Source: Candidatus Latescibacterota bacterium (GTDB lineage: Bacteria; Latescibacterota; UBA2968). Taken from it: a DNA stretch of 64,000 nucleotides. Numbering within the stretch: the first letter of the stretch is position 1; each line of letters begins with the position of its first letter. This document shows, one piece after another, positions 1 to 64,000 of the stretch. Location of the stretch: NCBI GenBank assembly GCA_965204745.1, contig OZ242010.1, positions 4,736,001-4,800,000 of the forward strand, given 5' to 3'. Below the pieces are notes generated by a model. The model saw only the letters and a list, made by a program, of their open reading frames with translations. It was not told the DNA's origin and ran no database searches. The position numbers were made by a program, and so were the translations under genes.

Positions 1-583
1 TCAGAATCAGGGTCTGCCAGAGCCGCCCCATCCGACCATTGCCATCTTCAAAGGGATGAATGAACTCAAACTCATAGTGAAAGACCGAACTGGCAATCAG
101 CGGGTGCTCATCGGTGCTACCCAACCATGCCAACAAATTCGCCATGAGCAGTGGCACGCGCCGGGCCGGCGGGCCGATGTGATGGACTTCGCCACCGCCC
201 ATAACGCCAATGCCGGTGCGGCGGTATTGCCCGGGCGCGTCCAACAAGCCGAGCATCAGAACTCGGTGCGCGTGCAACAGATCGGCCTCGCTACCCGGAT
301 CCCACTGCCGGTATTGGTCGTAGGCTTTGATGGCGTTGCGAACTTCCTGAATATCTCTCAATGGGGCAGCGACCGGTTTGCCATCGAGAATCGTGGAAAC
401 TTGCTCCTCGCTGAGGGTATTGCCCTCAATGCCCAGCGAACCGCGAATCGTGCGAATGAGATTGATGCGCCGCAACCGCAAATTCTGCGAGACACCCGCC
501 GCCTCTGCCCGGCCAATGGCTTCGCCGATTTGTTCGACGCGAAACAGCATGTCCGCCGTGATTGAGTATGGTGGCTTCGTCAT
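1..583 (-). CDS. Fic family protein (3' end runs off the window)
   Basis: Not in the ORF track. Manual minus-strand translation from ATG at 583 gives MTKPPYSITADML...GSLGIEGNTLSEEQV...FHYEFEFIHPFEDGNGRMGRLWQTLIL, which contains the Fic motif HPFxDGNGRxxR. Confidence 0.9.
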   Translation of the reverse strand, partial: MTKPPYSITADMLFRVEQIGEAIGRAEAAGVSQNLRLRRINLIRTIRGSLGIEGNTLSEEQVSTILDGKPVAAPLRDIQEVRNAIKAYDQYRQWDPGSEADLLHAHRVLMLGLLDAPGQYRRTGIGVMGGGEVHHIGPPARRVPLLMANLLAWLGSTDEHPLIASSVFHYEFEFIHPFEDGNGRMGRLWQTLIL

Positions 584-638
584 CCGAACCCCTCAACGCC
601 CTCTCGACACATAAAAAAGAAAGGCGTCATATTTCGTT

Positions 639-2045
639 TTAAGACAACGCCTCAATCCCATTCCAAAACGCCTTGCCCCACTCGCTTTGTGCATCATCCC
701 AATCGTCGCGCCACTGAAACAGGGTAGCGCGCAACGCATTGAGCCTGCCCGCGTGTGCCTCGTCATCCGCCAGATTGTGCAATTCCAGCGGATCGGTTTC
801 CAAATCGAACAACTGAGTCGTGCGCCGCCCATTCACCGCGTATTCAATCAGCTTAAACCGCTCGTCTTTCACCATGCGCTGAAAGCCGCGATAAGCCGCG
901 AACAGGGTCTCGCGCACTTGCACATCGCCATCCTCCATCGCCGAAACCAAACTCGCCCCCTCCACAGAACTCGGCGTATCGACCCCGATCAACGCGCACA
1001 GGGTTGGGAAAATATCGAGCAAATACACATACGCGGATCGCCGCTCGCCCGCAGGCACGCCTGGCCCGGCAAAAATCAGGGGCACGCGCACGCTGTGCTC
1101 GTACATATTCTGCTTGCCCAAAAGCCCGTGTTGCCCCACGGCCAACCCATTATCCCCGGCAAAAACGACGATGGTATTGTCCGCCTTTTTAGATGCGGTC
1201 AGCGCGTCCAACACCCGCCCCATCTGCGCGTCCAAATGCGTAATCATCGCGTAGTACTCGGCAATGTGCCGGCGCACCTTATCGGGATCCCGAGGAAACT
1301 CCTCGAGCACCTCATCGCGCACCTTCAAATCGCCATTGTCAAACGGGTGCCCGCCCATGAAATTCTCCGGAAGCGGCACATCCTCCGGATCGTACATATC
1401 CAAATACGCCTGCGGCATCGTGCGCGGATCGTGCGGGGCCATAAACGAAAGGTACATAAAAAACGGATCATCGGAATCGCACTGCGTCAACCAATCAATC
1501 GCGCCCTCGGCAAACAACTCGCTGGAATGCTTGCCCGCCCTGACGTGGTCCCCCTTCCGAATCTTCAACGCATTTGACCGAAACGCATCTGGGCACTGCG
1601 GCAACACCGAATCGTAGTTGCCGGTCGGATCGTAATCAAACGCGGGCACATTCCAATGATCGTCCATCCCCCCGAAAAAGATCTCTGCCCCATCCGAAAA
1701 GCTGCGGGCAAAAGAAGCCGGGCCATTATGCCATTTTCCCGTGCCCCATGTGCGATAGCCATGGGCCTGCAAATGCTCGCCTAACATCACATGATCTGCG
1801 GGAATGCCCTGCCCCGCGCCCTCGAGGTGAAACAGCGTGCGCCCGGTGTGCAACATCGCCCGGCTCGGCATGCAAATTGCGCCCGACGTCCCCCCGGGAA
1901 TATGCGCGTGCGTGAACGTCGTGCCCTCTGCCACCAGCCGATCCAAAGTCGGCGTTTGCACATCCGCATTGCCCAGCGCGTGAATTGTGTCAAACCGCTG
2001 ATCATCCGTAAAAAAGAACACGATATTCGGCTTCTGATTGCCCAT
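639..2045 (-). CDS. Sulfatase-like hydrolase (choline-sulfatase-like)
   Basis: KPNIVFFFTDDQR, CMPSR (CxPxR), GKWH, GDNG and GKQNMYE motifs. Start taken at MGNQKP after a GGAGG RBS. Confidence 0.9.
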   Translation of the reverse strand: MGNQKPNIVFFFTDDQRFDTIHALGNADVQTPTLDRLVAEGTTFTHAHIPGGTSGAICMPSRAMLHTGRTLFHLEGAGQGIPADHVMLGEHLQAHGYRTWGTGKWHNGPASFARSFSDGAEIFFGGMDDHWNVPAFDYDPTGNYDSVLPQCPDAFRSNALKIRKGDHVRAGKHSSELFAEGAIDWLTQCDSDDPFFMYLSFMAPHDPRTMPQAYLDMYDPEDVPLPENFMGGHPFDNGDLKVRDEVLEEFPRDPDKVRRHIAEYYAMITHLDAQMGRVLDALTASKKADNTIVVFAGDNGLAVGQHGLLGKQNMYEHSVRVPLIFAGPGVPAGERRSAYVYLLDIFPTLCALIGVDTPSSVEGASLVSAMEDGDVQVRETLFAAYRGFQRMVKDERFKLIEYAVNGRRTTQLFDLETDPLELHNLADDEAHAGRLNALRATLFQWRDDWDDAQSEWGKAFWNGIEALS

Positions 2046-2345
2046 ATTATTCCCTCCTGAAAAGTGGTCAATATCTTCGGGCGAGCACGCTACACCCCAA
2101 AAGGTGAGAAGGCAGAGGCAAGACGTGAGAACCACCCCTCTCCCCTCTTGCGTCTTCCCTCTTGCGTCTTCCCTCTTACGTCTCCCCTCTTACGTCTCCC
2201 CTCACCTGAGCAATAAACCTTTCTCCCGCCGCAAAGTCAAGTTCCCAAACAACCACCTCAAAACGCGCTTCTCTTTCTGCTTTCGCTCTGCCGTGTCCCA
2301 TGATATATTGCAACCGACAACCGTCCACTTTTTCGGGGCACCCCC

Positions 2346-3449
2346 ATGAAAACGTTCTGTTTTGCACTCCTCGTCTCGTACATCGCGCTCGCCGGCAACG
2401 CTTATGCCCAACCACCCAACAGAAAGGAATTCGCTATGAAGTATCACATGTACGTCGCGGTCTCTAAAGACCAGAAACTCCTGCGCTACGACATGGACGC
2501 CGACACCGGCGACCTCACCCTCGTCGAAGAAGTTCTCGCCAAAGGCGGCATCGGCCCGCTCTGCACGGATCCGCGGCAAAAATACCTCTACGCGGCCTTG
2601 CGTTCGTCCAAAGAACTCGTCACCTACGGCATTGACCCCGAAACCGGCGCGCTCGACCACATCGCCACAGTGCCCTTTGACGGTGGCTCGTGTTACATCA
2701 GCACGGACAAAACCGGGCGTTATCTTTTTTCCGCGTACTACGGCGAGGGAGCCGTGGCTGTCAACGCCATCGACAACAATGGGGCCGTGCTCGCCCCGCA
2801 TCGCCAGTGGATCCCCACAGACGAACACGCCCACTGCTTCTTTCCCGATCCCTCCAATCGCTACCTGTTCGTGCCGCACACCATGCCGCCCAATGCCATT
2901 TATCAATTCACCTTTGACGAAACCACAGGCGAGTTGGCGGCCAACGCGGTCGCAAAAGTCGATGCGCGCCCTGGCGAAGGCCCGCGCCACTACGAATTTC
3001 ATCCCACCTTGGACGTGGTCTATGTCGCCAATGAAAACGGCTCCAGCGTCACGGTCTATGACCTGAACCCGGACAAGGGCACCCTCACGCGCCGCCAAAA
3101 CCTGTCAACTCTGCCGGCGGGATACGCGGATCACAACACCTGCGCGCAAATCCACATTCACCCCTCGGGCAACTTCCTCTACATCTCCAATCGCGGGCAC
3201 GACAGCATCGCGCGCTATGCGGTTCGAGACGACGGCTCGCTCAAGTCCCTTGGGCAAACCCCCACAGAACCCATCCCTCGACCCTTCAACCTCGACCCCG
3301 AGGGCAACTTCCTCTTTGCCGCCGGTCAAAAATCAGACAAAATGGCCGCGTACCGCATCGACGCCGAAACCGGCGACTTGATGCCCCTCAAAGTCTATGA
3401 CGTGGGCGCGCAACCCATGTGGATCATGATTCTCAAACTCGGGAAGTGA
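2346..3449 (+). CDS. Lactonase family beta-propeller (6-phosphogluconolactonase-like)
   Basis: HAHC, GPRH, YISNRGHDSI and PRPF motifs. An alternative start at MKYHMY (~2436) is possible. Confidence 0.85.
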   Translation: MKTFCFALLVSYIALAGNAYAQPPNRKEFAMKYHMYVAVSKDQKLLRYDMDADTGDLTLVEEVLAKGGIGPLCTDPRQKYLYAALRSSKELVTYGIDPETGALDHIATVPFDGGSCYISTDKTGRYLFSAYYGEGAVAVNAIDNNGAVLAPHRQWIPTDEHAHCFFPDPSNRYLFVPHTMPPNAIYQFTFDETTGELAANAVAKVDARPGEGPRHYEFHPTLDVVYVANENGSSVTVYDLNPDKGTLTRRQNLSTLPAGYADHNTCAQIHIHPSGNFLYISNRGHDSIARYAVRDDGSLKSLGQTPTEPIPRPFNLDPEGNFLFAAGQKSDKMAAYRIDAETGDLMPLKVYDVGAQPMWIMILKLGK

Positions 3450-3459
3450 AAGCGACCCC

Positions 3460-4851
3460 ATGGCCAAAACCCGCAAAACCATCCTCGCGTGGATGATGTA
3501 CGACTTTGCAAACTCCTCCTTTGCCAACAACGTCACCACATTCATCTACGCGACCTTTTTTGCCAAAGTCATCGCTGACAATGAAGTTGCCGGTACGGTT
3601 TTGTGGTCTCGGGGCGTGGCGATCATCATGCTCGTCGTCGGCTTGCTGTCTCCCCCCCTCGGCGCGCTGGCGGACCAAGCCGGGTATCGCAAACGCTTTT
3701 TGATGTGGACCACGCTCCTCGCGGTGGTCTTCACCGCCCTGCTCTATTTCCCTCAACAAGGGCAAGCCACCTTCGCGCTGACCCTCTACATCATCGCCTG
3801 TATCGGCTTTGAAATGGGCACGGTATTCTACAACGCCTTTTTGCCCGACATCGCCCCATCCGAACGCCTGGGCCGCGTTTCGGGACAGGCTTGGGGCATG
3901 GGCTACTTGGGGGGCCTGCTCTCGATGGTCGTGCTCATGGTCGGCTTTGTATCCCCGGAAACCCCGTGGTTTGGCCTGTCCAAAGAAACCCACGCGCACA
4001 TCCGAGCGACCAATATCGGCGTCGCGATCTGGTTCGCGCTCTTCAGCCTGCCGGCCCTGCTCTATTTGCCCGAAACGCCAGCGCGGCAAACCCACCACAA
4101 ACACCTGCTCCTTTCGTCTTACCGCCGCCTGCTCCAAACCTTCGGCGAACTCAAACACTACCGCGAAATTTTCAAACTCTTGCTCGCCCGCCTCGTGTAC
4201 AACGATGGCCTGACCACCATCTTTGCGTTTGGCGGTATTTACGCGGTGGGCACATTTGGCTTTACGCTCGAAGAGGTCCTGCTCTTTGGCATTATTATCA
4301 ACATCGCCGCCGGCATCGGCGCGTGGTGTTTTGGCTTTTTAGACGACCGCATCGGCGGCAAACGCACCATCCAAATCACCTTGATCGGCTTTGTCATCGC
4401 GGCTCTCATCGCCGTCATCCCGCAGGAACGCTTTCAGTCTTGGGTCAACTTCCTGCTCTACGATGCGGGCCTGCTGCTCGGCCTGTTTGCCGACTCAAAC
4501 CCATCGGCCCTCCAATCCTTCATTTTCGATACGAAATTCCAGTTCTGGATCGCGGGCTTGTTGGTCGGCCTATTCGCCGGCCCAAACCAATCGGCCAGCC
4601 GCTCCCTCATGGGGCGTTTTGTACCCCGGAAAAAAGAAACCGAATTTTACGGCTTTTACGCCTTCTCGGGAAAAGCCACCGCCTTTCTCGGCCCCATGCT
4701 CATGGGCATAATCACCGAAGCCTTTCAATCCCAACGCATCGGCATGGCAACCGTGGGCCTGTTCTTCATCGCGGGTAGCCTCCTCCTGCGAACCGTCGAC
4801 GAACGAGCCGGCATCCGCCTAGGCCAATCGCCACCGAGAACAGACCCCTGA
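3460..4851 (+). CDS. MFS transporter, UMF1/ATG22-like
   Basis: AWMMYDFANS, FYNAFLPDI, QSASRSLM and EFYGFY motifs; about 12 hydrophobic segments. Confidence 0.85.
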   Translation: MAKTRKTILAWMMYDFANSSFANNVTTFIYATFFAKVIADNEVAGTVLWSRGVAIIMLVVGLLSPPLGALADQAGYRKRFLMWTTLLAVVFTALLYFPQQGQATFALTLYIIACIGFEMGTVFYNAFLPDIAPSERLGRVSGQAWGMGYLGGLLSMVVLMVGFVSPETPWFGLSKETHAHIRATNIGVAIWFALFSLPALLYLPETPARQTHHKHLLLSSYRRLLQTFGELKHYREIFKLLLARLVYNDGLTTIFAFGGIYAVGTFGFTLEEVLLFGIIINIAAGIGAWCFGFLDDRIGGKRTIQITLIGFVIAALIAVIPQERFQSWVNFLLYDAGLLLGLFADSNPSALQSFIFDTKFQFWIAGLLVGLFAGPNQSASRSLMGRFVPRKKETEFYGFYAFSGKATAFLGPMLMGIITEAFQSQRIGMATVGLFFIAGSLLLRTVDERAGIRLGQSPPRTDP

Positions 4852-4873
4852 TCGCTCGCCCAAAAATTCCCAA

Positions 4874-5001
4874 AACAAAAAAGCCGTTCGCAATGGTCAG
4901 CCCTCGCCCGCTCCCCCAAAGACGAGAAACCCATCGTTGGCCCTCGTGCCCGGCCGAATGTTTTGTCGATGGGCGTTTTGTCGTGTATAAAACAAAAAGC
5001 C
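4874..5001. repeat. 128-bp direct repeat, copy 1
   Basis: Matches 9947..10074 with 8 mismatches by manual alignment. Internal stem AAACCCATCG...CGATGGGCGTTT. Confidence 0.9.
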
Positions 5002-5024
5002 GCTCGCAACAACGAGCGGCTTTT
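4995..5024. terminator. Bidirectional-type intrinsic terminator at the end of the four-gene operon
   Basis: AAAAGCCGCTCG-CAACAA-CGAGCGGCTTTT, 21 nt downstream of the PLD gene stop. Confidence 0.8.
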
Positions 5025-5045
5025 GCTATTCATCGTCCATCTAAT

Positions 5046-5900
5046 TTAGGAATTTCCGGATAGCGTCTCAGGTGCGAGAAATGCGAGCCAATTCTGAACC
5101 GTTTCCATATCTCTTCTCGCCTCGGTGGCACTGAGTTTATAGGTCTCGGCAAGCGAGCGGGATGCAATGAGAACTTCCATGTTGTGTAGTTGTATCACGG
5201 TGTTGGTAAAAGGGGCGGCGAGCAGACAAGCCGAAGCCCACATTCGGATCTGCTCATCGGTCAATCCTGGAGGGATTAGGAGGGCTTGGATATCGCGTCG
5301 CGCCGCTCGTTGCTCATCAAATGAAGCTATCTCGTCTTCTCTGCCTCGATAAGAGCGTTCAAAATTCCGAAAATCACGAGTCGCTGGTCGCCAAGTGTCA
5401 AATCGGGGTTGACCACCAGTAATCACGCTACTGCTTTGATCACTGATCTTGGTTATGGCTTCCCAACGCACGAATTCATCATCGCTTATTTCCCTCGCGC
5501 CTTCCAGCAGGTGCTGTTGAAAGGCATCTACATTGAAGTCGTCGCCAGGGCCACATAAAATCTCCAGATTAGATTGAAGTGACCAACCCAATGCCGAAGC
5601 GGTCAGGTTCGCAGAGCCAATGAGAACCACATCATCGATTCGATAGTATTTGGCGTGCAGAGACGGATGGAGCCTAAACGAACCGCCACGCTCGGTAACA
5701 ATAGTGCGGCATTCGGTATCCGACACACCTAAAGCGAGATCGTGTGGATTCCACCTCGTGATACAGATGAGAGATGTTGTTGAACTAACATCAACCAGAA
5801 TTTTAGTAAGCGCATCAGCCTTGATGTACGGCGCCGCAATGATGAGTTGCTGAGCATCTGAACAAAGGCTACGCAACAGATCTCCTGGCCTGTGATACAT
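5046..5900 (-). CDS. Phospholipase D-like (single HKD) nuclease domain protein
   Basis: LHAKYYRIDDVVLIGSANLT...SNLE is the PLD-nuclease signature. Confidence 0.85.
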   Translation of the reverse strand: MYHRPGDLLRSLCSDAQQLIIAAPYIKADALTKILVDVSSTTSLICITRWNPHDLALGVSDTECRTIVTERGGSFRLHPSLHAKYYRIDDVVLIGSANLTASALGWSLQSNLEILCGPGDDFNVDAFQQHLLEGAREISDDEFVRWEAITKISDQSSSVITGGQPRFDTWRPATRDFRNFERSYRGREDEIASFDEQRAARRDIQALLIPPGLTDEQIRMWASACLLAAPFTNTVIQLHNMEVLIASRSLAETYKLSATEARRDMETVQNWLAFLAPETLSGNS

Positions 5901-5902
5901 GG

Positions 5903-7762
5903 CTATCCGTCTCTCTCTCGCAACTGGCTGATGACCTTATCTACTTGGCGTCCCCAATTTATAGCAATGTCCTGAATACGTGTGCGCTCTTCCCTGGATT
6001 CGGTCTGGTCTTCCATCCGTGCCCAAGACGACAACAATAATCTGATGGCGACAATGGCCTGGAATGCAGGATCGTTCTCGTCGCCATTCTCGTCAAGATG
6101 TCCTTCAACATGCTTGAGCAAGTCGTAGATCGGGTGGTCAGTATTGAGATTGATGTGCAAGACGCCATGGCTAGAGCGCACATTAAATATTTGGTGTCCA
6201 TCCAGTTGGGCAGGATTGAATTGGTATGAAAGTCCCTCTTGCACCAACATCTTTGCGAGTTGTTGCGCCGCTTGATCGGGTTGACCAGATGCGATGAACT
6301 GTTTCGTAAGTCCAGCCTCCCGATCTTCAGATGAAATCAGATCGCGGTCAATATCAGTTTTGGTCCGCGGCTCTTTACCGGCCGCTATAGCATCTCGGTC
6401 TGCGTCGGTGGCAGTCTGCACGGCCTTGTTTTCAGGGCTTCTTCTATCGCCTGCTGTTTTCTCTGGGTCGTCCCGTCTCTGATCAAACATCTGCTTTATT
6501 TGACTCATCATGGCGCGCGTCTGATCACGGATATCTCCTACTATGGTATAGATGATGTCGTCGTCGATTCCCATCTCGTCTAGTATTACCTGATTGGAGC
6601 GGTCATCACGGGCGAGCGTTTTCGCAGCATGTGTGAAATTTGCAGCCATCTGCTTGTTGTGATCTACGCCAAACAACTCATCGCAACTGCGAGGGAAATG
6701 CACCTCACAACCCCACCAGCGATTCTGCGGGTTCTCAGCACTCCCACCTTCTCTAAGAAAGGCGTCTTCGAGCACAATCTCCCTGTCCTCTCGGACGACT
6801 GATACGCCGATGTTGTGTCTGGCGTGAGTACCATGCTTTTCAGCACCGGGATTCTGCGTAACTCTGTTCGTCTGCAAGGCTTCAGGCTTAACGATTGAAT
6901 ACTTCACTTCAATAGTGACCTCTTTGCCCTCCACGGTGGGCGTATATTCTTTTTTAGTCCATTCTCTAAACATCGGTTCGTTACTCCAAGGCCCAGGAGT
7001 AGAGGAAGGATTCATCAGGTAGAGAGGATCGTTTGCGACAATACAATCCTCGCCCTTAATTTCGGTAGGGCGGTTATTAAGAAAAAAGCCGACTCGTATT
7101 TTTGTCATCTCCGCATCAATCCAGTGCCGATGGATCCGACCGACCTCTCGGGCTGTGTGTCTGAGGATCGTGTTGCCGGTTCTCCACTGAATCTTGTCCA
7201 GTTTGGTCCAAACGACAAGCGTACCCGAGCGACGTTCATATATTTTGTCGCTACCGGCCTCCCTCCAGACCTCGGGTATAGGTGTCTCTTGATCGGGAAA
7301 AGGAACCTCATGGTCCCCTTTCTCGATGTCGTCAGAGTCTATGCTGGAGTGCCAGGCCGAATCTATGCCTTCTTGCCATGTCCATACATCCACTCGCTTG
7401 CATTGAGACATTGATGAAGTGGGAAGGCCCATGCCATATTTGCCGATCCCCCTATCCGAATTATGACGGGTTCCCCCGCCAAATTTGAGGGCATCAAGGA
7501 GGGTCTTTACGTCCATCCCATCGCCGTTGTCAAGTACCGCCACTTCGGAAACTCGTCGCCGAGTCTGTGCCCCTACTCTCTGAGGCTCTTCCATGCAGAG
7601 GAGGTCAATCTGTCCAGCATTCGCCTCTATCGAGTTGTCGATGAGTTCGGCAATGGCATACGCGGTGTTGTGATACCTGCTGTCCCGCAGGGCACGGATG
7701 GTAAAATGACCGGGGAATAGGCTACGGTCTGCATCTTTTAGTGCGGCGAGTTGGTCGTCCAT
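5903..7762 (-). CDS. MORC/GHKL (HATPase_c_3-like) ATPase
   Basis: AIAELIDNSIEA, DNGDGM, GKYGMGL and SGTLVVW GHKL motifs. GGAGGA RBS precedes MDDQL. Confidence 0.88.
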   Translation of the reverse strand: MDDQLAALKDADRSLFPGHFTIRALRDSRYHNTAYAIAELIDNSIEANAGQIDLLCMEEPQRVGAQTRRRVSEVAVLDNGDGMDVKTLLDALKFGGGTRHNSDRGIGKYGMGLPTSSMSQCKRVDVWTWQEGIDSAWHSSIDSDDIEKGDHEVPFPDQETPIPEVWREAGSDKIYERRSGTLVVWTKLDKIQWRTGNTILRHTAREVGRIHRHWIDAEMTKIRVGFFLNNRPTEIKGEDCIVANDPLYLMNPSSTPGPWSNEPMFREWTKKEYTPTVEGKEVTIEVKYSIVKPEALQTNRVTQNPGAEKHGTHARHNIGVSVVREDREIVLEDAFLREGGSAENPQNRWWGCEVHFPRSCDELFGVDHNKQMAANFTHAAKTLARDDRSNQVILDEMGIDDDIIYTIVGDIRDQTRAMMSQIKQMFDQRRDDPEKTAGDRRSPENKAVQTATDADRDAIAAGKEPRTKTDIDRDLISSEDREAGLTKQFIASGQPDQAAQQLAKMLVQEGLSYQFNPAQLDGHQIFNVRSSHGVLHINLNTDHPIYDLLKHVEGHLDENGDENDPAFQAIVAIRLLLSSWARMEDQTESREERTRIQDIAINWGRQVDKVISQLRERDG

Positions 7763-9009
7763 AGATCCTCCCAATTTGTGAATGCGTCAGCCACGGACCC
7801 GAATCCCGGAAGATTCGTGTCGGCAACGGTGAGTATCTCGGCTTTTGAGTTTCCGCCAGATCTAGGGCCGCGCATTGCTCGGCCCGCCATCTGCGAATAG
7901 AGCACCAGCGAAGTGGTGGGGCGAGCGATAATGACGCAACGAGTACGGGGCGCATCAAAACCGGCGGTGAGCACGCCATAATTGAATATTACCTTATGCT
8001 CTCTGCTGTCGCTTCTAAAAGCATCGATGATAGCCTGGCGATCTTCGCTAGATGTACTGGCTGTCACCACATCAGTTTCAATCCCTTTGTCTCGAAGGCG
8101 TTTATTGCATTCTAAGGCACTCTCTACCGACGGACAAAACACTATGGTGCGAGGGTGGCGTGCAACAGCATGCTCTGCGAGTTCGACGATCTTGCGCGTG
8201 CGCTGTTGGTCGCGGCCCAATTCATCCAGATCATCCGTGCTGTAATCCATACCGGGTTGAGGATCGGTGATGGCCGTCTCTGACTCAAAGCTGATTGGCA
8301 CAAAGCGCGGATCGGCCAGATACCGGTTTTGGATGAGATAGGTGACGGGGTTGCCGTGTCCGCGTGGATCTATCGAAACTTTGTTGTGATTGAACATGCT
8401 GGCAAGTCGATAGTCCGCATCTGTAAGACTCGAGGTACGTCCCGGCGTGGCCGTAAGCCCGAGAAGTGGCGGCCTAACACTACATAACTGCTCGGTTATG
8501 AAGGAATAGGTTTTTGCAACTGCCTGATGAGCCTCGTCGAAAATAACGGCTACGGCACAGTTCGCAAGGTGTGCAAGAAGGGTATTGTCTTGGAACGCAA
8601 CAGAGCGCAACTTGGCAAGCCCTGTCACCAAGAACCCTGAACGGAGACGCCGTAGATCAAGCGACCGATTGCCCCAGTATCGATGAACGCAGATATCTCT
8701 AAACCCAAGATGAGTCCACGCTTCGGAAAGTGTGTCTGCTGCTTGTTCGCAAAGTTCCTCTGTGGAAGCCAGCCAAATAACAAGGGCGTCCTCAATGTCC
8801 TTGTCGTTTAAGAGACGGCAGGCAGCGTGGGCCGCGATTCTGGTCTTTCCGGCACCGGTAGGTAGATGAGCGACGACTCGACGCTCATGAGATGATAGCG
8901 CACGCAAGAGGTCGGTCAGCACCTGCCGTTGGTATGGATGCAACGGATACTTAGGACGGACCGTTGCCGCGTGTGTCTCAAACACCACAGAGTCCCTCGC
9001 ATTCCTCAT
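7738..9009 (-). CDS. DEAD/DEAH-box SF2 helicase (ResIII-like)
   Basis: LHPYQ, LPTGAGKT, DEAH, GLTATP, GFDAP and QMAGRAMR. Start uncertain (ATG 9009 or a nearby GTG). Confidence 0.9.
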   Translation of the reverse strand: MRNARDSVVFETHAATVRPKYPLHPYQRQVLTDLLRALSSHERRVVAHLPTGAGKTRIAAHAACRLLNDKDIEDALVIWLASTEELCEQAADTLSEAWTHLGFRDICVHRYWGNRSLDLRRLRSGFLVTGLAKLRSVAFQDNTLLAHLANCAVAVIFDEAHQAVAKTYSFITEQLCSVRPPLLGLTATPGRTSSLTDADYRLASMFNHNKVSIDPRGHGNPVTYLIQNRYLADPRFVPISFESETAITDPQPGMDYSTDDLDELGRDQQRTRKIVELAEHAVARHPRTIVFCPSVESALECNKRLRDKGIETDVVTASTSSEDRQAIIDAFRSDSREHKVIFNYGVLTAGFDAPRTRCVIIARPTTSLVLYSQMAGRAMRGPRSGGNSKAEILTVADTNLPGFGSVADAFTNWEDLWTTNSPH

Positions 9010-9847
9010 TGAAAGGATTGATCTCGCTCGACTCTTGTGTTTCTCGTTCTGCGATGACACTGGCGAGAGGGCGACGTGCGGCATGCAAATACGGCCGCCC
9101 GGTCAACAATTTCCGCACTGGATTTTTCTTACTGTGGCGAAGCCATTGATCAAAATGCACAGCTTCCTCATAGCTGTCTGGTTCAGACTGCTTCAGTTCC
9201 AGCCAATGTTCGTCTGACCGATAAGGACAGATGACGCAAGCCGACCGAGGCAGGTAGCGACCTGGGTATTCAGCGTCAAACCACGCCACGCAATCTCCGC
9301 GCGTCATACCAATATCCACCAGAGGCCAGCGGTGTTCGACCCATCGTTCTCGGCTCGGCTTCATGCGGCCCACTTCGTCCAGCGAAATTCCAAGCCACAT
9401 CTCGGCGTGGGTATCTTTTGGAAATGGCCGTCCACGTTGCCCACCCGCGAGTTCTCTGATCCGTCGATAAATGGGTCTGATTTTGTAGTGGTTGGTACAT
9501 TGCCTCCGCAACATTCCCTTTTTTCCGTCCTCATTGACCGTGAACAATGGAACATCGACAAAGCTGTGACCCGACGCCGTGAGGCCCTTTCTGAGATTGG
9601 TTTTCAGATTACCTGCGGACACGCGAATCAATGGATATTGGAGTTGCTCTTCAAGCCAGTCCAGATGTCGATACACATACTCCGGCTCCCATCCAGTGTC
9701 GGCAAAGACAGCGGCGTCAGGCGTGGGATAACCCGCCTCAACCAAGCGCGGATCGGACCTCGACAGAAGAAGTGCCAGAACTGAACTCTGCACGCCAGCC
9801 CCTAAACTCAGGGCACGATAGGTTACGGTGCTTGTCTTCTCGACCAT
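8978..9847 (-). CDS. PAPS-reductase-like / adenine nucleotide alpha-hydrolase (AANH) fold protein with Cys clusters
   Basis: PP-loop-like SLGAGVQSS, FADTG, RQCT..YKI.PI, WLGISLDE..R, SACVICPY and C-terminal ECEGLCGV. Confidence 0.75.
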   Translation of the reverse strand: MVEKTSTVTYRALSLGAGVQSSVLALLLSRSDPRLVEAGYPTPDAAVFADTGWEPEYVYRHLDWLEEQLQYPLIRVSAGNLKTNLRKGLTASGHSFVDVPLFTVNEDGKKGMLRRQCTNHYKIRPIYRRIRELAGGQRGRPFPKDTHAEMWLGISLDEVGRMKPSRERWVEHRWPLVDIGMTRGDCVAWFDAEYPGRYLPRSACVICPYRSDEHWLELKQSEPDSYEEAVHFDQWLRHSKKNPVRKLLTGRPYLHAARRPLASVIAERETQESSEINPFNEECEGLCGV

Positions 9848-9907
9848 TTCGGAAGCCCCCTTGTTCCGTTGTGTAACTTATGTTTAAGACAGATAAACGA
9901 TAGACGG

Positions 9908-9936
9908 ATTATAGTCAGTAGTGGTAGCGAGGTCAA
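9908..9936 (-). promoter_or_regulatory. Sigma70 promoter of the four-gene operon
   Basis: Minus strand TTGACC-17 bp-TATAAT, about 60 nt upstream of ATG 9847. Confidence 0.8.
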
Positions 9937-9946
9937 GGGAGATGTG

Positions 9947-10074
9947 AACAAAAAAGCCGCTCGCAATGGTCAGCCCTCGCCCACTCCCCCAAAGGCGAGA
10001 AACCCATCGTTGGCCCCCGTGCCCGCCCGAATGTTTTGTCGATGGGCGTTTTGTCGCGTGCAAAACAAAAAGCC
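9947..10074. repeat. 128-bp direct repeat, copy 2
   Basis: About 94% identical to 4874..5001. Confidence 0.9.
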
Positions 10075-10104
10075 CCCTGGATCGGAGGATCCAGGGGGCT
10101 TTTT
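10067..10104. terminator. Intrinsic terminator downstream of the HsdR_N gene
   Basis: AAAAAGCCCCCTGGATC-GGAG-GATCCAGGGGGCTTTTT. Confidence 0.85.
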
Positions 10105-10229
10105 GCGTGGGTTGAGCGAGTTTTAATCATCGGGATCACTTTCAATTTCCCCCTTGGCGACCCCCTCGGCCACCATCTTGATACGGTGGAGATCGGTTTG
10201 CGTGGGCGCGCTCACCTTTTTGTCGAGCG

Positions 10230-11356
10230 TCAACTTTCCTCTGAAGCCACCTCATCATAGACCTGGCAGACGGATTTCAGTTGGCCGGCGTATTGGTATA
10301 TATCATTCACAGAATCGATGGGCACTCGGAGCTCTTCCCTGTCCGTACCTTCGAAGGTAAAAGTCTCCAAGTATTTCTGGGATCTGTTGAAGTGCAGTCT
10401 GCTGTTGAAAGTCTGGGCTTTCTGCCGTTGTCGTCCAAGAGGATACCGCAATAACTGATGCGGTCGCGCATCGTTACGCGCGAAAGGTTGACCGTGCCGT
10501 AAAGGATGGATTTCACGGCAAAAAATGCCTCCCACTCTTCTTCGGTTGTAACGATCAAATCATCACCTTCTCTATCTTCATCGTCTTGGGCCACGTCCAA
10601 ATCTGGTTGCTCCGAGTCCGGTGCAGAGACAGGGGCAACTTCGCCTCCGAGTGCTGATTTTAGTCGCTCATTGAGGATATCATTTACAAATTGATGGAAG
10701 GCCCGCTTAGCGACAGGTGCAAACTGTTCAATCACGGTTTGGGTTTTGGGTCGAGAATAAACATTGGTGATACAGAAGCGCACAAAATCCTCTGTGGGAG
10801 ACTCGTATTCCGCAGCCAAGATGTGTTTGATTTCCCGCATATATTTGAGCTCGCTTGCCGTGCTCAAGATGCTACCAACATCGAAATTGGCTTTGGTAAA
10901 TTTTTTCAGTTGCTCGACAAGAGATTCCCGAATGTCCAGCAGATTCAGCTCGAGAAATGGTTTGTCGTCCATCCGGTTTGCGGCTTCAATATCCGAAAAA
11001 AAGCGATATGCGATACCATTGGTGAGCACGCCGAAGCGAACCTCTTGAATAGCCGAAAAGTAGCGAAAAAGTTGACTGACATGCTCGCCGTCGAGATCAG
11101 CACCCGCAACCTTGCATTCAAACAAAATCGCAGGGGAGCCATCTTTGAAAATGGCGTAATCGACCTTCTCGCCCCTTTTGGTGCCCACGTCAGCGGTATA
11201 TTCGGGCACCACCTCGCGCGGATCAAAAACGTCATACCCCAACAAACGAATGAACGGCATAATGAGCGCGTTTTTGGTCGCTTCTTCAGTCTCCAACACA
11301 TCTTTCAAATCGAGTGCTCGCTCCGCCAGTTCTCGAATTTCATCAATAAAGTCCAT
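10230..11356 (-). pseudogene. HsdR N-terminal-domain restriction endonuclease-like protein, frameshifted near the 3' end
   Basis: TEEATKNALIMPFI..LGYDVF, GEKVDYAI, FECK and LTNG motifs. The family C-terminus (RLHFNRSQKYL...DIYQY) lies in another frame (ORF 10230..10535), with the shift near 10400-10420. Confidence 0.75.
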
Positions 11357-11450
11357 CGTGCCTCCTTTTGGGTTGTGATGGGATTGTATCCGGCAAATCA
11401 CACTGACCGCATCGGCAATCGTATGTATTCGGTCAGGAGCCGGATGCGAT

Positions 11451-11802
11451 TGTGGAAGCCAGCCAGATAACAAGGGCGTCCTCAATGTCCTTGTCGTTTA
11501 AGAGACGGCAGGCAACGTGGGCCGCGATTCTGGTCTTTCCGGCACCGGTAGGTAGATGAGCGACGACTCGACGCTCATGAGATGATAGCGCCTGCAAGAG
11601 GTCGGTCAGCACCTGCCGTTGGTACGGATGCAACGGATACTTAGGACGGACCGTTGCCGCGTGTGTCTCAAACACCACAGAGTCCCTCGCATTCCTCATT
11701 GACCGTGAACAATGGAACATCGACAAAGCTGTGACCCGATGCCGTGAGGCCCTTTCTGAGATTGGTTTTCAGATTACCTGCGGACACGCGAATCAATGGA
11801 TA
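11451..11802 (-). pseudogene. Internally deleted, truncated second copy of the AANH-helicase junction
   Basis: 11451..11702 matches 8761..9012 and 11693..11802 matches 9528..9637. The two parts are fused at the 10-bp microhomology TCCTCATTGA; about 6 substitutions. Confidence 0.9.
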
Positions 11803-12025
11803 ATCGTCTCGCCATCTCGCGTCCAGGTTTGCGCGCCATCGTCGCTGTAATTGAACACCTTGACATGGCATGAAAACGCCCGCGGAGCCAACACGCGCAT
11901 GCCGGCTTCCCAATCCCCATCCGGAAAATTCGCCTTGGGCGGGAGTCAGAGGTGGGCGGTAGGGACTGATGGCTTTTCGCCTTTTGCCTTTCACGTCTTA
12001 CGTCTTACGTCTTACCTCTTACGTC

Positions 12026-13117
12026 TTACCTCTTACGCCCTTCAAAAACCGGCGCGACGTATTCGGGGGCGTATCGCAGACAGCGATAGATGGCGCGGCG
12101 GCCATTTGGATGGTGGTAGGGGTTGGTAAATTCCCAGACGATGTCCTTATCTGGCGTGACTTCAAAGAGGCGGGAGCGACCGCCTTCGCAGATCAGGGTG
12201 TTGCCATTGGGCAGGCGTTGCGCGCCGGAGATGGCCCGGCTGAAGAACGCATCTTTGGGATCGGCCACGTATTCCCAAGCAATGGTTTCGGTGATGGGAT
12301 CGAGTTCGATGACGCGAGAATATCCGCGCAGGGTGCCGTTGTCAAAAATGAGGACATTGCCATTTGCGAGCATGTGGGGCTTGTGTTGCCCGTCGATGAT
12401 GCCCGGCCCCCAGGCCCAAACGATGTCGCCCGTGGCGTAGTCGATGACGCCGATGACGTCGTTGCTGCGGTACGAGAAGAAGATGTTGCCGGGCTTGAAC
12501 CGCGCATCGCGGTGGGTTTCCCAGGTTTGGTTGGCCGGGATGAGTTGGAGCGTGTTGTTGTGCGCCCAGTCAAAGGCGAATTGCCCGGTGGCGCGGTCCA
12601 AGACGTGTTGCCACGCTTCGGGCGACAAACAGGCTTCCAAGTCTTCGAGATGCTCCTCGCCTTTCCATTCCCACACCAAGTCCTTGTCGCGGGTGATTTC
12701 GATCATGTAGGGATGACGCTTGAGTTCAGGCCCCAAGGGCGGGCACATGGTTTCGTTGAGGGTGTGGATGAGCAAGTTGCCGTTGTCGCGCACCTGAAAG
12801 TCGTGGTCCGTGCGACAGCGCACGCGCCAGACCAACGCGCCATCCGGGTCGTATTCAAAAATGCCGACAGTGTTGCACTGGGTGACGCCCGAGCGGTCGT
12901 GCGTGGGCACCAAGAGATGCCCGTTGGGCAACAGCCTGCAATGCGATTGCACCGTGTGTTGCGCGAGATGCCACGTATGGGCAGGCTCTCCGTCCATGTC
13001 GATGAGGTACACCACCGCTTCTTTGCCGACTTCCCAGTTGGGTTCCGCAAAGGTTTCCGAAAACAAGGTGTAACCGCGATAGGCTTTGTCGGGATTGTGC
13101 TGTGTGATAGGTGACAT
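12026..13117 (-). CDS. Aryl-sulfate sulfotransferase (ASST)-like beta-propeller protein
   Basis: DHDF, DWAHNNT, GQH, FDNG, YSRVIE and SGAQRLPNGNTLICEG. Confidence 0.85.
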   Translation of the reverse strand: MSPITQHNPDKAYRGYTLFSETFAEPNWEVGKEAVVYLIDMDGEPAHTWHLAQHTVQSHCRLLPNGHLLVPTHDRSGVTQCNTVGIFEYDPDGALVWRVRCRTDHDFQVRDNGNLLIHTLNETMCPPLGPELKRHPYMIEITRDKDLVWEWKGEEHLEDLEACLSPEAWQHVLDRATGQFAFDWAHNNTLQLIPANQTWETHRDARFKPGNIFFSYRSNDVIGVIDYATGDIVWAWGPGIIDGQHKPHMLANGNVLIFDNGTLRGYSRVIELDPITETIAWEYVADPKDAFFSRAISGAQRLPNGNTLICEGGRSRLFEVTPDKDIVWEFTNPYHHPNGRRAIYRCLRYAPEYVAPVFEGRKR

Positions 13118-13188
13118 TGTGAGGCTCCTGTCAGTGGTCAGTGCCCATCCTCTCCACCCCGCTACCCGTTCAAAGACGAGTAGCGTGT

Positions 13189-13215
13189 GTAGGGGCGACG
13201 CCCCCGTGCGCGCTC
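13189..13215 (+). repeat. GTAG-type REP element (representative copy)
   Basis: GTAGGGGCG..GCCCC.GTGCTCGCCC-like copies at about 13189, 17069, 35961, 38725 and 43838, and inverted at about 62908. Confidence 0.75.
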
Positions 13216-13430
13216 AAAGATACAAGAGGGAAAGGCGAAAGGCAAGAAGGTAGGAACGCGGCCCTTGTGCCCGCCCCAAGTGCATCCATGGCCGCAACGG
13301 GTTTGGCGGTGCGGGGGGTAATCCGCGTCATCCTTAAATCCGCTTAATCCGCGATCCGCTTTTTGAATTTTTTCTCATGATAACGCCCAAAAGTGCATCC
13401 ATGCCGGTGTAAAAACAAGCGTGGTCTGTC

Positions 13431-13459
13431 TTGACAACGCGCCAATCGTTCCGTAGTAT
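13431..13459 (+). promoter_or_regulatory. Sigma70 promoter
   Basis: TTGACA-17 bp-TAGTAT upstream of a small ORF and the HTH gene. Confidence 0.7.
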
Positions 13460-13505
13460 TCCGCATGGTTGCGTTTTTTGGATGTCCTATTTGAAAGGAG
13501 GAAAC

Positions 13506-13571
13506 ATGAAAATTTTCGTCCTCGCACTTTCGGCAAACAGCATACCCGATTCGCCTCCGGTGAGGTGCTGA
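13506..13571 (+). CDS. Putative 21-aa peptide MKIFVLALSANSIPDSPPVRC
   Basis: Strong AAAGGAGG RBS 4 nt before the ATG, directly downstream of the promoter. Confidence 0.35.
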   Translation: MKIFVLALSANSIPDSPPVRC

Positions 13572-13691
13572 CGGCGGTTTGGTCGTTCACAATCTGTCCG
13601 TCATATCGCTCCTTTGGAGCCGCGGGTCTGGTATGTGAGGCACGGTAATTCGCCCACCATATCCATACCCTTGGAGGAGACGAGCGGACAA

Positions 13692-14066
13692 ATGTACAAT
13701 CCTGATTTTTGGGAAGTTCAATTCGATCAATCGGACTTGGAAATGATGCCGGACGATGTCGGCCTGTGGTACGAATCGCCCGAAGACCAACATTCGCGCT
13801 ACGACAGGGAAGACCGGGTCAAACGTCTCATCCCGCAGATCGATACCCTCTTGAATCGATCCCTGACGCAAAAACAATTTGAAGCCGCGGTCTTGTATTT
13901 CAAATACGGCAAAACCCAGCGGGAAATTTCCGAGATTATGGGCATTTCTCGCAGGGTGGTCAGCCAGCACTTGTTCGGCATTACGCGAAACGGAAAATCC
14001 GTGGGCGGGGCAGTGAAAAAACTTCGCAAGCTCTGCCACAAACACGGTATTGTCATCACGAACTAA
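13692..14066 (+). CDS. Sigma70 region-4-like HTH protein
   Basis: LTQKQFEAAVLYFKYGKTQREISEIMGISRRVVSQHL; GGAGGA RBS upstream. Confidence 0.75.
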   Translation: MYNPDFWEVQFDQSDLEMMPDDVGLWYESPEDQHSRYDREDRVKRLIPQIDTLLNRSLTQKQFEAAVLYFKYGKTQREISEIMGISRRVVSQHLFGITRNGKSVGGAVKKLRKLCHKHGIVITN

Positions 14067-14099
14067 AAACCGCCTGGGCAATAAGCTCAGGCGGTTTTT
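14066..14099 (+). terminator. Intrinsic terminator
   Basis: AAAACCGCCTGGGC-AATAA-GCTCAGGCGGTTTTT immediately after the stop. Confidence 0.8.
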
Positions 14100-14234
14100 G
14101 AATGAAAAAACTGCATCCACATTTGTGTTAAGTAGCCGAACCAACGGGTTGGTGCGGTTTGCTGGTATATCGGCACTCACCGCGCAAGACGCCTTCCGGA
14201 AGCGGATTTGTGCACAATCGAAAGGAGGTTCAAT

Positions 14235-14267
14235 ATGTCGCATAGTTACCCGGAGGGAATCGCCTGA
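14235..14267 (+). CDS. Putative 10-aa peptide MSHSYPEGIA
   Basis: AAAGGAGGT RBS at good spacing, followed by a terminator. Confidence 0.25.
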   Translation: MSHSYPEGIA

Positions 14268-14294
14268 TTTTCGGGCTTTAACCCTTCAGCCGTT

Positions 14295-14327
14295 GGGCCG
14301 GAGACAGTGTCTCTGGCCCTTTTTTTG
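14295..14327 (+). terminator. Intrinsic terminator
   Basis: GGGCCGGAGAC-AGT-GTCTCTGGCCC-TTTTTTT. Confidence 0.75.
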
Positions 14328-14357
14328 TGCTCCGGTCTGCGGTTGTTTTTTTTTGGC

Positions 14358-15830
14358 CTACGGATGGCGGTATTTGTCTCCGAATTTCTCTCGCAGTAGC
14401 GCGGCGCCTTCAGCGCGCCCGGTCTTTTCCAAGCGGTCGCAATAATTTTCAAACGCGCCCCAAGTGTGCATGGGGCCGCCCTCTTGCATGACGGTCCACA
14501 GCGGGTCATTGTCATGTGGACGCGGCATGGTCGCCATCATCTGGTCGTGCCAGTTCATCAAGCGGTACACCGCGTCGCGGCACACAGCGGGATTTTCGGT
14601 TGCGACATCGCGCATCTCCCACGGATCGTCTGCCAAGTTAAACAGCATCTCGCGGGGATAGAGGCGATACCCGTCGTGATACGTGCGAATATAGATCCAA
14701 TCGCCAAAGCGAACCGCGCGTTGACACACATGCGCGCACTGGCTTAGGATCAACTCGCTGCGCCCGGCGTCTTTGCCCTCGGCAATCGCGGGGGCATAGC
14801 TCTCGCCATCCCACAACGCTTGCTTCTGCCCGCCCAAGAGATCGGCCAAGGTGGGCGCCAAGTCGATGTTGTAATGCAGTCCGTCATCCACGATCCCGCG
14901 TTGCCCGCCCGGCCATTTGACGATCATCGGAATGTGGCAGGTGGCCTGATCCGCTGTGCCGTGCTCGCCGTAAATGCCGAGTTCGCCCATGTTCTCGCCG
15001 TGATCCGCGCTGATGATGATCGCGGTGTCGTCTAGCACCCCCGCGTCTTCCAACATGCCCACAATCAGGGCGATTTGATCATCCACATACCGAATCGCCG
15101 TGTCGTACCCGTCGATCATGCGCCGCAAATCGCCTATCGCGTCCAACCGCCCGGGATGCCGGGGAAAGCGCGGATTGGGCTGGTCGTGCCACATCATAAT
15201 GTCCTGCGCGGTGTGGGGGCCGACGAGCTTTTTGTGTTCTTCGAGCAACTCGGGCGTCAACCAGTCTGGCAGGGGCGCGTCGGCAAAGGGGTCGCCGTAA
15301 TCCGCAGGCGCACGATAGGGCGTGTGGATGTCCCAGTAATTGAGGTGCAAAAACCAGTTGTCGTCTGCGGCATTGTCCCGCAACCACTTTTCGACCACTG
15401 GGGTCACGTCTTCTGCGGACTCCATGCCGCCCTTGCCCGTGTTGTGAATCTCGTTGAAGCCCGCGTAAAAATGCCACGCCGCATGCCGCTGTCCAAACGG
15501 GCTGATCATCGCGGTTTTCAGCCCCCTGCGTTGCAAGAACCCGGCCAGACCCTCGTTGGCGAGCCGATCCCGAAACCCGCGGTCCGGCCCATTGATGCGC
15601 CGCTCTGCGGCCGTGCCGCCGTGCCCCACCACGCCCGAATGAATGCCGAATTGCCCGGAGTAAAACGCGGTGCGCGATGGCAAGCACGGCGCGTCCGTGG
15701 TATAGACCTGATTGAAGCGAATGCCTTGCGCCGCGATTTTATCTATAGTCGGCGACGTGTTGCGGTGATACCCATAGCAACCCAAGTGCGTGGGGTTCAG
15801 CGCGTCGAGGTCGAGGTACAAAATACGCAT
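14358..15830 (-). CDS. Sulfatase
   Basis: CLPSR, WDIHTPY, YDTAIRYVD and SADHGE. Confidence 0.9.
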   Translation of the reverse strand: MRILYLDLDALNPTHLGCYGYHRNTSPTIDKIAAQGIRFNQVYTTDAPCLPSRTAFYSGQFGIHSGVVGHGGTAAERRINGPDRGFRDRLANEGLAGFLQRRGLKTAMISPFGQRHAAWHFYAGFNEIHNTGKGGMESAEDVTPVVEKWLRDNAADDNWFLHLNYWDIHTPYRAPADYGDPFADAPLPDWLTPELLEEHKKLVGPHTAQDIMMWHDQPNPRFPRHPGRLDAIGDLRRMIDGYDTAIRYVDDQIALIVGMLEDAGVLDDTAIIISADHGENMGELGIYGEHGTADQATCHIPMIVKWPGGQRGIVDDGLHYNIDLAPTLADLLGGQKQALWDGESYAPAIAEGKDAGRSELILSQCAHVCQRAVRFGDWIYIRTYHDGYRLYPREMLFNLADDPWEMRDVATENPAVCRDAVYRLMNWHDQMMATMPRPHDNDPLWTVMQEGGPMHTWGAFENYCDRLEKTGRAEGAALLREKFGDKYRHP

Positions 15831-16018
15831 GATGCGATCCTTTCAGTTTTGGTGTGTGGGACAAGTTATCTCTGAACGCGCTTTTTGGCAAGTCTCCCAC
15901 CCGCCCTTTGGTTCGGGTTATATCGGCTAAGAAACTTGCCTGTGATGGCTGAATAGGGTATCATATTGCCAAAGCGTTGTGTGCGTTTGTGGATCATCTA
16001 TTTTTGGGAGATAGAATT

Positions 16019-16645
16019 ATGAGCGGCGTATTCGTCTATTGGGATAATTCCAATATTTTCAATGAGGCGCAGCGCATTGCTTCAGAACGAGAAGGCACGG
16101 CGGGGGCCCGCTATTTGGTTCGCATCAATTTCGACAAGATGCTGCGCTTGGCACATGCCGACCGGTCACTGGAAAAAGCAGTCGCCGCCGGCTCTGTCCC
16201 GCCGGAAATGCGCCAATTGTGGAATCGGTTGGAAAATCAAGGCGTGGAAGTCCAGCTGTATGATCGGGGTGCTCCAGACCGGGGCGAACAGGAAATCCCC
16301 GACCGCTGGCTACAGTTGCGTATGCTAGAGCACGGTTGGGATTACAACGGCGACCCCGGCATTGTGGCACTGCTGACCGGCGACGGTGCGGGCTATTACG
16401 AGGGCAGAGGGTTTCACAGCACATTGGAGCGCATGCACCGACGGGGTTGGAAGATAGAAGTTTTGTCATGGGAACATTCATGCAACCGAAGAATGCGCCA
16501 ATGGGCAGAGGAGAACGGCGTCTTTGTTCCGCTGGACGATTATTACTGGGCCATAACTTTCAGGGAACCGTCTCGAGAAGGTCACGAGTTTGCACCCGCG
16601 CGCGACGAGATGGAACTGGATCTGACGCAACGACCAATGGTCTAA
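16019..16645 (+). CDS. NYN (LabA/DUF88, PIN-fold) domain protein
   Basis: VYWDNSNI, EQEIPD, LLTGDG and GWKIEVLSW. Promoter TTGCCT-17-TATCAT upstream. Confidence 0.85.
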   Translation: MSGVFVYWDNSNIFNEAQRIASEREGTAGARYLVRINFDKMLRLAHADRSLEKAVAAGSVPPEMRQLWNRLENQGVEVQLYDRGAPDRGEQEIPDRWLQLRMLEHGWDYNGDPGIVALLTGDGAGYYEGRGFHSTLERMHRRGWKIEVLSWEHSCNRRMRQWAEENGVFVPLDDYYWAITFREPSREGHEFAPARDEMELDLTQRPMV

Positions 16646-16695
16646 GCCCCATCTCGCCTAACGCATTGTAGGGCCGTGCCCCCGGCCCTCTTGTT

Positions 16696-17018
16696 TAGGT
16701 TCTGTATCGGGACCTACCCCCCTAACCCCCCTTCCTGTGAGGAAGGGGGGAACTGTGAGCGGTTTTGCGAGGGGATTGATGAGGGATTTCTAATCGCTTT
16801 ATGCCCTCGCGCAACGCCATCAGAGCAACCAGAACTCTACGCCATCAAAGGGACTTTACTCCCCTTTCCTCGTAGGAAAGGGGCCGGGGGATAGGTCCCC
16901 TCGCGCAACGCCATCAGAGCAACCTAAGCCATCAAAGGACCAAACGCATTAACTGAGCAAGCAACACATTTGCTACTCTGTGCGTAACGGTAAAAAAATG
17001 AAATGTCAACACAACCTA
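16696..17018 (+). mobile_element. IS5-like MITE, left arm truncated, carrying hairpin repeats
   Basis: Starts TAGGTTCTGT and ends AAATGTCAACACAACCTA; the interior closely resembles 41358..41655. Confidence 0.75.
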
Positions 17019-17151
17019 GCCAAAAAAGGCACGCTGGGCGACAGCCTGTTCAAAGGCAAGTAGTGTGTGTAGGGGCGGTGCCCCTGTGCTCGCCCGAAGA
17101 TGCAAGAGGGCCGCTCTGGCCCATCAACTCGTCGTACACCAAGGAGGTCTC

Positions 17152-18159
17152 ATGAAAATTCTCGTCACAGGTGCTGCCGGGCAGGTCGGTTGTCGGCTCG
17201 TGCGGCAGTTGCTCGATCAAAACGATGACGTGCGCGGCACCATTCTCACAGGCGATCCCGCACGCAACCGGCTCGACGGACTCGACATCGAGTTGCGCGA
17301 AGGCGACCTGACCGATTTCGACTTTGTCGCGGATGCGGTCAAGGGCGTGGACGCGGTCATTCACACGGCCAACCTCGTCGGCCCGCATTTTGAACTCAAC
17401 AACCAGATCAACCTGCAAGTGACCCGCGCCTGCGAGGCATTTGCGGACCGCCTCGAACGCTACGTCTATACCAGTTCGTCGGGCGTGTTCCCCAACAATG
17501 GCGAAAGCGTCCCGTGCGCGTACCACCCAGTTGACGAGTTGCATCCCAAACGGCCCGACAGCGAATACTCCATGTCCAAGTATTTCGGGGAGATCATGGC
17601 GGAACGCGCTGCGCGGGAAACCGGGTTGCGCTATTCAATCGTGCGGCCCAGCCACGTCTTGTCCGGAACCAAAATCCTCAACCAGTTCAGCGTTGCCCGC
17701 GTGGTCAATACGCTCAAAAAAAGCCAGAGCAGGCCCGGCACGGAACTCCACATGCCCGACGGCACAGAACTCTGGCACGACATCGAAGCCCAAGCCGCGT
17801 CCCCGAATCAACCGTGTAGCATCACGGATCGAGACGGGCACCCGTGGCTGTACCAACCCCAAGACGCCCGCGACATCGCCCATTGCTTGGTCTGTGCCCT
17901 GAAATCGGGTGCGGCACTCGGCGAATCGTTCAATGCCGGCGCGCCCGAACCCTTCCCCTTTCCGGAAGGCGCACGCTTGATCGAAATAAAAAGAGGGGTC
18001 GAACCCCTCGAGGTGCAAGTCCCCCTCCGATACATGTACGATCACGCCATCGGCAAAGCCAAAAGCCTGATCGGCTATGCTCCGCAAGGCGATTTGAACG
18101 CCATGATCGAATCGGCCTTTGCGTGCGAGGAGGGCGAAACGGACTATACGTGGGATTGA
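17152..18159 (+). CDS. NAD-dependent epimerase/dehydratase
   Basis: MKILVTGAAGQVG, YTSS and YSMSK (YxxxK); AGGAGG RBS. Confidence 0.88.
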   Translation: MKILVTGAAGQVGCRLVRQLLDQNDDVRGTILTGDPARNRLDGLDIELREGDLTDFDFVADAVKGVDAVIHTANLVGPHFELNNQINLQVTRACEAFADRLERYVYTSSSGVFPNNGESVPCAYHPVDELHPKRPDSEYSMSKYFGEIMAERAARETGLRYSIVRPSHVLSGTKILNQFSVARVVNTLKKSQSRPGTELHMPDGTELWHDIEAQAASPNQPCSITDRDGHPWLYQPQDARDIAHCLVCALKSGAALGESFNAGAPEPFPFPEGARLIEIKRGVEPLEVQVPLRYMYDHAIGKAKSLIGYAPQGDLNAMIESAFACEEGETDYTWD

Positions 18160-19181
18160 GACAGGCGTGCGCGCAACGCGTCGAGTAGCCCATCTGCGGG
18201 TTCGCAGGGCAAATCCACGGGGCGATGGGACAACGCGCTCGTGTAAATCCCGAGCAGAATATTGAAATCGCGCAGGGCCAAGTCGAGATTGAGCGGATGA
18301 ATTTTTGCATCGTCTTCAACCCAGGCGAGCATCGCATCGGTCATCGCGGCCTGGCCCAAAACATCTTCCTCCGGATATTCGTGCGTGCCGCGCTCGATGC
18401 GTCCATCGATTCCCACTTCCCATGACCACATCGTCCAATGCACAAACCCGCGCGTGCCGTACACCGCGACCCGCTTGTGGACATTCGTGCGATCCTCATC
18501 TTTCACGCGCGGGGCACAAGGCCCGGAAATGAGTTGGGCGCGCAGGCCATCGGCGTATTCTATCGCGCCGATGCACTGGTCCGGCGCGAAATGCTTTTGG
18601 GGCGTATCCGCCAAGCCATCCGCGCCAGCGACTTGGCCCATGACCCCAATCGGCACGCCCTCCGGATGAAACGCGCTTATGGCCTGCAAGGTGTGCGTGC
18701 CTTGATACGCCAGATTCATGCCACAACTCGCGTCGATAAATCGCACCTCGCCGATATCTCCCCGGCGGACGATGGCTTGCAACTGTTGCCTGCGCGGGTG
18801 AAAATGGAGTTGGTGATTCACGGCAATTTTGGTTTTCGCAGTCGCGGCAAAATCCCGAATCGCACGCCAATCCTCGCCCTGAATCGCTATGGGCTTCTCC
18901 ACCAGCACCGCGGGAATACCCGCGTCCTCTGCCGCCTCAAAAATCTCCAGCCGCACGCTCGGCGGCGTGTTCACATGCACGAGGTCCGGCTTTTCCCTTT
19001 CAAACATCTCCCGGTAATCCACATACCGCCTGTCCACGCCAAACGCATCGCCGAATGCGTGCAACTTCTCTGTTGTGCGCGTGGAAATTGCGGCGAGTTT
19101 TCCGCGCGTGACACACTGATACGCCTCTGCCAACCCGCGGGCGCGCCCGCCACTCACGCCGATGATCGCACATTTGAACAT
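18144..19181 (-). CDS. Gfo/Idh/MocA oxidoreductase
   Basis: CAIIGVSGGRARG, PDLVHVNTP and LVEKPIA. Confidence 0.88.
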   Translation of the reverse strand: MFKCAIIGVSGGRARGLAEAYQCVTRGKLAAISTRTTEKLHAFGDAFGVDRRYVDYREMFEREKPDLVHVNTPPSVRLEIFEAAEDAGIPAVLVEKPIAIQGEDWRAIRDFAATAKTKIAVNHQLHFHPRRQQLQAIVRRGDIGEVRFIDASCGMNLAYQGTHTLQAISAFHPEGVPIGVMGQVAGADGLADTPQKHFAPDQCIGAIEYADGLRAQLISGPCAPRVKDEDRTNVHKRVAVYGTRGFVHWTMWSWEVGIDGRIERGTHEYPEEDVLGQAAMTDAMLAWVEDDAKIHPLNLDLALRDFNILLGIYTSALSHRPVDLPCEPADGLLDALRARLSQSHV

Positions 19182-19358
19182 ATATCCCCCAAAGTAGTCA
19201 GTGGTCAGTGGAAAAAGGTGAGACGCAAGACGGGAGAGGCAAGAGGGCCGCCCATCCACCCCGCCGTGTGCGTGCCCTTCCACTCTACCCCGCCATTCGT
19301 GCGTGCCCCGCTCATCCACCCAGCCGCCCGTGCGTGCTCTTTCCGCCTCGGGGAGGGG

Positions 19359-19763
19359 TTACAACTTATTCCGATTCGTCTCGGGTTGCCATGCGCGGAT
19401 GACAGCGGTTTCGAGGGCGTCGGTTTCTTCGGGGGTGGAGGTGAATGCGACAGAGAACATCGCGATGTCGCGGAACGTGCGGATGATGCGGCGCATGGCC
19501 GGATTGGGCACGTTGCGGCGGGGCAATTCGTCCGCGCAGTCCCGGAGGTGTTGCAACAATCGGCGGCGGATGCAGGTTTCGGATTTGCCCACGTAGATGC
19601 AGTCATATCCGTCTCCCACGGTAGCGGGCAACCACAGCGCGTACACCCCGCAGCGATTTGCAGGCAAGTTCCGCACCTGTGCGTGGCAAAACTGGAAGCG
19701 CGAGCGTTGCAAGCGGTATTTCATCCCGAACACGCGCTCTGCGATAGTGGGTTGATAAGCCAT
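19359..19763 (-). CDS. GIY-YIG nuclease family protein
   Basis: GVYALW...IYVGKSE..IRRRLLQH...LE..VI...P.TN signature. Confidence 0.8.
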   Translation of the reverse strand: MAYQPTIAERVFGMKYRLQRSRFQFCHAQVRNLPANRCGVYALWLPATVGDGYDCIYVGKSETCIRRRLLQHLRDCADELPRRNVPNPAMRRIIRTFRDIAMFSVAFTSTPEETDALETAVIRAWQPETNRNKL

Positions 19764-19776
19764 AGTGCCAATGTCC

Positions 19777-20733
19777 TGGGACCTACCCCCTAACCCCCGT
19801 TACTCGTTTCACTCGTTGTAGGCTACGCCTGTGCCTGCGAGAAAGGGGGAACAGTGATCGGTTTTGCGAGGGTATTGATGAGGGTTTTTAATCGCTTTAT
19901 GCCCTATCGGGACCTACCCCCCTAACCCCCCTTCCTAAAAGGAAGGGGGGAACAGTGATCGGTTTTGCGAGGGCTTGCGTGGGGGATTTTAATCGCTTTA
20001 TGCCCGCGCTCAAAGCCATCGAAATAGCCCTTGCGTTCAGCTATCAAGCAAGCCCTACTCCCCCTTTCCTCGCAGGAAAGGGGGCCGGGGGGATAGGTCC
20101 CATTGGGCAACGAGGATCGGTTTTGCGAGGGCTTGCGTGGGGGATTTTAATCGCTTTATGCCCGCGCTCAATGCCATCAGAACGGCCATTGATATAAGCC
20201 ATCAAAGGAGCTTTACTCCCCCTTTCCTCGCAGGAAAGGGGGCCGGGGGGATAGGTCCCATTGGGCAATGAGGATCGGTTTTGTGAGGGTATTGATGAGG
20301 GTTTTTAATCGCTTTACGCCCGCGCTCAATGCCATCGAAATAGCCCTTGCGTTCAGCTATCAAGCAAGCCCTACTCCCCCTTTCCTCGCAGGAAAGGGGG
20401 CCGGGGGGATAGGTCCCATTGGGCAATGAGGATCGGTTTTGCGAGGGTATTGATGAGGGTTTTTAATCGCTTTACGCCCGCGCTCAATGCCATCAAAACA
20501 GCCCTTGCGTTCAGCTATCAAGAAAGCCCTACTCCCCCTTTCCTCGCAGGAAAGGGGGCCGGGGGGATAGGTCCCATTGGGGAACAGTGATCGGTTTTGC
20601 GAGGGTATTGATGAGGGTTTTTTAATCGCTTTATGCCCGCGCTCAATGCCATCAGAACGGCCATTGATATAAGCCATCAAAGGAGCTTTACTCCCCCTTT
20701 CCTCGCAGGAAAGGGGGCCGGGGGGATAGGTCC
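19777..20733. repeat. Tandem array of ~158-bp hairpin-containing (BIME-like) units
   Basis: ACTCCCCCTTTCCTCGCAGGAAAGGGGGCCGGGGGGATAGGTCC recurs at about 20057, 20215, 20373, 20531 and 20690, with two recurring linker types. Confidence 0.9.
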
Positions 20734-23552
20734 AGCCTCCCCTGTTCTTCGGTCTTCATCCGCACGAGGATGTCCTGCCACGCTTCGACCAGATGGTTGA
20801 AGATGACCGCGTTTTGGGACTCGCCTTTGCGGTCGTAGTGTTCGTAGAGGATGCGCGCCAAGCGTTCGATAGACTCCACGCTGCCATCCATGGCGCGGGC
20901 CACTTGCGCTGCGCCTTTAAGACCTTCGCCATCGCGCTTGGGGTCCAAGTGATACGCCATGCGGAAACAGCCCTCCCACGCGGTCATCTTGGGCAGGCGG
21001 AGCGGACGGTCAGGGCCGTATTCATCGACCGGTAGCAGGCGCACTCGCCCGGCCCCGGCGGTGAGCAGATCGCGCATGGCTAGGGCGTTGATGGATACGT
21101 TCTTGGCTTGGGCGAGCACCTCGGCGTCGCCGTACTCGCCTTCGCCATAGCCATTCTGCCGAAGCCAGTCCATGCAAAACCGGCTCTCCGCGTCCAAGTT
21201 GCCCTGTTCCCGCTGGTGGTATTCGGCGATGACGCGGTTGATCTCGGTCAATGCCTCGCGCACGGGCACGGGTTCGCCATCGATGGTCTCCACGCTGCGG
21301 TACTGGGAGTAGATTTTCATGCCCGGCCCAATGGCTGCTTGCGCCAAATCCACCGGGGCGATGTGGCCCTCCCGCGTGAGGTGGTCGAGGTCCGCGGGCA
21401 AATCGCGCTCTAAGGCGTCCAAGAACTGGCGGCGCGTTGCCATGGGCGCGTCCTCATCTCGCGGCCGGCAGACCAAGACGACAGACGAGGCCAGCGCGTT
21501 GGTTCCGAGCGAAACGGAACGATTGCCCAACTCGGTTCGCATCGGCCAAGTGCCGATGATCTGAAAACCGGCATTCACCAGCGCGGACAACATCGTATCC
21601 CAACCCGTAGAAGTTTTGCCGCCGCGTTCCATCTCCTGTTGTTTGTAAGCGTAGAAAATGGACGACGGAAATTCCGGGCTACAACGCTTTCGTATCAACC
21701 GCAAGGTTTTGTTCAACAAGTCCTCAAACCGCTCGCGGGAATTTTCAAACCGAAACGGCGTGGCAATCATCTCTTCCGCTTTGGGTACCAGAATGCCGGC
21801 AAACAGATCAGGGTAGATGTCGCGCAACAATGGGCGCAACCATACATAGAAGAAGTCGGAGAGATCTGCGTAACCAATGTTGTCGTAATAAGGCGGATCC
21901 GTAACGATGACGGGACCCGCTTCGGCATAGATGGTCGTTGAGGCGTCGGCTTGGTGCGTTTTGCCTGCATTCGCATCGGAAGGGAGACGCTCGACAGCCT
22001 TTGATATCCATTCAATGTGAGCGAGCCAGTTTCCTGTTGAGTTAGAAAAGGGATTCGATTCGGCAAAATCCCAAACCATCGGGATTGCCTGACGTGCGAA
22101 AATGTTTCTTAACTTTTCACCCGGTACATTCCATGTCGCAAAACTGGAACAATAGTCCGCATTTTTGCCAACCGCCAACGCGAGATAGGTGCGAATCGCA
22201 TTGGCGTATTCCTCATCTGCCCCGTCTTTCATCACCAAATCCCCGACCTCTTTCAGCAGATCGCTAAACGCGGTCAAAGCGGTTAGTTGACGCTCGGTGA
22301 AAAGCTGATGCCAGTGCGTCAACCCGTAAGCCTGCACTCTGAAACCCAAGGCTTGCTTGGGTAGATTGCCAACAGGTCGCCATTTGGGTTTGGCTTTCTG
22401 CGCTGTGCGGATATGCAACTCAGTCGGCGACGCGAACAGCCGTTTGCGATTTCCTTCGGCGACGATGGCGGTCATCACCTCGCCCATCAGGCCCGCCCGC
22501 GCTTGCTCGCGCACAGAGTCCAATCGCACGCCTGCGTTACACGCGATACAGGTCGCGCCATTGCGGTTCACAGTGCCGCCCGTGGGGACGCCGTCGCTGT
22601 GGTCTTGCACCACAAACGAAATGTCCGCGCCCTCGACGACCGGGCGTATCCAGTGCTCATTGCCCTTTTTCTTCGACACTTGGAAGGTTCGCATCAGGGG
22701 CATTGCCGCGCCGCATGTCGGGTTTGGGCAGGGGATTGTGCGCGCCCACAGCCACGCGATCACCGTGGCCTCGCCGCCATCCATCAATCGCACCTTGGGG
22801 TAGAAATGCCCGACGCGCTCGTGTGCCCGTTCGCGCATCCACCGGCCGTAATACCGAATGTCGTCTGCAAGCCCGGCCGCGCCGCGCCATCCGCGGGTTT
22901 TTTTGGATTTACTTTTTTTGGTGGTTATGCCCATCGGGTCCGCATCCGGATTGATCGGTGGGCGGTTGTGGAATTTGGGCGGCAACTCGATCAGGGCTTT
23001 GGTGATGAGCACCGCGACCGGGTTGAGGTCCGTGCCGACTGCTTTCAGCCCTAGGCGTTGCGCCTCCAGCGGAATCGAGCCACCGCCCGAGAAAGGGTCG
23101 TAAATGGGCAATGCCCTGTCCGCCAAAATCTGAAGGGGAGAATAATTATTCTCCCCAACATCCGCCTCCGAGGTGGGCGCTGTCTCGCCGCGGGCGCGGG
23201 CAACAGATCGGGCGATCTCGTATCGCGCCTCTCGCAACAGCGCCTGCACATCGGTCTTGCGCTCGTCCGTGCTCTCCCACTTGACCAACTCGCGGATGAT
23301 CCCGTGCAACCGCTCGCGCTCGGCCCGCTGTGCCTCCTCTGTGGGAAATTCCTCCTCACACGCCGACGGGTCATCCACCATACTGGCAAAAATGACCGCC
23401 CGACACGCCGCCAATGGCCGCCGCGCCCACCACAAATGCAGGGTTGAGGGATGGCCGTGCCGGATGGATTTCTCGCGGGCCGACTCAGCGTTGATCTCCG
23501 CTAAGGGCAGATCGACCTCGATGAGTTTTTTGCGTACTTTTGATTGTTTCAA
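20688..23552 (-). CDS. DUF1156 domain adenine DNA methyltransferase
   Basis: HLWWARRPL, DPFSGGGSIPLEA, a Zn ribbon and TDPPYYDN. The last codons run into the repeat array. Confidence 0.92.
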   Translation of the reverse strand: MKQSKVRKKLIEVDLPLAEINAESAREKSIRHGHPSTLHLWWARRPLAACRAVIFASMVDDPSACEEEFPTEEAQRAERERLHGIIRELVKWESTDERKTDVQALLREARYEIARSVARARGETAPTSEADVGENNYSPLQILADRALPIYDPFSGGGSIPLEAQRLGLKAVGTDLNPVAVLITKALIELPPKFHNRPPINPDADPMGITTKKSKSKKTRGWRGAAGLADDIRYYGRWMRERAHERVGHFYPKVRLMDGGEATVIAWLWARTIPCPNPTCGAAMPLMRTFQVSKKKGNEHWIRPVVEGADISFVVQDHSDGVPTGGTVNRNGATCIACNAGVRLDSVREQARAGLMGEVMTAIVAEGNRKRLFASPTELHIRTAQKAKPKWRPVGNLPKQALGFRVQAYGLTHWHQLFTERQLTALTAFSDLLKEVGDLVMKDGADEEYANAIRTYLALAVGKNADYCSSFATWNVPGEKLRNIFARQAIPMVWDFAESNPFSNSTGNWLAHIEWISKAVERLPSDANAGKTHQADASTTIYAEAGPVIVTDPPYYDNIGYADLSDFFYVWLRPLLRDIYPDLFAGILVPKAEEMIATPFRFENSRERFEDLLNKTLRLIRKRCSPEFPSSIFYAYKQQEMERGGKTSTGWDTMLSALVNAGFQIIGTWPMRTELGNRSVSLGTNALASSVVLVCRPRDEDAPMATRRQFLDALERDLPADLDHLTREGHIAPVDLAQAAIGPGMKIYSQYRSVETIDGEPVPVREALTEINRVIAEYHQREQGNLDAESRFCMDWLRQNGYGEGEYGDAEVLAQAKNVSINALAMRDLLTAGAGRVRLLPVDEYGPDRPLRLPKMTAWEGCFRMAYHLDPKRDGEGLKGAAQVARAMDGSVESIERLARILYEHYDRKGESQNAVIFNHLVEAWQDILVRMKTEEQGRLDLSPRPPFLRGKGE

Positions 23553-23566
23553 GGGTGCTCCTTTTT

Positions 23567-23880
23567 GGGACCTATCCCCCGGCCCTCGTTATTCGCTTCG
23601 CTCATTGTAAGGCTTACGCCTGTGCCTACGAGGAAAGGGGCGACAATGCAGGCGGACACTTGGAACTTTTTCTTTTACGCCTGTGCCTACGAGGAAAGGG
23701 GAGTAACGTTCCTTTGATGGCTTAAGTTGTTCCGATGGCGTTGAGCGCGAGGGCCTGTGCGAATGGTTTTCTCGTTGTCCCCTGAGAATACCAAGTTCTC
23801 ATGGCGTTGAGCGCGGGGCCTGTGCGAATGGTATTCTCATTGTCCCCTGAGAATACCAAGTTCTCATGGCGTTGAGCGTG
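23567..23880. repeat. Hairpin-repeat remnants plus a ~66-bp tandem repeat (about 2.3 copies)
   Basis: 23567..23640 resembles 19777..19850; ATGGCGTTGAGCG occurs at 23735, 23801 and 23866. Confidence 0.75.
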
Positions 23881-23939
23881 GGGGCCTGTCCCTACGGGTG
23901 ATGGGGTGCCGCGACTGACTTTTGCCGGATTCTCTTTTT

Positions 23940-24386
23940 TAAATCGTGTTGACATTTTTTTTTTCGTTCCGCACAAATTAGCAAATGTGTTGCTTGCTCA
24001 TCTAAGGCGTTTGGTCCTATAGCCTCGTTGGTTGCCTCCGATGCCTTCGGCGACCTACTTTTTTTCAACAGCAAAAAAAAGTAGGCAAAAAATGCCGCTC
24101 TCAAACGCCGAGAGGCTTGCACAGCGCAAATCGCTTTTGTAACAGAACGATATGAGTCAGCCTGTAAAGTGGGTTGCATAATGGATGTTGGTTGCCAGAC
24201 GGACTTGCGCGCTGTGCGTGATGGCTTTAGCTGATGGGCTTTTGCGATGGCACTTGTTGGGATGCCTGCTTTGAACTGCGGAACGTCCGTGAATTTGCAG
24301 ACCGAGAGCATATCCTGCGATAGAGTTTGATTTTCTCGATAAACCGCCCATTCAGTTGCATTGCTCGTAAATGTCAACATAACCTA
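23940..24386 (-). mobile_element. IS5-like MITE, inverted copy with different internal cargo
   Basis: Both arms resemble the reverse complement of the arms of 41246..41655; TIR AAATGTCAACATAACCTA ends at 24386. Confidence 0.75.
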
Positions 24387-25043
24387 ACACCACTGCGGCG
24401 GCTTTCTGAGGACATAGCCGCTGGCCTTGGCGACCCGCTCTGGCAACTGACTGTCGCTGATTATCCTGCGGCCTATTGTGAACGATGCAGTCGCCGTTTT
24501 GCGAAGTTGTTTGGAAACGCGATTAGGCGGAAAGGCGACGACCACCCGTTTCTTTGGATACCGGTGGCGAACCGCACTTGTCGGGCGTGTCAAATCGCTA
24601 TCGCCTGAGATGATAATCGCCGTGTCGAAAACATCGTCTTGAGCATCGCCGAGCAGTTCAACCGCGATATTCACGTCGGTCATCTTCTCCTCGTAGGTCT
24701 CTTCAACCGCTCCGCACCGGAAGCAAGTTCTGCTTTTTGGCAGAAAGTGTCCGTAGTGGATATGCAAGTCCGGCAATGTTGTTAGGGCCTGCAAGTAAAT
24801 ATCTTGCCGAACCTGTTGATCCATGTCATCGTCGCGCGGCGCGATTTTTGCAGTAAAATACCTGACCATGACCAACCGTTGGCCGGGGCGCAACAACTTT
24901 TCAGATAGACGACGCAGGTCGAGCCAGTAGTAGTGCCGCCAGCCCTTGGACTTGAGGCCGTAGTAGAGATTGAACCCGTCAACGTACACCGACACCCGTT
25001 GTATCGCTGAAGCTACTGGATTCTGAAAATTTAGCCTTGACAT
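24384..25043 (-). CDS. NYN domain (PIN-fold) ribonuclease-like protein
   Basis: VYVDGFNLYYG, EEKMTDVNIA, IISGDSDL and a CxxC (CFRC). True start may be a few codons downstream. Confidence 0.9.
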   Translation of the reverse strand: MSRLNFQNPVASAIQRVSVYVDGFNLYYGLKSKGWRHYYWLDLRRLSEKLLRPGQRLVMVRYFTAKIAPRDDDMDQQVRQDIYLQALTTLPDLHIHYGHFLPKSRTCFRCGAVEETYEEKMTDVNIAVELLGDAQDDVFDTAIIISGDSDLTRPTSAVRHRYPKKRVVVAFPPNRVSKQLRKTATASFTIGRRIISDSQLPERVAKASGYVLRKPPQWC

Positions 25044-25071
25044 ACACGCCCTACCTTTGTATTATTTTGAT

Positions 25072-25137
25072 ACCCCCCCAACGATACCGTCGTTGGCCCG
25101 ACGCTCCTCAGTTCTCAATGAGGGGCGTTTCTTTTTT
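25072..25137 (+). ncRNA. Predicted ~65-nt small RNA, unit 1
   Basis: Starts 7 nt after the -10 box: AC7, stem CCAACGA/TCGTTGG, terminator ACGCTCCTCA/TGAGGGGCGT and a T-tract. Confidence 0.6.
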
Positions 25138-25275
25138 GCATCTCCAGTTTCCCCACCTACGCATTCGCTACCGGTTCCTCTCCGGATCCTACCTTTGTAT
25201 TATTTTCAGACCTGTTGTTTTTTTTATTTTCAAAAAAGGATTGACGTACACGCCCTACCTTTGTATTATTTTGAT

Positions 25276-25343
25276 ACCCCCCCATTGATAGTATCTTTGG
25301 GCCGACGCTCTTCAGTTCTCGCTGAGGGGCGTTTCTTTTTTTT
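25276..25343 (+). ncRNA. Predicted small RNA, unit 2
   Basis: Same layout; variant stem CCCA-TT-GAT/ATC-TT-TGGG. Confidence 0.55.
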
Positions 25344-25476
25344 CTGGTTTCCCCACCTACGCATTCGCTACCGGTTCCTCTCTGGATCCTACCTTTGTAT
25401 TCTTTTCAGACCTGTTGTTTTTTCTCGATTTAAAAAAAGGATTGACATACACGCCCTACCTTTATATCATCTTGAT

Positions 25477-25541
25477 ACCCCCCCAGCGCTAGTACCGCTG
25501 GCCCGACGCTCCTCAGTTCTCGATGAGGGGCGTTTCTTTTT
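25477..25541 (+). ncRNA. Predicted small RNA, unit 3
   Basis: Same layout; variant stem CCAGCG/CGCTGG (compensatory change relative to unit 1). Confidence 0.6.
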
Positions 25542-25617
25542 TGCCTCTCCCGTCTTGCCTCTCCCGTCTTGCGTCTTGTATCTTTTCTCACCTTTCGCAG
25601 TTCCCACTTGATGCGAA

Positions 25618-26391
25618 TTAAGAGGCCAATCTGATGTACCTGTCAATATCGGTGACAGATTTTTCCCGAAAGTCGTTCAGTGCCGGATACTGGGTATCGG
25701 CGTTCTTGGTCAGGTAGGCTCTTTCCTTTTTTCCCAACGCTTCAAAGTCCTCATAAACGACAAGGCTGAAGAACGGCAACTTCTCTTTTTCAAACTCCAA
25801 CAGAGCAATGGCGACATTTTTGGCCTTGTCGTTGCCCGGCACGCCGAAAACATAAAAGTCAACATGTTCGTATTTTAGAAACCAATCTACACTGATGAGA
25901 TATTCAGGGAGCGGGGAATGGTCCGCACGGGGATTAAACCGCTCGAGTTCGGTCGTGACGTATTCCTCCAAATCGTCGTAAAACGCACTGCGGATAATCT
26001 CTCTGCTCCAATAGCGCATATTGCACACTTTTTGCGCGCAACCCGCAAATTGCAATATACTCTCATAGAGTCTGTCCACAGGCGTATCGAGATAGAGATG
26101 GCCCTGATCGTTATGAACGCCGTTGTTGATGAGAATACTGTCAAAAATTCTCTGTCGGGTGTCGGTATTCACCTCGTAAGTGTAGGACAAGCGCATCAGC
26201 GTCATGCCAAAATCGCAAACGCGAACATATCCCGTGCGCTCGGTGCTATCCTGCAAATAGATGTCCACCATATCTCCATCCTCGTGGAGTATGGGCGCGA
26301 TCAACTGGTAATGCCCCGGGCGGCGCTCGTAGAAATCAAAGCCCGCCGCTATCGTGCCGCTCAATGAGGTCCTAATGCGATTGATGTCCAT
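25618..26391 (-). CDS. DUF1828-like domain protein
   Basis: PILHEDGDMVDIYL...RVCDFGMTLMRLSY pattern. Confidence 0.7.
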   Translation of the reverse strand: MDINRIRTSLSGTIAAGFDFYERRPGHYQLIAPILHEDGDMVDIYLQDSTERTGYVRVCDFGMTLMRLSYTYEVNTDTRQRIFDSILINNGVHNDQGHLYLDTPVDRLYESILQFAGCAQKVCNMRYWSREIIRSAFYDDLEEYVTTELERFNPRADHSPLPEYLISVDWFLKYEHVDFYVFGVPGNDKAKNVAIALLEFEKEKLPFFSLVVYEDFEALGKKERAYLTKNADTQYPALNDFREKSVTDIDRYIRLAS

Positions 26392-26535
26392 TTTTTTAGT
26401 TTCCCCGCCTACGCATTCGCTACCGGTTCCTCTCCGGATCCTATTCGCGCTGTGAACCTGTCTGAACAGCGACACGTTGAAAACCGATCCGCGTCTTTCG
26501 TCGTTTCGCGCTTCCGCGCTGGACCGACAATCCCT

Positions 26536-27021
26536 TTATCTCGACTTTGATGCCTTGTTGATAGCTTCAGCCAGAGGGCTACCGCATCTCAGCAAATGAA
26601 TGTTGGATCGCTGGTTTCTGAAGCGAATTTGATTGGTTGATTGTTGCAATTTGCGAAGTTCAATGCGATGCACTTTGCCGCCAAAAACAGCGATGGAAAG
26701 AAAAGAAACCTGCTCGTTTCTGGGGATGATTTTCTCGGCAAATTTCGCGCCTGCTTGAAGTTGCTCGATAACTGCTCTGGCCCCGAGACCACCCTTTTTC
26801 AATTCCATCGGCACGAGCCAAACCCGGTCTGAACCTCCGATGAAGATGTAGTCGCATCTTGTTTCGTTCTGTCCAATCGGGAGTTTATCACAATCCATTT
26901 GAATGAGGAAAAACGGTTGTGGTGCATTTTTCAAGCCAACCGAACACCCGCTCATCCCACACTTCCGCGCATGGCATGTCTTGTGAATAGTGGATTGGAT
27001 TCTGCTAACGAGATTTGCCAT
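26536..27021 (-). CDS. Hypothetical protein, possible PD-(D/E)xK nuclease fold
   Basis: Overlaps the ATPase stop; RCDYIF...VPMELK...EQLQ pattern. Confidence 0.6.
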   Translation of the reverse strand: MANLVSRIQSTIHKTCHARKCGMSGCSVGLKNAPQPFFLIQMDCDKLPIGQNETRCDYIFIGGSDRVWLVPMELKKGGLGARAVIEQLQAGAKFAEKIIPRNEQVSFLSIAVFGGKVHRIELRKLQQSTNQIRFRNQRSNIHLLRCGSPLAEAINKASKSR

Positions 27022-28633
27022 GTGCGTTTCCCTCGCCTATCCGACTGGATATTTCCGCATAGTCATTGTACGTGCTGAGGCTGACCTCATCGAAACCGGA
27101 CTGGAAACCGCCAAAATCCACGTCGAGCGGTATTTCCTTTACGACTGACCCCTTGGGCCGTTGCTTCGGCTCGAATAGCCATGCTCCCACTTCGTCTCGG
27201 CTGAGTGCAAAGTCCGCGCTTGCGACACCCCGCCTTTTTGCTTTCGGCAGTTCCGATAACAAGACCAGATTCGCCAATTCTTCTAACACCCACTCGCTGT
27301 GCGTGGTGAGCATCACGCGGACGCCAGAACGCACGACCGCCGCGAGTTGGCGGATAAACGCGACCTGCATCTCCGGGTGCAAGTGAGACTCGGGTTCCTC
27401 GATAATCAGCACATCGCCCGGTTGAACCACATGGCGCAAGTACAACACGACCGGGGCCAACTCCGATACCATTGACGACGCATTCATCAACGGCAGATCC
27501 CGCCGCCAGTTAGTCGGACGATAGACAAACGAAGGATAGTCAATTTCCGACCTCTCAACGCGGACAGTCCCCCCCAATAACGCCCGTTCCAAATCTTGAG
27601 CGAGGACATTCTCGCGTTCGGGGTTGCGTCGAGATGAAGAGGCCAAGGCAACGAGTTGTTCCAGAAAATCCCCGAGAACCCCGGAGAGCACCGGCATCGG
27701 CGTCTCGCGTCTTAGTCCTACACGAGACGCGCTCGCGATCAACCCGCGCACAGCCACTTGATGCGCGTGCATGACGCCGGCGCGGTCAGCGGGAAGGTAA
27801 TACGCCGGGCGACTCAAGGGGCCGATGATGTTAGGAACAACATCTTTGGCAAGCGTTTTAAGCAAATCACCCACAGCACGTTTAGCAAAGTCATCTTTCT
27901 TGTCCAGCCGATTAAATAGCCAATTGACGTTCCTGTTGGTCATCTCCACGGGCCCCAACTTGCGTAATCCTTCATTCATTGCCTCTACCAGCCAATCAGT
28001 GATCCAATTCTCAATAAGGTAGGTATCCTTCAAAGCCACTTGCAAGGACAAGGTATTTGGAATCGAAACATCTAATTTAGCACCTTGCTCTATCACCATA
28101 ACTTCGTGCCCATCAGAGACATTGCATCCGGCGGCCTTTGAGCTATTGCAACGCAGTGAAAATTTTGCCCTGCCATCACTCGGATGACGGATCAAATTTT
28201 TTCCCTTATCCACCCCAAAACATCTGGCGATTTCACTCTCTAAGTTTTCGCTCAAATGCATGGCATTGTTGAGAATTGAGCGTACCAACGCCGCAATGGA
28301 TTCTGGTAATTTAATTGGGTCGGGCTTTTCAGGTTCAGCGGTTTCTAAGCCCGCAATCGTTTCTTTCACCCAAGCAAAAATATTTGAAATGTCATCTTTT
28401 GACACAGTCCGATGTCGCTCGGACAAAAACCGCATGTTGGCCCTTCTGAAACTGGTATCATCGAAGTTTTCACTAAAAAACTGATGCAGTGCGTAAATCA
28501 GAATCGCCAAGTAGGATTTGCCGGTGTTGCTCGGGCCGACGAAGACCGTCAGCGGGCGCAAGTCGATTTCTGCCTTGGCGATGGGGCCGAAGTTGGAGAC
28601 CCTCAGCGCGAGGGATTTTGTGTTGGTCGCCAT
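27005..28633 (-). CDS. AAA_15/AAA_21-type ABC-like ATPase
   Basis: NFGPI, GPSNTGKS, IIEEPESHLHP and TTHS. Confidence 0.9.
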   Translation of the reverse strand: MATNTKSLALRVSNFGPIAKAEIDLRPLTVFVGPSNTGKSYLAILIYALHQFFSENFDDTSFRRANMRFLSERHRTVSKDDISNIFAWVKETIAGLETAEPEKPDPIKLPESIAALVRSILNNAMHLSENLESEIARCFGVDKGKNLIRHPSDGRAKFSLRCNSSKAAGCNVSDGHEVMVIEQGAKLDVSIPNTLSLQVALKDTYLIENWITDWLVEAMNEGLRKLGPVEMTNRNVNWLFNRLDKKDDFAKRAVGDLLKTLAKDVVPNIIGPLSRPAYYLPADRAGVMHAHQVAVRGLIASASRVGLRRETPMPVLSGVLGDFLEQLVALASSSRRNPERENVLAQDLERALLGGTVRVERSEIDYPSFVYRPTNWRRDLPLMNASSMVSELAPVVLYLRHVVQPGDVLIIEEPESHLHPEMQVAFIRQLAAVVRSGVRVMLTTHSEWVLEELANLVLLSELPKAKRRGVASADFALSRDEVGAWLFEPKQRPKGSVVKEIPLDVDFGGFQSGFDEVSLSTYNDYAEISSRIGEGNAHGKSR

Positions 28634-28789
28634 GTTGAATCCTCCTGTGTGTCGCGAGTTTGTCACGAGTTTAGTCGGTGTTTTTCAGGCGGTACACCCG
28701 CTTGTTGATCGCGGCTTTGAGAATCCTTTGAGCGTACTCAATGAAGCCAGCCGCGATCCGATTGCAGGCCCGAGCGGTGAATAGATACG

Positions 28790-31700
28790 CTAATCGTCGG
28801 ATGTGTTCAAGTTCAAATCGAGTTGATGGCTATTCTCGCGCACCGCGCGGGTCGTGCTTTCGGAGAAGCCATCGGCCTTGTGGGCGCGGATGGTGATTTC
28901 GACCGTGATTTCGCCGCCATCGTCTCGCAGGTTGCGGATGATCTCATCGCTCAACATCCGGGCGTCGTCCAAAGAGATTTCGCCCTGCATGGTCTTGGTC
29001 GCGGTGATGCGCCTAGGGCCGCGTGGCGCAGATGGTTCAACGCCCTGTGGTTGTCGGATGTTGTACGGTTCGGCATCCTCCGGCGATGGTTCTGCCGGCG
29101 GGGTTTCTTCTTGAACGAGTTGCGCCATTTCCGGATTGACCAACAGGCCCGAGTCGCCTTCTGCCACGCCGGATGGGGAAGTCGCCATGTCAGTGCCAAA
29201 GCGCAGGTTGTGGTAGTCCTCGTTCTGGTACGCTTCGGCGTACCCAAAGTTGCGGGCCGGCACCCCGCGTTTGATGCAGTCCAACAAGATGGTCTTGTTT
29301 CGCAGGCGGTGCATGTACACGTAGCTCGTCATCATCTCCCAAAGGGCGTCGATGTGGATGTGGTCGTGGTACGCCTTATTTTGCCACACGTATTGCGCGA
29401 GCATACTCGCCAGCGATACCGGGGAGATGGCATCTACGAGGGCCTCTTGCGCGATGAATTTTTCAAACGCGCTGTTGGCGATCTCGCCCGTGTCCTCGGA
29501 CGCGGTTTGGAACGTGGAAAACCCATACTCGGCCCGTTGCGGATCGGCCTGCGTGGGCGCCATGGCCCAGCGATAGGCGCGCACCAGTGCGGTGTCCACC
29601 TCGCCTCGCGCTTGCTTCAAACTGCTGCGCGCCTGGTGCAAGCGGTCGCCCGCGAGATTTGCGATGCGCCGTTCCCCGTGGATGATGGAATCCCACGCCA
29701 GATACGTGCGCGCATTCGCCCGGAGACTGCGGAGGTCGTCATTTCTCGCGGTCAAGAACAGCAGGGTATTGCGGTGAACGCGCGGGGCCTGGCCGCGGTT
29801 TTGGAGAATGTCCTGCGCGACGGGCGTGGCCTCGTCCGTCTCTGCGGCTCGGCTCGGCAGGGACTGGCTCGGATGCAGGATGATGAGACGCACCCAATCG
29901 TCGTCTGGCACCGCAGCGGAACCCTCCGGACAGACGAGCACCTCCCGGCGTTGTCCGATATTCTCGCCCAACTCGCGCACGATGAACTCGGCGAGGGCGC
30001 GGTCGCTCAACTGCGCGGCGCGGTCCGTGGCGACTTTGTTCAGATTTTCCTCGGCGTGAAAGTAATAGCGGTCGTCGTCCGTGTACAAATAATACAGGTC
30101 GCCCACCATCCGTTGCAGCGCGTCATTGTACGCGGAAATCCCGTGCCCCGGTTGCACCACGCCCAAGTGGATGTGGCGGCGGTCGATGCCCTTGACCGCG
30201 CCGCTAGGCGCGCTGCCCAAGAAGATCGCGCGTGCCAAGCGACGGGCCGCGCCGCCCACCTCGGCAAAACGCTGCACCGTGGCGTCGATCCCATCGGCTT
30301 GGGAATGGTCGCTGTCCACCTCGGACAGCACGGGCCGCCATTGCCCCGGCAGCAGGCGGTCAAACTCATTGCCCAAAGAACTGTGGCGCAGCGGCATGGT
30401 GGCGGGCATGATCAAGGGGCCGGCGTCGTTTTGGCGGTACAAGTAGCTGATGCAATTCGCCATCATTCGCAACACCCCGCGCGTGCGTTGGAACTGCGGG
30501 ATGGACGACCAGTCCGCGTAGAGCCGGTCGAAAATTTCCGGGTGGATGGGATAGCAGTCCTTCAGCCGCTGCAAGTATCGGTCTTCGCCGACCCCGGCCG
30601 GATACTCCCCACGGTTCTGCCCGTACATGCGGGAAAAGGCTTGGCAAGTGCGGTCGCGCTCGGCCGCATCCAACTTGTCGCCGAACAGCCGGCGGCGCAC
30701 CACGGCGAACGCCTCGCTGATTTCCAAGGGCTCCCAAACCGCTTCGATGCGCCCGAAAATGTGCTCCAATCGCGCGAGTGCTTCTTGCCCGGCGTCGCCG
30801 CCCAATTCCATGTCGCTTTCCGGCAAGGTGATCACCAATACCACATCGGCCGCGCGGCTGACCGACTGGCTGAGGGCTTGCAAGAAAGTATAGAGGTTGC
30901 CCTCGCGCGTGCTCGGCACATTGCGGACGTACGCCACCAATTCGTCCATCAAAATGAGGGATGGGCCGACCGCGCGGAACAAATCGTCGAGTTGCGCGCC
31001 GCCCGGGGACGTGCCTTCGCGTGCGGCCCGCCCGATGATCTCATACGCCTCCTGCCCGCCCAACTGATACGCCATCTCGCCCCAAAGCGCGTTGCGCGGG
31101 TCCCCGCTTGGCGTGGTTCGCGTATCCGTGGGCGCGAGGTGCGTGCCATCCAAAACCGCGACCGCAGTTTGGGGAATGTCACGAGGAGTCAATCCCGCTT
31201 CTGCGATGAGGGCCGCGATTTCCCGGCTGCTTTGCGAGGTGTCGTTGAGCAAGGCGTCCGCGCTGTTGACCAAGTGGTACAGGGCGATGAGGCTGTGGGT
31301 CTTGCCCCCGCCGAACCCGGTCTTGGTCTGAATCACCGGGTCCCCGCCATTGCCGCTGAGCCGCTTGAGCGCGTTCACGAGCAAGGTGCGAATGCCGGGG
31401 GTGATGTACGTCTGCCGGAAGAAGTTGACCGGGTTGCCATACTCCGAGGCCAGGGCGCGCCCGTCATGCACTTGCTGGAGATCCGCGGCAAATTCGGCTT
31501 CTTGGAACGTGCCCAAAGCCACATCCGAACTCGGGGGCATGACGTCTCGCCAGGCCTTGAGGTCGATAGATGAGCGGGGCTTGCGCGCCGGCTTGGCGTT
31601 TTCGGACTCGGCGGGTGTTTCGCGCGGGGCGGCTTCGCTGACGAGCCGATCCCGGATGCCTTCCACTTCGCGCTTCGCGTCAGATGCGTTGATGCGCCCG

Positions 31701-32101
31701 AGCACGTCGGCAATGTCGTACAAGCGGCTCCGGGCGTATTCTGCGTCCATGTCCCGCGTGTTCGGATGCGCGACTTCGTTGCGGACAGTGACGATCATCC
31801 ACAACAAGCTCTGCACGGTTTTGTCCTCCTTGAACACCCGCCCAAAGACCGCGTGCCACTGCCTGCTGACCAAGTTGGGAAAGTCGTTAATGTCAATCGC
31901 GTCCTCAACGCTGTTGCCCTGCGCCAAGGTCTGGCGAAATTGCTCGGCCTGCCGGTCGTTCAGGGAATTGCTGATCACCTCTTCAACCCGCCTGCCCTTA
32001 ACTTGCTTCAAGTAGCGGACGATGAACGGCCGCATCGCGTCTCGGTAAATATCCAGCGCGTCGGAAAGCGCGTCTCGGTTTGGGCGATCCGTTTTTGCCA
32101 T
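28790..32101 (-). CDS. DUF499 ATPase with N-terminal Swt1-like HEPN domain
   Basis: N-terminal RNEVAH (RxxxxH), EFAADL, TGFGGGKTH, MDELVAY, YPIHP and FQRTRGVLR. Confidence 0.9.
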   Translation of the reverse strand: MAKTDRPNRDALSDALDIYRDAMRPFIVRYLKQVKGRRVEEVISNSLNDRQAEQFRQTLAQGNSVEDAIDINDFPNLVSRQWHAVFGRVFKEDKTVQSLLWMIVTVRNEVAHPNTRDMDAEYARSRLYDIADVLGRINASDAKREVEGIRDRLVSEAAPRETPAESENAKPARKPRSSIDLKAWRDVMPPSSDVALGTFQEAEFAADLQQVHDGRALASEYGNPVNFFRQTYITPGIRTLLVNALKRLSGNGGDPVIQTKTGFGGGKTHSLIALYHLVNSADALLNDTSQSSREIAALIAEAGLTPRDIPQTAVAVLDGTHLAPTDTRTTPSGDPRNALWGEMAYQLGGQEAYEIIGRAAREGTSPGGAQLDDLFRAVGPSLILMDELVAYVRNVPSTREGNLYTFLQALSQSVSRAADVVLVITLPESDMELGGDAGQEALARLEHIFGRIEAVWEPLEISEAFAVVRRRLFGDKLDAAERDRTCQAFSRMYGQNRGEYPAGVGEDRYLQRLKDCYPIHPEIFDRLYADWSSIPQFQRTRGVLRMMANCISYLYRQNDAGPLIMPATMPLRHSSLGNEFDRLLPGQWRPVLSEVDSDHSQADGIDATVQRFAEVGGAARRLARAIFLGSAPSGAVKGIDRRHIHLGVVQPGHGISAYNDALQRMVGDLYYLYTDDDRYYFHAEENLNKVATDRAAQLSDRALAEFIVRELGENIGQRREVLVCPEGSAAVPDDDWVRLIILHPSQSLPSRAAETDEATPVAQDILQNRGQAPRVHRNTLLFLTARNDDLRSLRANARTYLAWDSIIHGERRIANLAGDRLHQARSSLKQARGEVDTALVRAYRWAMAPTQADPQRAEYGFSTFQTASEDTGEIANSAFEKFIAQEALVDAISPVSLASMLAQYVWQNKAYHDHIHIDALWEMMTSYVYMHRLRNKTILLDCIKRGVPARNFGYAEAYQNEDYHNLRFGTDMATSPSGVAEGDSGLLVNPEMAQLVQEETPPAEPSPEDAEPYNIRQPQGVEPSAPRGPRRITATKTMQGEISLDDARMLSDEIIRNLRDDGGEITVEITIRAHKADGFSESTTRAVRENSHQLDLNLNTSDD

Positions 32102-32160
32102 TGTGGTCTCCTGACGAATGTTATACCAAATTGATTGGAATGGCGTGGGGCATTCTTATC

Positions 32161-34131
32161 TCAAAAATCATGCACCACATGCCCCTGCCCGTAAAAGAAG
32201 AGGTGATCGATCAACGTAGAGAGAAATACCGCAAACGCATAGCCCACCATCAGGCCGATGAAAAACGGTTGCCCTCGGCGGTACATTGCCACGCCCCCGA
32301 ACTTTAGGATGAGCGATTTGTACGCCCACATCATAAACGTGGGGAACGCGAGGCGGCGCGCCATGTACATCCCTTGCAGGGCCAGGCCCACCGCGGGCAG
32401 GGGCCACCAGATAAAGTGGTAGCGCAAAAAGGTCAGCATCACGACAATGACCATCCCCGAGCCGGCGAATGTGAGGCGGTCCCAGTCCGGCGGTTGGAGG
32501 TTGCGGATCCAGGTCACGGCTTTTTGGTAGTTGATCCGCGTGCCGGCGACCCGGGTCAATCCCCCCAGGTTGTATCCCCCGTGCCGATAGGCCGTGTAAA
32601 TCGTCAGCCCGATAGAGCCGAAAAATCCCAGTGCCATTGCGATCACTATCGCGCCGATCAGGCGATTGCGCCGAAATTTTAGGCCACTGGTCAACTTGAG
32701 CGTCTGCGCCAAGGGCGGGCCGAGGAACCCGCGCGTGGTGGCAAACAGCGCGTACAAAAAGCCCTGACTGACCATCGAGGGCGCGGCGATATCGCGCGAT
32801 CCCAAAATGTAGATGGGCGCGTAGTTCAGCGCCGTATCCGAAATATTGGCGTAGGGCAAGCCCATCTCCGCGACGATGCGCGCCAGGCCAATATAGGCGG
32901 TCAGCGCGAAAAACATGTAGAGCAGCAACATCTTCAGTTCCATGCCCGCCAGATGCAACCACCCGCCCATGTAGAGGAGGCCAATCGCCATCCCGATCAC
33001 TGCGGTGCGATAGGACAATGCCTCCTTGGAATCGTCGACCTCGGCATCGCCGAGCAGGGCTTTGCGGAACACGCCCTTCAAATGCGTGCGCGACATCCAC
33101 AGGCCCACCAACACGATCATCACAAACGCGCCAAAACTCTGTGCGCGCACCGCCTCCAAGCCCCCTTGTCCGACGGACGATCCCACGCCCAAGCGGTCAA
33201 ACACAGACATTTCAATGCCCGTCAAAAAGAAAAACACCCAAAAACTGAACAGGGCTTCCACGCGCGCAAAATACGTAAATCCAATGATGTAAATGCTGAT
33301 CTGCACCCAGAACGTGGGCGCGCCCTCCAGCCAGCGAAACCAACTCGCCGCGTTTGGGGTCGTGGGCAACCTCGGGATGAGCGGAAAAAAAAAGGTGGCG
33401 ATATTCCACACCACCGCGACCGCGCCCAAAAAACAGCCGATGCGAAACCCGCGTTGTCGAATCATGCCCGCCATGCCTTCGGGGTTATCTGCCCCGGCAG
33501 CCATCTTGATGCTCACATTCATCAACGGGTATTCGAGGCGCTCATTCTCCACCCATTGCTTTCGCAAAATCACCATGATGCACAGGGTCGTCCACCCAAT
33601 CGCACAAACCAACGTGCCCCACCAAAAGAGCGGCACGAGCCACGCGCCCCACGGAATCGGCTGATGCGGCGCGAGCCCTTCGTAAAACAGGGTCGCGGCC
33701 CCATCTTCATTGTGCAAGACGATCCACCGCGGGATATGCTCGTGCAGAAATTCGCGCCAGCCATTTTCGGGCGTATCCAAGTAAAAGGGCGCGGCAATCA
33801 CCGTGGGCAAAAAACTCGCCAGCCCAAAGAACGGGAAGAACGCGCCGATCAACCCCATGCCGAGCGCGACTTGCAACTCGGGCGGCGAAAGTGCCCACCT
33901 GCTCCGCGCGCGGTCAAACGCGACATTGACCAAGACCACCACCACGTACACAAAAAACAGCCCCATCGGCAGATAGGACTTGTTCAGGCGCGACGCCAGG
34001 TGCATCATGCCCCAGGTGATATACGCTTCGGACAAGAGCACGACCACCATGCCCACGACAATGGCCTTCAAAGTCACGGCTTGTCTGACAAACCGAGCCG
34101 GCTCAACGGACAAATTCGTTTTCGGGATCAT
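32161..34131 (-). CDS. DUF6785/DUF6784-like polytopic membrane protein (putative transporter)
   Basis: ILRKQWVENERLEYPL, RIVAEMG, WWPLP.VG and PFFIGL; paralog at 55616. Confidence 0.75.
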   Translation of the reverse strand: MIPKTNLSVEPARFVRQAVTLKAIVVGMVVVLLSEAYITWGMMHLASRLNKSYLPMGLFFVYVVVVLVNVAFDRARSRWALSPPELQVALGMGLIGAFFPFFGLASFLPTVIAAPFYLDTPENGWREFLHEHIPRWIVLHNEDGAATLFYEGLAPHQPIPWGAWLVPLFWWGTLVCAIGWTTLCIMVILRKQWVENERLEYPLMNVSIKMAAGADNPEGMAGMIRQRGFRIGCFLGAVAVVWNIATFFFPLIPRLPTTPNAASWFRWLEGAPTFWVQISIYIIGFTYFARVEALFSFWVFFFLTGIEMSVFDRLGVGSSVGQGGLEAVRAQSFGAFVMIVLVGLWMSRTHLKGVFRKALLGDAEVDDSKEALSYRTAVIGMAIGLLYMGGWLHLAGMELKMLLLYMFFALTAYIGLARIVAEMGLPYANISDTALNYAPIYILGSRDIAAPSMVSQGFLYALFATTRGFLGPPLAQTLKLTSGLKFRRNRLIGAIVIAMALGFFGSIGLTIYTAYRHGGYNLGGLTRVAGTRINYQKAVTWIRNLQPPDWDRLTFAGSGMVIVVMLTFLRYHFIWWPLPAVGLALQGMYMARRLAFPTFMMWAYKSLILKFGGVAMYRRGQPFFIGLMVGYAFAVFLSTLIDHLFFYGQGHVVHDF

Positions 34132-34140
34132 GTTTTATCG

Positions 34141-34431
34141 GTGAGAGGTGAGAGGCGAGAGGCAAGACAGGAGAGGCAAGAGACAGTTGTCTGTTGTCTG
34201 TTGTCTGTTGTCTGTTGTCAGGCCCCGCCCATCCACCGTTGATCGCTTTGGGCCGTGGGGTTGGGTGGACTGACTACTGACTACTTGGGCGGTCGGGGTA
34301 GTGAGGGGGCTGGCTACTGCCTTCTGACTACTGACTACTTGGGTGGTCGGGGTAGTGAGGGGGCTGGCTACTGCCTTCTAACTACTGACTACTTGGGCGG
34401 TCGGGGTAGTGAGGGGACTGACTACTGACTA
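34141..34431. repeat. Heptamer tracts and a ~54-bp tandem repeat (3 copies)
   Basis: (GTCTGTT)n and (GAGAGGY)n; TGACTACTTGGGYGGTCGGGGTAGTGAGGGGG occurs three times. Confidence 0.8.
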
Positions 34432-35787
34432 CTGCCTCGTAAATACGGCCATCTGCGTAGGCGCGCCGACTTCTGCATCTACCGGGCCGATGGGGTTGAA
34501 TGTTGCGCGATAATGGCATTGTTTTGCGACGCCGCGTGCCCAATTCTGAAATTGCTTGCGCGTCCACTCGAACCGATGATCCGGATGCCGAAATCGCCCG
34601 CCCGGAAGCGATGCCCAGCGCACATTGTACTCCGCATTGGGCGTGGTGACGATCACCGTGTTGGGACGGGCGTACTCAAAGACCACGCGGTTAAACACCG
34701 GCAACCGAGAAGGCGGGAGGTGTTCGATGACCTCCAAGAGCACCGCCGCGTCATATCCGTTGAGGCGAAGGTCGCGGTAGAACAAGGAGCCGTGGATGAG
34801 TTCGATGCGGTCGCGCTGGTTGGGCGGCAACCGGTCACGGCGTTCTCGCGCGCGGCTCAATGCGCGGTGCGAAACCTCCAGGCCGAGGATTTTTGTGAAT
34901 TGGGGATTATCCGACAAGATCTGCACGAAGCGGCCCTCCCCGCAACCGAGGTCGAGAACGCTTTGCGCGCCGCTCTTTTTTAGGGCTTCAGATGCGGCCT
35001 GGTACCGCTGCTGGTTCAGGCGCAGGTTGTTCTCCACGACGAGTTCACGGTCTGCAATGCCGCGGTCTAAGGGGAGGTCGTCCATAAGGCGAAAGGCTTC
35101 GCTGGTGAGCACGCGCTGGTGCTTGAGGTACCGATCCACGATGAGGTCGCGTTTGGGATGGTCTGGCAACCACCCCTTGCCGCGCCGCATCAAGGTGTCG
35201 ATTTCGGATTGGCTGACAAAGTAGTGTTTGTCGTTGTCGAGCACCGGGATGAGCACGTAGAGATGGGTGAGCAGGGCTTTGAGGGGGATGTCCGCTTCGA
35301 GTGCCACCGCGTAATACGGACTTTGCCCCCATTCTGAAAATTTTTCATCGAGATGACGCGCTTCGGCTGTCACCGCATAGCCCAAGGGCTGGAACAAGTC
35401 GCACAGCAGTTGCTCGCCCCCGCGACACGGCAACACATGGATCGTCGCGCGCAGGGGAATGGGCTTCGTCACCAGTTCCGGACGCTGCGCGCACTGGCCC
35501 TTGAGCGCAGTGCCAAAGACGCGGGCGATGGCAACGCTGGTAAAAGAAGACGCGACATAAGGCCGATCCGTGACGTAATCCACCGAGGCTTTGCGACGGC
35601 GTTTGAGACCAATCGCGTCGAGATCGAGCAACATAGCCGCGGTGCAACGCGCAGGCGTGGCTTCGGGATAAAACACATGCGCCCGCCCAAAAGACAAGTC
35701 AAAACTCTGCGCCCGTGCGGGATGCTTGTGCAACAAATAGCCCAAGTCCGTCGCGGGCGCGTGTGTGGTGGTGATGGTTAAGAGCAT
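34429..35787 (-). CDS. hen1: 3'-terminal RNA ribose 2'-O-methyltransferase Hen1
   Basis: MLLTITTTHAPATDLGYLLHKHP, YVTDRPYVASS, LDLGCGEG, EVIEH and RHPDHRFEWTR. Confidence 0.93.
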   Translation of the reverse strand: MLLTITTTHAPATDLGYLLHKHPARAQSFDLSFGRAHVFYPEATPARCTAAMLLDLDAIGLKRRRKASVDYVTDRPYVASSFTSVAIARVFGTALKGQCAQRPELVTKPIPLRATIHVLPCRGGEQLLCDLFQPLGYAVTAEARHLDEKFSEWGQSPYYAVALEADIPLKALLTHLYVLIPVLDNDKHYFVSQSEIDTLMRRGKGWLPDHPKRDLIVDRYLKHQRVLTSEAFRLMDDLPLDRGIADRELVVENNLRLNQQRYQAASEALKKSGAQSVLDLGCGEGRFVQILSDNPQFTKILGLEVSHRALSRARERRDRLPPNQRDRIELIHGSLFYRDLRLNGYDAAVLLEVIEHLPPSRLPVFNRVVFEYARPNTVIVTTPNAEYNVRWASLPGGRFRHPDHRFEWTRKQFQNWARGVAKQCHYRATFNPIGPVDAEVGAPTQMAVFTRQ

Positions 35788-36319
35788 GAGGAGGTGAGAG
35801 GCAAGAGGTAAGGCGCAAGACGTAAGAGGTGAGAAGTAAGAGGTGAGACGTGAGATGCGATTAGCCACGAGCGGGTTACAACTGGCGACAGCCAGTTCAA
35901 AGGCACAAAAGGCACAAAAGGGGTACAACTGGCGATAGCTAGTTCAAAGGCGAGCCGTATGTAGGGGCGATGCCCCGTGCTCGCCCAAAGATACAAAGAA
36001 ATCCGCTCGCGAGATAATACTACTTTTTCCACAAAAGAACAAGCCCATCAGTCCTTTTACCTGAATAGCCCTTATATCCCCGACCCTTTAGGGCAAGATA
36101 CGGTTTGGCTCTGCGTAGGCTTTAACCCACTTTTTTACGGTTTGCTTTGTCACGGGGCAAGTGTATTTTCCCCTTGTAGCGAGAGTTGTCGCCTGAAGCG
36201 ATACGGCGTATGACGACAACAAAGCTACGTCAAATCACTCAACTCATGGCCTGGCGATGAGAGGGTCGGCAGAGATGTCGCTAACCGGGATCGTGGGAAA
36301 ATTCTTGAAAGGGCGAACA

Positions 36320-36517
36320 ATGGTGCGCGAGATCGTGATGGCGGGAATATCCGTTGGGGCCGTGATTGCCCTGGCGTGGTGGGTCGAACATCCGAAAAAA
36401 GAGGTGGGTAGCCTGCTGGCTATCGGCATATTTGTGGTGCTCGTCGCGGTGGCATTTCTAAAAAAGAAAAACCAAGTGACGCGCTACCAAAAGATGAAGC
36501 ACAAAAAGGAGCGGTGA
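36320..36517 (+). CDS. Small two-TM hypothetical protein
   Basis: Two hydrophobic stretches and a basic tail. Confidence 0.45.
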   Translation: MVREIVMAGISVGAVIALAWWVEHPKKEVGSLLAIGIFVVLVAVAFLKKKNQVTRYQKMKHKKER

Positions 36518-36708
36518 GGAGAGTGAGCGATCCGCCATCAGCATTCAGCCTCGCGTCCAGTGACTTTTGTTTTTTTGTTCTGGATTCTGCCCCTGCTTTC
36601 GTCAGAATGGCGATGGGCGGGCTGACCACTTGGGGTTACCGGGTTGGGACTGACAACTGACAACTGGTCTTGCTAACTGCTTGGGTACTACCTGATCGGG
36701 AGAAACCC

Positions 36709-37278
36709 ATGAAACAAAAATTCGCACAGCGCGTTTCGCAGGTTTTGAACCCCCTGGTCGTCTTGGTGGGTGTGCTCGTGCTCGTGTCCGTCAAGGCGGA
36801 TGGCGCGGGGGTTTGGACCGCGGCGATGGTCGTCTTTGTGTTCGGCGCGCTCGTTCCCCTGTGCGTCGTATGGCACATGTTGCGGCGGGGCGAGATCAGC
36901 GAGGTGTTCATCCCGAACCGTGCGGATCGACCGCGTCCCCTGTTCTCGTTCTCCGCGAGTGCTTGGCTGGGGGCCGGTGTCCTGTACCTGATGGACGCGC
37001 CGCAGGCGTTGAACGCGCTGATGCTGTGTGTGGCGATTTTGAGCGTCATCGCGCTCGTCGTCACCGCGCATTGGAAAATCAGCTTGCACGCCTTGGGAAT
37101 CTGGGCCGCGTGTGCAGCGGTGATCGCCCTGTACGGCAACAGCGGTTGGCTGGCGGTCGTCCCTGCGGGCATGACGTCCTGGGCGCGGTATGCCTTGCGC
37201 GTTCACTCCGCCCCGCAGATTTTGGCGGGTGGGATCGTGGGAGCAGGGATTGCGTTTTTTATTTTTGGGAACGTGTAA
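36709..37278 (+). CDS. Membrane protein, PAP2-like
   Basis: WKISLHA and WARYALRVHS..Q..AG motifs; multiple TM segments. Confidence 0.7.
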   Translation: MKQKFAQRVSQVLNPLVVLVGVLVLVSVKADGAGVWTAAMVVFVFGALVPLCVVWHMLRRGEISEVFIPNRADRPRPLFSFSASAWLGAGVLYLMDAPQALNALMLCVAILSVIALVVTAHWKISLHALGIWAACAAVIALYGNSGWLAVVPAGMTSWARYALRVHSAPQILAGGIVGAGIAFFIFGNV

Positions 37279-37293
37279 CAAATAGGAGGAACC

Positions 37294-38499
37294 ATGAAAA
37301 TCAAATCCATCGAAGCGGTAGATGTCGCGATGCCACAGCGGCAGTCGACCACGCCTGCGCGCAGGCCGAGTTGGCGGCAGTCGTCGCCCATTGGCCTGCC
37401 CATGAACAAGTACCCAGAATTTCCGCCCGACGTGCCGAGCAAATCCCCCGGCATTGGCGGGCGCGGCGTGTGGGTGAAAGTCACCGCAGAGGACGGCACA
37501 TGGGGCTTGGGCAGAACCGGGTTTGGCGAACCGGTTGCGGCCTTGGTCGACGCGTTCTACGCGCCCCTGCTAAAAGGCCGCGATTGTTTTGCCACCGAAC
37601 ACCTCAACGACATGATGTGGCGCGCGTCCAAACGGCACGGGTCATTGGGCCTGTCCGCGTGCGCGCAAAGCGCGATTGATCTCGCCCTGTGGGATTTGAA
37701 GGGCAAATTGCTCGGACAACCGGTGTACCGCTTGCTCGGCGGCCCATCCCGCGAGAAAATCCGGTGCTATTGCACGGGCGACGACCTCGATTGGTCGATG
37801 GAACTCGGTTTTGAGGCGTTTAAGATCACCAACCCCGTGCATTATGAACAGGGCATCGCGGGCATCAACATCATGGCGGACAAAGTCGGCCTGGCCCGCG
37901 ACACAGTTGGCAAAGACGCCGAGTTGATGATCAATCCGGTGATGGCCTACGACGTGGAATTTGCCATTCGCTTGGCAGAGCGGCTCAGGCCCTACGAATT
38001 GCGCTGGATGGAAGAACCCCTGTTTCCAGAAGACCTGGAGGGCCATATCCAACTGCGAAAAGCCATGACCTGGATCCCCATCGCAACCGGGGAAGACCAC
38101 CATACGCGCATCCCCTTTCGCCAACTCGTGGAAAACCGCTGTGTCGATGTCGTCCAACCGGATTTGCACTGGTGCGGGGGCATGACCGAAGCCGTGAAAA
38201 TCCACCACATCGCCGAGGCCGCGGGCATCAAGAGCAGCCCACACGGCGGTTGCAATTCCGCGTACGGACAGCATTTTTGCTACGCCATGCCCGAATGCAC
38301 GCTGTGCGAGTTTCACTTGAGCACCCCCGTGGGCGTGCCGCTTGAAGAGGTCGCGCGCTTGCCGGGCGTGCCCGTGCCCAAAGATGGCTACGTCATTCCC
38401 TCTGACGCGCCGGGCTTCGGGATGGACATTGCCGAGGATTGGATCACCCCCTGGAACCACGGACGATTGACGACTGGCGGGGAACATGTGATTCTGTGA
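37294..38499 (+). CDS. Mandelate racemase/enolase superfamily acid-sugar dehydratase (L-rhamnonate dehydratase-like)
   Basis: SAIDLALWDLKGK, WMEEP, TGED, QPDLHWCGG and PHGG. Confidence 0.88.
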   Translation: MKIKSIEAVDVAMPQRQSTTPARRPSWRQSSPIGLPMNKYPEFPPDVPSKSPGIGGRGVWVKVTAEDGTWGLGRTGFGEPVAALVDAFYAPLLKGRDCFATEHLNDMMWRASKRHGSLGLSACAQSAIDLALWDLKGKLLGQPVYRLLGGPSREKIRCYCTGDDLDWSMELGFEAFKITNPVHYEQGIAGINIMADKVGLARDTVGKDAELMINPVMAYDVEFAIRLAERLRPYELRWMEEPLFPEDLEGHIQLRKAMTWIPIATGEDHHTRIPFRQLVENRCVDVVQPDLHWCGGMTEAVKIHHIAEAAGIKSSPHGGCNSAYGQHFCYAMPECTLCEFHLSTPVGVPLEEVARLPGVPVPKDGYVIPSDAPGFGMDIAEDWITPWNHGRLTTGGEHVIL

Positions 38500-38554
38500 G
38501 ACGTGAGAGGCGAGAGGGGAGAGGGAAGGGGATTTTAGCCACAAAAGGCACAAA

Positions 38555-38720
38555 AGGCACAAAAGGTGAGCGATAGCCCGTTCAAAGGCACAAAAGGTGA
38601 GCGATAGCCCGTTCAAAGGCACAAAAGGTGAGCGATAGCCCGTTCAAAGGCACAAAAGGTGAGCGATAGCCCGTTCAAAGGCACAAAAGGTGAGCGATAG
38701 CCCGTTCAAAGGTGAGCGAT
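38555..38720. repeat. 31-bp tandem repeat, 5 copies plus a partial copy
   Basis: AGGCACAAAAGGTGAGCGATAGCCCGTTCAA repeated with no spacers. Confidence 0.9.
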
Positions 38721-38813
38721 ATGTGTAGGGGCGATGCCCCCGTGCTCGCCCGCTCCACCGTGTCTGAATCGCGGATTAAGTAGTATTGAGTTGCTTTTGA
38801 TAGGAGTTTTCCG

Positions 38814-41222
38814 ATGAGATGGTTCTGTGTTTTCTCCACCTTGCTCTGTTCCGCGTGTTGGCATCAGGCGGCGGCGGATCAGCGGGATTCCCTGTTGAGC
38901 ATCGGTCAAGCGCGGCTCGCAGAGGGGCGGGCAGACGCGGCGATTGCGGCGTTCTCCCAACTCGTGGAAGCCTTTCCCAATGATGCCCAAAGCTGGTCGC
39001 GCTTGGGCTATGCGTATCTGAAACAGCGGGATTTTGACGCGGCGAGTGCGGCGTTTAAGGAGGCCAAAAAGCGGGATGGAAATCTGGCAGAAGCGTACGT
39101 GGGCCTGGGGTTGGTGTACGCGGAGCGGCCGGCGGCCGGCATGGCCGCGTACAGCAATTTTCGCAAAGCCATTGGCGAGGCCAAGCGCGCCTCCAAAATC
39201 GACTCTACGCACGCGCCTGCGTATCGCCTGCTCGGGGAATTGTACCAGCGATTTCAGGAAGACCACCAAAAAGCCGTGGCGTACTATTTGAAATACATCC
39301 AAGCCGAATCGGACAACCCGGAGGGGCTGTACTATTTTGGGCTGGCCTGCGTGCAAGCCGAGCAATACGACCTGATCGTGACGCACCTCATCCCCTACAT
39401 CGCCGAGCGCGATCCAGAACCCCGGCTCCTACCACTGGCCGCATTGGGCCACTTTTTTGACGGCAAACCCGAATTGGCGCTGGATTCTTTTGACCGCTAT
39501 TTGCAGCGGATAGGGGAAAGCGAACGCGCCTATCACACCGACATCTCTCTCGTCGCATCTGAAAGGGAATGGCGCGAATACCAGGGCCTTGCAGACGAGG
39601 CGGAAAAACGCGCTTATGTACAACGGTTCTGGCAACGGCGCGATCCGGACATCCTGACCCCGGTCAATGAGCGCGTTGCCGAACACCACCGGCGCGTGTG
39701 GTACGCGCGCACGTTCTTCTCCAAAAAAATCAGCCCCTGGGATCGCAGGGGCGAGGTTTATATTCGATATGGCGAACCGGATTACCGCTCTCGCTCCAGC
39801 TATCGCACGTACGTCACCACGCCCGAAGTGGAAGCGGTCCGCAACCGGATGGCCGCGGACATCTGGGGGCCGGCAGCGACCTATTACACCTTCACCGGCC
39901 CGGTCTTTCCCATCCGCAGCCAGCGCGCGCCATTTGAGGGCAACATCACAAATGAGAGCCTAAATACCGGGGCCTTTGGTACAGATGCCGGGGAAGACGA
40001 CATCAATTTGGCCCTGAACCCGGGGGAAGAGGCAGAGGATTTGGGATTTCAATTTCAGGTGCCGGACTTGGTCGCGTCCAGCCCGTTTGACGTCGCTGTC
40101 AACCCGCGCACAGAGCAACGGTTCTTGAACTACGGCCCGGTCACGTCCGACAGCGAATACGAGACCGTGCCCTGGGAAACGTGGACTTATACGCAACTGC
40201 AAGGCGGGGTGGAATTTACATTTACAGACGAAGTGGGCAACGGGCATTTCGACTTCGCGCCCCTGCCGCCCTTGCCGCAAAGCGACAACCGCATCGCCAG
40301 CGTCGCCCGCATGATGGAATACGCGCCCGGGGTCATCTACCAGCAGGCCATCTCGGTCGTGCCCTCCTACTATCGCCCGGGCGCGGGCAAAGACGCGCTA
40401 CATTTTTTTTACGACATCGCGGATTTTCGCGGCACAGATGGCAAGACCCGCATCGAAGTGTATTACGGCATCCCCCCGGCCGAAGTGACCATAGGCAAGG
40501 GGGACAGGGATTATCTCATCCACACCCAAGCCACGCTGGCTTTGGCGGACGCGAGCCACGAAAACATCTACCGCACGCAAGAGATGTTGTCCTACCAAAA
40601 CAGCCGCGGATTTCCCACGACCCGCGGCGTGTTTATCCCCGACGTGCTCCGCATCGAAGTCTCGCCGGGGGAAAAGTACCAACTTCAAGTGCAGTTGAAA
40701 GACGAACTCTCTGGGCGCGTGGGCGCGTACAAACAAGAACTCGCGGTCTCGGATTTTGCCGCGCAAGGCGTGAAAATCAGCGGCATTCAACTCGCGTCCT
40801 CAATCGCGGAAACCGGCGCGAATGACCGCCTGCGAAAGCGCGACATCTACGTATCCCCGATGGCCTCCCGAAGCTATTCCCCGGGCACCCGCGTCTTTGC
40901 GTACTTTGAAATCTACAACTTGCAACGCGACGCATTCGGGCGAACCCGGTACAAAGTGCAGTACCGCGTGCAATTCAACCCACGCGCCTCTGTGGGCATC
41001 GCGGGCGTCATCTCCTCGGGGATACGCGCCCTCTTGCGGCAACAAAAACCCCAAGTCTCGGTCAGGTACGAACAAGTGGGCACAGACGAAACCGCCCGCG
41101 AATACGTGGAACTCGATCTCAAAAAAGCCAAGCCGGGGGTGAACATCGTGGAAATCACGATCCAAGACCAAGTCAGTGCCACCAAAGCCACGCGCGAAGT
41201 GGTCTTCTTCTACGGCGGATAA
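38814..41222 (+). CDS. TPR + GWxTD-domain-like exported protein
   Basis: Signal-like N-terminus, TPR-like repeats, and RFWQRRDP..TPVNER..EH.RR...DRRGEVYIRYGEPD. Confidence 0.8.
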   Translation: MRWFCVFSTLLCSACWHQAAADQRDSLLSIGQARLAEGRADAAIAAFSQLVEAFPNDAQSWSRLGYAYLKQRDFDAASAAFKEAKKRDGNLAEAYVGLGLVYAERPAAGMAAYSNFRKAIGEAKRASKIDSTHAPAYRLLGELYQRFQEDHQKAVAYYLKYIQAESDNPEGLYYFGLACVQAEQYDLIVTHLIPYIAERDPEPRLLPLAALGHFFDGKPELALDSFDRYLQRIGESERAYHTDISLVASEREWREYQGLADEAEKRAYVQRFWQRRDPDILTPVNERVAEHHRRVWYARTFFSKKISPWDRRGEVYIRYGEPDYRSRSSYRTYVTTPEVEAVRNRMAADIWGPAATYYTFTGPVFPIRSQRAPFEGNITNESLNTGAFGTDAGEDDINLALNPGEEAEDLGFQFQVPDLVASSPFDVAVNPRTEQRFLNYGPVTSDSEYETVPWETWTYTQLQGGVEFTFTDEVGNGHFDFAPLPPLPQSDNRIASVARMMEYAPGVIYQQAISVVPSYYRPGAGKDALHFFYDIADFRGTDGKTRIEVYYGIPPAEVTIGKGDRDYLIHTQATLALADASHENIYRTQEMLSYQNSRGFPTTRGVFIPDVLRIEVSPGEKYQLQVQLKDELSGRVGAYKQELAVSDFAAQGVKISGIQLASSIAETGANDRLRKRDIYVSPMASRSYSPGTRVFAYFEIYNLQRDAFGRTRYKVQYRVQFNPRASVGIAGVISSGIRALLRQQKPQVSVRYEQVGTDETAREYVELDLKKAKPGVNIVEITIQDQVSATKATREVVFFYGG

Positions 41223-41245
41223 TGAGCGGTAGCGCGCGCTTTGGT

Positions 41246-41655
41246 TAGGTTCTGTTGACATTTACGAGCCATGCAACGGCTTGGCGGTTTATCGAGAAAA
41301 TCAAGCCCTATCGCAGAATATGCTCTCGGTTTGAGAAACTGAAACAGTCGCTCCTGATCGGGACCTACCCCCCTAACCCCCCTTCCTGCGAGGAAGGGGG
41401 GAACAGTGAGCGGTTTTGCGAGGGGATTGATGAGGGATATTTAATCGCTTTATGCCCTCGCGCAACGCTCTTAAAAACAGCCATTGATTAAGCCATCAAA
41501 GGAGCTTTACTCCCCTTTCCTCGTAGGAAAGGGGCCGGGGGATAGGTCCCCTCGCGCAATGCCATCAAAGGACCAAACGCCTTAAATGAGCAAGAAGCAA
41601 CACAGTTGCTACTCTGTGCGTAACATAAAAAAAAATGAAATGTCAACACAACCTA
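41246..41655 (+). mobile_element. IS5-like MITE with both TIRs and a TA duplication
   Basis: TA|GGTTCTGTTGACATTT ... AAATGTCAACACAACC|TA; remnant peptide RFIEKIKPYRRICSRFEKL resembles an IS5 (IS427-group) transposase C-terminus. Confidence 0.8.
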
Positions 41656-42843
41656 ACTCCTCGGATAAAACACGTCCACCATCGTTTCCACATCGTCCCA
41701 CGCGCAGTTGAATCGCTCCTCGAAGCCGCGATGGATAGCGCGCTCGACTTCTGTCTCCTCTGGCAATGGGAACACAATGGTCTCGCGGTTGCCCGCGATA
41801 GACGCATTCACCGCGAGATTCATCTCTTGATCCAACCGCCCGAGTTCCGCGCCGTAATCCGGCTCGCGGTCTTCCCGCACCGCATTGGCAATGCTCGACA
41901 ACTCATCGGCAATCGCCACTCGGCCCTCGCTCAAGGCGTAATGGGCAAACGGATTTTCCCACGCTATCGCGCCGGTGGGCAACGCATAGCGAATCTCGCG
42001 CAACACCTCGGTGCCATTCACCGTCTCTGTCACGCGCACCGGTTCATGCGCCACGGCCCGCGCGCCGGTTTCCAACTCTCCTTTTGGCACCACGTACACC
42101 GCGCCATCCACAATACTGCCCGCAGTGCCGTCGATTTCGTCCATCCCCGCTTGCTTGCGCCCGAGTGACCGCGCGTGAATCACATTGGAATACACCATCA
42201 GCGCGGCCACATCATTGTCAAATTCCAGAAAACTCAAACTCCAATTCTCCTGCTCGTGATGCCGTTTCATCAAATCAATATGCGGAATCACGGGCGTTGC
42301 ATGGCGCAAGCCAATCACCTGTTTGGGATTGCCGCCTGCCAACACGCGCAACAAACTCATCCCGTGGTACCCGCCCTCGTGGCAAATGCGGTAAATGCGG
42401 CTGATCTCGCCGATGACATTCGACGTGAGCACCAATTTTTTCAACCGCTCGATGGGCGCGCGATAATAATTCTCTGCAACTTCAAAATAAACGCCTGCCT
42501 CGCGCGCGGTCCGCACCATCAAATCCGCGGCGGGGCGGGTCATCGCAATCGGCGTCTCTACGAGTTGATGCACGCCCGCTTGCGACAAAAAGCAGGAAAG
42601 CGCGTGGTGCGCGCCACTGGGCACCACCACGTCGGCGATGTCGAGGTCTTCCTCATCCACCAAATCGCGCACGCTCGTATAAGCCCGCACCCCGTGTTTA
42701 TCGGCCAGACTTTGCGCCGTGGCTGCATCCATATCGCAGATGGCGACCAAGTCAAACACATCTTCCATCGCCGCGATCACGGGCAAATGCGCCCCCGCGC
42801 CCCTGCGTCCTGCGCCCACGAGTGCAATTTTGAGACGATCCAT
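41653..42843 (-). CDS. Gfo/Idh/MocA oxidoreductase
   Basis: LKIALVGAGRRG, LVETPIA and AENY. The TAG stop is formed at the MITE end. Confidence 0.85.
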   Translation of the reverse strand: MDRLKIALVGAGRRGAGAHLPVIAAMEDVFDLVAICDMDAATAQSLADKHGVRAYTSVRDLVDEEDLDIADVVVPSGAHHALSCFLSQAGVHQLVETPIAMTRPAADLMVRTAREAGVYFEVAENYYRAPIERLKKLVLTSNVIGEISRIYRICHEGGYHGMSLLRVLAGGNPKQVIGLRHATPVIPHIDLMKRHHEQENWSLSFLEFDNDVAALMVYSNVIHARSLGRKQAGMDEIDGTAGSIVDGAVYVVPKGELETGARAVAHEPVRVTETVNGTEVLREIRYALPTGAIAWENPFAHYALSEGRVAIADELSSIANAVREDREPDYGAELGRLDQEMNLAVNASIAGNRETIVFPLPEETEVERAIHRGFEERFNCAWDDVETMVDVFYPRS

Positions 42844-42940
42844 AACACCCTCCGAAAAAAACAATCCGCTTGCGAAATTCTGACATTGCCCTATCTTTGC
42901 AAAAACTCGCGGCAGAATCAACCCCAAACAGGAGGCGGTC

Positions 42941-43357
42941 ATGTCCAAAAACAAAACCATCGGCGGTTGCGGCTTTCACCACGTCGCCATTCGCGCCCAC
43001 GACTTTGACGCATCAGTCGCATTTTACACCGAAGCCCTCGGGTTTCGCAAAAAAATCGCCTGGGGCGAGGGCAAAAGGCGTGCGATCATGCTCGATACGG
43101 GCGATGGGAACTACCTCGAGATTTTTGCCAATGGCACGGACGAACCCAAAGCCGAGGGCTCGATCATCCACTTTGCCCTGCGTACCAGCGATTGCGACTC
43201 GGCCCTTGAACGCGCCCGCGCCGCAGGTGCCCAAGTCACCGTCGAACCCAAAGACGTCAACATCCCCAGCGAACCCCACGAAACCCCGGTGCGTATCGCC
43301 TTCTGCAAAGGCCCGGATGGGGAGGTCATCGAATTTTTTCAAAACGAACTGACGTAA
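42941..43357 (+). CDS. VOC/glyoxalase family protein
   Basis: FHHVAI, FYTEALG, IHFAL and GPDGEVIEF. Confidence 0.9.
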   Translation: MSKNKTIGGCGFHHVAIRAHDFDASVAFYTEALGFRKKIAWGEGKRRAIMLDTGDGNYLEIFANGTDEPKAEGSIIHFALRTSDCDSALERARAAGAQVTVEPKDVNIPSEPHETPVRIAFCKGPDGEVIEFFQNELT

Positions 43358-43376
43358 CAGGGAGCGAGGAGAAACG

Positions 43377-43799
43377 ATGAAAAAAATCGCACTTATTTTG
43401 TGCTGGGCGTTTGTCATTGCCGGGTGCGGCGATGACAACCCCGCCAATTCGGGCCGACCCGTCGTTGACCAAAACATCGATCTGCCGGCTGGGAATTACG
43501 TTCAATTCCGCTTTACTGTCGATACGGACACACAGCAAAACGTCGTTCTCCAAGGCGAGTTCAGCGTTGAGAACGGCACCGTGCAGATGGCTGTGATGAA
43601 CGAATCCGAATTTCGGACATGGCAAACAGGGGGAACGCCCGGCGTGCTTTATAGCCCGGGCAATACCTCTGGCGAGACCTTTCGCCTGCCCATTGACGAT
43701 AGCGACACCTACTATATCGTTTTTAGCAACAGGGGGACAACTGCTGTTACGATTGAGGCCGATATTTCCCTGTTCAGCATCGCCGAGACCGAGGATTAG
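43377..43799 (+). CDS. Putative lipoprotein (beta-sandwich)
   Basis: Lipobox IAGC; YYIVFSN motif. Confidence 0.7.
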
Positions 43800-43957
43800 G
43801 CGAGCCATACAACTGGCGATTCAAAGGCGAGCCGTGGGTAGGGGCGATGCCCCTGTGCTCGCCCGAAGACACGGCGCATCATGTTCCGATTGACGCCATG
43901 AACGGGAAAGGGTATAATAGGCCCCGTTCTTTGTTAAACCACAATGAAGAGGTATTT

Positions 43958-45664
43958 ATGAACATCCCCAAACACGACGTGCTCTTAGTCGGTGGCGGTG
44001 GGGCCGGGTTGCGCGCTGCTATCGCCGCATCAGAAGCCTATCCGGGCGCGGATATTGGCGTGGTCTCCAAAGTCTATCCCATGCGAAGCCACACGGTCTC
44101 TGCCGAAGGGGGCACGGCAGCGGCACTGCGCGAAGACGACAGCCTTGACCTGCACGCCTACGACACCATCAAAGGCAGCGACTTCTTGGCGGATCAAGAC
44201 GTGGTCGAAGCCTTTGTCAAAGAAGCCGTTGACGAAGTCATCCAACTCGAGCATTGGGGGTGCCCCTGGAGCCGCGACGAAGACGGTCGCGTGAGCGTCC
44301 GCGCCTTTGGTGGCATGAGCGTCAAACGCACCCTCTTTGCCGCCGATAAAACCGGCTTCCACATGCTGCACGCCCTCTTTCAAACCTCCCTCAAATACGA
44401 CGCCATCACCCGCTACGACGAGTGGTTCGTCACCTCGTTGCTCGTCGACGACGGCCGGGTGTGCGGCGTCGCGGCCCTCGACATCCGCTCTGGGGGCATT
44501 TGTGCCATCGCCGCCAAATCCGTCATTCTCTGCACGGGCGGCGCGGGCAAAATTTTTCCATTTACCACCAATGCCGCCATCAAAAACGGCGACGGCATGG
44601 CCCTTGCCTACCGCATTGGCTGTCCCTTGAAAGACCTCGAGTTTGTGCAATACCACCCCACGGGCTTGCCCGGCACCGGCATCCTCATGACCGAAGCCTC
44701 GCGGGGCGAGGGCGGGCACCTCGTCAACAGCAAAGGCGAACGCTACTTGAGTGAATACGTCCCCGGCAAAATGGAACTGGGGCCGCGCGACATCCTGTCT
44801 CGTTCCTTTGTTCACGAACAGGGCAAGGGCAATGTTTTTGAAGGGCCGGATGGGAGCTATGTCCACCTCGACCTTCGGCACTTGGGCGAAAAAGTCATCG
44901 ACGAAAAACTGCCCTTTGTGCGCGAACTCACCCGCAACTACGTCGGCATCGACCCGGTTTATGAACCCATTCCGGTGCGCCCGGTGGTTCACTACTGCAT
45001 GGGCGGCGTGCATACCGACATCCACGGCGCGACGCCCATCTCGGGTCTTTATGCCGCAGGCGAAGCCGCTTGCGTCAGCCTCAATGGCGCCAATCGCTTG
45101 GGGTCCAACTCCCTGACCGAGTGCTTGGTCTTTGGCGCGCGTGCGGGCAAAGTGGCCGCCCAACACGCTGCCGACATCGATTTTGCGGATTCTGGCCTGA
45201 TGAGCAAAATGGCGCAGGACGAGCAACGGCGCATCGAAACCCAGTTTTTTGGCGACAACGGCACCGAGCGCGTGGCCCATATCCGCGATGATCTCCGCAA
45301 AACAATGGAAGAAGGCGCGGGGATTTTCCGCACCGAGGACGCGCTCAAAGCCACCTGCGACACCATTCGCACCCTCAAGGAACGCTATGAAAACGTCGCC
45401 ATAGACGACCACTCGCGCGTTTTCAATACCGAACTCGTCAATGCCCTCGAGCTGGGTTACATGCTCGACGTGGCCGAAGGGCTCGCGCACTCGGCCCTCT
45501 TGCGCCGCGAATCCCGAGGATCGCACGCGCGTTCAGACTGCGAAGAACGCGATGACGAAAATTTCCTCAACCACTCCCTCGCCTATCGCACCGATGGCGA
45601 CCCCCGAATCGAATACCTGCCCGCCACCCTCACGCGCTGGCAACCCGAAGAGCGGACGTATTGA
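43958..45664 (+). CDS. frdA: Fumarate reductase/succinate dehydrogenase flavoprotein subunit
   Basis: [50 protein letters not shown] and RESRGSH. Confidence 0.9.
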
Positions 45665-45718
45665 GAAGCGGTAAGAGGGGAGAGGTAAGAGGCAAGAGGT
45701 AAGATACTCTCTTAAAGG

Positions 45719-46726
45719 TCAAGGGGATTGCGGGGCGATTCGATAGAATTTCTCGCCCTCAAAATCTTGGTCATGCCGCAACATGCCCCAGATTGAATGG
45801 AGCAACTTTCGCATCACCGCAACGATAGCCTGCAAAGGTTTCTTGCCGCGGGCAATGAGTTGGTCATAGAAGGCTTTGACATGGACTTCGTGTCTGATGG
45901 CCACCCAGGCAGGCATATAGAGGGCATGGCGGAGGTACTTATTCCCGGTTTTCGAGATGCGTCTTTGTGGGTTGGCGGTTCCGGATTGTTTGGGTTTGGG
46001 ATCCAGGCCTGCATGTGCGACCCACTGGGGCGGTTGCATCTCCTCAGGCAAAAGGGTCAACTCGGCCAAGAGCCGCAAGGCGCTCGTTTGTGCGATGCCA
46101 GGCGTCGAGCAGAGGCGTTGGTAGGCGCGCTTGAGGGTCTCATCGTGCAAAACGAGATCGAGGGCTTGGTCTTCCAAGTATGCAATCCGGCGTTTGAGGT
46201 GTCGAATATTCACCTGAATATCGCGTGCGATGCGCCGTGTGCTCAGGATGTGGTAGCTTTGCGCGTGGTTGCGGCTCTGTTCACTGATGATCACCTGCTT
46301 GAGTTGGTCAATGCGTCTGGTGAGGGCTTGCAGTTGAAGCCGTTGCTCACTCGGCGCTTGCCAAGGCACAAACGGCATGCGCTCGGCATAATCCATGATC
46401 AACAACGCATCCTTCGCATCCGTCTTGGCTCGTTGCATGCGGGCTTGACCGTACTTGCTCATCGCTTTGGGATTGACGACCATGACCTTTGTGTGGCGAT
46501 GCCGATGCAAGGCCAAGGCCACCCCCAAGCTGTAAAGCCCGGTCGCTTCGAGGCACACAGAGACCATGTGCCCGCCCTTGGTGAGCCACTTCAGCAACCG
46601 CTTATGGGCTTGGGGATCATTGGCAAAGGTCGCTTGCATGACAGCTTGTCCGGGTCTGGACAGGGCAACAGACAACGTGCGGGCACTGACATCAATGCCG
46701 GCGAAAGCGGGTTGAGATTTCGACAT
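45719..46726 (-). CDS. IS110 family DEDD recombinase
   Basis: GIDVS, LEATG, KTDAKDA (DEDD), QSG catalytic serine, GNKYLR and AVMRKL. Confidence 0.95.
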   Translation of the reverse strand: MSKSQPAFAGIDVSARTLSVALSRPGQAVMQATFANDPQAHKRLLKWLTKGGHMVSVCLEATGLYSLGVALALHRHRHTKVMVVNPKAMSKYGQARMQRAKTDAKDALLIMDYAERMPFVPWQAPSEQRLQLQALTRRIDQLKQVIISEQSRNHAQSYHILSTRRIARDIQVNIRHLKRRIAYLEDQALDLVLHDETLKRAYQRLCSTPGIAQTSALRLLAELTLLPEEMQPPQWVAHAGLDPKPKQSGTANPQRRISKTGNKYLRHALYMPAWVAIRHEVHVKAFYDQLIARGKKPLQAIVAVMRKLLHSIWGMLRHDQDFEGEKFYRIAPQSP

Positions 46727-46789
46727 GGGGGCCTCCTGTGATGAGGGGTTGTAAGGGGTCTGGTGTGCGCTCGAGTTCGATCCCGACCA

Positions 46790-46980
46790 TTGACGCCAAG
46801 TCTACCGGTCTTGTATATGCAGCCTCAAGGGACTTAGATACTCTTCGGCATAGACCCGGCGGTCGGGGGGCCTATCTTACCTACAAGGTCATCGCCTTCA
46901 AGAGGGGCCGGCCTTCCCCGAGCCGGGCATCAAGATGGCTTATCTCGATACGAGGGCGCAACTCCTAATTAACCCTTACT
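46790..46980 (-). ncRNA. Predicted bridge RNA in the upstream non-coding end (boundaries approximate)
   Basis: Guide-like segments GGCCCCTCT and AGGTAAG (target loop) and AGAGTATCT and ATACAAG (donor loop) match the flanks and the element ends. Confidence 0.8.
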
Positions 46981-47175
46981 TCCAAGATACAAGAGGGGAG
47001 ACAGCCAGCGCGCTGTTTCTCTCAAGTTGTCAGTTGTCAGTTGTCAATGCGAATTAAGCGTTGAATCCATCGCGTATTTGTCTTTTTTGAGGGCGCAAGC
47101 ATTTCACCCTCAAAGGAAGTAGCGAGCACGCAGGGGAGTGTGTCACTTGTTCCACTTACCCTTAGGAGGAGATCT

Positions 47176-50100
47176 ATGAGGCGAGTGAGTCTTTTGTTTT
47201 TTGGGTTGATGGTGCTGGTGGCGTTTTCGGCCAGTGCTGTCGTTGCCGGATCGACCGGCAAAATTTCCGGGAAGGTCGTGGATAAATCCACCGGAGAGAC
47301 CTTGCCCGGTGCCAATGTGGTGATCGCAGGTACCACGTTGGGCGCTGTCACCGATGCCGATGGCAATTATTTTGTCATCAATGTGCCGCCGGGGTCATAC
47401 GCGGTCAGCGCGAGTATGGTGGGGTATCACAAGGCGACTCAGGCCAATGTGCGGGTCTTTATCGACCTGACCACAACGGTGAATTTCTCCGGCGAATTTG
47501 GGCTCGTGGAAGAGACTATCGAGTTGGCAGAAATCACGGTCGTTGCCGAACTCCCTGTGGTGCAGCCCGATATTTCGGCCAATGTCGCCAACATCTCGGC
47601 GGCGGATGTCGAAAACCTGCCCCTGACCAGCGTGAACGAAGTCGTGCGCTTAGAGGCCGGGGTCCTGGCCGCCAACAATGGCGACTTGTCGATTCGGGGC
47701 AGCGATTTGAACGAAATCGCCTTTTCGGTTGACGGCCTGTCCATGCGCGACGGGCGCGAGAACGAGCCGTATTCCACGGTGAGTTATACGTCCATCAAGG
47801 AAATGAGCGTGCAGTCCGGCGGGTTCAATGCCGAATACGGCAATGTGCGGTCGGGCTTGGTCAATATCGTGACCAAAGAAGGCGATAAGCGACGCTACAA
47901 CGGCGATGTGTTGCTGCGATACAGCGGCGCGCAACGCGATTATTTTGGCCCGTTGCCGAATCATCCCATGGGCTATTTTTGGCGGCCCTTTACGGATCCC
48001 GCTGTGAAGAACGTGGGCACGCATTCGCCCGAAAGCCCGTGGGATGTGTACACGCGGCAACAGTACGCACACTGGCCCGGGTGGAATACCATCGTGAGAA
48101 ACTGGGCGAGCGCGCCGCAGGATCCGTATCACGGCGTAGGCGTGAAAGACACGGGCGTGGATGAATCGACCTTGCCAGTCGGCGAATTGCAAGTTGACGA
48201 TGCGATAATTACCGAGTTGTTCGCGTGGTATCGGCGCAAGGATTTGGAAGTTCGCAACGCGGATTTCGATATCGACCTGGGCTTTGGCGGCCCCTTGGTT
48301 CCGGGGGTGAGCGACAAACTGGGCGGGTTGCGGTTCTTTGCGTCTGGCAAGCGCGAGCGCAGGGCGTATATGATACCGCGCTCAATCGATCAGTACGAAA
48401 ACGACTGGGGGCGCGTGAAGGTCACGTCCGATATTCGCACCGACATGAAACTGAGCGTCGAGGCGATGGCCGGCGAAGAGTTCGGGTTGAATCCGAACCA
48501 GAGTGGCTTTCCCAATATGTGGCGCGGCAATCAGGAAATGGGGGTCCGTGGCCAAGATGCAATTTGGGCGAATCACGTCCACAACACGCTTCAAATCCAG
48601 CGCAACAACATCGGCCTCAGCTTTTCGCATGTGTTGAGCCCCAAGACGTTTTACGAATTTCGCGTTCAAAGAATGAATTCGGATTACTCGAGCGACCAAT
48701 ATCCAGAGCGCGACCTGACCGCTGTCGAAAAGACCATTCCGCGCAATCCGGATTTTCCCGCGCCCAATCCCTCGCTCCAGGTTTCGGAGATCACGCAGAA
48801 CCACATCGGGCTGACGGCTGCCCCGGACGAGTATTTTATCAAGAATGAGGCTTTTGTCGACGGCCTGTATTTGGGGGGTCACTGGGCGAATAGCCGCGAT
48901 AATTCCGAAGTCACGGCTTGGACGACGCGCTTTGACATTACGAGCCAGCGCAATCAAGTGGCGCAGTTCAAGGCGGGGGTTGAATTGATCGCCAGCGATT
49001 ACGACATCAATCACGAAAATGCACAGCCATTCTTCAAAAACAACGCGGCGCCCAAATACATCTGGCAACGCACGCCGAGGCAGTTCGCGGCCTATTTGCA
49101 GACCAAGCTCGAGTTCAATGCGATGATCGCAAACTTGGGGGTGCGTTGGGATCGCTGGAATGGGGGTGGCGAATGGTGGGTGTACGAAAATTTCTCCAAT
49201 GCGTTTGGGGCGAAGATCGGCAAGGCCAATCTCGAAGAAGCCCTCGACCAGGCGCCTGTGAAGACCTTGTCGTACTTAAGCCCGCGCTTGGGTATTTCGT
49301 TCCCGGTAACAGCGGACAGCAAGTTGTTTTTCAACTACGGGCATTTCCGCCAGATGCTGAACCCGCACAACCTCTTCCTCGTGGATGAGGTGAATACGGG
49401 CGCGGTCTCGCGGATCGGCAACCCCAATCACCCGATGCCGCGCACGATCAATTACGAACTCGGGTTCGAGCAGAATTTGTTCGACCGGTACTTGCTGCGG
49501 CTGAGCGGGTACTACAAGGCCAACGACGACCAGACGAATGACGTGCGCTACACCAATTTGGACCAAACCGTGTCCTACCGCCTGTTTGAACCCCTCAACT
49601 ACGACGATATCCGGGGGTTTGAAATCACCGTGCGAAAGCGCAGGGGCAGGTGGTTTGGCGGGTTCGTCAACTATACGTATATGCAGGCCAAGGACGGCAA
49701 CTTCGGCCGGGACGAGTTGTTTGAAAACCGCTTGTCACAGGCCAATTTCGATGCGACCTCGACGCGGCACTACCAGAACCGGCCCGTCAGCAGGCCCTTT
49801 GGCCGGTTTGGGCTGGAACTCTACACGCCGCGCGACTTTGGCCCGGCTGTCTCGGGATTTTATCCCTTCGGCAAGTGGGATATGTCCTTTGTGGGCAGTT
49901 GGCGCGTCGGGCAATACTTCAACTGGTATGGCCCGGAAGGCGGGGCCATTGCCGGGTTGACGAACAACGTCCAGTACAAGAGTACTCGGACCATCGACTT
50001 GCGCCTGACCAAGCAGTTCGAGTTGATGGGCGTCAGGTCGATGTTCTTTTTGGACATCGCCAATGTGTTCAATCTCAAGCATCTCAATCGAAACTCTGCC

Positions 50101-50541
50101 GATCCCTCGGGTAGCGACCGAGACTGGGAGGCATATCTCGCATCCCTGCATTTGCCGGAAGATACGTTCGGCGAGTTCAACTCGCCCTATCAGTACATTC
50201 CCGGCAATGACGCGCCCGGCAGTTTCCGCGATTACGGCACGCAATTTGTGCCCATTGAAATCGTCAGTGTAGCCAGCGATTTGCCCGCCAATGGCTTGCC
50301 CGGTGACGCGGAAATCACCCCCGGCTTGCCCGCGGGCCTCGAACCCGACCGCCGCGTTCTGTGGTACGTACAGGAAACCGAGCAGTACCACGAATACCAA
50401 AACGGCTCATGGGCGCAGGCCAATCCGAATTTTGTCGATGAGGTGCTAGACGACAAGTTGTACATCGACATGCCCAACAACGATTTTGTCTGGTTCTTGA
50501 ATCCGCGCCGCATCAACCTGGGCTTGCGGTTCTCGTTCTAA
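47176..50541 (+). CDS. TonB-dependent receptor with carboxypeptidase-regulatory-like N-domain
   Basis: Signal peptide, GKISGKVVD..TGETLPGANV, plug motif GGFNAEYG...SGLVNIVTKEG and C-terminal PRRINLGLRFSF. Confidence 0.9.
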   Translation: MRRVSLLFFGLMVLVAFSASAVVAGSTGKISGKVVDKSTGETLPGANVVIAGTTLGAVTDADGNYFVINVPPGSYAVSASMVGYHKATQANVRVFIDLTTTVNFSGEFGLVEETIELAEITVVAELPVVQPDISANVANISAADVENLPLTSVNEVVRLEAGVLAANNGDLSIRGSDLNEIAFSVDGLSMRDGRENEPYSTVSYTSIKEMSVQSGGFNAEYGNVRSGLVNIVTKEGDKRRYNGDVLLRYSGAQRDYFGPLPNHPMGYFWRPFTDPAVKNVGTHSPESPWDVYTRQQYAHWPGWNTIVRNWASAPQDPYHGVGVKDTGVDESTLPVGELQVDDAIITELFAWYRRKDLEVRNADFDIDLGFGGPLVPGVSDKLGGLRFFASGKRERRAYMIPRSIDQYENDWGRVKVTSDIRTDMKLSVEAMAGEEFGLNPNQSGFPNMWRGNQEMGVRGQDAIWANHVHNTLQIQRNNIGLSFSHVLSPKTFYEFRVQRMNSDYSSDQYPERDLTAVEKTIPRNPDFPAPNPSLQVSEITQNHIGLTAAPDEYFIKNEAFVDGLYLGGHWANSRDNSEVTAWTTRFDITSQRNQVAQFKAGVELIASDYDINHENAQPFFKNNAAPKYIWQRTPRQFAAYLQTKLEFNAMIANLGVRWDRWNGGGEWWVYENFSNAFGAKIGKANLEEALDQAPVKTLSYLSPRLGISFPVTADSKLFFNYGHFRQMLNPHNLFLVDEVNTGAVSRIGNPNHPMPRTINYELGFEQNLFDRYLLRLSGYYKANDDQTNDVRYTNLDQTVSYRLFEPLNYDDIRGFEITVRKRRGRWFGGFVNYTYMQAKDGNFGRDELFENRLSQANFDATSTRHYQNRPVSRPFGRFGLELYTPRDFGPAVSGFYPFGKWDMSFVGSWRVGQYFNWYGPEGGAIAGLTNNVQYKSTRTIDLRLTKQFELMGVRSMFFLDIANVFNLKHLNRNSADPSGSDRDWEAYLASLHLPEDTFGEFNSPYQYIPGNDAPGSFRDYGTQFVPIEIVSVASDLPANGLPGDAEITPGLPAGLEPDRRVLWYVQETEQYHEYQNGSWAQANPNFVDEVLDDKLYIDMPNNDFVWFLNPRRINLGLRFSF

Positions 50542-50602
50542 TCAAAGGACTTACCCCTGGCCTCCCTTTCTCGCAAGATAGGGGGCATCAAAGGAGAAAG
50601 CG

Positions 50603-52771
50603 ATGAATAGACTGTTGAAATCCCTGCCTTGGGCCGGTTTCGCGCTCGCGTTGTTTTGCGGACAGCCGACCGAAGTGCGGGCACAGGCCGACTTGGCGTG
50701 GATGGATGTGGGCGAGTATCACTACCGGTATTCGTCAACCGGAACAGAGCCGTCGATTACCCAGCCCCAATTTCGCGGTTTGGTCAAGTACTGGCCGGGC
50801 ATTTATTTTCGAGAGGGCGGCACGCATGTGCGGTCGCGGCATTATATTGGCGTGAAAGATTTTACGGATGAAAACGGCGATCCCTGGCCGTTTAAGGTCG
50901 CGCGTGCGGGGCCGCGCGTCTTCGACTTGGGCGAGCATTTTGCCCTGCCGATGGAACTGATCGGCAAGTTTCCAAAGCCCGAGGTGTTTGTCGATGGGTT
51001 TCAATCTTTTCCCCGGCCCACCGTGTTGACCCGCGTCGATCCTTCAATTCCGTCAGACAGGATGATCATTCGCGGCGCCCATACCACCGTGGGGGTGACG
51101 TGGGAAGAGAGGATTTACGGATTTTCCAACCCCTATCACGACGACTACCACATCCGGGAAATGACGTGGACGAATACGGGCAATGTCGATGAGGATGACG
51201 AGATCGAATTGCCCGATCAAACCGTGAATGAGATGATGTTGTCCTTTGCGGCCAAGGAACATCTCAATGGGCCGCGCGGGGTGACGGGCGCGGGCGTGTC
51301 GGGCACGATGTGGGATTACGTGGGCGACGGCAAGGAACCGTTGGGCAAATGGGAAGGCATACGCGCGACCCTCGGCTGGATAGGCAATGGCACCAATGTC
51401 TCGTTTCTGAACAGAATTGGCGGCCCGATTTGGCGCGATGGTCGCCGAAGCAGTGTGTATCGCATTGCCGAGGGCGATTCCATCGGGCGCCTCGGCGGGG
51501 CGTATATGCTGACCCGCGCGATTTTGCACGCGGACACGAGCCCGAGCAATCGGGCAAATGATCCGGGCCAGCCCAGAAGCACGGGCTTTCACCGGGGCGG
51601 CGAGCCGATAAGCAATCCGTCGTTTGGCGATGCCGAGCAGATGAGAGACACTTACTATTTTATGCACCCGGATTTGAGCTATGCCGAATATGGCAACCCG
51701 GGCGAAGATGGGCACTTTTTCCCGCACGAGGCGGACCGGTCAGCGCCGGCGATGCCTGCCGGCCCATTTGATTCGGAATCCTGGTACGACCGCATGGGCG
51801 CGCAGGTGAATGTGGATCGCATGCGAAGTGGGGGGATGGTGCCGTGGTTTGCCTTTGGCCCCTACACGCTGGCACCGGGCGAAAGCGTCAAGATGGTCTG
51901 GATCGAAGGGGTACACGGGTTGAATCGGGATGTGTGCGTCGCCGTGGGCAAGGCGTACAAGGATTCGGGGTATGACGATACCCTGCCCATCACGCACAAT
52001 GGACAGACCCACACGAAGAACCGCTGGGCACTGGGCACGCGGGATTCCATCTATCAGATGATCCGCAGGGCCACGGCAAACTGGGAATCCAACTATCAAA
52101 TTCCGCATCCGCCACTGCCGCCCAGTGTGTTCAGAGTGCAATCGGGTTCTGATCAGATCGTGCTTTCCTGGGAGACCTTCCCCAATGCCAATCACACGGG
52201 GTTTGAGATTTGGCGCACGCGCAATTTGTTTGAAAGCAGCGTGCAAGACGAGTGGAAATACAAGTTGATCGCCACGCTGGGGGCCGAGGCCCGCGAGTAC
52301 AAAGACGAGAACGTGGTGCGCGGCCTCAGCTACTTCTACTACATCCAATCCGTGGGGCAGGTGAACAACGACCCCACCGGGATGACGCCGACGGGCAGTG
52401 TGATGAAAAGCAGCCGGTATTACACGCAGACGTACGATCCCGCGTTTTTGAAACGCCCGCCCGGCAGCACGCTGGCCGATGTGCGCGTCGTGCCCAATCC
52501 CTACATTTTGGAAGCGGACCAAAATATTCGCTTCCCGGATCAGCAGGACAAACTGGCGTTTTTTGAAATTCCAGGGGAATGCACGATCCAGATTTTTAGC
52601 GAATTAGGCGAGGCGATTTTCACTATCGAACACACGGATGGCACCGGGGACGAGTTCTGGAACCTGACCACCGAGTCGAATCAAGTGCTCGCCAGCGGCA
52701 TTTATTTCGCCGTTATCAAAGACCTTCAAACCGGCGAAAAGGTAATCAAAAAGTTCGCCGTTATTCGTTAG
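50603..52771 (+). CDS. Exported protein with FN3-like and FlgD/T9SS-CTD-like C-terminal domain
   Basis: Signal peptide; VRVVPNPY...CTIQIFS..GE...WNL...LASGIYF...KFAVIR. Confidence 0.75.
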   Translation: MNRLLKSLPWAGFALALFCGQPTEVRAQADLAWMDVGEYHYRYSSTGTEPSITQPQFRGLVKYWPGIYFREGGTHVRSRHYIGVKDFTDENGDPWPFKVARAGPRVFDLGEHFALPMELIGKFPKPEVFVDGFQSFPRPTVLTRVDPSIPSDRMIIRGAHTTVGVTWEERIYGFSNPYHDDYHIREMTWTNTGNVDEDDEIELPDQTVNEMMLSFAAKEHLNGPRGVTGAGVSGTMWDYVGDGKEPLGKWEGIRATLGWIGNGTNVSFLNRIGGPIWRDGRRSSVYRIAEGDSIGRLGGAYMLTRAILHADTSPSNRANDPGQPRSTGFHRGGEPISNPSFGDAEQMRDTYYFMHPDLSYAEYGNPGEDGHFFPHEADRSAPAMPAGPFDSESWYDRMGAQVNVDRMRSGGMVPWFAFGPYTLAPGESVKMVWIEGVHGLNRDVCVAVGKAYKDSGYDDTLPITHNGQTHTKNRWALGTRDSIYQMIRRATANWESNYQIPHPPLPPSVFRVQSGSDQIVLSWETFPNANHTGFEIWRTRNLFESSVQDEWKYKLIATLGAEAREYKDENVVRGLSYFYYIQSVGQVNNDPTGMTPTGSVMKSSRYYTQTYDPAFLKRPPGSTLADVRVVPNPYILEADQNIRFPDQQDKLAFFEIPGECTIQIFSELGEAIFTIEHTDGTGDEFWNLTTESNQVLASGIYFAVIKDLQTGEKVIKKFAVIR

Positions 52772-52780
52772 AGGTATTCA

Positions 52781-53842
52781 ATGACCAAACGATTTCTCGC
52801 ATTTTTGCTGATGTTGTGTTGCATGGGATTGACGAGTGCAACGGCTGTGTTCGCGCAAGATGTCACGCCTGATCCCGACGATGAGGATTTGCCCGATCCC
52901 GGGCAGGATATTCCGCGCGAACGCCGCGCCCAGACCGGCTTTAAGTTTTTGAGCGTGTCGCCCAGCGCACGCGCCGCTGGCATGGGCGATGCGTATTCCG
53001 CCATGAAAGTGGGCTCGACCGCGATGTTTTACAACCCGGCGACCATGGCCTATCTCGACCACAAAGTTCACTTGGCCGCCGGGCAAGTCCAGTGGATCGC
53101 GGACGTGACTTACAACATGGGCAGTGTCGCGTTGCGTACCGATTGGGGCGTTTTTGGCTTGTCGATAGTCGCCGTGGATTACGGCGATTTTGAGCGCACC
53201 ATCCGCGCCGACAACGATAGGGGATTCATGGACGTGGGCACGTATAGCCCGTCCGCTTGGGCTATGGGCCTCGGCTATGCCCGCGCGATTACGGACCGCT
53301 TTTCCGTGGGCGGCAATATCCGCATTGCCAAGCAATCCCTGGGCGCAGGCCCAGTGGCCCTCGAGGGCACGGCGCCGGTGACGAAGAATTTTGACGAGCG
53401 TTCGACCATCGTCGATTTTGGCGTGCTCTACTGGACCGGCTTCAAGAGTTTGACGCTCGCGCTGAATACGCGCAATTTCTCGCAGGAAAACAAGTATAGC
53501 GAGGAGAGTTTTGAACTCCCGCTGACGTTCCGCATGGGGTTGGCGATGGATCTGATCGATTTCACCACGATAGACGAGAAAGCCCATTCCATGATCGTGT
53601 CGCTAGATACCGAACGCCCGCGCGATTTCTCCGAGCAAATCAAGATCGGCGTCGATTACACGATCATGCAAACCCTGTCTTTGCGCGCTGGGTACGCGTT
53701 GCCGACCGATGAGCAGGGGATTTCCCTGGGCGTTGGCCTCGGCCGCGACCTCGGCGGCGTGGATTTGCGCGTGGACTACGCGTACACGGATTTCGGCGTG
53801 TTCGACTCGGTCAACCGCCTGATGCTTCAAGCGGCGTTCTGA
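52781..53842 (+). CDS. PorV/PorQ-like outer-membrane beta-barrel protein
   Basis: FLSVSPSARAAGMGDAY, FYNPA, LPLTFRMG, LRAGY, VDYAY and a terminal F. Confidence 0.85.
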   Translation: MTKRFLAFLLMLCCMGLTSATAVFAQDVTPDPDDEDLPDPGQDIPRERRAQTGFKFLSVSPSARAAGMGDAYSAMKVGSTAMFYNPATMAYLDHKVHLAAGQVQWIADVTYNMGSVALRTDWGVFGLSIVAVDYGDFERTIRADNDRGFMDVGTYSPSAWAMGLGYARAITDRFSVGGNIRIAKQSLGAGPVALEGTAPVTKNFDERSTIVDFGVLYWTGFKSLTLALNTRNFSQENKYSEESFELPLTFRMGLAMDLIDFTTIDEKAHSMIVSLDTERPRDFSEQIKIGVDYTIMQTLSLRAGYALPTDEQGISLGVGLGRDLGGVDLRVDYAYTDFGVFDSVNRLMLQAAF

Positions 53843-53898
53843 GAAGCGGTAAGAGGGGAGACGCAAGAGCTGTTTAACCCCACAACAGGAGGTTCTCC

Positions 53899-54477
53899 AT
53901 GCATAAACTGATTCTGCTGACAATAGCCGCGTTTTTGATTCTCCCGCCGTCTCTTTCCGCGCAGAACCACTTGTCCCCGTCGCTAGATCCGGATAATGCC
54001 ACAGGCGGTCAAGCGGTCACGCCTGTCAATATCTCTCCCGATCAAGTTGTTTCCATTCTCATGCGGATCGAAGCCAAAATTGACAACTTGGACAAGCGGG
54101 TCGTAAGGCTTGAAGCCAAAGTTGACGACTTGGACAAGCGGGTCATAAGGATCGAAGCCAAAATTGACAACTTGGACAAGCGGGTCACGAGACTCGAAAC
54201 CAAAGTTGACAACTTGGATAAAAAGTTTGACGACTTGGACAAGCGGGTCGTAAGACTCGAAACCAAAGTTGACGACTTAGATGGGCGGGTTGACAATTTG
54301 GGCAATCGACTCGATGGCCTACTATTGATTTTGGTTGCGGGCTTGTTGGGCATGCCGCTTCTCAACAATTGGCTTGAAAAACGAAGGGAAACCAAGCGAT
54401 TGCCGCAAGTGAACAAATCTTCCACGCAACAACCGAGCGGTGTGCGTGTGCCCTCGCGCAGCGAAGTCGAGGTTTAG
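53899..54477 (+). CDS. Heptad-repeat coiled-coil membrane-anchored protein
   Basis: Signal peptide, repeats of (R.E.KVD.LDKRV.) and a C-terminal TM segment; AGGAGG RBS. Confidence 0.7.
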   Translation: MHKLILLTIAAFLILPPSLSAQNHLSPSLDPDNATGGQAVTPVNISPDQVVSILMRIEAKIDNLDKRVVRLEAKVDDLDKRVIRIEAKIDNLDKRVTRLETKVDNLDKKFDDLDKRVVRLETKVDDLDGRVDNLGNRLDGLLLILVAGLLGMPLLNNWLEKRRETKRLPQVNKSSTQQPSGVRVPSRSEVEV

Positions 54478-54590
54478 ACGCCCAGACGCGAATCCGAATA
54501 CAAGGTGACGATGCTCGACAAAGGCCCGGCCTCCAATGAGAACCGGGCTTTTTTCAAAATAGCCATCAACTTGGGACTGACCACTGACCC

Positions 54591-55613
54591 ATGACGCGAA
54601 GAACATTCCTCCAACACAGCCTCATCTCCACGAGCGCGTTGCTCCTCGCGCCACGGACCTTTGCATCAGTACCGCAGGTGATGACCGTGACCGGGCCTAT
54701 CGCGGCTGAGCACATGGGATTCACCCTGCCGCACGAACACATCATGTCCATTTTCGGGGGACAGCCGCGCCGGGTGGCGCAATACGACGAAAAAAAATTA
54801 CTCGCCAAAGTGGTGCCCTATCTCAAGATGTTGCACGCATTTGGCGCGCAGACGATCTGCGACTGCACAGGGGCGTATTTTGGGCGGCGCGTGGATTTGC
54901 TCCAGCGCGTTTCACAGGCCACGGGCGTGCAAATCCTCACCAACACCGGGTATTACGGCGCGGCCCATGACCGCTACGTGCCCGAACACGCTTTTCACGA
55001 GCGCGCGGATCAAATCGCCCAACGCTGGATTGACGAGTGGGAACGCGGCATTGACGGGACGGATATTCGGCCGGGATTTATCAAAATTGGCGTTGACCCC
55101 GGCATGCCATCCGAGATTGACGAGAAACTCATTTTGGCCGCGGGCAAGGCGCATCTCACGACCGGGTTGACGATAGTTTCCCACACGGGTGGCAGCACGG
55201 ACGCAGCGGTTGAACAGGTTGCGATGCTCGAAAAGATGGGCGTGCATCCGAGTGCGTGGGTCTGGGCGCACGCGCAACACGTCATGGATTCGGCGGATTT
55301 GCCCCCGGTTGCGCGGGCGGGCGCGTGGATTGGGCTAGATGGCATTGCCGACAACACGCTGATGCACCACCTCGATTTGTTGCGCCACATGAGGCGGTTT
55401 GGGCTTTTGCACCGGGTTTTGCTTTCCCACGATGGCAATTCATTTCGATATGGCAACCGGCCCTTTAAGCCGTACAATGCCATTTTTGACCAGTTTCTCC
55501 CGCTGATGCAAAAAGCGAATTTCACCGATGCCGACATTCGCCAACTCACCGTGAAAAATCCACGGGAAGCCTTTGCCATCCGGGTTCGCAAAACACAACC
55601 TACTGACAACTGA
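54591..55613 (+). CDS. Phosphotriesterase-family amidohydrolase with Tat signal
   Basis: TRRTFL Tat motif; TLPHEH, GFIKIG, SHTG, WAHA and LLSHD. Confidence 0.88.
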   Translation: MTRRTFLQHSLISTSALLLAPRTFASVPQVMTVTGPIAAEHMGFTLPHEHIMSIFGGQPRRVAQYDEKKLLAKVVPYLKMLHAFGAQTICDCTGAYFGRRVDLLQRVSQATGVQILTNTGYYGAAHDRYVPEHAFHERADQIAQRWIDEWERGIDGTDIRPGFIKIGVDPGMPSEIDEKLILAAGKAHLTTGLTIVSHTGGSTDAAVEQVAMLEKMGVHPSAWVWAHAQHVMDSADLPPVARAGAWIGLDGIADNTLMHHLDLLRHMRRFGLLHRVLLSHDGNSFRYGNRPFKPYNAIFDQFLPLMQKANFTDADIRQLTVKNPREAFAIRVRKTQPTDN

Positions 55614-55615
55614 CC

Positions 55616-57577
55616 ATGGCAGAACGATTAGAACACATAACCTCCGAAAAAGCACCCGTACGCGCCGTGACGCCGAGGGCCATCATCGCATCGGTCAGCG
55701 TGATCGCGGTCAGCGTGTTGTGGAACGAGTGGATGCCGTATTACACGTCTGGATCGAATATCAGCCGCAGCCATTTTCCAATGGCGTTTTTCTTTCCGTT
55801 TTTGACCGCGTGCATCCTCAATTTGGCACTGAACCACCTGCGCCCGGGATTAGGGCTTTCCCGGTCCGAATCGATGGTCGTGCTCGGCGCGGGTTTTGTG
55901 GGTATCGCGCTGGCGTACGACGGATTGACCGGGCACTTTTTCGGGGTTCTGGCCGCGCCCTATTATTTTGCCTCTGTGGAAAATGGGTGGGCGTTGTTGC
56001 ACGACAGCATTCCCCTCTGGCTCGCGCCGTCCAATGCGACCGGTGAAATGACGCGGTTTTTTGAAGGCGGGGGCGGGGCGCCGCCGTGGCGCGTGTGGGC
56101 CGTGCCGGTGTTCTGGTGGATGTGCTTTTTCAGCGCGATGGGGTTTGCGGTCTTTTGTCTGGTGGTGATTTTGCGAAAGCAATGGGTGGATCACGAGCGG
56201 TTGGCCTATCCCCTGGTCGAAGTCGCGCAATCCCTGGCCGAAACCGAAAAGGGCGGGGGCCTGGAAAAGACGGTTCGCTCGCCCTTGTTCTGGATCGCAT
56301 TCTCGCTGGTGATGCTGTTGAAGCTGTGGAATATCGGCTCGTATTTTACGCCGGCATTTCCGCATATCGACATCGAGGAGGCCCTGTGGCAGCCGATTAA
56401 GGATTTTCCGTGGATGGTGAACCGCGTGAGTTTTTACGCCATTGGCTTCGGGTATTTTGCGCGCTTAGAGGTGCTGTTCAGCGTTTGGTTTTTCATTTTG
56501 TTGACCGCGTTTCAGGTGTATGCGTTCAACATTTTTGGGTACCAAATTGGCGCGGCAACCCGGCACTGGACGAGCGATGCCCTGGGCTGGCAAAGCATTG
56601 GCGCGTTGATTTTTTTGGCCGCGTGGGGATTGTGGATGGCGCGGGCGCATTTGAAAGCCGTGGCGCGAAAAGCCCTCTATCCCAACTGCGAGGTAGACGA
56701 CCGCGGCGAGTTGCTGTCCTACCGGGTCGCGGTGTTCGGCCTGTTGGGATCGTTCGCGTTCGTCGTTGCGTGGCTCCATGCGGCGGGCATGCCCTTGTGG
56801 GTGGTGTTCGCATTTTTGATTTTGGCAATGCTGCTGTTTTTGGGGCTTGCGCGGGCCATTGCCGAGTTGGGGTTGGTCTATGTGTATTACCGCATCCAAC
56901 CGCACGATGCTGTGGTGCAGGCATTTGGGTCCGGGATGATAGGATTTTCAGGCGTGGTGGTGCTCGGGTTTATGCATGTGTTCAACCAGTGGCCCGATAT
57001 CGGAAAGGGCTTTTTGATGCCGCCCTTTACGCAAGCGGTGAAAGCCGTGGATAAGGTGGTCAGCCCGCGGCGCATCACCGCAGTGCTGTGGCTGGCGTTG
57101 GTGCTGGGGTTCGCCATTTCCGTGGTGAATACCCTGTATTTGAGTTATGAATACGGCGCGTACAATTTGGGCAACATGGGCATGATGAAGACCGGGCCTG
57201 TGGCCTTTGATTTTGTGAATGCAGAAATCCGCAATCCCATGCGGCCCGGCGGCAATGGCCGGGTGATGTGGGCGCTCATCGGGATGGGCCTGATGGCGAT
57301 TTTGACGACGATTCGCTACTGGGTGCCGTGGTGGCCCCTGCATCCCATTGGCTTGGCCATGCAAGGCAACTACGGCGTGAGCAAGACCGTGTTTTCGGTT
57401 TTTGTCGCGTGGGCGATCAAGGCGGTCGTGATGAAGATGGGCGGCGTGCAATTGTACGAAAAGGGCAAGCCATTCTTCATCGGCCTGCTCACTGCCCAAG
57501 CGGTCAGCACGGGCCTGGTCTTCGTCGTGGATTGGTTCTGGTTCCCGATGCAAGGGCATAATGTGCATAATTTTTGA
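55616..57577 (+). CDS. DUF6785/DUF6784-like polytopic membrane protein
   Basis: ILRKQWVDHERLAYPL, WWPLHPIG and PFFIGL. Confidence 0.75.
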   Translation: MAERLEHITSEKAPVRAVTPRAIIASVSVIAVSVLWNEWMPYYTSGSNISRSHFPMAFFFPFLTACILNLALNHLRPGLGLSRSESMVVLGAGFVGIALAYDGLTGHFFGVLAAPYYFASVENGWALLHDSIPLWLAPSNATGEMTRFFEGGGGAPPWRVWAVPVFWWMCFFSAMGFAVFCLVVILRKQWVDHERLAYPLVEVAQSLAETEKGGGLEKTVRSPLFWIAFSLVMLLKLWNIGSYFTPAFPHIDIEEALWQPIKDFPWMVNRVSFYAIGFGYFARLEVLFSVWFFILLTAFQVYAFNIFGYQIGAATRHWTSDALGWQSIGALIFLAAWGLWMARAHLKAVARKALYPNCEVDDRGELLSYRVAVFGLLGSFAFVVAWLHAAGMPLWVVFAFLILAMLLFLGLARAIAELGLVYVYYRIQPHDAVVQAFGSGMIGFSGVVVLGFMHVFNQWPDIGKGFLMPPFTQAVKAVDKVVSPRRITAVLWLALVLGFAISVVNTLYLSYEYGAYNLGNMGMMKTGPVAFDFVNAEIRNPMRPGGNGRVMWALIGMGLMAILTTIRYWVPWWPLHPIGLAMQGNYGVSKTVFSVFVAWAIKAVVMKMGGVQLYEKGKPFFIGLLTAQAVSTGLVFVVDWFWFPMQGHNVHNF

Positions 57578-57600
57578 CCCAACACCGTGAAGGAAAAAAA

Positions 57601-59004
57601 ATGGAGCGACCCAATATCCTGTTCATCATGACCGATGACCACACCCCGCGTGAAATGAGCAGCTACGGCAATCCGATCTTGCAAACGCCCAACCTCGACC
57701 GCATCGGCAACGAGGGCACGCGGTTCAACAACTGTTTTTCGACCAACGCCCTGTGCGCGCCCGCCCGCGGCACCGTGCTGACCGGATGCTTCTCGCACGT
57801 CCACGGCATTCGGGGCAATTCGGAACGCGCCGACGCCATCGAGCATCTGGATCCCAACGTGCCGACCTTTCCCGAACTGTTGCGCGCGGCCGGCTATCGC
57901 ACCGCATTGTTTGGCAAGTACCACATTCGGCAGGATCCCCGCGGCTTCGATACGTGGTGTATCCACCCCGGCCAAGGCGTGTATTTTGACCCCACGTATA
58001 TCGACAATGGCAAGGAAATCAAAAAGAAGGGCTACGCCACAGATATAACCACGGATATGGCCCTCGCGTTCTTGCGGGAATTGGATGGGGACCAGCCCTT
58101 CTGCTTGGTGTATCAGTTCAAGGCGCCGCACCGCCCATTTACACCCGCGCCCCGACACGCGCACCTCTTTGGCGATGTCGAGATTCCCGTGCCCGAGACG
58201 TACGAGGATGATTTTGCCACGCGCAAAATTGCAGCACTGGCCGAGGATATGAAGTTCGACATCAGCCTTGCCGAGGATTACGACGACCTGCCCGAGGGAT
58301 TGAATGCGCGGGAGAAGAAGGACTGGATCTATCAGCGGTTCATGAAGGATCGGTACCGCACGATTTGCGGGGTAGATGAAAACCTGGGGCGCGTGCTCGA
58401 CTATCTGGACGAAACGGATCAAGCGGGCGATACGCTGGTGATTTACACGTCTGACCACGGGTATTTTTTGGGCGATTACGGTTGGTACGACAAGCGGTTT
58501 ATGTACGAACCGTCCATCCGCATTCCGCTGGTGATGCGGTATCCAAACGCCGGCATTCGCGGGCATGTGACAGACGCGCTGGTGATGAACGTGGATTTCG
58601 CGCCGACGATCCTCGATTTTGCAGGGGTCGAAATTCCCGATGGCATGCAGGGCCAAAGCCTGCGCCCCTTGCTCGAAGGCCGCGAACCCGCCGACTGGCG
58701 CGAGTCCGTTTATTACGCCTATTTTGAAGATTCCTGGGTGCTACACGGCAAAGGCGCCGAGGCCATGTCCGAACCGTCATTCCAATATTTTACCCCGCAC
58801 CGCATTGGCCCGCACCGCGGCGTCCGCACGGCCCGCTACAAGTTGATCGAATATTACGCCGAAGGCGATTACTGGGAATTGTTCGATCTGCAAACCGACC
58901 CGCACGAATTGCAAAACGTGTACGCAGACCCCGCGCACGCGGATTTGGTAGTGGAGTTGAAAGCCGAACTGCGCCGATTGCAAGCGCGGTATGGGGATGA
59001 ATAA
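57601..59004 (+). CDS. Sulfatase
   Basis: RPNILFIMTDDH, CAPAR, GKYH, KAPHR, TSDHG and DKRFMYE. Confidence 0.9.
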   Translation: MERPNILFIMTDDHTPREMSSYGNPILQTPNLDRIGNEGTRFNNCFSTNALCAPARGTVLTGCFSHVHGIRGNSERADAIEHLDPNVPTFPELLRAAGYRTALFGKYHIRQDPRGFDTWCIHPGQGVYFDPTYIDNGKEIKKKGYATDITTDMALAFLRELDGDQPFCLVYQFKAPHRPFTPAPRHAHLFGDVEIPVPETYEDDFATRKIAALAEDMKFDISLAEDYDDLPEGLNAREKKDWIYQRFMKDRYRTICGVDENLGRVLDYLDETDQAGDTLVIYTSDHGYFLGDYGWYDKRFMYEPSIRIPLVMRYPNAGIRGHVTDALVMNVDFAPTILDFAGVEIPDGMQGQSLRPLLEGREPADWRESVYYAYFEDSWVLHGKGAEAMSEPSFQYFTPHRIGPHRGVRTARYKLIEYYAEGDYWELFDLQTDPHELQNVYADPAHADLVVELKAELRRLQARYGDE

Positions 59005-59081
59005 AACGAAAATGAACCGGAAATGAAACGCCGGAAAATCTCATGATACAGCGTAATTTACAGGCAATCGCGTGAAATGAA

Positions 59082-60305
59082 ATGGAAATGACACGGAAAA
59101 ATACAAGCCTCTATACCGTCCCACAACACTGGATACGCTACGATAAAGCGGCCATTTTGGATCTGCTGATCGCCGCCAAAACCGAGGCGGGCATACTGCG
59201 CCAAATGCCTTATCTGCCGCATTGGATCGAGGAAGTACACGAGGAACAACTGCGCCTGGAGGCCGCGGGCACCTCGCGCATTGAAGGGGCCGAGTTCAGC
59301 GAGCACGAACAGACCGAAGCCCTGAAGCCGGACGCGCCCGGGTATTTGACCTATTCCCAACGGCAGTTGCGAGCCGCCGATGCCACGTACCGCTGGTTGC
59401 GTTTGCAACCGGCCGATCGGCCCGTCAATGCCGAATTCATCTTGGAAATTCACAGGCGCATTGTGACCGGTTGTGACGATGATCGATGTGAACCTGGCGC
59501 GTTGCGGCCCGCGGCGTGGAATGTGACCTTTGGGACGCCTCGGTGTCGCGGCGTTGAAGGGGGCGATGATTGCCGCGCTGCTTTTGACGCGCTTTGTCGG
59601 GCCATTGCCGGCGCATTTCGACAGCACGATGGCATTATCCAAGCGATGGCTACCCACTACCATATCGGCGCGATGCACCCCTTCGGCGATGGCAATGGGC
59701 GCACGGCACGCGCTGTGGAAGCATTTATGATGCGGCGTGCCAGCGTCAACGACTTGGTGATGGTCAGCCTGTCCAATTACTACTACGACCACAAAGACGC
59801 GTACTTGACGGCGCTGGACGAATCGCGGCAACGCGGTCACGACCTCACGCCATTTCTCATGTTTGCACTGCCGGCGGTTGCAGAGCGTTGCCGCGCAGTC
59901 GCCGCAAAAATTGTGGTCAACCACCAGCGCACCTTGTTCCGCGAATTTGCCAGATCGTTGTTTGGGCAGTTGCTGATCCCCCGGCGTCGGGTTATCCCTG
60001 AGCGCCAGTTGCAAATTCTCGAGGTTTTGCTAACGGACGGCCCAATGGAATTGAGGTACCTGTTGTATCGAACAGCGATGCATTACAAATCGGTCAAATT
60101 TCCATGGCATGCACAGCTACGGGATGTAGTTGGGCTGTTCAGATTGGATGCCATCGCGATTGAGAATGGACAATTGCAGGTCAACTTGATGTGGCCCCAG
60201 CAGGTTTCAGAATTGGAAGTGTTGGAACGGTACGAAAGCATGTCGGTTGACGTGTCATCGCTTCATCAGGACATGGCGAAATTATCCCGACTGTTGAGCC
60301 GCTGA
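59082..60305 (+). CDS. Fic family protein
   Basis: TSRIEG and HPFGDGNGRTAR. Confidence 0.9.
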   Translation: MEMTRKNTSLYTVPQHWIRYDKAAILDLLIAAKTEAGILRQMPYLPHWIEEVHEEQLRLEAAGTSRIEGAEFSEHEQTEALKPDAPGYLTYSQRQLRAADATYRWLRLQPADRPVNAEFILEIHRRIVTGCDDDRCEPGALRPAAWNVTFGTPRCRGVEGGDDCRAAFDALCRAIAGAFRQHDGIIQAMATHYHIGAMHPFGDGNGRTARAVEAFMMRRASVNDLVMVSLSNYYYDHKDAYLTALDESRQRGHDLTPFLMFALPAVAERCRAVAAKIVVNHQRTLFREFARSLFGQLLIPRRRVIPERQLQILEVLLTDGPMELRYLLYRTAMHYKSVKFPWHAQLRDVVGLFRLDAIAIENGQLQVNLMWPQQVSELEVLERYESMSVDVSSLHQDMAKLSRLLSR

Positions 60306-60394
60306 TAGAATCACTCACTTCAATTTGGTATCACTCGAATTTTCGTGGAACGGAGAAGCGTGTGTAGGCTTCACACTCACCGAGGAGGCAAAGC

Positions 60395-61066
60395 ATGACA
60401 AAACGATGGATGGTCGGTTTATTATTTTTCGGGTATATGGCCGCGCAACAGGTCTTTGCGGAAACTGCGTTGGGGTTGCCGGTTGAAGGCGTGCAGACCA
60501 TTGTGTTGAGCAATCGGGTCGGCAAAAACCAGATTCAGTTTGTGAGCACGGCACCGATGGAAGAGATTCACGGCACAGCGGCGGGGATTTCCGGCGCATT
60601 AAAACTGAATCCGGCACAGGTGGAAGCGATGTCCGGGAAGATCGAGGTGCGAGTTGCGAGCATGGAAACGGGCATAGAAAGGCGCGACGAGCATTTGCAC
60701 GGCGCGGACTGGCTGGATGCAAAACAATTTCCGGCCATTGCGTTTGAAATTGCGGGCCTGAAAGATGTTGACGTACAGACCGACAAAGCCAAGGCGACCA
60801 TTCGAGGAATGGCAATGGGCACGTTTTCCCTGCACGGCGTAGCGCGGGAAATGGAAATTCCGGTTGAAGCCACGTACTTGTTGGCGTCGGATCAAACCGC
60901 GAAACGGGCACCGGGGGATTTTTTTGTCATCAAGGGGACGTTTCAGATTGCGTTGAAGGATTTTGATATCGCAGGGGCACGCGGGCTGGTGGGCAGTCGG
61001 GTCGGGACGGAGATCCACTTAAAGGCGAACTTTTTTGGTTCAACAGTCGCGGGGGAGAACGAGTAA
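60395..61066 (+). CDS. YceI family protein
   Basis: Signal peptide; TGIERRDEHL...WLDAKQFPAI.F and SLHGV. Confidence 0.85.
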   Translation: MTKRWMVGLLFFGYMAAQQVFAETALGLPVEGVQTIVLSNRVGKNQIQFVSTAPMEEIHGTAAGISGALKLNPAQVEAMSGKIEVRVASMETGIERRDEHLHGADWLDAKQFPAIAFEIAGLKDVDVQTDKAKATIRGMAMGTFSLHGVAREMEIPVEATYLLASDQTAKRAPGDFFVIKGTFQIALKDFDIAGARGLVGSRVGTEIHLKANFFGSTVAGENE

Positions 61067-61530
61067 TGAATCAGATGGGTATGGAAAAGATCCAGGACGC
61101 GGAAAGAAGGGCATTTTTGACGCAGACCCTCGCGCTCGTGGGCGGGTGCATGTGCGCTGGCTGGATTGCGGGTTGTGAAACCGATGTGTTGAAATCGTCC
61201 GATGTGGCCGAGCGGTTTGACGTGTCGAGCGAACCCGCGTTGTCAGAGGTGGGCGGCGCAGTCAAACGCATTTTTGAGGGTCAGGACAACCCCGTGATCA
61301 TCATCCGCTTGTCAGAAGAATCGTTTTTGGTTTTGAGTTCCCTGTGTACCCATCAAGCCTGTGAGGTGAATTTGCCGGGCGAGGGCGATCCGCAAATTTG
61401 GTGCCCGTGTCACGGCGCGTTATTTGACAGAACAACGGGCGCGGTTCTGCGGGGGCCGGCAACAGCACCCTTGCCGCGATTCGAGAACACGTATAACAAA
61501 GGGACGCAACTCTTGACGATTCAGTTTTAG
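61066..61530 (+). CDS. Rieske (2Fe-2S) protein
   Basis: RRAFL twin-Arg motif; CTHQAC, CPCHG and GPA..PL. Confidence 0.9.
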   Translation: MNQMGMEKIQDAERRAFLTQTLALVGGCMCAGWIAGCETDVLKSSDVAERFDVSSEPALSEVGGAVKRIFEGQDNPVIIIRLSEESFLVLSSLCTHQACEVNLPGEGDPQIWCPCHGALFDRTTGAVLRGPATAPLPRFENTYNKGTQLLTIQF

Positions 61531-61710
61531 GCATCCCCTTAGAATACACGACAAAAGGCAGTGGTCAGTAGTCAGTCCCCGCCCTGCCCAACCCCTTCGG
61601 TGAGACGTAAGACGGGAGAGGCAAGAAACAGGTGCCAATCGGCCAGGGGTCAGGGGTCAGTAGTCAGTCCCTACCCAACCCCTCAACCGTTGCGAACTTC
61701 GATGTTCAAT

Positions 61711-61748
61711 AAAAAAGCCGATCCGTAGATGATTTGGATCGGCTTTTC
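61711..61748. terminator. Bidirectional terminator between convergent genes
   Basis: AAAAGCCGATCC...GGATCGGCTTTT. Confidence 0.75.
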
Positions 61749-61771
61749 GTTTGGGCAAGGGGCACGTCGCG

Positions 61772-62662
61772 CTACATCAATTTTTTTCGTTTGGCGAGAT
61801 AATTAAAAAGGGCCGTGTCAAAGGATTCGGAGGTTTCGAGGAGCACGTAGTCGATGAGGGCCTCGCGGCATTCGCGCCGAAACCGGTCGATGAGGGCTTC
61901 CATGTGATCCCGATACGCAGGCGCGAGATGCCATGGCTCGGTGGCGATTTGCGCGCCGGACTCGAGATCCACAAAGCGCGTCTCGCGGTCAAAATTGAGA
62001 TCGCGTTCTCGCGGGTCGAGCACATGAAAAACGATCACCTCGTGGTTGCGATGGCGAAAGTGCTTCAGGCCAGTGAGCAAGCGATCTGGATCGTCAAAAA
62101 GATCGGAGATGACCACAACGAGGCCGCGCCGAACAATGCGCTCGGCCAAGTCGTGAAACGCAGCGGCGAGGTCCGTATCCGCGCCTTCGGGACGGGTAGT
62201 TTGAAGCGCGGTCAGCAAGGCGTGCAAATGACTCGCGACAGAGCGGGGCGGCAAATACGTGCGGATCTGATCGTCAAACGCGATCAACCCAACCGCATCG
62301 CGCTGCCGCAACATGAGATGGGCAAGGGCCGCCGCGACATACGATGCGTATTGGAACTTCGCAATCGACCCCGAGCCATAGGCCATAGACGCGCTGGCGT
62401 CGATGAGGAGATGGGATTTGAGATTGGTCTCCTCCTCGTATTGTTTCACATAGAGCCGGTCGGTTTTGCCAAACACCTTCCAATCCAAATCGCGTAGCGA
62501 ATCCCCCGGCATGTATTGTCGGTATTCCGAAAACTCGACCGAAAACCCGTGATAAGGGCTTTGGTGCAACCCGGTGATAAATCCCTCCACCACCATCCGC
62601 GCAATCAAATCGAGCCGCGACAACCGCGAAACGACTTCCGGGTTTAGATATTCTTTCGTCAT
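61772..62662 (-). CDS. DUF58 domain protein (MoxR-associated)
   Basis: GLHQSPYHGFSVEFSEYRQY.PGD..R.LDWK, YVKQYEEET, DASASM and VISD. Confidence 0.92.
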   Translation of the reverse strand: MTKEYLNPEVVSRLSRLDLIARMVVEGFITGLHQSPYHGFSVEFSEYRQYMPGDSLRDLDWKVFGKTDRLYVKQYEEETNLKSHLLIDASASMAYGSGSIAKFQYASYVAAALAHLMLRQRDAVGLIAFDDQIRTYLPPRSVASHLHALLTALQTTRPEGADTDLAAAFHDLAERIVRRGLVVVISDLFDDPDRLLTGLKHFRHRNHEVIVFHVLDPRERDLNFDRETRFVDLESGAQIATEPWHLAPAYRDHMEALIDRFRRECREALIDYVLLETSESFDTALFNYLAKRKKLM

Positions 62663-62673
62663 GATGAGACCGC

Positions 62674-62886
62674 TTAGCAATAAAGTTTTCCTTCTTTTTG
62701 CAATTCTGCGCGTATTTCAGCGTATTCCCGAAAGCTAGTAGCCGTTTCAACCGCCCTATCCAAATCCAAGGCGTCTTCTAAATCCTGAAGCCGTTGCATC
62801 AGGGCGCGATAATCCTTCATGGACAGAACGGTTGCTGTTTTCCGCCCCTTTTCATCGACGACGTATTTCGGCTTGATATCGAGCAT
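62674..62886 (-). CDS. Small antitoxin-like protein
   Basis: KYVVDEKGRKTATVL..DY..LM..L.DLED pattern; AGGAGG RBS. Confidence 0.6.
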   Translation of the reverse strand: MLDIKPKYVVDEKGRKTATVLSMKDYRALMQRLQDLEDALDLDRAVETATSFREYAEIRAELQKEGKLYC

Positions 62887-63027
62887 CTTCGGCCTCCTTG
62901 TATCTTAGGGCGAGCACGGGGGCGTCGCCCCTACACATATCGCTCACCTTTTGTGCCTTTTGTGCCTTTGAACTGGCTATCGCCAGTTGTACCCCGCTCG
63001 TGGCTAAAATCCCATCTTACTCGCTGT

Positions 63028-64000
63028 TCACCATCCCGCCGCGTGGAACAACCAGCCTGCAACCGCGCCGCCGATCACCAGCCACACCGCGCCTACGCCG
63101 CGCCACAATCCCAAAATCGCCGCGCCGATTGCGATGATTATCTTGGGCAAGCCTTCTAGCGTCAAGGAATCAAACACCTGAAAATAGGCCAGTTCTATGG
63201 TCACAGCGGCCATCACCCCCACGGCACACACATTGACCGCGTCTAAAAAAGACGCCACCCATTGGGATTCGCGCAGTCGGGGCAACACCGGATTTAGGGC
63301 CGCCACAAACGCGAACGACGGCAAAAAAATCGCGCCGGCCGCAACGAGTGCCCACGACAACTTGCCCCCGCTGACCAGATACCCGATGAACGCCGCCGTG
63401 GATAACACCGGGCCGGGCGTAAATTGACCGATGGCAATGGCCTCCAGCAGTTGTTCTTGCGTCAGCCACGCATAGCCATGCACGAGTTCTTCTTCCAAAA
63501 ACGCGATGAGCACATAGCCACTGCCGTAGAGAATCGCGCCAATTTTCAGAAAAAACAACCCCAGTGCCCACAGGGTCGGCGCGCCCACCAAAGCCCCTTG
63601 ACTCGCCAGCATCGACACGCCCGTACCCGCCACTGGCACCGCGATCACCGCCATGTGTCCTCGGTCGTTTGACTGCGTCATTCGCAACCAGAACATCCCT
63701 ATGATCCCCCCGCCGATGAGGGCGAGCACCCCGCTAAAATCCGTGAGGGCCACCAGCGTCACCGCCACGCCCAAAAAGCTCATGCGCCACCCCTTGACAG
63801 CCTTTTGCCCCAACCGCCACAGCGCGCCCAAAATAACGGCCAAGACCGCGGGCTTAATGCCGTAAAGCAAATCCGCAACCTGCGGGATCGCGCCATACGT
63901 CATATACGCCCAGGCGAGCAGGGTCGTCAAAGAAACAGCGGGGACGATAAAACACGCGCCGGCCAGCAACAACCCCGGCCAACCGCCGCGCAAGAACCCC
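63028..64000 (-). CDS. chrA: Chromate efflux transporter (5' end outside the window)
   Basis: FLKIGAILYGSGYVL, AIGQFTPGPV and AIFLPSF. Confidence 0.9.
   Translation of the reverse strand, partial: GFLRGGWPGLLLAGACFIVPAVSLTTLLAWAYMTYGAIPQVADLLYGIKPAVLAVILGALWRLGQKAVKGWRMSFLGVAVTLVALTDFSGVLALIGGGIIGMFWLRMTQSNDRGHMAVIAVPVAGTGVSMLASQGALVGAPTLWALGLFFLKIGAILYGSGYVLIAFLEEELVHGYAWLTQEQLLEAIAIGQFTPGPVLSTAAFIGYLVSGGKLSWALVAAGAIFLPSFAFVAALNPVLPRLRESQWVASFLDAVNVCAVGVMAAVTIELAYFQVFDSLTLEGLPKIIIAIGAAILGLWRGVGAVWLVIGGAVAGWLFHAAGW

Follow-up and report, generated by a model that had tools for sequence, protein, structure and literature searches.

The window, by which the whole 64,000-nt stretch of analysed DNA is meant, harbors on its minus strand four co-directional genes in the order A-B-C-D, preceded by a strong promoter-like site and followed by a terminator. 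The features of the cassette and its surroundings, in window coordinates, are as follows:

9936..9908, minus strand: sigma-70-type promoter-like site TTGACC-17-TATAAT, top-ranking in the region with 11 of 12 positions matched
9847..8978, minus strand: gene A, 289 aa, PAPS-reductase superfamily, of the solitary kind seen in phages and plasmids; PP-loop variant, six cysteines conserved
7738..9009, minus strand: gene B, likely extent from Met26 (long open reading frame 9084..7738, 448 aa), SF2 helicase, RadD/Rad25-like
5903..7762, minus strand: gene C, likely extent from an ATG (open reading frame from TTG at 7774 to 5903, 623 aa), MORC-like GHKL ATPase
5900..5046, minus strand: gene D, 284 aa, nuclease-type PLD protein; one HKD motif, C-terminal half uncharacterised
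5024..4995, minus strand: intrinsic-terminator-like hairpin followed by a T-run, with a 13-bp stem (7 GC pairs), 22 nt past the stop of D
4874..5001, no strand assigned: 128-nt direct repeat, copy 1, the native 3' flank of the cassette, single-copy in the syntenic locus L001
9947..10074, no strand assigned: 128-nt repeat, copy 2 (94% identical), just upstream of the promoter-like site, part of a genome-specific rearrangement
10307..11356, minus strand: HSDR_N-domain endonuclease gene (HSDR_N 3e-15; phrog_4225 1.4e-112)
11451..11802, minus strand: second copy, now decayed, of parts of the cassette (11451-11702 corresponds to 8761-9012 at 98%, and 11693-11802 to 9528-9637 at 99%)

The genes overlap or abut as originally predicted: with the refined starts, A and B overlap by 32 nt (107 nt with the long B frame) and B and C by 25 nt, and 2 nt separate C from D. 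The start of B is most likely Met26 (9009), because in five of 24 related loci the long frame is interrupted by stop codons before its codon 23, and that of C is most likely the ATG at 7762, which GGAGG precedes. The predicted promoter-like site and end terminator were also located. Both promoter hexamers are conserved in the syntenic relatives L001 and L003 and are not kept in five aligned loci from other lineages; the number of promoter-like sites in the whole region (7, against 5.8 ± 2.7 in shuffles) is not significant by count alone. The cassette, described beforehand as visibly less GC-rich, has a GC content of 0.522, compared with 0.577 in the flanks and 0.565 in the genome, which is lower but not extreme, at the 8.4th percentile among 2739 equally sized genome windows. 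The HSDR_N gene had no match in the 24 related loci and sits within a stretch absent from relatives, and is a neighbour rather than a conserved part of the cassette. The flank upstream of the decayed copy (11803-11934) abuts the cassette in L001 and L003.

Conservation of the gene neighbourhood, which had been proposed as a check, was found for all four genes: the A-B-C-D order is identical in 24/24 related loci found with A, 22 of which are complete, with the other two (L002 and L019) cut by contig ends, and every other gene family occurs in 8 or fewer of the 25 loci. The related loci occur in MAGs of Latescibacterota, Chloroflexota, Binatota, Acidobacteriota, Gemmatimonadota, Pseudomonadota and Spirochaetota, that is, in at least seven phyla, across which the cassette proteins display 73–92% identity; the genomes look sponge-associated. 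The distribution is patchy across phyla, and the tree of C is out of step with taxonomy. Purifying selection acts on all four genes (dN/dS 0.05–0.27 in six pairwise comparisons; 0.05–0.15 for A), and no catalytic motif is disrupted. Invariant positions make up a fraction of 0.44 in A, 0.31 in B and 0.20 in both C and D, the pattern expected of a conserved modifier and a faster-evolving effector.

Protein A exhibits a full-length profile match (residues 10-289; 1.5e-43) to phrog_424, a phage 'PAPS reductase' family, a weak one to Pfam PAPS_reduct (E 7e-4; 20 bits, below the cut-off of 22.5), and a match at 4.9e-13 to the PADLOC SspD model, with 47 bits against 310 bits for the true SspD of the host. 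Aligned to that host SspD by HHalign, it reached 98.8% probability (E 9e-17); judged by these profile comparisons, A and SspD are distant homologues. Both proteins have the cysteines of RxCT and SxCxxC, and both end in a C-terminal pair of cysteines. The PP-loop of A reads SLGAGVQS where SspD has the canonical SGGKDS, and ATP-pyrophosphatase chemistry is therefore not assured. SLGAGVQS, SACVICPY and ECEGLCGV, corresponding to the motifs singled out in the original prediction (SLGAGVQS, SACxxCPY and ECEGxC), are conserved across the 25 cassettes, and residues C117, C204, C207, C283 and C287 are each conserved in 25/25 of the aligned sequences. Assimilatory CysH, with its CC...CxxC cluster and ECGxH tail, was rejected as an identity for A, since the A family reached 10% HHalign probability against the host CysH, which is encoded separately at C1:3874967-3875479.

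Protein B contains ResIII (1.9e-20), DEAD and Helicase_C domains, the core residues of its GxGKT, DEAH, TATP and QxxGR motifs are present in 25/25 sequences, and RadD was its best solved-structure match by sequence search (2e-28). The PbeA model matched B in its helicase part only (3e-20; 70 bits; model positions 241-418 of 672), while the true PbeA of the host scored 649 bits. Protein C carries HATPase_c_3 (5.3e-22) with conserved N-box, G1 and G2 motifs, and its best solved match, human MORC2 (E 1.6e-4), covers the N-terminal 100 residues only. Protein D falls slightly below the cut-off for PLDc_2 (8.2e-6), resembles DrmC weakly (5e-8) and had no solved relative by sequence search; its residues H82, K84, D89, G95, S96 and N98 are each conserved in 23/23. 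A domain search of the four cassette proteins and the neighbouring gene found no methylase domain.

Full-length orthologues of B (42–44% identity), C (35–40%) and D (28–46%) also exist outside the cassette, and SspD-type phosphorothioation genes directly adjoin this trio in 10 of 12 independent loci, often as a full SspA-B-C-D set. An SspD-like gene is adjacent in six of the eight plasmid loci examined, and four of those six (Hymenobacter, R. litoralis, Mesorhizobium and Pannonibacter) also have SspC, with SspB in the last two; genes for a cysteine desulfurase and a DndB-like protein frequently accompany the plasmid trios. SspB, SspC and SspD lie near the trio on a longer stretch of Trichormus, and SspD-type genes adjoin all chromosomal trio loci (4/4) in a sample of 401 Pseudomonadota genomes. 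By gene order, A stands in the cassette where the SspABCD module adjoins the orthologous trio elsewhere. The C proteins linked to A (25) form one clade (SH-aLRT 99) in a quick-search tree with a midpoint root only, and those linked to Ssp fall on both sides of that root, a topology compatible with SspABCD having been replaced by A just once. The SspD proteins accompanying the trio elsewhere are only 22–23% identical to A, which counts against a phosphorothioate (PT) role for A.

The absence of a methylase and of any other dnd or ssp gene, as originally claimed, holds for the cassette and not for the genome, where a complete cluster of SspA-B-C-D, DndB-like, PbeA and PbeC lies about 4.3 Mb away (PADLOC E-values of 4e-130, 1e-110, 1e-162 and 4e-93 for SspA, SspB, SspC and SspD, respectively). 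One SspC model, searched at E<=1e-10, matched only 3/24 other cassette genomes; the 21 genomes in which this search returned none include several complete chromosomes and the closest syntenic relative, G001. The cassette therefore appears self-contained and independent of Ssp in trans.

Screening with PADLOC, also proposed beforehand, returned domain-level matches only and no catalogued system; the cassette as described has no catalogue entry and did not turn up in the literature searched. It shares with Ssp (SspABCD with SspE or SspFGH) a modifier-and-effector logic, the homology of A to SspD and a trio whose orthologues adjoin sspB-C-D(-A), but differs in having no SspB (DUF4007), no SspC (a large BrxC-like ATPase) and no cysteine desulfurase, the SspB and SspC models of PADLOC matching none of its proteins, and in an effector that is neither SspE nor SspFGH. 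The literature search returned no paper pairing SspBCD or SspABCD with GHKL, HATPase or phospholipase D. As described in PMC12707154, known PT writers depend on an ATPase together with a partner that recognises or nicks DNA, either SspB/SspC or DndD/DndE; unless B, C or D supply these, their absence from the cassette argues against a PT mark. In Dnd-PbeABCD, a PT-dependent exclusion system where Pbe is described as a restriction partner of PT modification (PMC6459918), PbeA unites PLD, ResIII and Helicase_C, the domains of D and B, and is partnered by a DNA-clamping ATPase; PbeA is however a fused PLD-helicase and PbeC is SMC/ABC-like, whereas the cassette encodes separate proteins and a GHKL/MORC-like ATPase, and neither C nor D matched any Pbe model of PADLOC.

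Prokaryotic MORC/paraMORC operons, predicted to be restriction-modification (R-M) systems that spread by lateral transfer (Iyer, Abhiman and Aravind 2008; PMC2292703), combine a GHKL ATPase with a Rad25-like SF2 helicase and sometimes an HKD nuclease, and the cassette similarly has a GHKL ATPase with N-box, G1 and G2 beside an SF2 helicase and an HKD nuclease. Those operons carry DNA methylases, whereas the cassette has none, and a term search of PMC2292703 gave no hit for PAPS reductase, PP-loop or DndC. BREX type 4 also has a PAPS-reductase-fold enzyme, BrxP, in the place of the methyltransferase (PMC12839542), but BrxP carries a DUF4007 fusion and acts alongside BrxC, PglZ and BrxL, all of them missing from the cassette, and A did not match the PADLOC BrxP model. 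Two further systems were rejected: MZA, since C reached 62 bits against a cut-off of 850 for MzaB and in its N-terminal GHKL part only, and DISARM, since D alone matched DrmC (21 bits against a cut-off of 133); neither DrmA nor DrmB was among the matches listed for the cassette proteins, those for B being the best 25 of 36.

Records with solitary A-type genes number 51 for phages and 184 for plasmids, the plasmid genes adjoining ParB, DUF1738 and DUF736 genes in plasmid leading regions. Phages of Pelagibacter, Thermus, Geobacillus, Salisaeta and Synechococcus carry single genes with 33–45% identity to A over its full length, as do plasmids of Agrobacterium, Rhizobium and Roseobacter, and the small solitary 'PAPS reductase' family comprises 4220 clusters at 50% identity. 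Proteins of phrog_424 stand alone in anti-restriction-like contexts, whereas A of the cassette is locked to B-C-D, a linkage limited to the clade of A at >=73% identity. None of 80 metagenomic loci with A-type proteins at 37–48% identity has a C or D neighbour, and the A-type family overall is therefore not tied to this effector. A phage protein with a PAPS-reductase domain was reported to give anti-Dnd activity (preprint 10.1101/2021.05.05.442762), and PAPS-reductase homologues are described as accompanying type IV-B CRISPR-Cas, with phage versions uncharacterised (preprint 10.1101/2024.08.14.607894). Fusions of a wHTH to an A-type domain exist as well (P0222). In PDC-M33, itself a candidate system of PADLOC, component C (DUF6339) is fused to an A-type domain 45–50% identical to A, while the cassette has no M33A, M33B or M33C; the literature searched held no mention of PDC-M33 or DUF6339. 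Such a fusion in genome G017 lies in an operon with PDC-M33A, PDC-M33B, PbeA (1.9e-170) and PbeC; its dedicated partners M33A/B/C argue that A-type enzymes are not always autonomous, and its proximity to PbeA/PbeC was counted as a second case for a PT-linked A.

With moderate confidence, the locus may be read as a modification-dependent DNA defence cassette of the PT family that is self-contained and moves horizontally. Protein A would be an Fe-S enzyme of the SspD/DndC class, of the solitary type known from phages and plasmids, and would add a mark of sulfur type, most probably a phosphorothioate in the backbone, to the DNA of its own cell, with sulfur drawn from a housekeeping cysteine desulfurase via its conserved cysteines. 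We infer that A modifies DNA, that the mark is PT and that A has no dedicated partner, so that one small protein may mark DNA alone. The B-C-D effector would comprise an SF2 translocase (B), a dimerising MORC-like GHKL clamp (C) and an HKD nuclease (D), which jointly survey DNA and nick or cut it where its marking is unlike that of self; it would restrict unmarked DNA rather than be switched on by the mark, and the cassette would give phage protection. The R-M-like defence with a non-methyl modifier in the original prediction gains from the trio lying beside SspD genes, from the homology of A to SspD, from the joint conservation of all four genes and from PADLOC matches that stay at domain level, and loses, at genome level, its premise of no other ssp gene; the Ssp-Pbe system already in this genome also counts against the PT defence reading.

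The same parts could operate in reverse, with a mark made by A on host DNA activating B-C-D and the loss of A silencing rather than killing, which has a low though appreciable probability. PbeABCD, whose PbeA combines the PLD and SF2-helicase domains of D and B, is described as requiring PT to act, with dnd loss not toxic (PMC6459918), and SspE as stimulated by PT (PMC8092258); SspFGH and DndFGH, which are likewise partners of PT modules, are on the contrary reported to attack unmarked DNA, and the sequences do not discriminate between the blocked and activated modes. It is unlikely that A is no DNA modifier and instead acts on another substrate (tRNA, nucleotide or protein) or serves the B-C-D nuclease machine as sensor or regulator. 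Its variant PP-loop, the lack of a DNA-recognition partner in the cassette, the [4Fe-4S] tRNA thiolases among the weak solved-structure matches of SspD-type proteins, and the PAPS-reductase/CysH-like accessories of other defence loci, such as those described for type IV-B CRISPR-Cas (10.1101/2024.08.14.607894), would suit that role; against it, A holds the exact place of SspABCD beside the orthologous trio, A-type domains occur beside PbeA/PbeC (G017) and in the wHTH fusions, and the solitary homologues are found in plasmid leading regions and phages, common settings of DNA self-marking.

A function outside defence, either in DNA repair or maintenance or as a selfish addiction cassette effecting only its own retention, is very improbable: B is closest to the repair helicase RadD and R-M-like cassettes may behave as addiction modules, but the patchy, transfer-driven distribution over phyla with a C tree not following taxonomy, the linkage of orthologues to Ssp, Pbe-type and DndB-type genes, and the fit of the helicase, GHKL and nuclease set to the R-M operons predicted in PMC2292703 all speak against it. 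Least probable of all is that B-C-D read the phosphorothioate of the distant SspABCD cluster with A as an accessory, a view to which the presence of that cluster and the SspABCD partnership of orthologous trios lend themselves, since most other cassette genomes, G001 among them, gave no SspC match while A is kept in 24/24, and since the host cluster is already partnered by its own PbeA/PbeC.

Returning to the PT defence reading, in current understanding defence of this kind takes several proteins to write the mark, DndA-E or SspA-D, and the cassette offers a direct and cheap test of whether a single 289-aa protein installs PT or a related sulfur mark. More tentatively, the solitary 'PAPS reductase' proteins of phages, plasmid leading regions and the cassette could be single-polypeptide writers of sulfur into the DNA backbone that depend on housekeeping donors, with the helicase-GHKL-PLD trio as an unrecognised reader and effector and the cassette as a minimal natural PT R-M system. 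If true, a function would be given to very common and unexplained phage and plasmid 'PAPS reductase' genes, and a new effector partner would be named for sspBCD clusters without SspE or SspFGH, reported as 83.9% (PMC8092258). The 73–92% identity across at least seven phyla marks the cassette as a heavily exchanged element of an apparently sponge-associated community.

The cassette occupies window positions 5046-9936 as four co-directional ORFs on the minus strand and, judged from sequence, is a real, mobile and strongly conserved four-gene unit, whose features are listed below.

Features of the cassette and of the stretch upstream of it (window coordinates)
Gene A, 9847..8978, minus strand, PAPS-reductase-like protein of 289 aa
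Gene B, long ORF 9084..7738, minus strand, SF2 helicase, probable start Met26 at position 9009
Gene C, 7774..5903, minus strand, MORC-like GHKL ATPase, probable start ATG at 7762
Gene D, 5900..5046, minus strand, HKD/PLD nuclease
Promoter-like site TTGACC-17-TATAAT, 9936..9908, minus strand, 11/12 positions matching
Terminator with a 13-bp stem, 5024..4995, minus strand
Stretch 9947-11802, second copy of the 128-nt 3' flank of the cassette
Stretch 9947-11802, HSDR_N-domain endonuclease gene (phrog_4225, 1.4e-112)
Stretch 9947-11802, two decayed pieces of A and B (98-99% identity)

The long frame of B carries stop codons within its first 22 codons in 5/24 related loci, so B probably starts at Met26, and the start of C is probably the ATG at 7762, which is preceded by GGAGG; with both starts refined, the cassette genes overlap or abut. 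Seven promoter-like sites were counted in the region against 5.8 ± 2.7 in shuffles, a count that is not significant in itself, and the promoter-like hexamers were retained in the two syntenic relatives only. The GC content of the cassette is 0.522 compared with 0.565 for the genome, which places it at the 8.4th percentile among equal-sized genome windows.

The original prediction had proposed that the lack of a catalogue hit would support novelty, and none of the four proteins found a family-level match among the PADLOC or NCBIfam models. Protein A matched Pfam PAPS_reduct below threshold, PADLOC SspD at 4.9e-13 and phrog_424 ('phage PAPS reductase') at 1.5e-43; its sequence found no match in the PDB, and its profile found one weak match there, 'PptA' (21fy, E 8e-4). 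The ResIII, DEAD and Helicase_C domains of B identify an SF2 helicase, with RadD as the best solved relative, and HATPase_c_3 (5e-22) identifies C as a GHKL ATPase; among solved structures C is best matched by human MORC2, with the match confined to the N-terminal 100 residues. Protein D exhibits a single HKD motif and a C-terminal half without an assigned domain.

Conservation of the four-gene neighbourhood, proposed earlier as a check, was borne out. Of the 8000 candidates scored in the search with A, 6895 passed E<=1e-3 and the top 120 were all 74-100% identical; related loci were drawn from one-genome-per-species contigs. Relatives of A at 73-92% identity were observed in 24 loci, from Latescibacterota, Chloroflexota, Binatota, Acidobacteriota, Gemmatimonadota, Pseudomonadota and Spirochaetota (MAGs); B and C adjoin A in the same order in 24/24 of them, and D is present in 22/24, the other two stopping inside C at a contig end. 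When all ORFs were clustered, no further family was common to the 25 loci, beyond an aldo/keto reductase in 8. Each cassette gene displays a dN/dS of 0.05-0.27 (six comparisons), every aligned cassette retains the core residues of the catalytic motifs that were checked, and the invariant fraction drops from 0.44 in A to 0.20 in C and D. In one related locus (L018, 10058-13933) the C gene is interrupted by about 2 kb of inserted DNA, and in another (L005, 8764-11917) the matches to B and C are broken into several pieces; frameshifts, decay or assembly errors may be the cause in both. The sequencing runs holding the stretch are mostly labelled sponge metagenomes, with no RNA runs among those listed.

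Differing histories are suggested for parts of the cassette. In two relatives, L001 and L003, synteny with the window extends to either side of the cassette, and both lack the stretch 9947-11802, which was found only in the host genome and has the appearance of a cassette partly duplicated in tandem and then overwritten. The idea that the 128-nt direct repeats mark a mobile cassette, as its attachment sites or as a target duplication, was rejected, as L001 has a single copy, on the downstream side; the other copy lies in the host-specific stretch that also carries the endonuclease gene and the decayed A and B pieces, and the repeats therefore record a partial duplication and not an integration site. 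Genes A, B and D are nearest to those of L001 (dS about 0.4), whereas C (5903-7774) shows a dS of 0.86 against L001, twice that of the other three, and is nearest to the related locus L007, which suggests that the cassette is a mosaic arising from recombination inside it. The flanks (639-2135 and 14358-15830) hold two sulfatase genes, a lactonase gene and an Atg22-like MFS transporter gene, indicating a small island in a metabolic neighbourhood and not part of a large defence island; an NYN-domain ORF lies at 15977-16645.

Protein A is a distant homologue of SspD, from the phosphorothioate (PT) DNA-modification system Ssp. The A family aligned with the true SspD of the host at an HHalign probability of 98.8%, sharing the RxCT and SxCxxC cysteines and a C-terminal cysteine pair, with SLGAGVQS in A taking the position of SGGKDS in SspD. 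An APS-reductase-like identity, drawn from the loop and the ECxG tail, was rejected on the poor profile comparison with the host CysH-type reductase (10% HHalign probability); SspD also ends in a cysteine pair. The absence of any other dnd/ssp gene, as originally described, is upheld for the cassette and not for the genome, where a distant second defence island (L037, G000:C1:384000-403500) encodes SspA, SspB, SspC, SspD, a DndB-like protein and the PT restriction partners PbeA and PbeC, after which come an NsnA-like protein (1e-39) and a PD-T4-6-like kinase (2e-38). An SspC match was found in only 3/24 other cassette genomes, which argues that the cassette is not reliant on Ssp, and it appears self-sufficient and independent of that system.

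The B-C-D trio was also detected away from A. Full-length C homologues (34-39% identity) occur on 13 plasmids, of which eight were examined (H33, H35, H36, H37 and H38 being left out), all eight by neighbourhood scan and four by orthologue comparison. In 8/8 plasmids the helicase and GHKL orthologues of B and C sit side by side, a D-type PLD gene is present in all except Agrobacterium pAtCFBP7129b (7/8), and an SspD-like PAPS reductase lies in the cluster of the trio in 6/8, accompanied by SspC in Hymenobacter and R. litoralis; by SspB, SspC and cysteine desulfurase in Trichormus, Mesorhizobium and Pannonibacter; and by a DndB-like gene in cyanobacteria and Roseobacter. The trio of Cyanobacterium HL-69 is accompanied by DndB-like and cysteine-desulfurase genes only, and no SspD-like, DndB-like or cysteine-desulfurase gene was found in the pAtCFBP7129b stretch. 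The latter (L031, 4469-12461) represents a helicase-GHKL variant without PAPS reductase, whose third gene is not PLD-like by BLAST; beyond it come two large hypothetical proteins and a very large protein with an FtsK/SpoIIIE domain. Among an even sample of 401 Pseudomonadota genomes, five hold a C homologue, one being an A-type cassette, and the other four loci carry SspC and SspD beside the trio in 4/4 and SspB as well in 3/4, so that 10/12 non-cassette trios adjoin an SspD-type module. The Ssp-linked helicases are extended at the N-terminus by a region of about 110-130 aa, which is missing from B. In a quick IQ-TREE search of 37 C proteins, midpoint-rooted for drawing only, the 25 A-linked proteins form one clade (SH-aLRT 99) whose branching ignores taxonomy, and the Ssp-linked proteins are found to either side of that root.

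The A-type family is far wider, comprising 4220 clusters at 50% identity, with full-length single genes in 51 phage and 184 plasmid records, where the plasmid genes adjoin ParB, DUF1738 and DUF736 genes. No C or D neighbour was found in 80 metagenomic A-type loci (37-48% identity). On the phage-like Mesorhizobium plasmid MesoLjLa5 (L025, 6485-7804), a 440-aa protein with the annotation DNA cytosine methyltransferase consists of A-type sequence over its C-terminal two thirds, and its gene adjoins primase genes and one for a large DNA methyltransferase. Some of the nearest relatives outside the cassettes are fused to DUF6339 (PADLOC candidate PDC-M33C); a metagenome scan with one such fusion gave no match, and a scan with the alignment gave solitary A-type genes only. 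One operon of genome G017 (L142, G017:C1:2039000-2058900, 6211-17956) encodes PDC-M33A, PDC-M33B, a PDC-M33C(DUF6339)::A-type fusion, an 826-aa HTH protein, PbeA and PbeC, and in genome G022 (L143) M33C and the A-type part are encoded by two genes rather than one. By its gene content, the G017 operon provides a second instance of an A-type enzyme next to a known effector partner of PT, and its combination of the candidate system M33 with Pbe is not catalogued. For the extra A-type copies in two other genomes (G011 and G014), no known neighbour was found with the queries used.

Restriction-modification operons with MORC, SF2 helicase and in some cases HKD proteins were predicted in 2008, and a term search of the paper (PMC2292703) found no PAPS reductase. 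According to other sources, PLD and helicase domains are fused in PbeA (PMC6459918), SspFGH is unrelated to the B-C-D trio and a known partner is missing from 83.9% of sspBCD clusters (both PMC8092258), BREX type 4 uses a PAPS reductase (PMC12839542), and a phage PAPS-domain protein counters Dnd, also a PT system (preprint 10.1101/2021.05.05.442762). No description of the cassette or the Ssp-linked trio was found in a literature search that left supplements and most subscription papers outside, and the cassette may be in the supplementary gene-neighbourhood tables of PMC10853773, PMC12839542 and PMC8092258.

The evidence of association is strong; chemistry, self/non-self logic and protection are inferences. 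Most likely, the cassette is a compact defence system that depends on a phosphorothioate-like modification, with A, a phage-type relative of SspD, standing in for SspABCD.

Follow-up and report, generated by a model that had tools for sequence, protein, structure and literature searches.

In a 64,000-nt stretch of a Candidatus Latescibacterota genome (the window), a gene for an NYN-domain nuclease of the HEC-09 family adjoins an array of three short structured RNA genes that are read from the opposite strand. Comparative analysis showed that these RNAs are members of a conserved, putatively independently transcribed family with a definite strand, structure, promoters and linkage to NYN. As judged from the genomes compared, NYN (PIN-like) nucleases of the HEC-09 family have this RNA as their obligate genetic partner. 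We propose that the RNA acts in trans on NYN as an antitoxin-like inhibitor in a type III-like module, a reading to which we give a probability of about one half; we infer that the RNA binds and inhibits the protein and that NYN is toxic.

The NYN-domain gene occupies positions 24384-25043 on the minus strand and codes for 219 aa. Its identification in the first-pass annotation was confirmed by Pfam PF01936 (E 1.8e-14, 54.9 bits versus a cut-off of 24.2, residues 16-187), and the PADLOC HEC-09 profile PDLC04163 matched at full length (E 2.7e-86, profile positions 2-202 of 203). In 21 aligned homologues the residues D22, E119, K120, D123, D148 and D150, as well as C107 and C110, were invariant; the predicted nuclease has its acidic active-site residues intact and contains a CxxC motif. 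A Pfam scan with E-values up to 0.01 produced NYN only and none of the toxin families ToxN, AbiQ, CptN or TenpN, and the PADLOC scan gave HEC-09 and one weak NYN match, with nothing else. Sequence comparison with solved structures returned matches at chance level only (E 0.14 and 0.38, the second one a LabA-like protein).

The placement of the locus among defence genes was also borne out, since the NYN-RNA module is flanked by genes for an HmaB-like DNA methylase (DUF1156; 20688-23552, minus strand; PADLOC HmaB E 1.6e-300, with a Pfam DUF1156 match) and an HmaC-like ATPase (DUF499; 28790-32101, minus strand; PADLOC HmaC E 2.8e-241). Three other genes share the interval between them with the module, and no HmaA-like helicase was found among six further ORFs tested. 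HEC-09, a candidate defence gene, stands for Hma-embedded candidate 9 of PADLOC-DB v2 (Payne et al., bioRxiv 10.1101/2024.01.29.577857). The passages of that preprint on the candidate ascribe to it an NYN fold like that of MARF1, including three conserved aspartates shared with MARF1, and they report a single test, in E. coli, where HEC-09 failed to protect against any of the phages tried; they hold no report of toxicity. The HEC-09 of the preprint sits between Hma core genes, as the NYN gene here sits between an HmaB-like and an HmaC-like gene, and its three conserved aspartates are paralleled by the acidic residues that are invariant in the NYN homologues aligned here. On the other hand, HEC-09 is presented there as a single-gene candidate, whereas here the NYN gene comes with a partner RNA gene; in the preprint's main text the terms "ncRNA" and "non-coding" do not occur and a partner RNA is not mentioned (10.1101/2024.01.29.577857).

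Next to the NYN gene the sequence contains three plus-strand units of ~200 bp, starting at 25037, 25241 and 25442, as had been described. A repeat search delimited a 124-nt core in three copies, spaced by 204 and 201 bp and 79-85% identical to the reference copy; the mean column identity across the three whole units was 82%. A genome search found these three copies only. A consensus scan detected exactly three promoter-like sites on the plus strand, one per unit, compared to 1.3 ± 1.0 sites in shuffled sequence, and the same scan detected three terminator-like hairpins with T-tracts, matching the three promoters. The near-consensus promoters of unit 1 (25037-25065, TTGACA-17-TATTAT), unit 2 (25241-25269, TTGACG-17-TATTAT) and unit 3 (25442-25470, TTGACA-17-TATCAT), all on the plus strand, scored 11, 10 and 11 of 12, respectively. 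Because the NYN ATG is the complement of 25041-25043, the -35 box of unit 1 (25037-25042) does overlap the NYN start codon, in agreement with the earlier observation.

The RNA of unit 1 (25069-25140, plus strand) matched the family's covariance model R1 with 75.0 bits (E 5e-18) and folds at -28.1 kcal/mol (z -4.75). It has a short C-rich 5' tail, a first hairpin with an atypical loop (UACCG), a CCCGACG junction, a terminator hairpin and a U-tract. The RNA of unit 2 (25273-25345, plus strand; 70.0 bits, E 1.3e-16; -26.2 kcal/mol, z -5.25) has an interrupted hairpin 1 with the loop UAGUA. The loop region of hairpin 1 in unit 3 (25474-25545, plus strand; 79.6 bits, E 2.4e-19; -27.3 kcal/mol, z -4.11) is CUAGUAC, and the hairpin is identical to that of the copy adjoining the intact NYN gene of a relative, genome G018. 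The short two-hairpin transcript anticipated for each unit (about 65-69 nt predicted) is thus supported by folds at -26 to -28 kcal/mol, with z-scores from -4.1 to -5.25; none of 200 shuffles folded equally well. The predicted folds also reproduced a stem of hairpin 1 that is uninterrupted in units 1 and 3 and interrupted in unit 2, and comparison of the three units located their divergence mainly in this stem. Each unit, with a promoter, a structured RNA and a terminator, therefore has the predicted make-up of a self-contained small-RNA gene, as first suggested.

Between the RNAs lie two spacers. Spacer 1 (25141-25240) contains a 19-nt copy (25188-25206) of the promoter spacer and -10 region, with neither a -35 box nor an RNA; in one comparison the match spanned 25188-25212. 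Spacer 2 (25346-25441) is 87% identical to spacer 1 and has the same partial promoter copy at 25388-25406. An explanation of the spacers by a simple NYN deletion was rejected, the 19-nt partial promoter copy and a weak 17-nt match inside NYN (76%) being insufficient. The contigs from four DNA-type runs were too short to reveal copy-number variants of the array. In run X4, one contig with a depth of 2.55 (side 21) links 24379 directly to 25556 through 19 nt of other sequence; we did not accept this junction as an empty site, as the depth is low and the junction sits between two dispersed repeats. No more weight can be given to a 259-nt skip inside the array, from 25134 to 25394 (side 26), with depths of 3 and 2.6.

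For the analysis across phyla we used 80 loci fetched solely for encoding an NYN homologue, with phylum-level groups counted from record titles. Model R1 detected the RNA beside NYN in 79 of the 80 loci, in at least a dozen phylum-level groups, and in the remaining one (L105) model R2 detected it at the expected place (26.9 bits, E 3.2e-6). The RNA motif is therefore conserved across NYN homologues, and the specific linkage of the units to NYN that had been suspected from the window alone was found in 80/80 loci with R1 or R2. Six loci of NYN paralogues with 32-41% identity had no significant match to R1; the matches in these paralogues, and in enterobacterial and Leptospira plasmid genes, were non-significant, at 7-17 bits. 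Similarly built same-strand leaders were seen, by eye only, at distant paralogues and plasmid genes.

The position of the RNA varied among the loci. In 70/80 loci the nearest copy was divergent and upstream of NYN, and no more than 140 nt separated its 5' end from the NYN match start. A same-strand leader with the order promoter, RNA, terminator, SD and NYN was present in L073 and L098 (a single unit each) and also in L117; in L043 the RNA was found only downstream and convergent, in four copies, and in L051 both upstream and downstream. The RNA sequence was kept in every one of these arrangements, be it divergent, same-strand, downstream or two-sided. Tandem copies turned out not to be the norm, with two or more RNA copies in only 9/80 loci, though the recurrence of arrays in these 9 supports repeated gain of copies. 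Among them, L064, L065 and L067 have head-to-tail arrays with a period of ~60 nt, which leaves no room for separate promoters.

The covariation alignment included 110 RNA copies (107 distinct rows). Paired cells made up 98.1%, compared to 82.4% in shuffled alignments; double changes occurred at 12 of 15 base pairs, in 255 cells; the observed covariation score was matched by 0/500 shuffles, and slid registers paired at only 36-53%. The G-U pairs, 72 of them at one base pair, fix the strand of the RNA, because on the NYN strand they would be A-C mismatches. The family consensus is ~60 nt long. Its 5' tail is short and C-rich; a 7-bp hairpin with a UAGYA-type pentaloop follows, then a CCGACG junction and a terminator hairpin with a U-tract. 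Across the family the arms of hairpin 1 covary, and the loop and the junction are conserved. The ~15 variable nucleotides, in which a stock of variant RNA antitoxins had been suspected, are these covarying arms, and the idea of stockpiling found no support.

A sigma-70-like promoter scoring at least 8 of 12 was present in 78 of the 110 copies, and in 43 of these 78 the -10 element ended 3-4 nt ahead of model position 1. Inspection by eye showed at this place a TAnnTTTG-type element in Bacteroidota copies and a TAnnnT-type element in Actinomycetota copies, which we take to be these phyla's own promoter consensuses. Across 70 loci, the highest promoter score on the NYN strand was equal to that of shuffled sequence (7.01 versus 6.98).

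In the Rfam 15 search suggested at the outset, no match anywhere in the window reached a gathering score, and so the window RNA matches no Rfam 15 family. The best match in 24900-25700, ctRNA_pGA1, was at chance level, with 23.1 bits compared to a gathering score of 45; the RNAs of 11 loci from other phyla had no Rfam match either. A search of the openly accessible literature turned up no paper that connects NYN or HEC-09 with a partner RNA. The architecture, thought at first sight to be undescribed, is new in this sense for the RNA and not for the NYN gene, which is HEC-09. We regard the RNA as a new family of structured RNAs, well supported and ready for curation, in which covariation is rich and the promoters are adapted to each lineage.

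Further evidence came from a census of 131 other genomes of the window's own class (132 with its own). In the 131 genomes, each of the 18 full-length NYN genes of the HEC-09 clade had an adjacent RNA (18/18). The class had 55 RNA genes, 21 beside full-length NYN, 8 beside NYN fragments and 26 without NYN, so that 34/55 had no intact NYN. Orphan RNA copies were syntenic in several species of one genus; such conserved-looking orphans could have a function of their own. The module was patchy (33/132 genomes) and was found on plasmids and in one prophage, with tandem and degenerate cassettes in G018. We count the patchy occurrence, the plasmid and prophage copies, the tandem and degenerate cassettes and the location between HmaC and HmaB as support for a selfish or defence-like lifestyle.

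It is the combination of NYN genes that always have the RNA (18/18), RNAs that often lack an intact NYN (34/55), and a variable position and strand that makes us favour a trans-acting RNA partner. In the proposed mechanism the RNA would be produced in excess from its strong promoter (three promoters in the window) and the NYN protein at a low level; a collapse of the RNA supply, for instance upon phage infection or cassette loss, would free the nuclease. The working principle would be that of a type III-like toxin-antitoxin or abortive infection system, with both the toxin fold and the RNA unrelated. Of the initial suggestion of an RNA-controlled or RNA-guided NYN, control is the best reading of the comparative data, but guidance found no support, as the RNA has no guide-like hypervariable segment.

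An NYN gene that is never seen lacking its RNA is just what a required RNA cofactor would lead one to expect as well. The RNA could be an activating subunit of an NYN ribonucleoprotein (a scaffold, a specificity element or a guide), with NYN inactive or untargeted alone. We consider this possible, if unlikely. The complete linkage (80/80 loci, 18/18 NYN genes of the class) agrees with it, as does a function independent of strand and position; the strong conservation of loop and junction suggests recognition by a protein, and the short single-stranded C-rich 5' tail is a possible seed. Against these points, the variable positions are paired stem positions and do not form a hypervariable guide-like segment, and the many RNA genes of the class without intact NYN, some of them at syntenic sites, would be odd for a cofactor; a strong RNA promoter next to an NYN gene with no recognisable promoter fits a brake better. 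A related and rather doubtful possibility is that the RNA is a specificity or sensing subunit, which would make NYN an RNase that is directed or gated by RNA and belongs to neither CRISPR nor Argonaute. The C-rich 5' tail or the pentaloop would then recognise a conserved nucleic-acid or phage-derived target, and extra or orphan RNA copies would provide either alternative programming or immunity to cassettes that enter the cell.

Control of NYN in cis, similar to type I systems, would be exerted either by promoter overlap or by the RNA acting as an antisense to a 5' leader of NYN whose start lies within the RNA gene. Such an arrangement is suggested by the 70/80 divergent loci and by the -35 box over the NYN ATG in the window, and divergent sRNA-toxin pairs occur among type I systems. 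With the divergent RNA 5' end within 140 nt of the NYN match start, the RNA promoter covers the NYN start region; because of this overlap in most loci, antisense control or promoter interference may contribute to regulation. As the sole explanation, control in cis appears improbable to us. In L073, L098 and L117 (same strand) and in L043 (downstream only) the RNA is kept without being antisense to the 5' end of NYN, a sequence, a loop and covarying stems conserved across phyla are more than a cis-antisense RNA requires, orphan copies persist, and NYN is a 219-aa enzyme and not a small membrane peptide.

Slightly less probable still is that the RNA is a target or decoy substrate by which NYN regulates itself, as RNase genes do via their own leaders, with no role in toxin-antitoxin function or defence. 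In same-strand loci the motif does stand at the front of the NYN mRNA as its 5' leader, with a terminator and then a ribosome-binding site behind it, and distant paralogues and plasmid genes have, by eye, a similar same-strand leader. But most loci have a separate, opposite transcript with its own predicted promoter and terminator, the weak matches beside distant paralogues are non-significant (10-17 bits), and orphan copies and multi-copy arrays are left unexplained.

We think it very unlikely that NYN and the RNA form chiefly a selfish mobile cassette, with a homing-type nuclease and an RNA serving mobility or site choice. The patchy spread across phyla, with near-identical RNAs in distant records, and the tandem and degenerate cassettes of G018 speak for mobility, but mobility is compatible with an addiction module and even typical of one. 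No direct repeat bracketing the cassette, such as a target-site duplication, was found in the window; a search of longer NYN relatives for fused or intein-borne forms yielded four proteins, none with an intein family among its precomputed Pfam domains, which is weak evidence. Finally, the array was considered as a gene for a repeat-containing protein (plus-strand ORF 25057-25611, 184 aa), since the units measure 204 and 201 bp, both divisible by three, and one frame is therefore open across all three units, but this coding reading was rejected with near certainty: the ORF is absent from the single-copy loci of other genomes, copy lengths differ by non-multiples of three via the hairpin 2 loop, conservation tracks base pairs, G-U included, and not codons, and every unit has a promoter and a terminator of its own.

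The antitoxin-like reading invites comparison with the type III toxin-antitoxin systems ToxIN, AbiQ/antiQ, CptIN and TenpIN, which likewise combine a nuclease gene with a small structured RNA gene under a strong promoter. The likeness extends to the order promoter, RNA, terminator and nuclease on one strand in L073 and L098, to the head-to-tail RNA units of L064, L065 and L067, and to modules located in defence islands and on plasmids. Type III systems are defined by a ToxN/AbiQ-type toxin and by short direct repeats on the same strand, co-transcribed upstream of the toxin with a terminator between them, whereas in the window the units lie on the opposite strand with their own promoters and terminators, and the window has no ToxN/AbiQ-type toxin. 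The fold of the putative toxin here is NYN/PIN-like and not that of ToxN/AbiQ. The antitoxins of type III systems are repeats of about 34-37 nt that form pseudoknots; the predicted RNA here has ~60 nt, two hairpins and its own terminator, and is usually single-copy and divergently transcribed. Once validated, the NYN-RNA pair would bring the RNA-antitoxin systems a toxin fold and an RNA class that are both new to them, would be among the most widespread of such modules, with at least a dozen phylum-level groups by record titles, and would provide a compact model for the restraint of a PIN-like RNase. Defence-system annotation tools list HEC-09 as a one-gene candidate; should it be a two-part RNA-protein module, tests and annotations blind to the RNA would miss half of it.

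Type I systems with divergent sRNAs, such as tisB/istR-1, shoB/ohsC, zor/orz and symE/symR, resemble the module in having a divergent small RNA gene with a strong promoter at the start of the toxin gene. They differ in that the protein here is a 219-aa enzyme and not a small hydrophobic peptide, that the sequence and structure of the RNA are conserved across phyla, and that the RNA also occurs on the same strand or downstream, where an antisense relation to the start of the NYN mRNA is impossible; the same-strand and downstream-only loci argue that pairing of the RNA with this mRNA is not needed. Tandem arrays of self-contained sRNA genes are known in NsiR1 of Nostocales and in the CcsR or "cuckoo" RNAs of Alphaproteobacteria. 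The likeness to the window is one of anatomy only, with a promoter, a short hairpin RNA and a terminator in each unit; the window RNA, in contrast, has no Rfam match and is tied to one nuclease family, moving with it between phyla.

In a BLAST comparison of 40 relatives, matches to the ~65-nt small RNA encoded by three tandem plus-strand units (starts 25037, 25241 and 25442) adjoined homologs of the minus-strand NYN nuclease gene. We aligned 30 copies by hand (alignment A2), built a covariance model with two helices (R1), and applied it to 80 loci retrieved solely for encoding an NYN relative. R1 had a match at E < 1e-3 in 79 of the 80 loci; in the 80th (L105) a broader model, R2, with its filters switched off, gave a match at the expected place (26.9 bits, E 3.2e-6). 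According to the titles of their records, the loci belong to Latescibacterota, Chloroflexota, Acidobacteriota, Gamma-, Beta- and 'Delta'-proteobacteria, Planctomycetota, Actinomycetota, Bacteroidota, Chlorobiota, Ignavibacteriota, KSB1, Edwardsbacteria, Neomarinimicrobiota and Deinococcota. The first-pass annotation had named conservation of the motif next to NYN homologs as a check, and these matches bear it out. It had not recognized the architecture as described; no Rfam 15 family matched the window or 11 loci from other phyla.

Six loci of NYN paralogs of 32-41% identity from the same genus had no significant RNA match. We also observed same-strand leaders at distant NYN genes (L036-L040, about 1425-1496 in L037; L143, 2400-2491; L141, 270-410). 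The genes are paralogs of 229-245 aa from the window's genus and genes on a Leptospira plasmid and on enterobacterial plasmids of 3.4 kb. By eye, the leaders begin C-rich and continue with a hairpin, a junction of CGCGA type and, right before the start codon, a hairpin resembling a terminator; the RNA model gave them a non-significant 7-17 bits, the likeness being visual only.

In alignment A3 (110 copies), whose fitting to the model favors the structure, 98.1% of cells were paired compared to 82.4% in shuffled alignments, double changes occurred in 12 of 15 pairs (255 cells), the observed covariation score was reached by none of 500 shuffles, and slid registers produced only 36-53% pairing. 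A2 showed the same trend, with 96.4% of cells paired and double changes in 5 pairs. G-U pairs were frequent (helix 2 has 72 of them at its foot), which fixes the RNA strand as opposite to NYN. Conservation extends to the initiating A, to a pentaloop of UAGYA type with G-C and A-U closing pairs, to the CCGACG junction, to the foot of the terminator stem and to a UUUCUUUU tail.

Within the window, the three units span 25037-25545 (+). A repeat search found a 124-nt core three times at spacings of 204 and 201 bp, and mean column identity of the whole units (n=3) was 82%. A consensus scan placed a promoter-like site (10-11 of 12) and a T-tract with a terminator-like hairpin in every unit; the plus-strand counts, three of each, compare with ~1.3 and ~1.6 in shuffled sequence. 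Each predicted transcript of ~69 nt folds into two hairpins (z from -4.1 to -5.25, no shuffle equaling the fold). Thus, the units are self-contained as proposed at first pass, and the -35 box of unit 1 does overlap the ATG of 24384-25043(-). Because R1 scores are high (75.0, 70.0 and 79.6 bits for units 1, 2 and 3) and promoters and terminators are full, all three units look functional. Unit 1, which adjoins NYN, has an atypical loop, UACCG, while the hairpin of unit 3 is that of the copy beside an intact NYN in the related genome G018. The idea of guide-like or stockpiled variety was not supported: differences between units fall at paired stem positions and do not resemble guide variety. No further RNA copies were found in a search of the genome itself. 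A 184-aa ORF at 25057-25611 (+), open across all three units because their lengths (204 and 201 bp) are divisible by three, was judged an artifact. Directly after unit 3, a 14-bp unit, TTGCCTCTCCCGTC, is repeated in exact tandem (25541-25568, continuing to ~25580), and related short tandem runs occur at at least 65 other places in the genome.

The ORF 24384-25043 (-) encodes an NYN domain protein (PF01936, E 1.8e-14) that matches the PADLOC HEC-09 profile end to end (E 2.7e-86). All 21 aligned homologs share D22, E119, K120, D123, D148, D150 and a CxxC pair without variation; therefore, the enzyme looks active and under selection. The preprint that defined HEC-09 (10.1101/2024.01.29.577857) ascribes to it a MARF1-like NYN fold in which three aspartates are conserved, and reports protection against none of the tested phages; its main text lacks the words 'ncRNA' and 'non-coding'.

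The defense-gene setting noted earlier agrees with the PADLOC matches, since NYN is flanked by an HmaB-like gene (20688-23552) and an HmaC-like gene (28790-32101); a check of six further ORFs for an HmaA-like gene was negative. Also between the two Hma genes are a DUF1828/PDC-M24B-like gene (25618-26475), a 161-aa ORF without a family (26536-27021) and an AAA_15 ATPase gene most like PD-T4-4_A (27005-28666, E 2e-39); the latter two share 17 nt and could together be a two-gene system. Directly 3' of the NYN stop lies a dispersed ~90-bp repeat (24298-24390) with at least 40 scored copies of 86-92% identity elsewhere in the genome (237 first-look candidates) and very high depth in metagenome contigs. 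A 162-aa ORF at 23892-24380(-) that overlaps it has no Pfam match and may be spurious. Dense tandem or dispersed repeats flank the HmaB-like gene (19900-20700 and 23600-23900), among them a ~158-bp period visible as repeated ORF translations, a 65-bp tandem (23751-23880) and a 27-nt repeat (23614/23675).

Among 131 other genomes of the window's class, 32 carry the RNA, patchily by genus. All 18 full-length HEC-09-clade NYN genes, one with an internal TAG, have the RNA just upstream on the opposite strand. Of 55 RNA genes, 21 lie beside a full-length NYN, 8 beside an NYN fragment and 26 without NYN, the surroundings having been inspected at 16 places and the other orphan calls meaning that no protein matched with an E of 1e-8 or lower. 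Several species of genus g6 (L125, L126, L130, L133, L135) keep orphan RNAs at a shared syntenic site, with a GntR/ABC-ATPase operon on one side and molybdate-transporter-like genes on the other. In the window's genus, RNA-only loci (G015, G013, G002) share the downstream flank of NYN+RNA loci (G020, G014) and of G019, which has an NYN fragment with the RNA.

Some further features of these copies were observed. A short palindrome (GTGC..GCAC type) stands right upstream of the RNA in the g6 orphans. At G018:C1:3498894-3501542 (L004, L017), three RNA genes that look intact occur in alternation with NYN fragments (residues 4-33, 82-218 and 1-89), which suggests that cassettes stood in tandem and lost their nuclease genes to decay but kept the RNAs. 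RNA and promoter region are identical in L026 (G012, of the window's genus) and L041, from a MAG labeled Latescibacterota and assigned to another phylum; either the transfer was very recent or the binning is in error.

That NYN was never found without the RNA, that the RNA often outlives NYN and that RNA copies were gained repeatedly are all predicted if the RNA is an antitoxin of an NYN nuclease toxin, a reading to which we give a probability of about one half. The patchy, mobile lifestyle (plasmids, defense islands) fits it too. A required cofactor or guide of NYN would account for the linkage equally well; it leaves the conserved orphan RNAs unexplained, and we find it rather unlikely.

At the 80 NYN loci, the nearest copy was divergent with its 5' end at most 140 nt from the NYN match start in 70, where the RNA promoter covers the NYN start region, and divergent 155-160 nt off in two. 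Three loci (L073, L098, L117) had it directly upstream on NYN's own strand, in L073 and L098 in the order promoter, RNA, terminator, ribosome-binding site, NYN; three had it only 1.4-2.3 kb upstream, L043 only downstream as four convergent tandem copies, and L105 as a weak divergent match to R2 only. Two or more copies were present in 9 of the 80 loci, including arrays of units arranged head to tail at a ~60-nt period. A Thermus plasmid carries the divergent form (60 bits), a Mycobacterium prophage a convergent downstream copy (26.8 bits) and a gut phage-like contig a same-strand copy (23-31 bits). Antisense control of NYN by the RNA suits only some of these arrangements and is unlikely; self-regulation of NYN through an RNA leader, quite improbable in our view, is likewise suited to a part of them. 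Position and strand change between loci, yet the RNA stays the same. A single explanation fits every arrangement, whether divergent, same-strand, downstream, multi-copy or orphan, namely an RNA acting in trans and recognized via its conserved structure. The RNA-controlled NYN module first proposed is retained as the best reading of the comparison, and the guide-like variety of units is not.

Promoters were also compared. A sigma-70-like promoter (at least 8 of 12) precedes 78 of the 110 copies, and in 43 of those 78 the end of the -10 element lies 3-4 nt ahead of model position 1. On visual inspection, a TAnnTTTG-type element occupies the -10 place in copies from Bacteroidota and Ignavibacteriota, and a TAnnnT-type element in those from Actinomycetota; we take these to be the promoter consensuses of the lineages. 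Copies abutting a preceding unit (L058, L064, L065, L067) lack both promoter and conserved A, which fits the A as the putative transcription start. On the NYN strand of 70 loci, the best promoter score was 7.01 compared to 6.98 after shuffling, and 9 of 12 was reached in only 8. Judging from these predicted promoters, the RNA would be transcribed on its own, and its strong promoter has no recognizable NYN counterpart, an imbalance that the RNA antitoxin reading predicts.

A purely mobile role of NYN and RNA is highly improbable, having no support within the window, where a target duplication was sought at the locus and not found; none of the four longer relatives found in a search carries an intein family, which is weak evidence against an intein-borne form in the HEC-09 clade. 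For the NYN-RNA system, the analysis contributes a census across phyla, a strand for the RNA, evidence on promoters and an asymmetry of retention. By analogy, its working principle would resemble that of a type III toxin-antitoxin pair; however, it does not have the defining features of that family, and therefore it is not a member.
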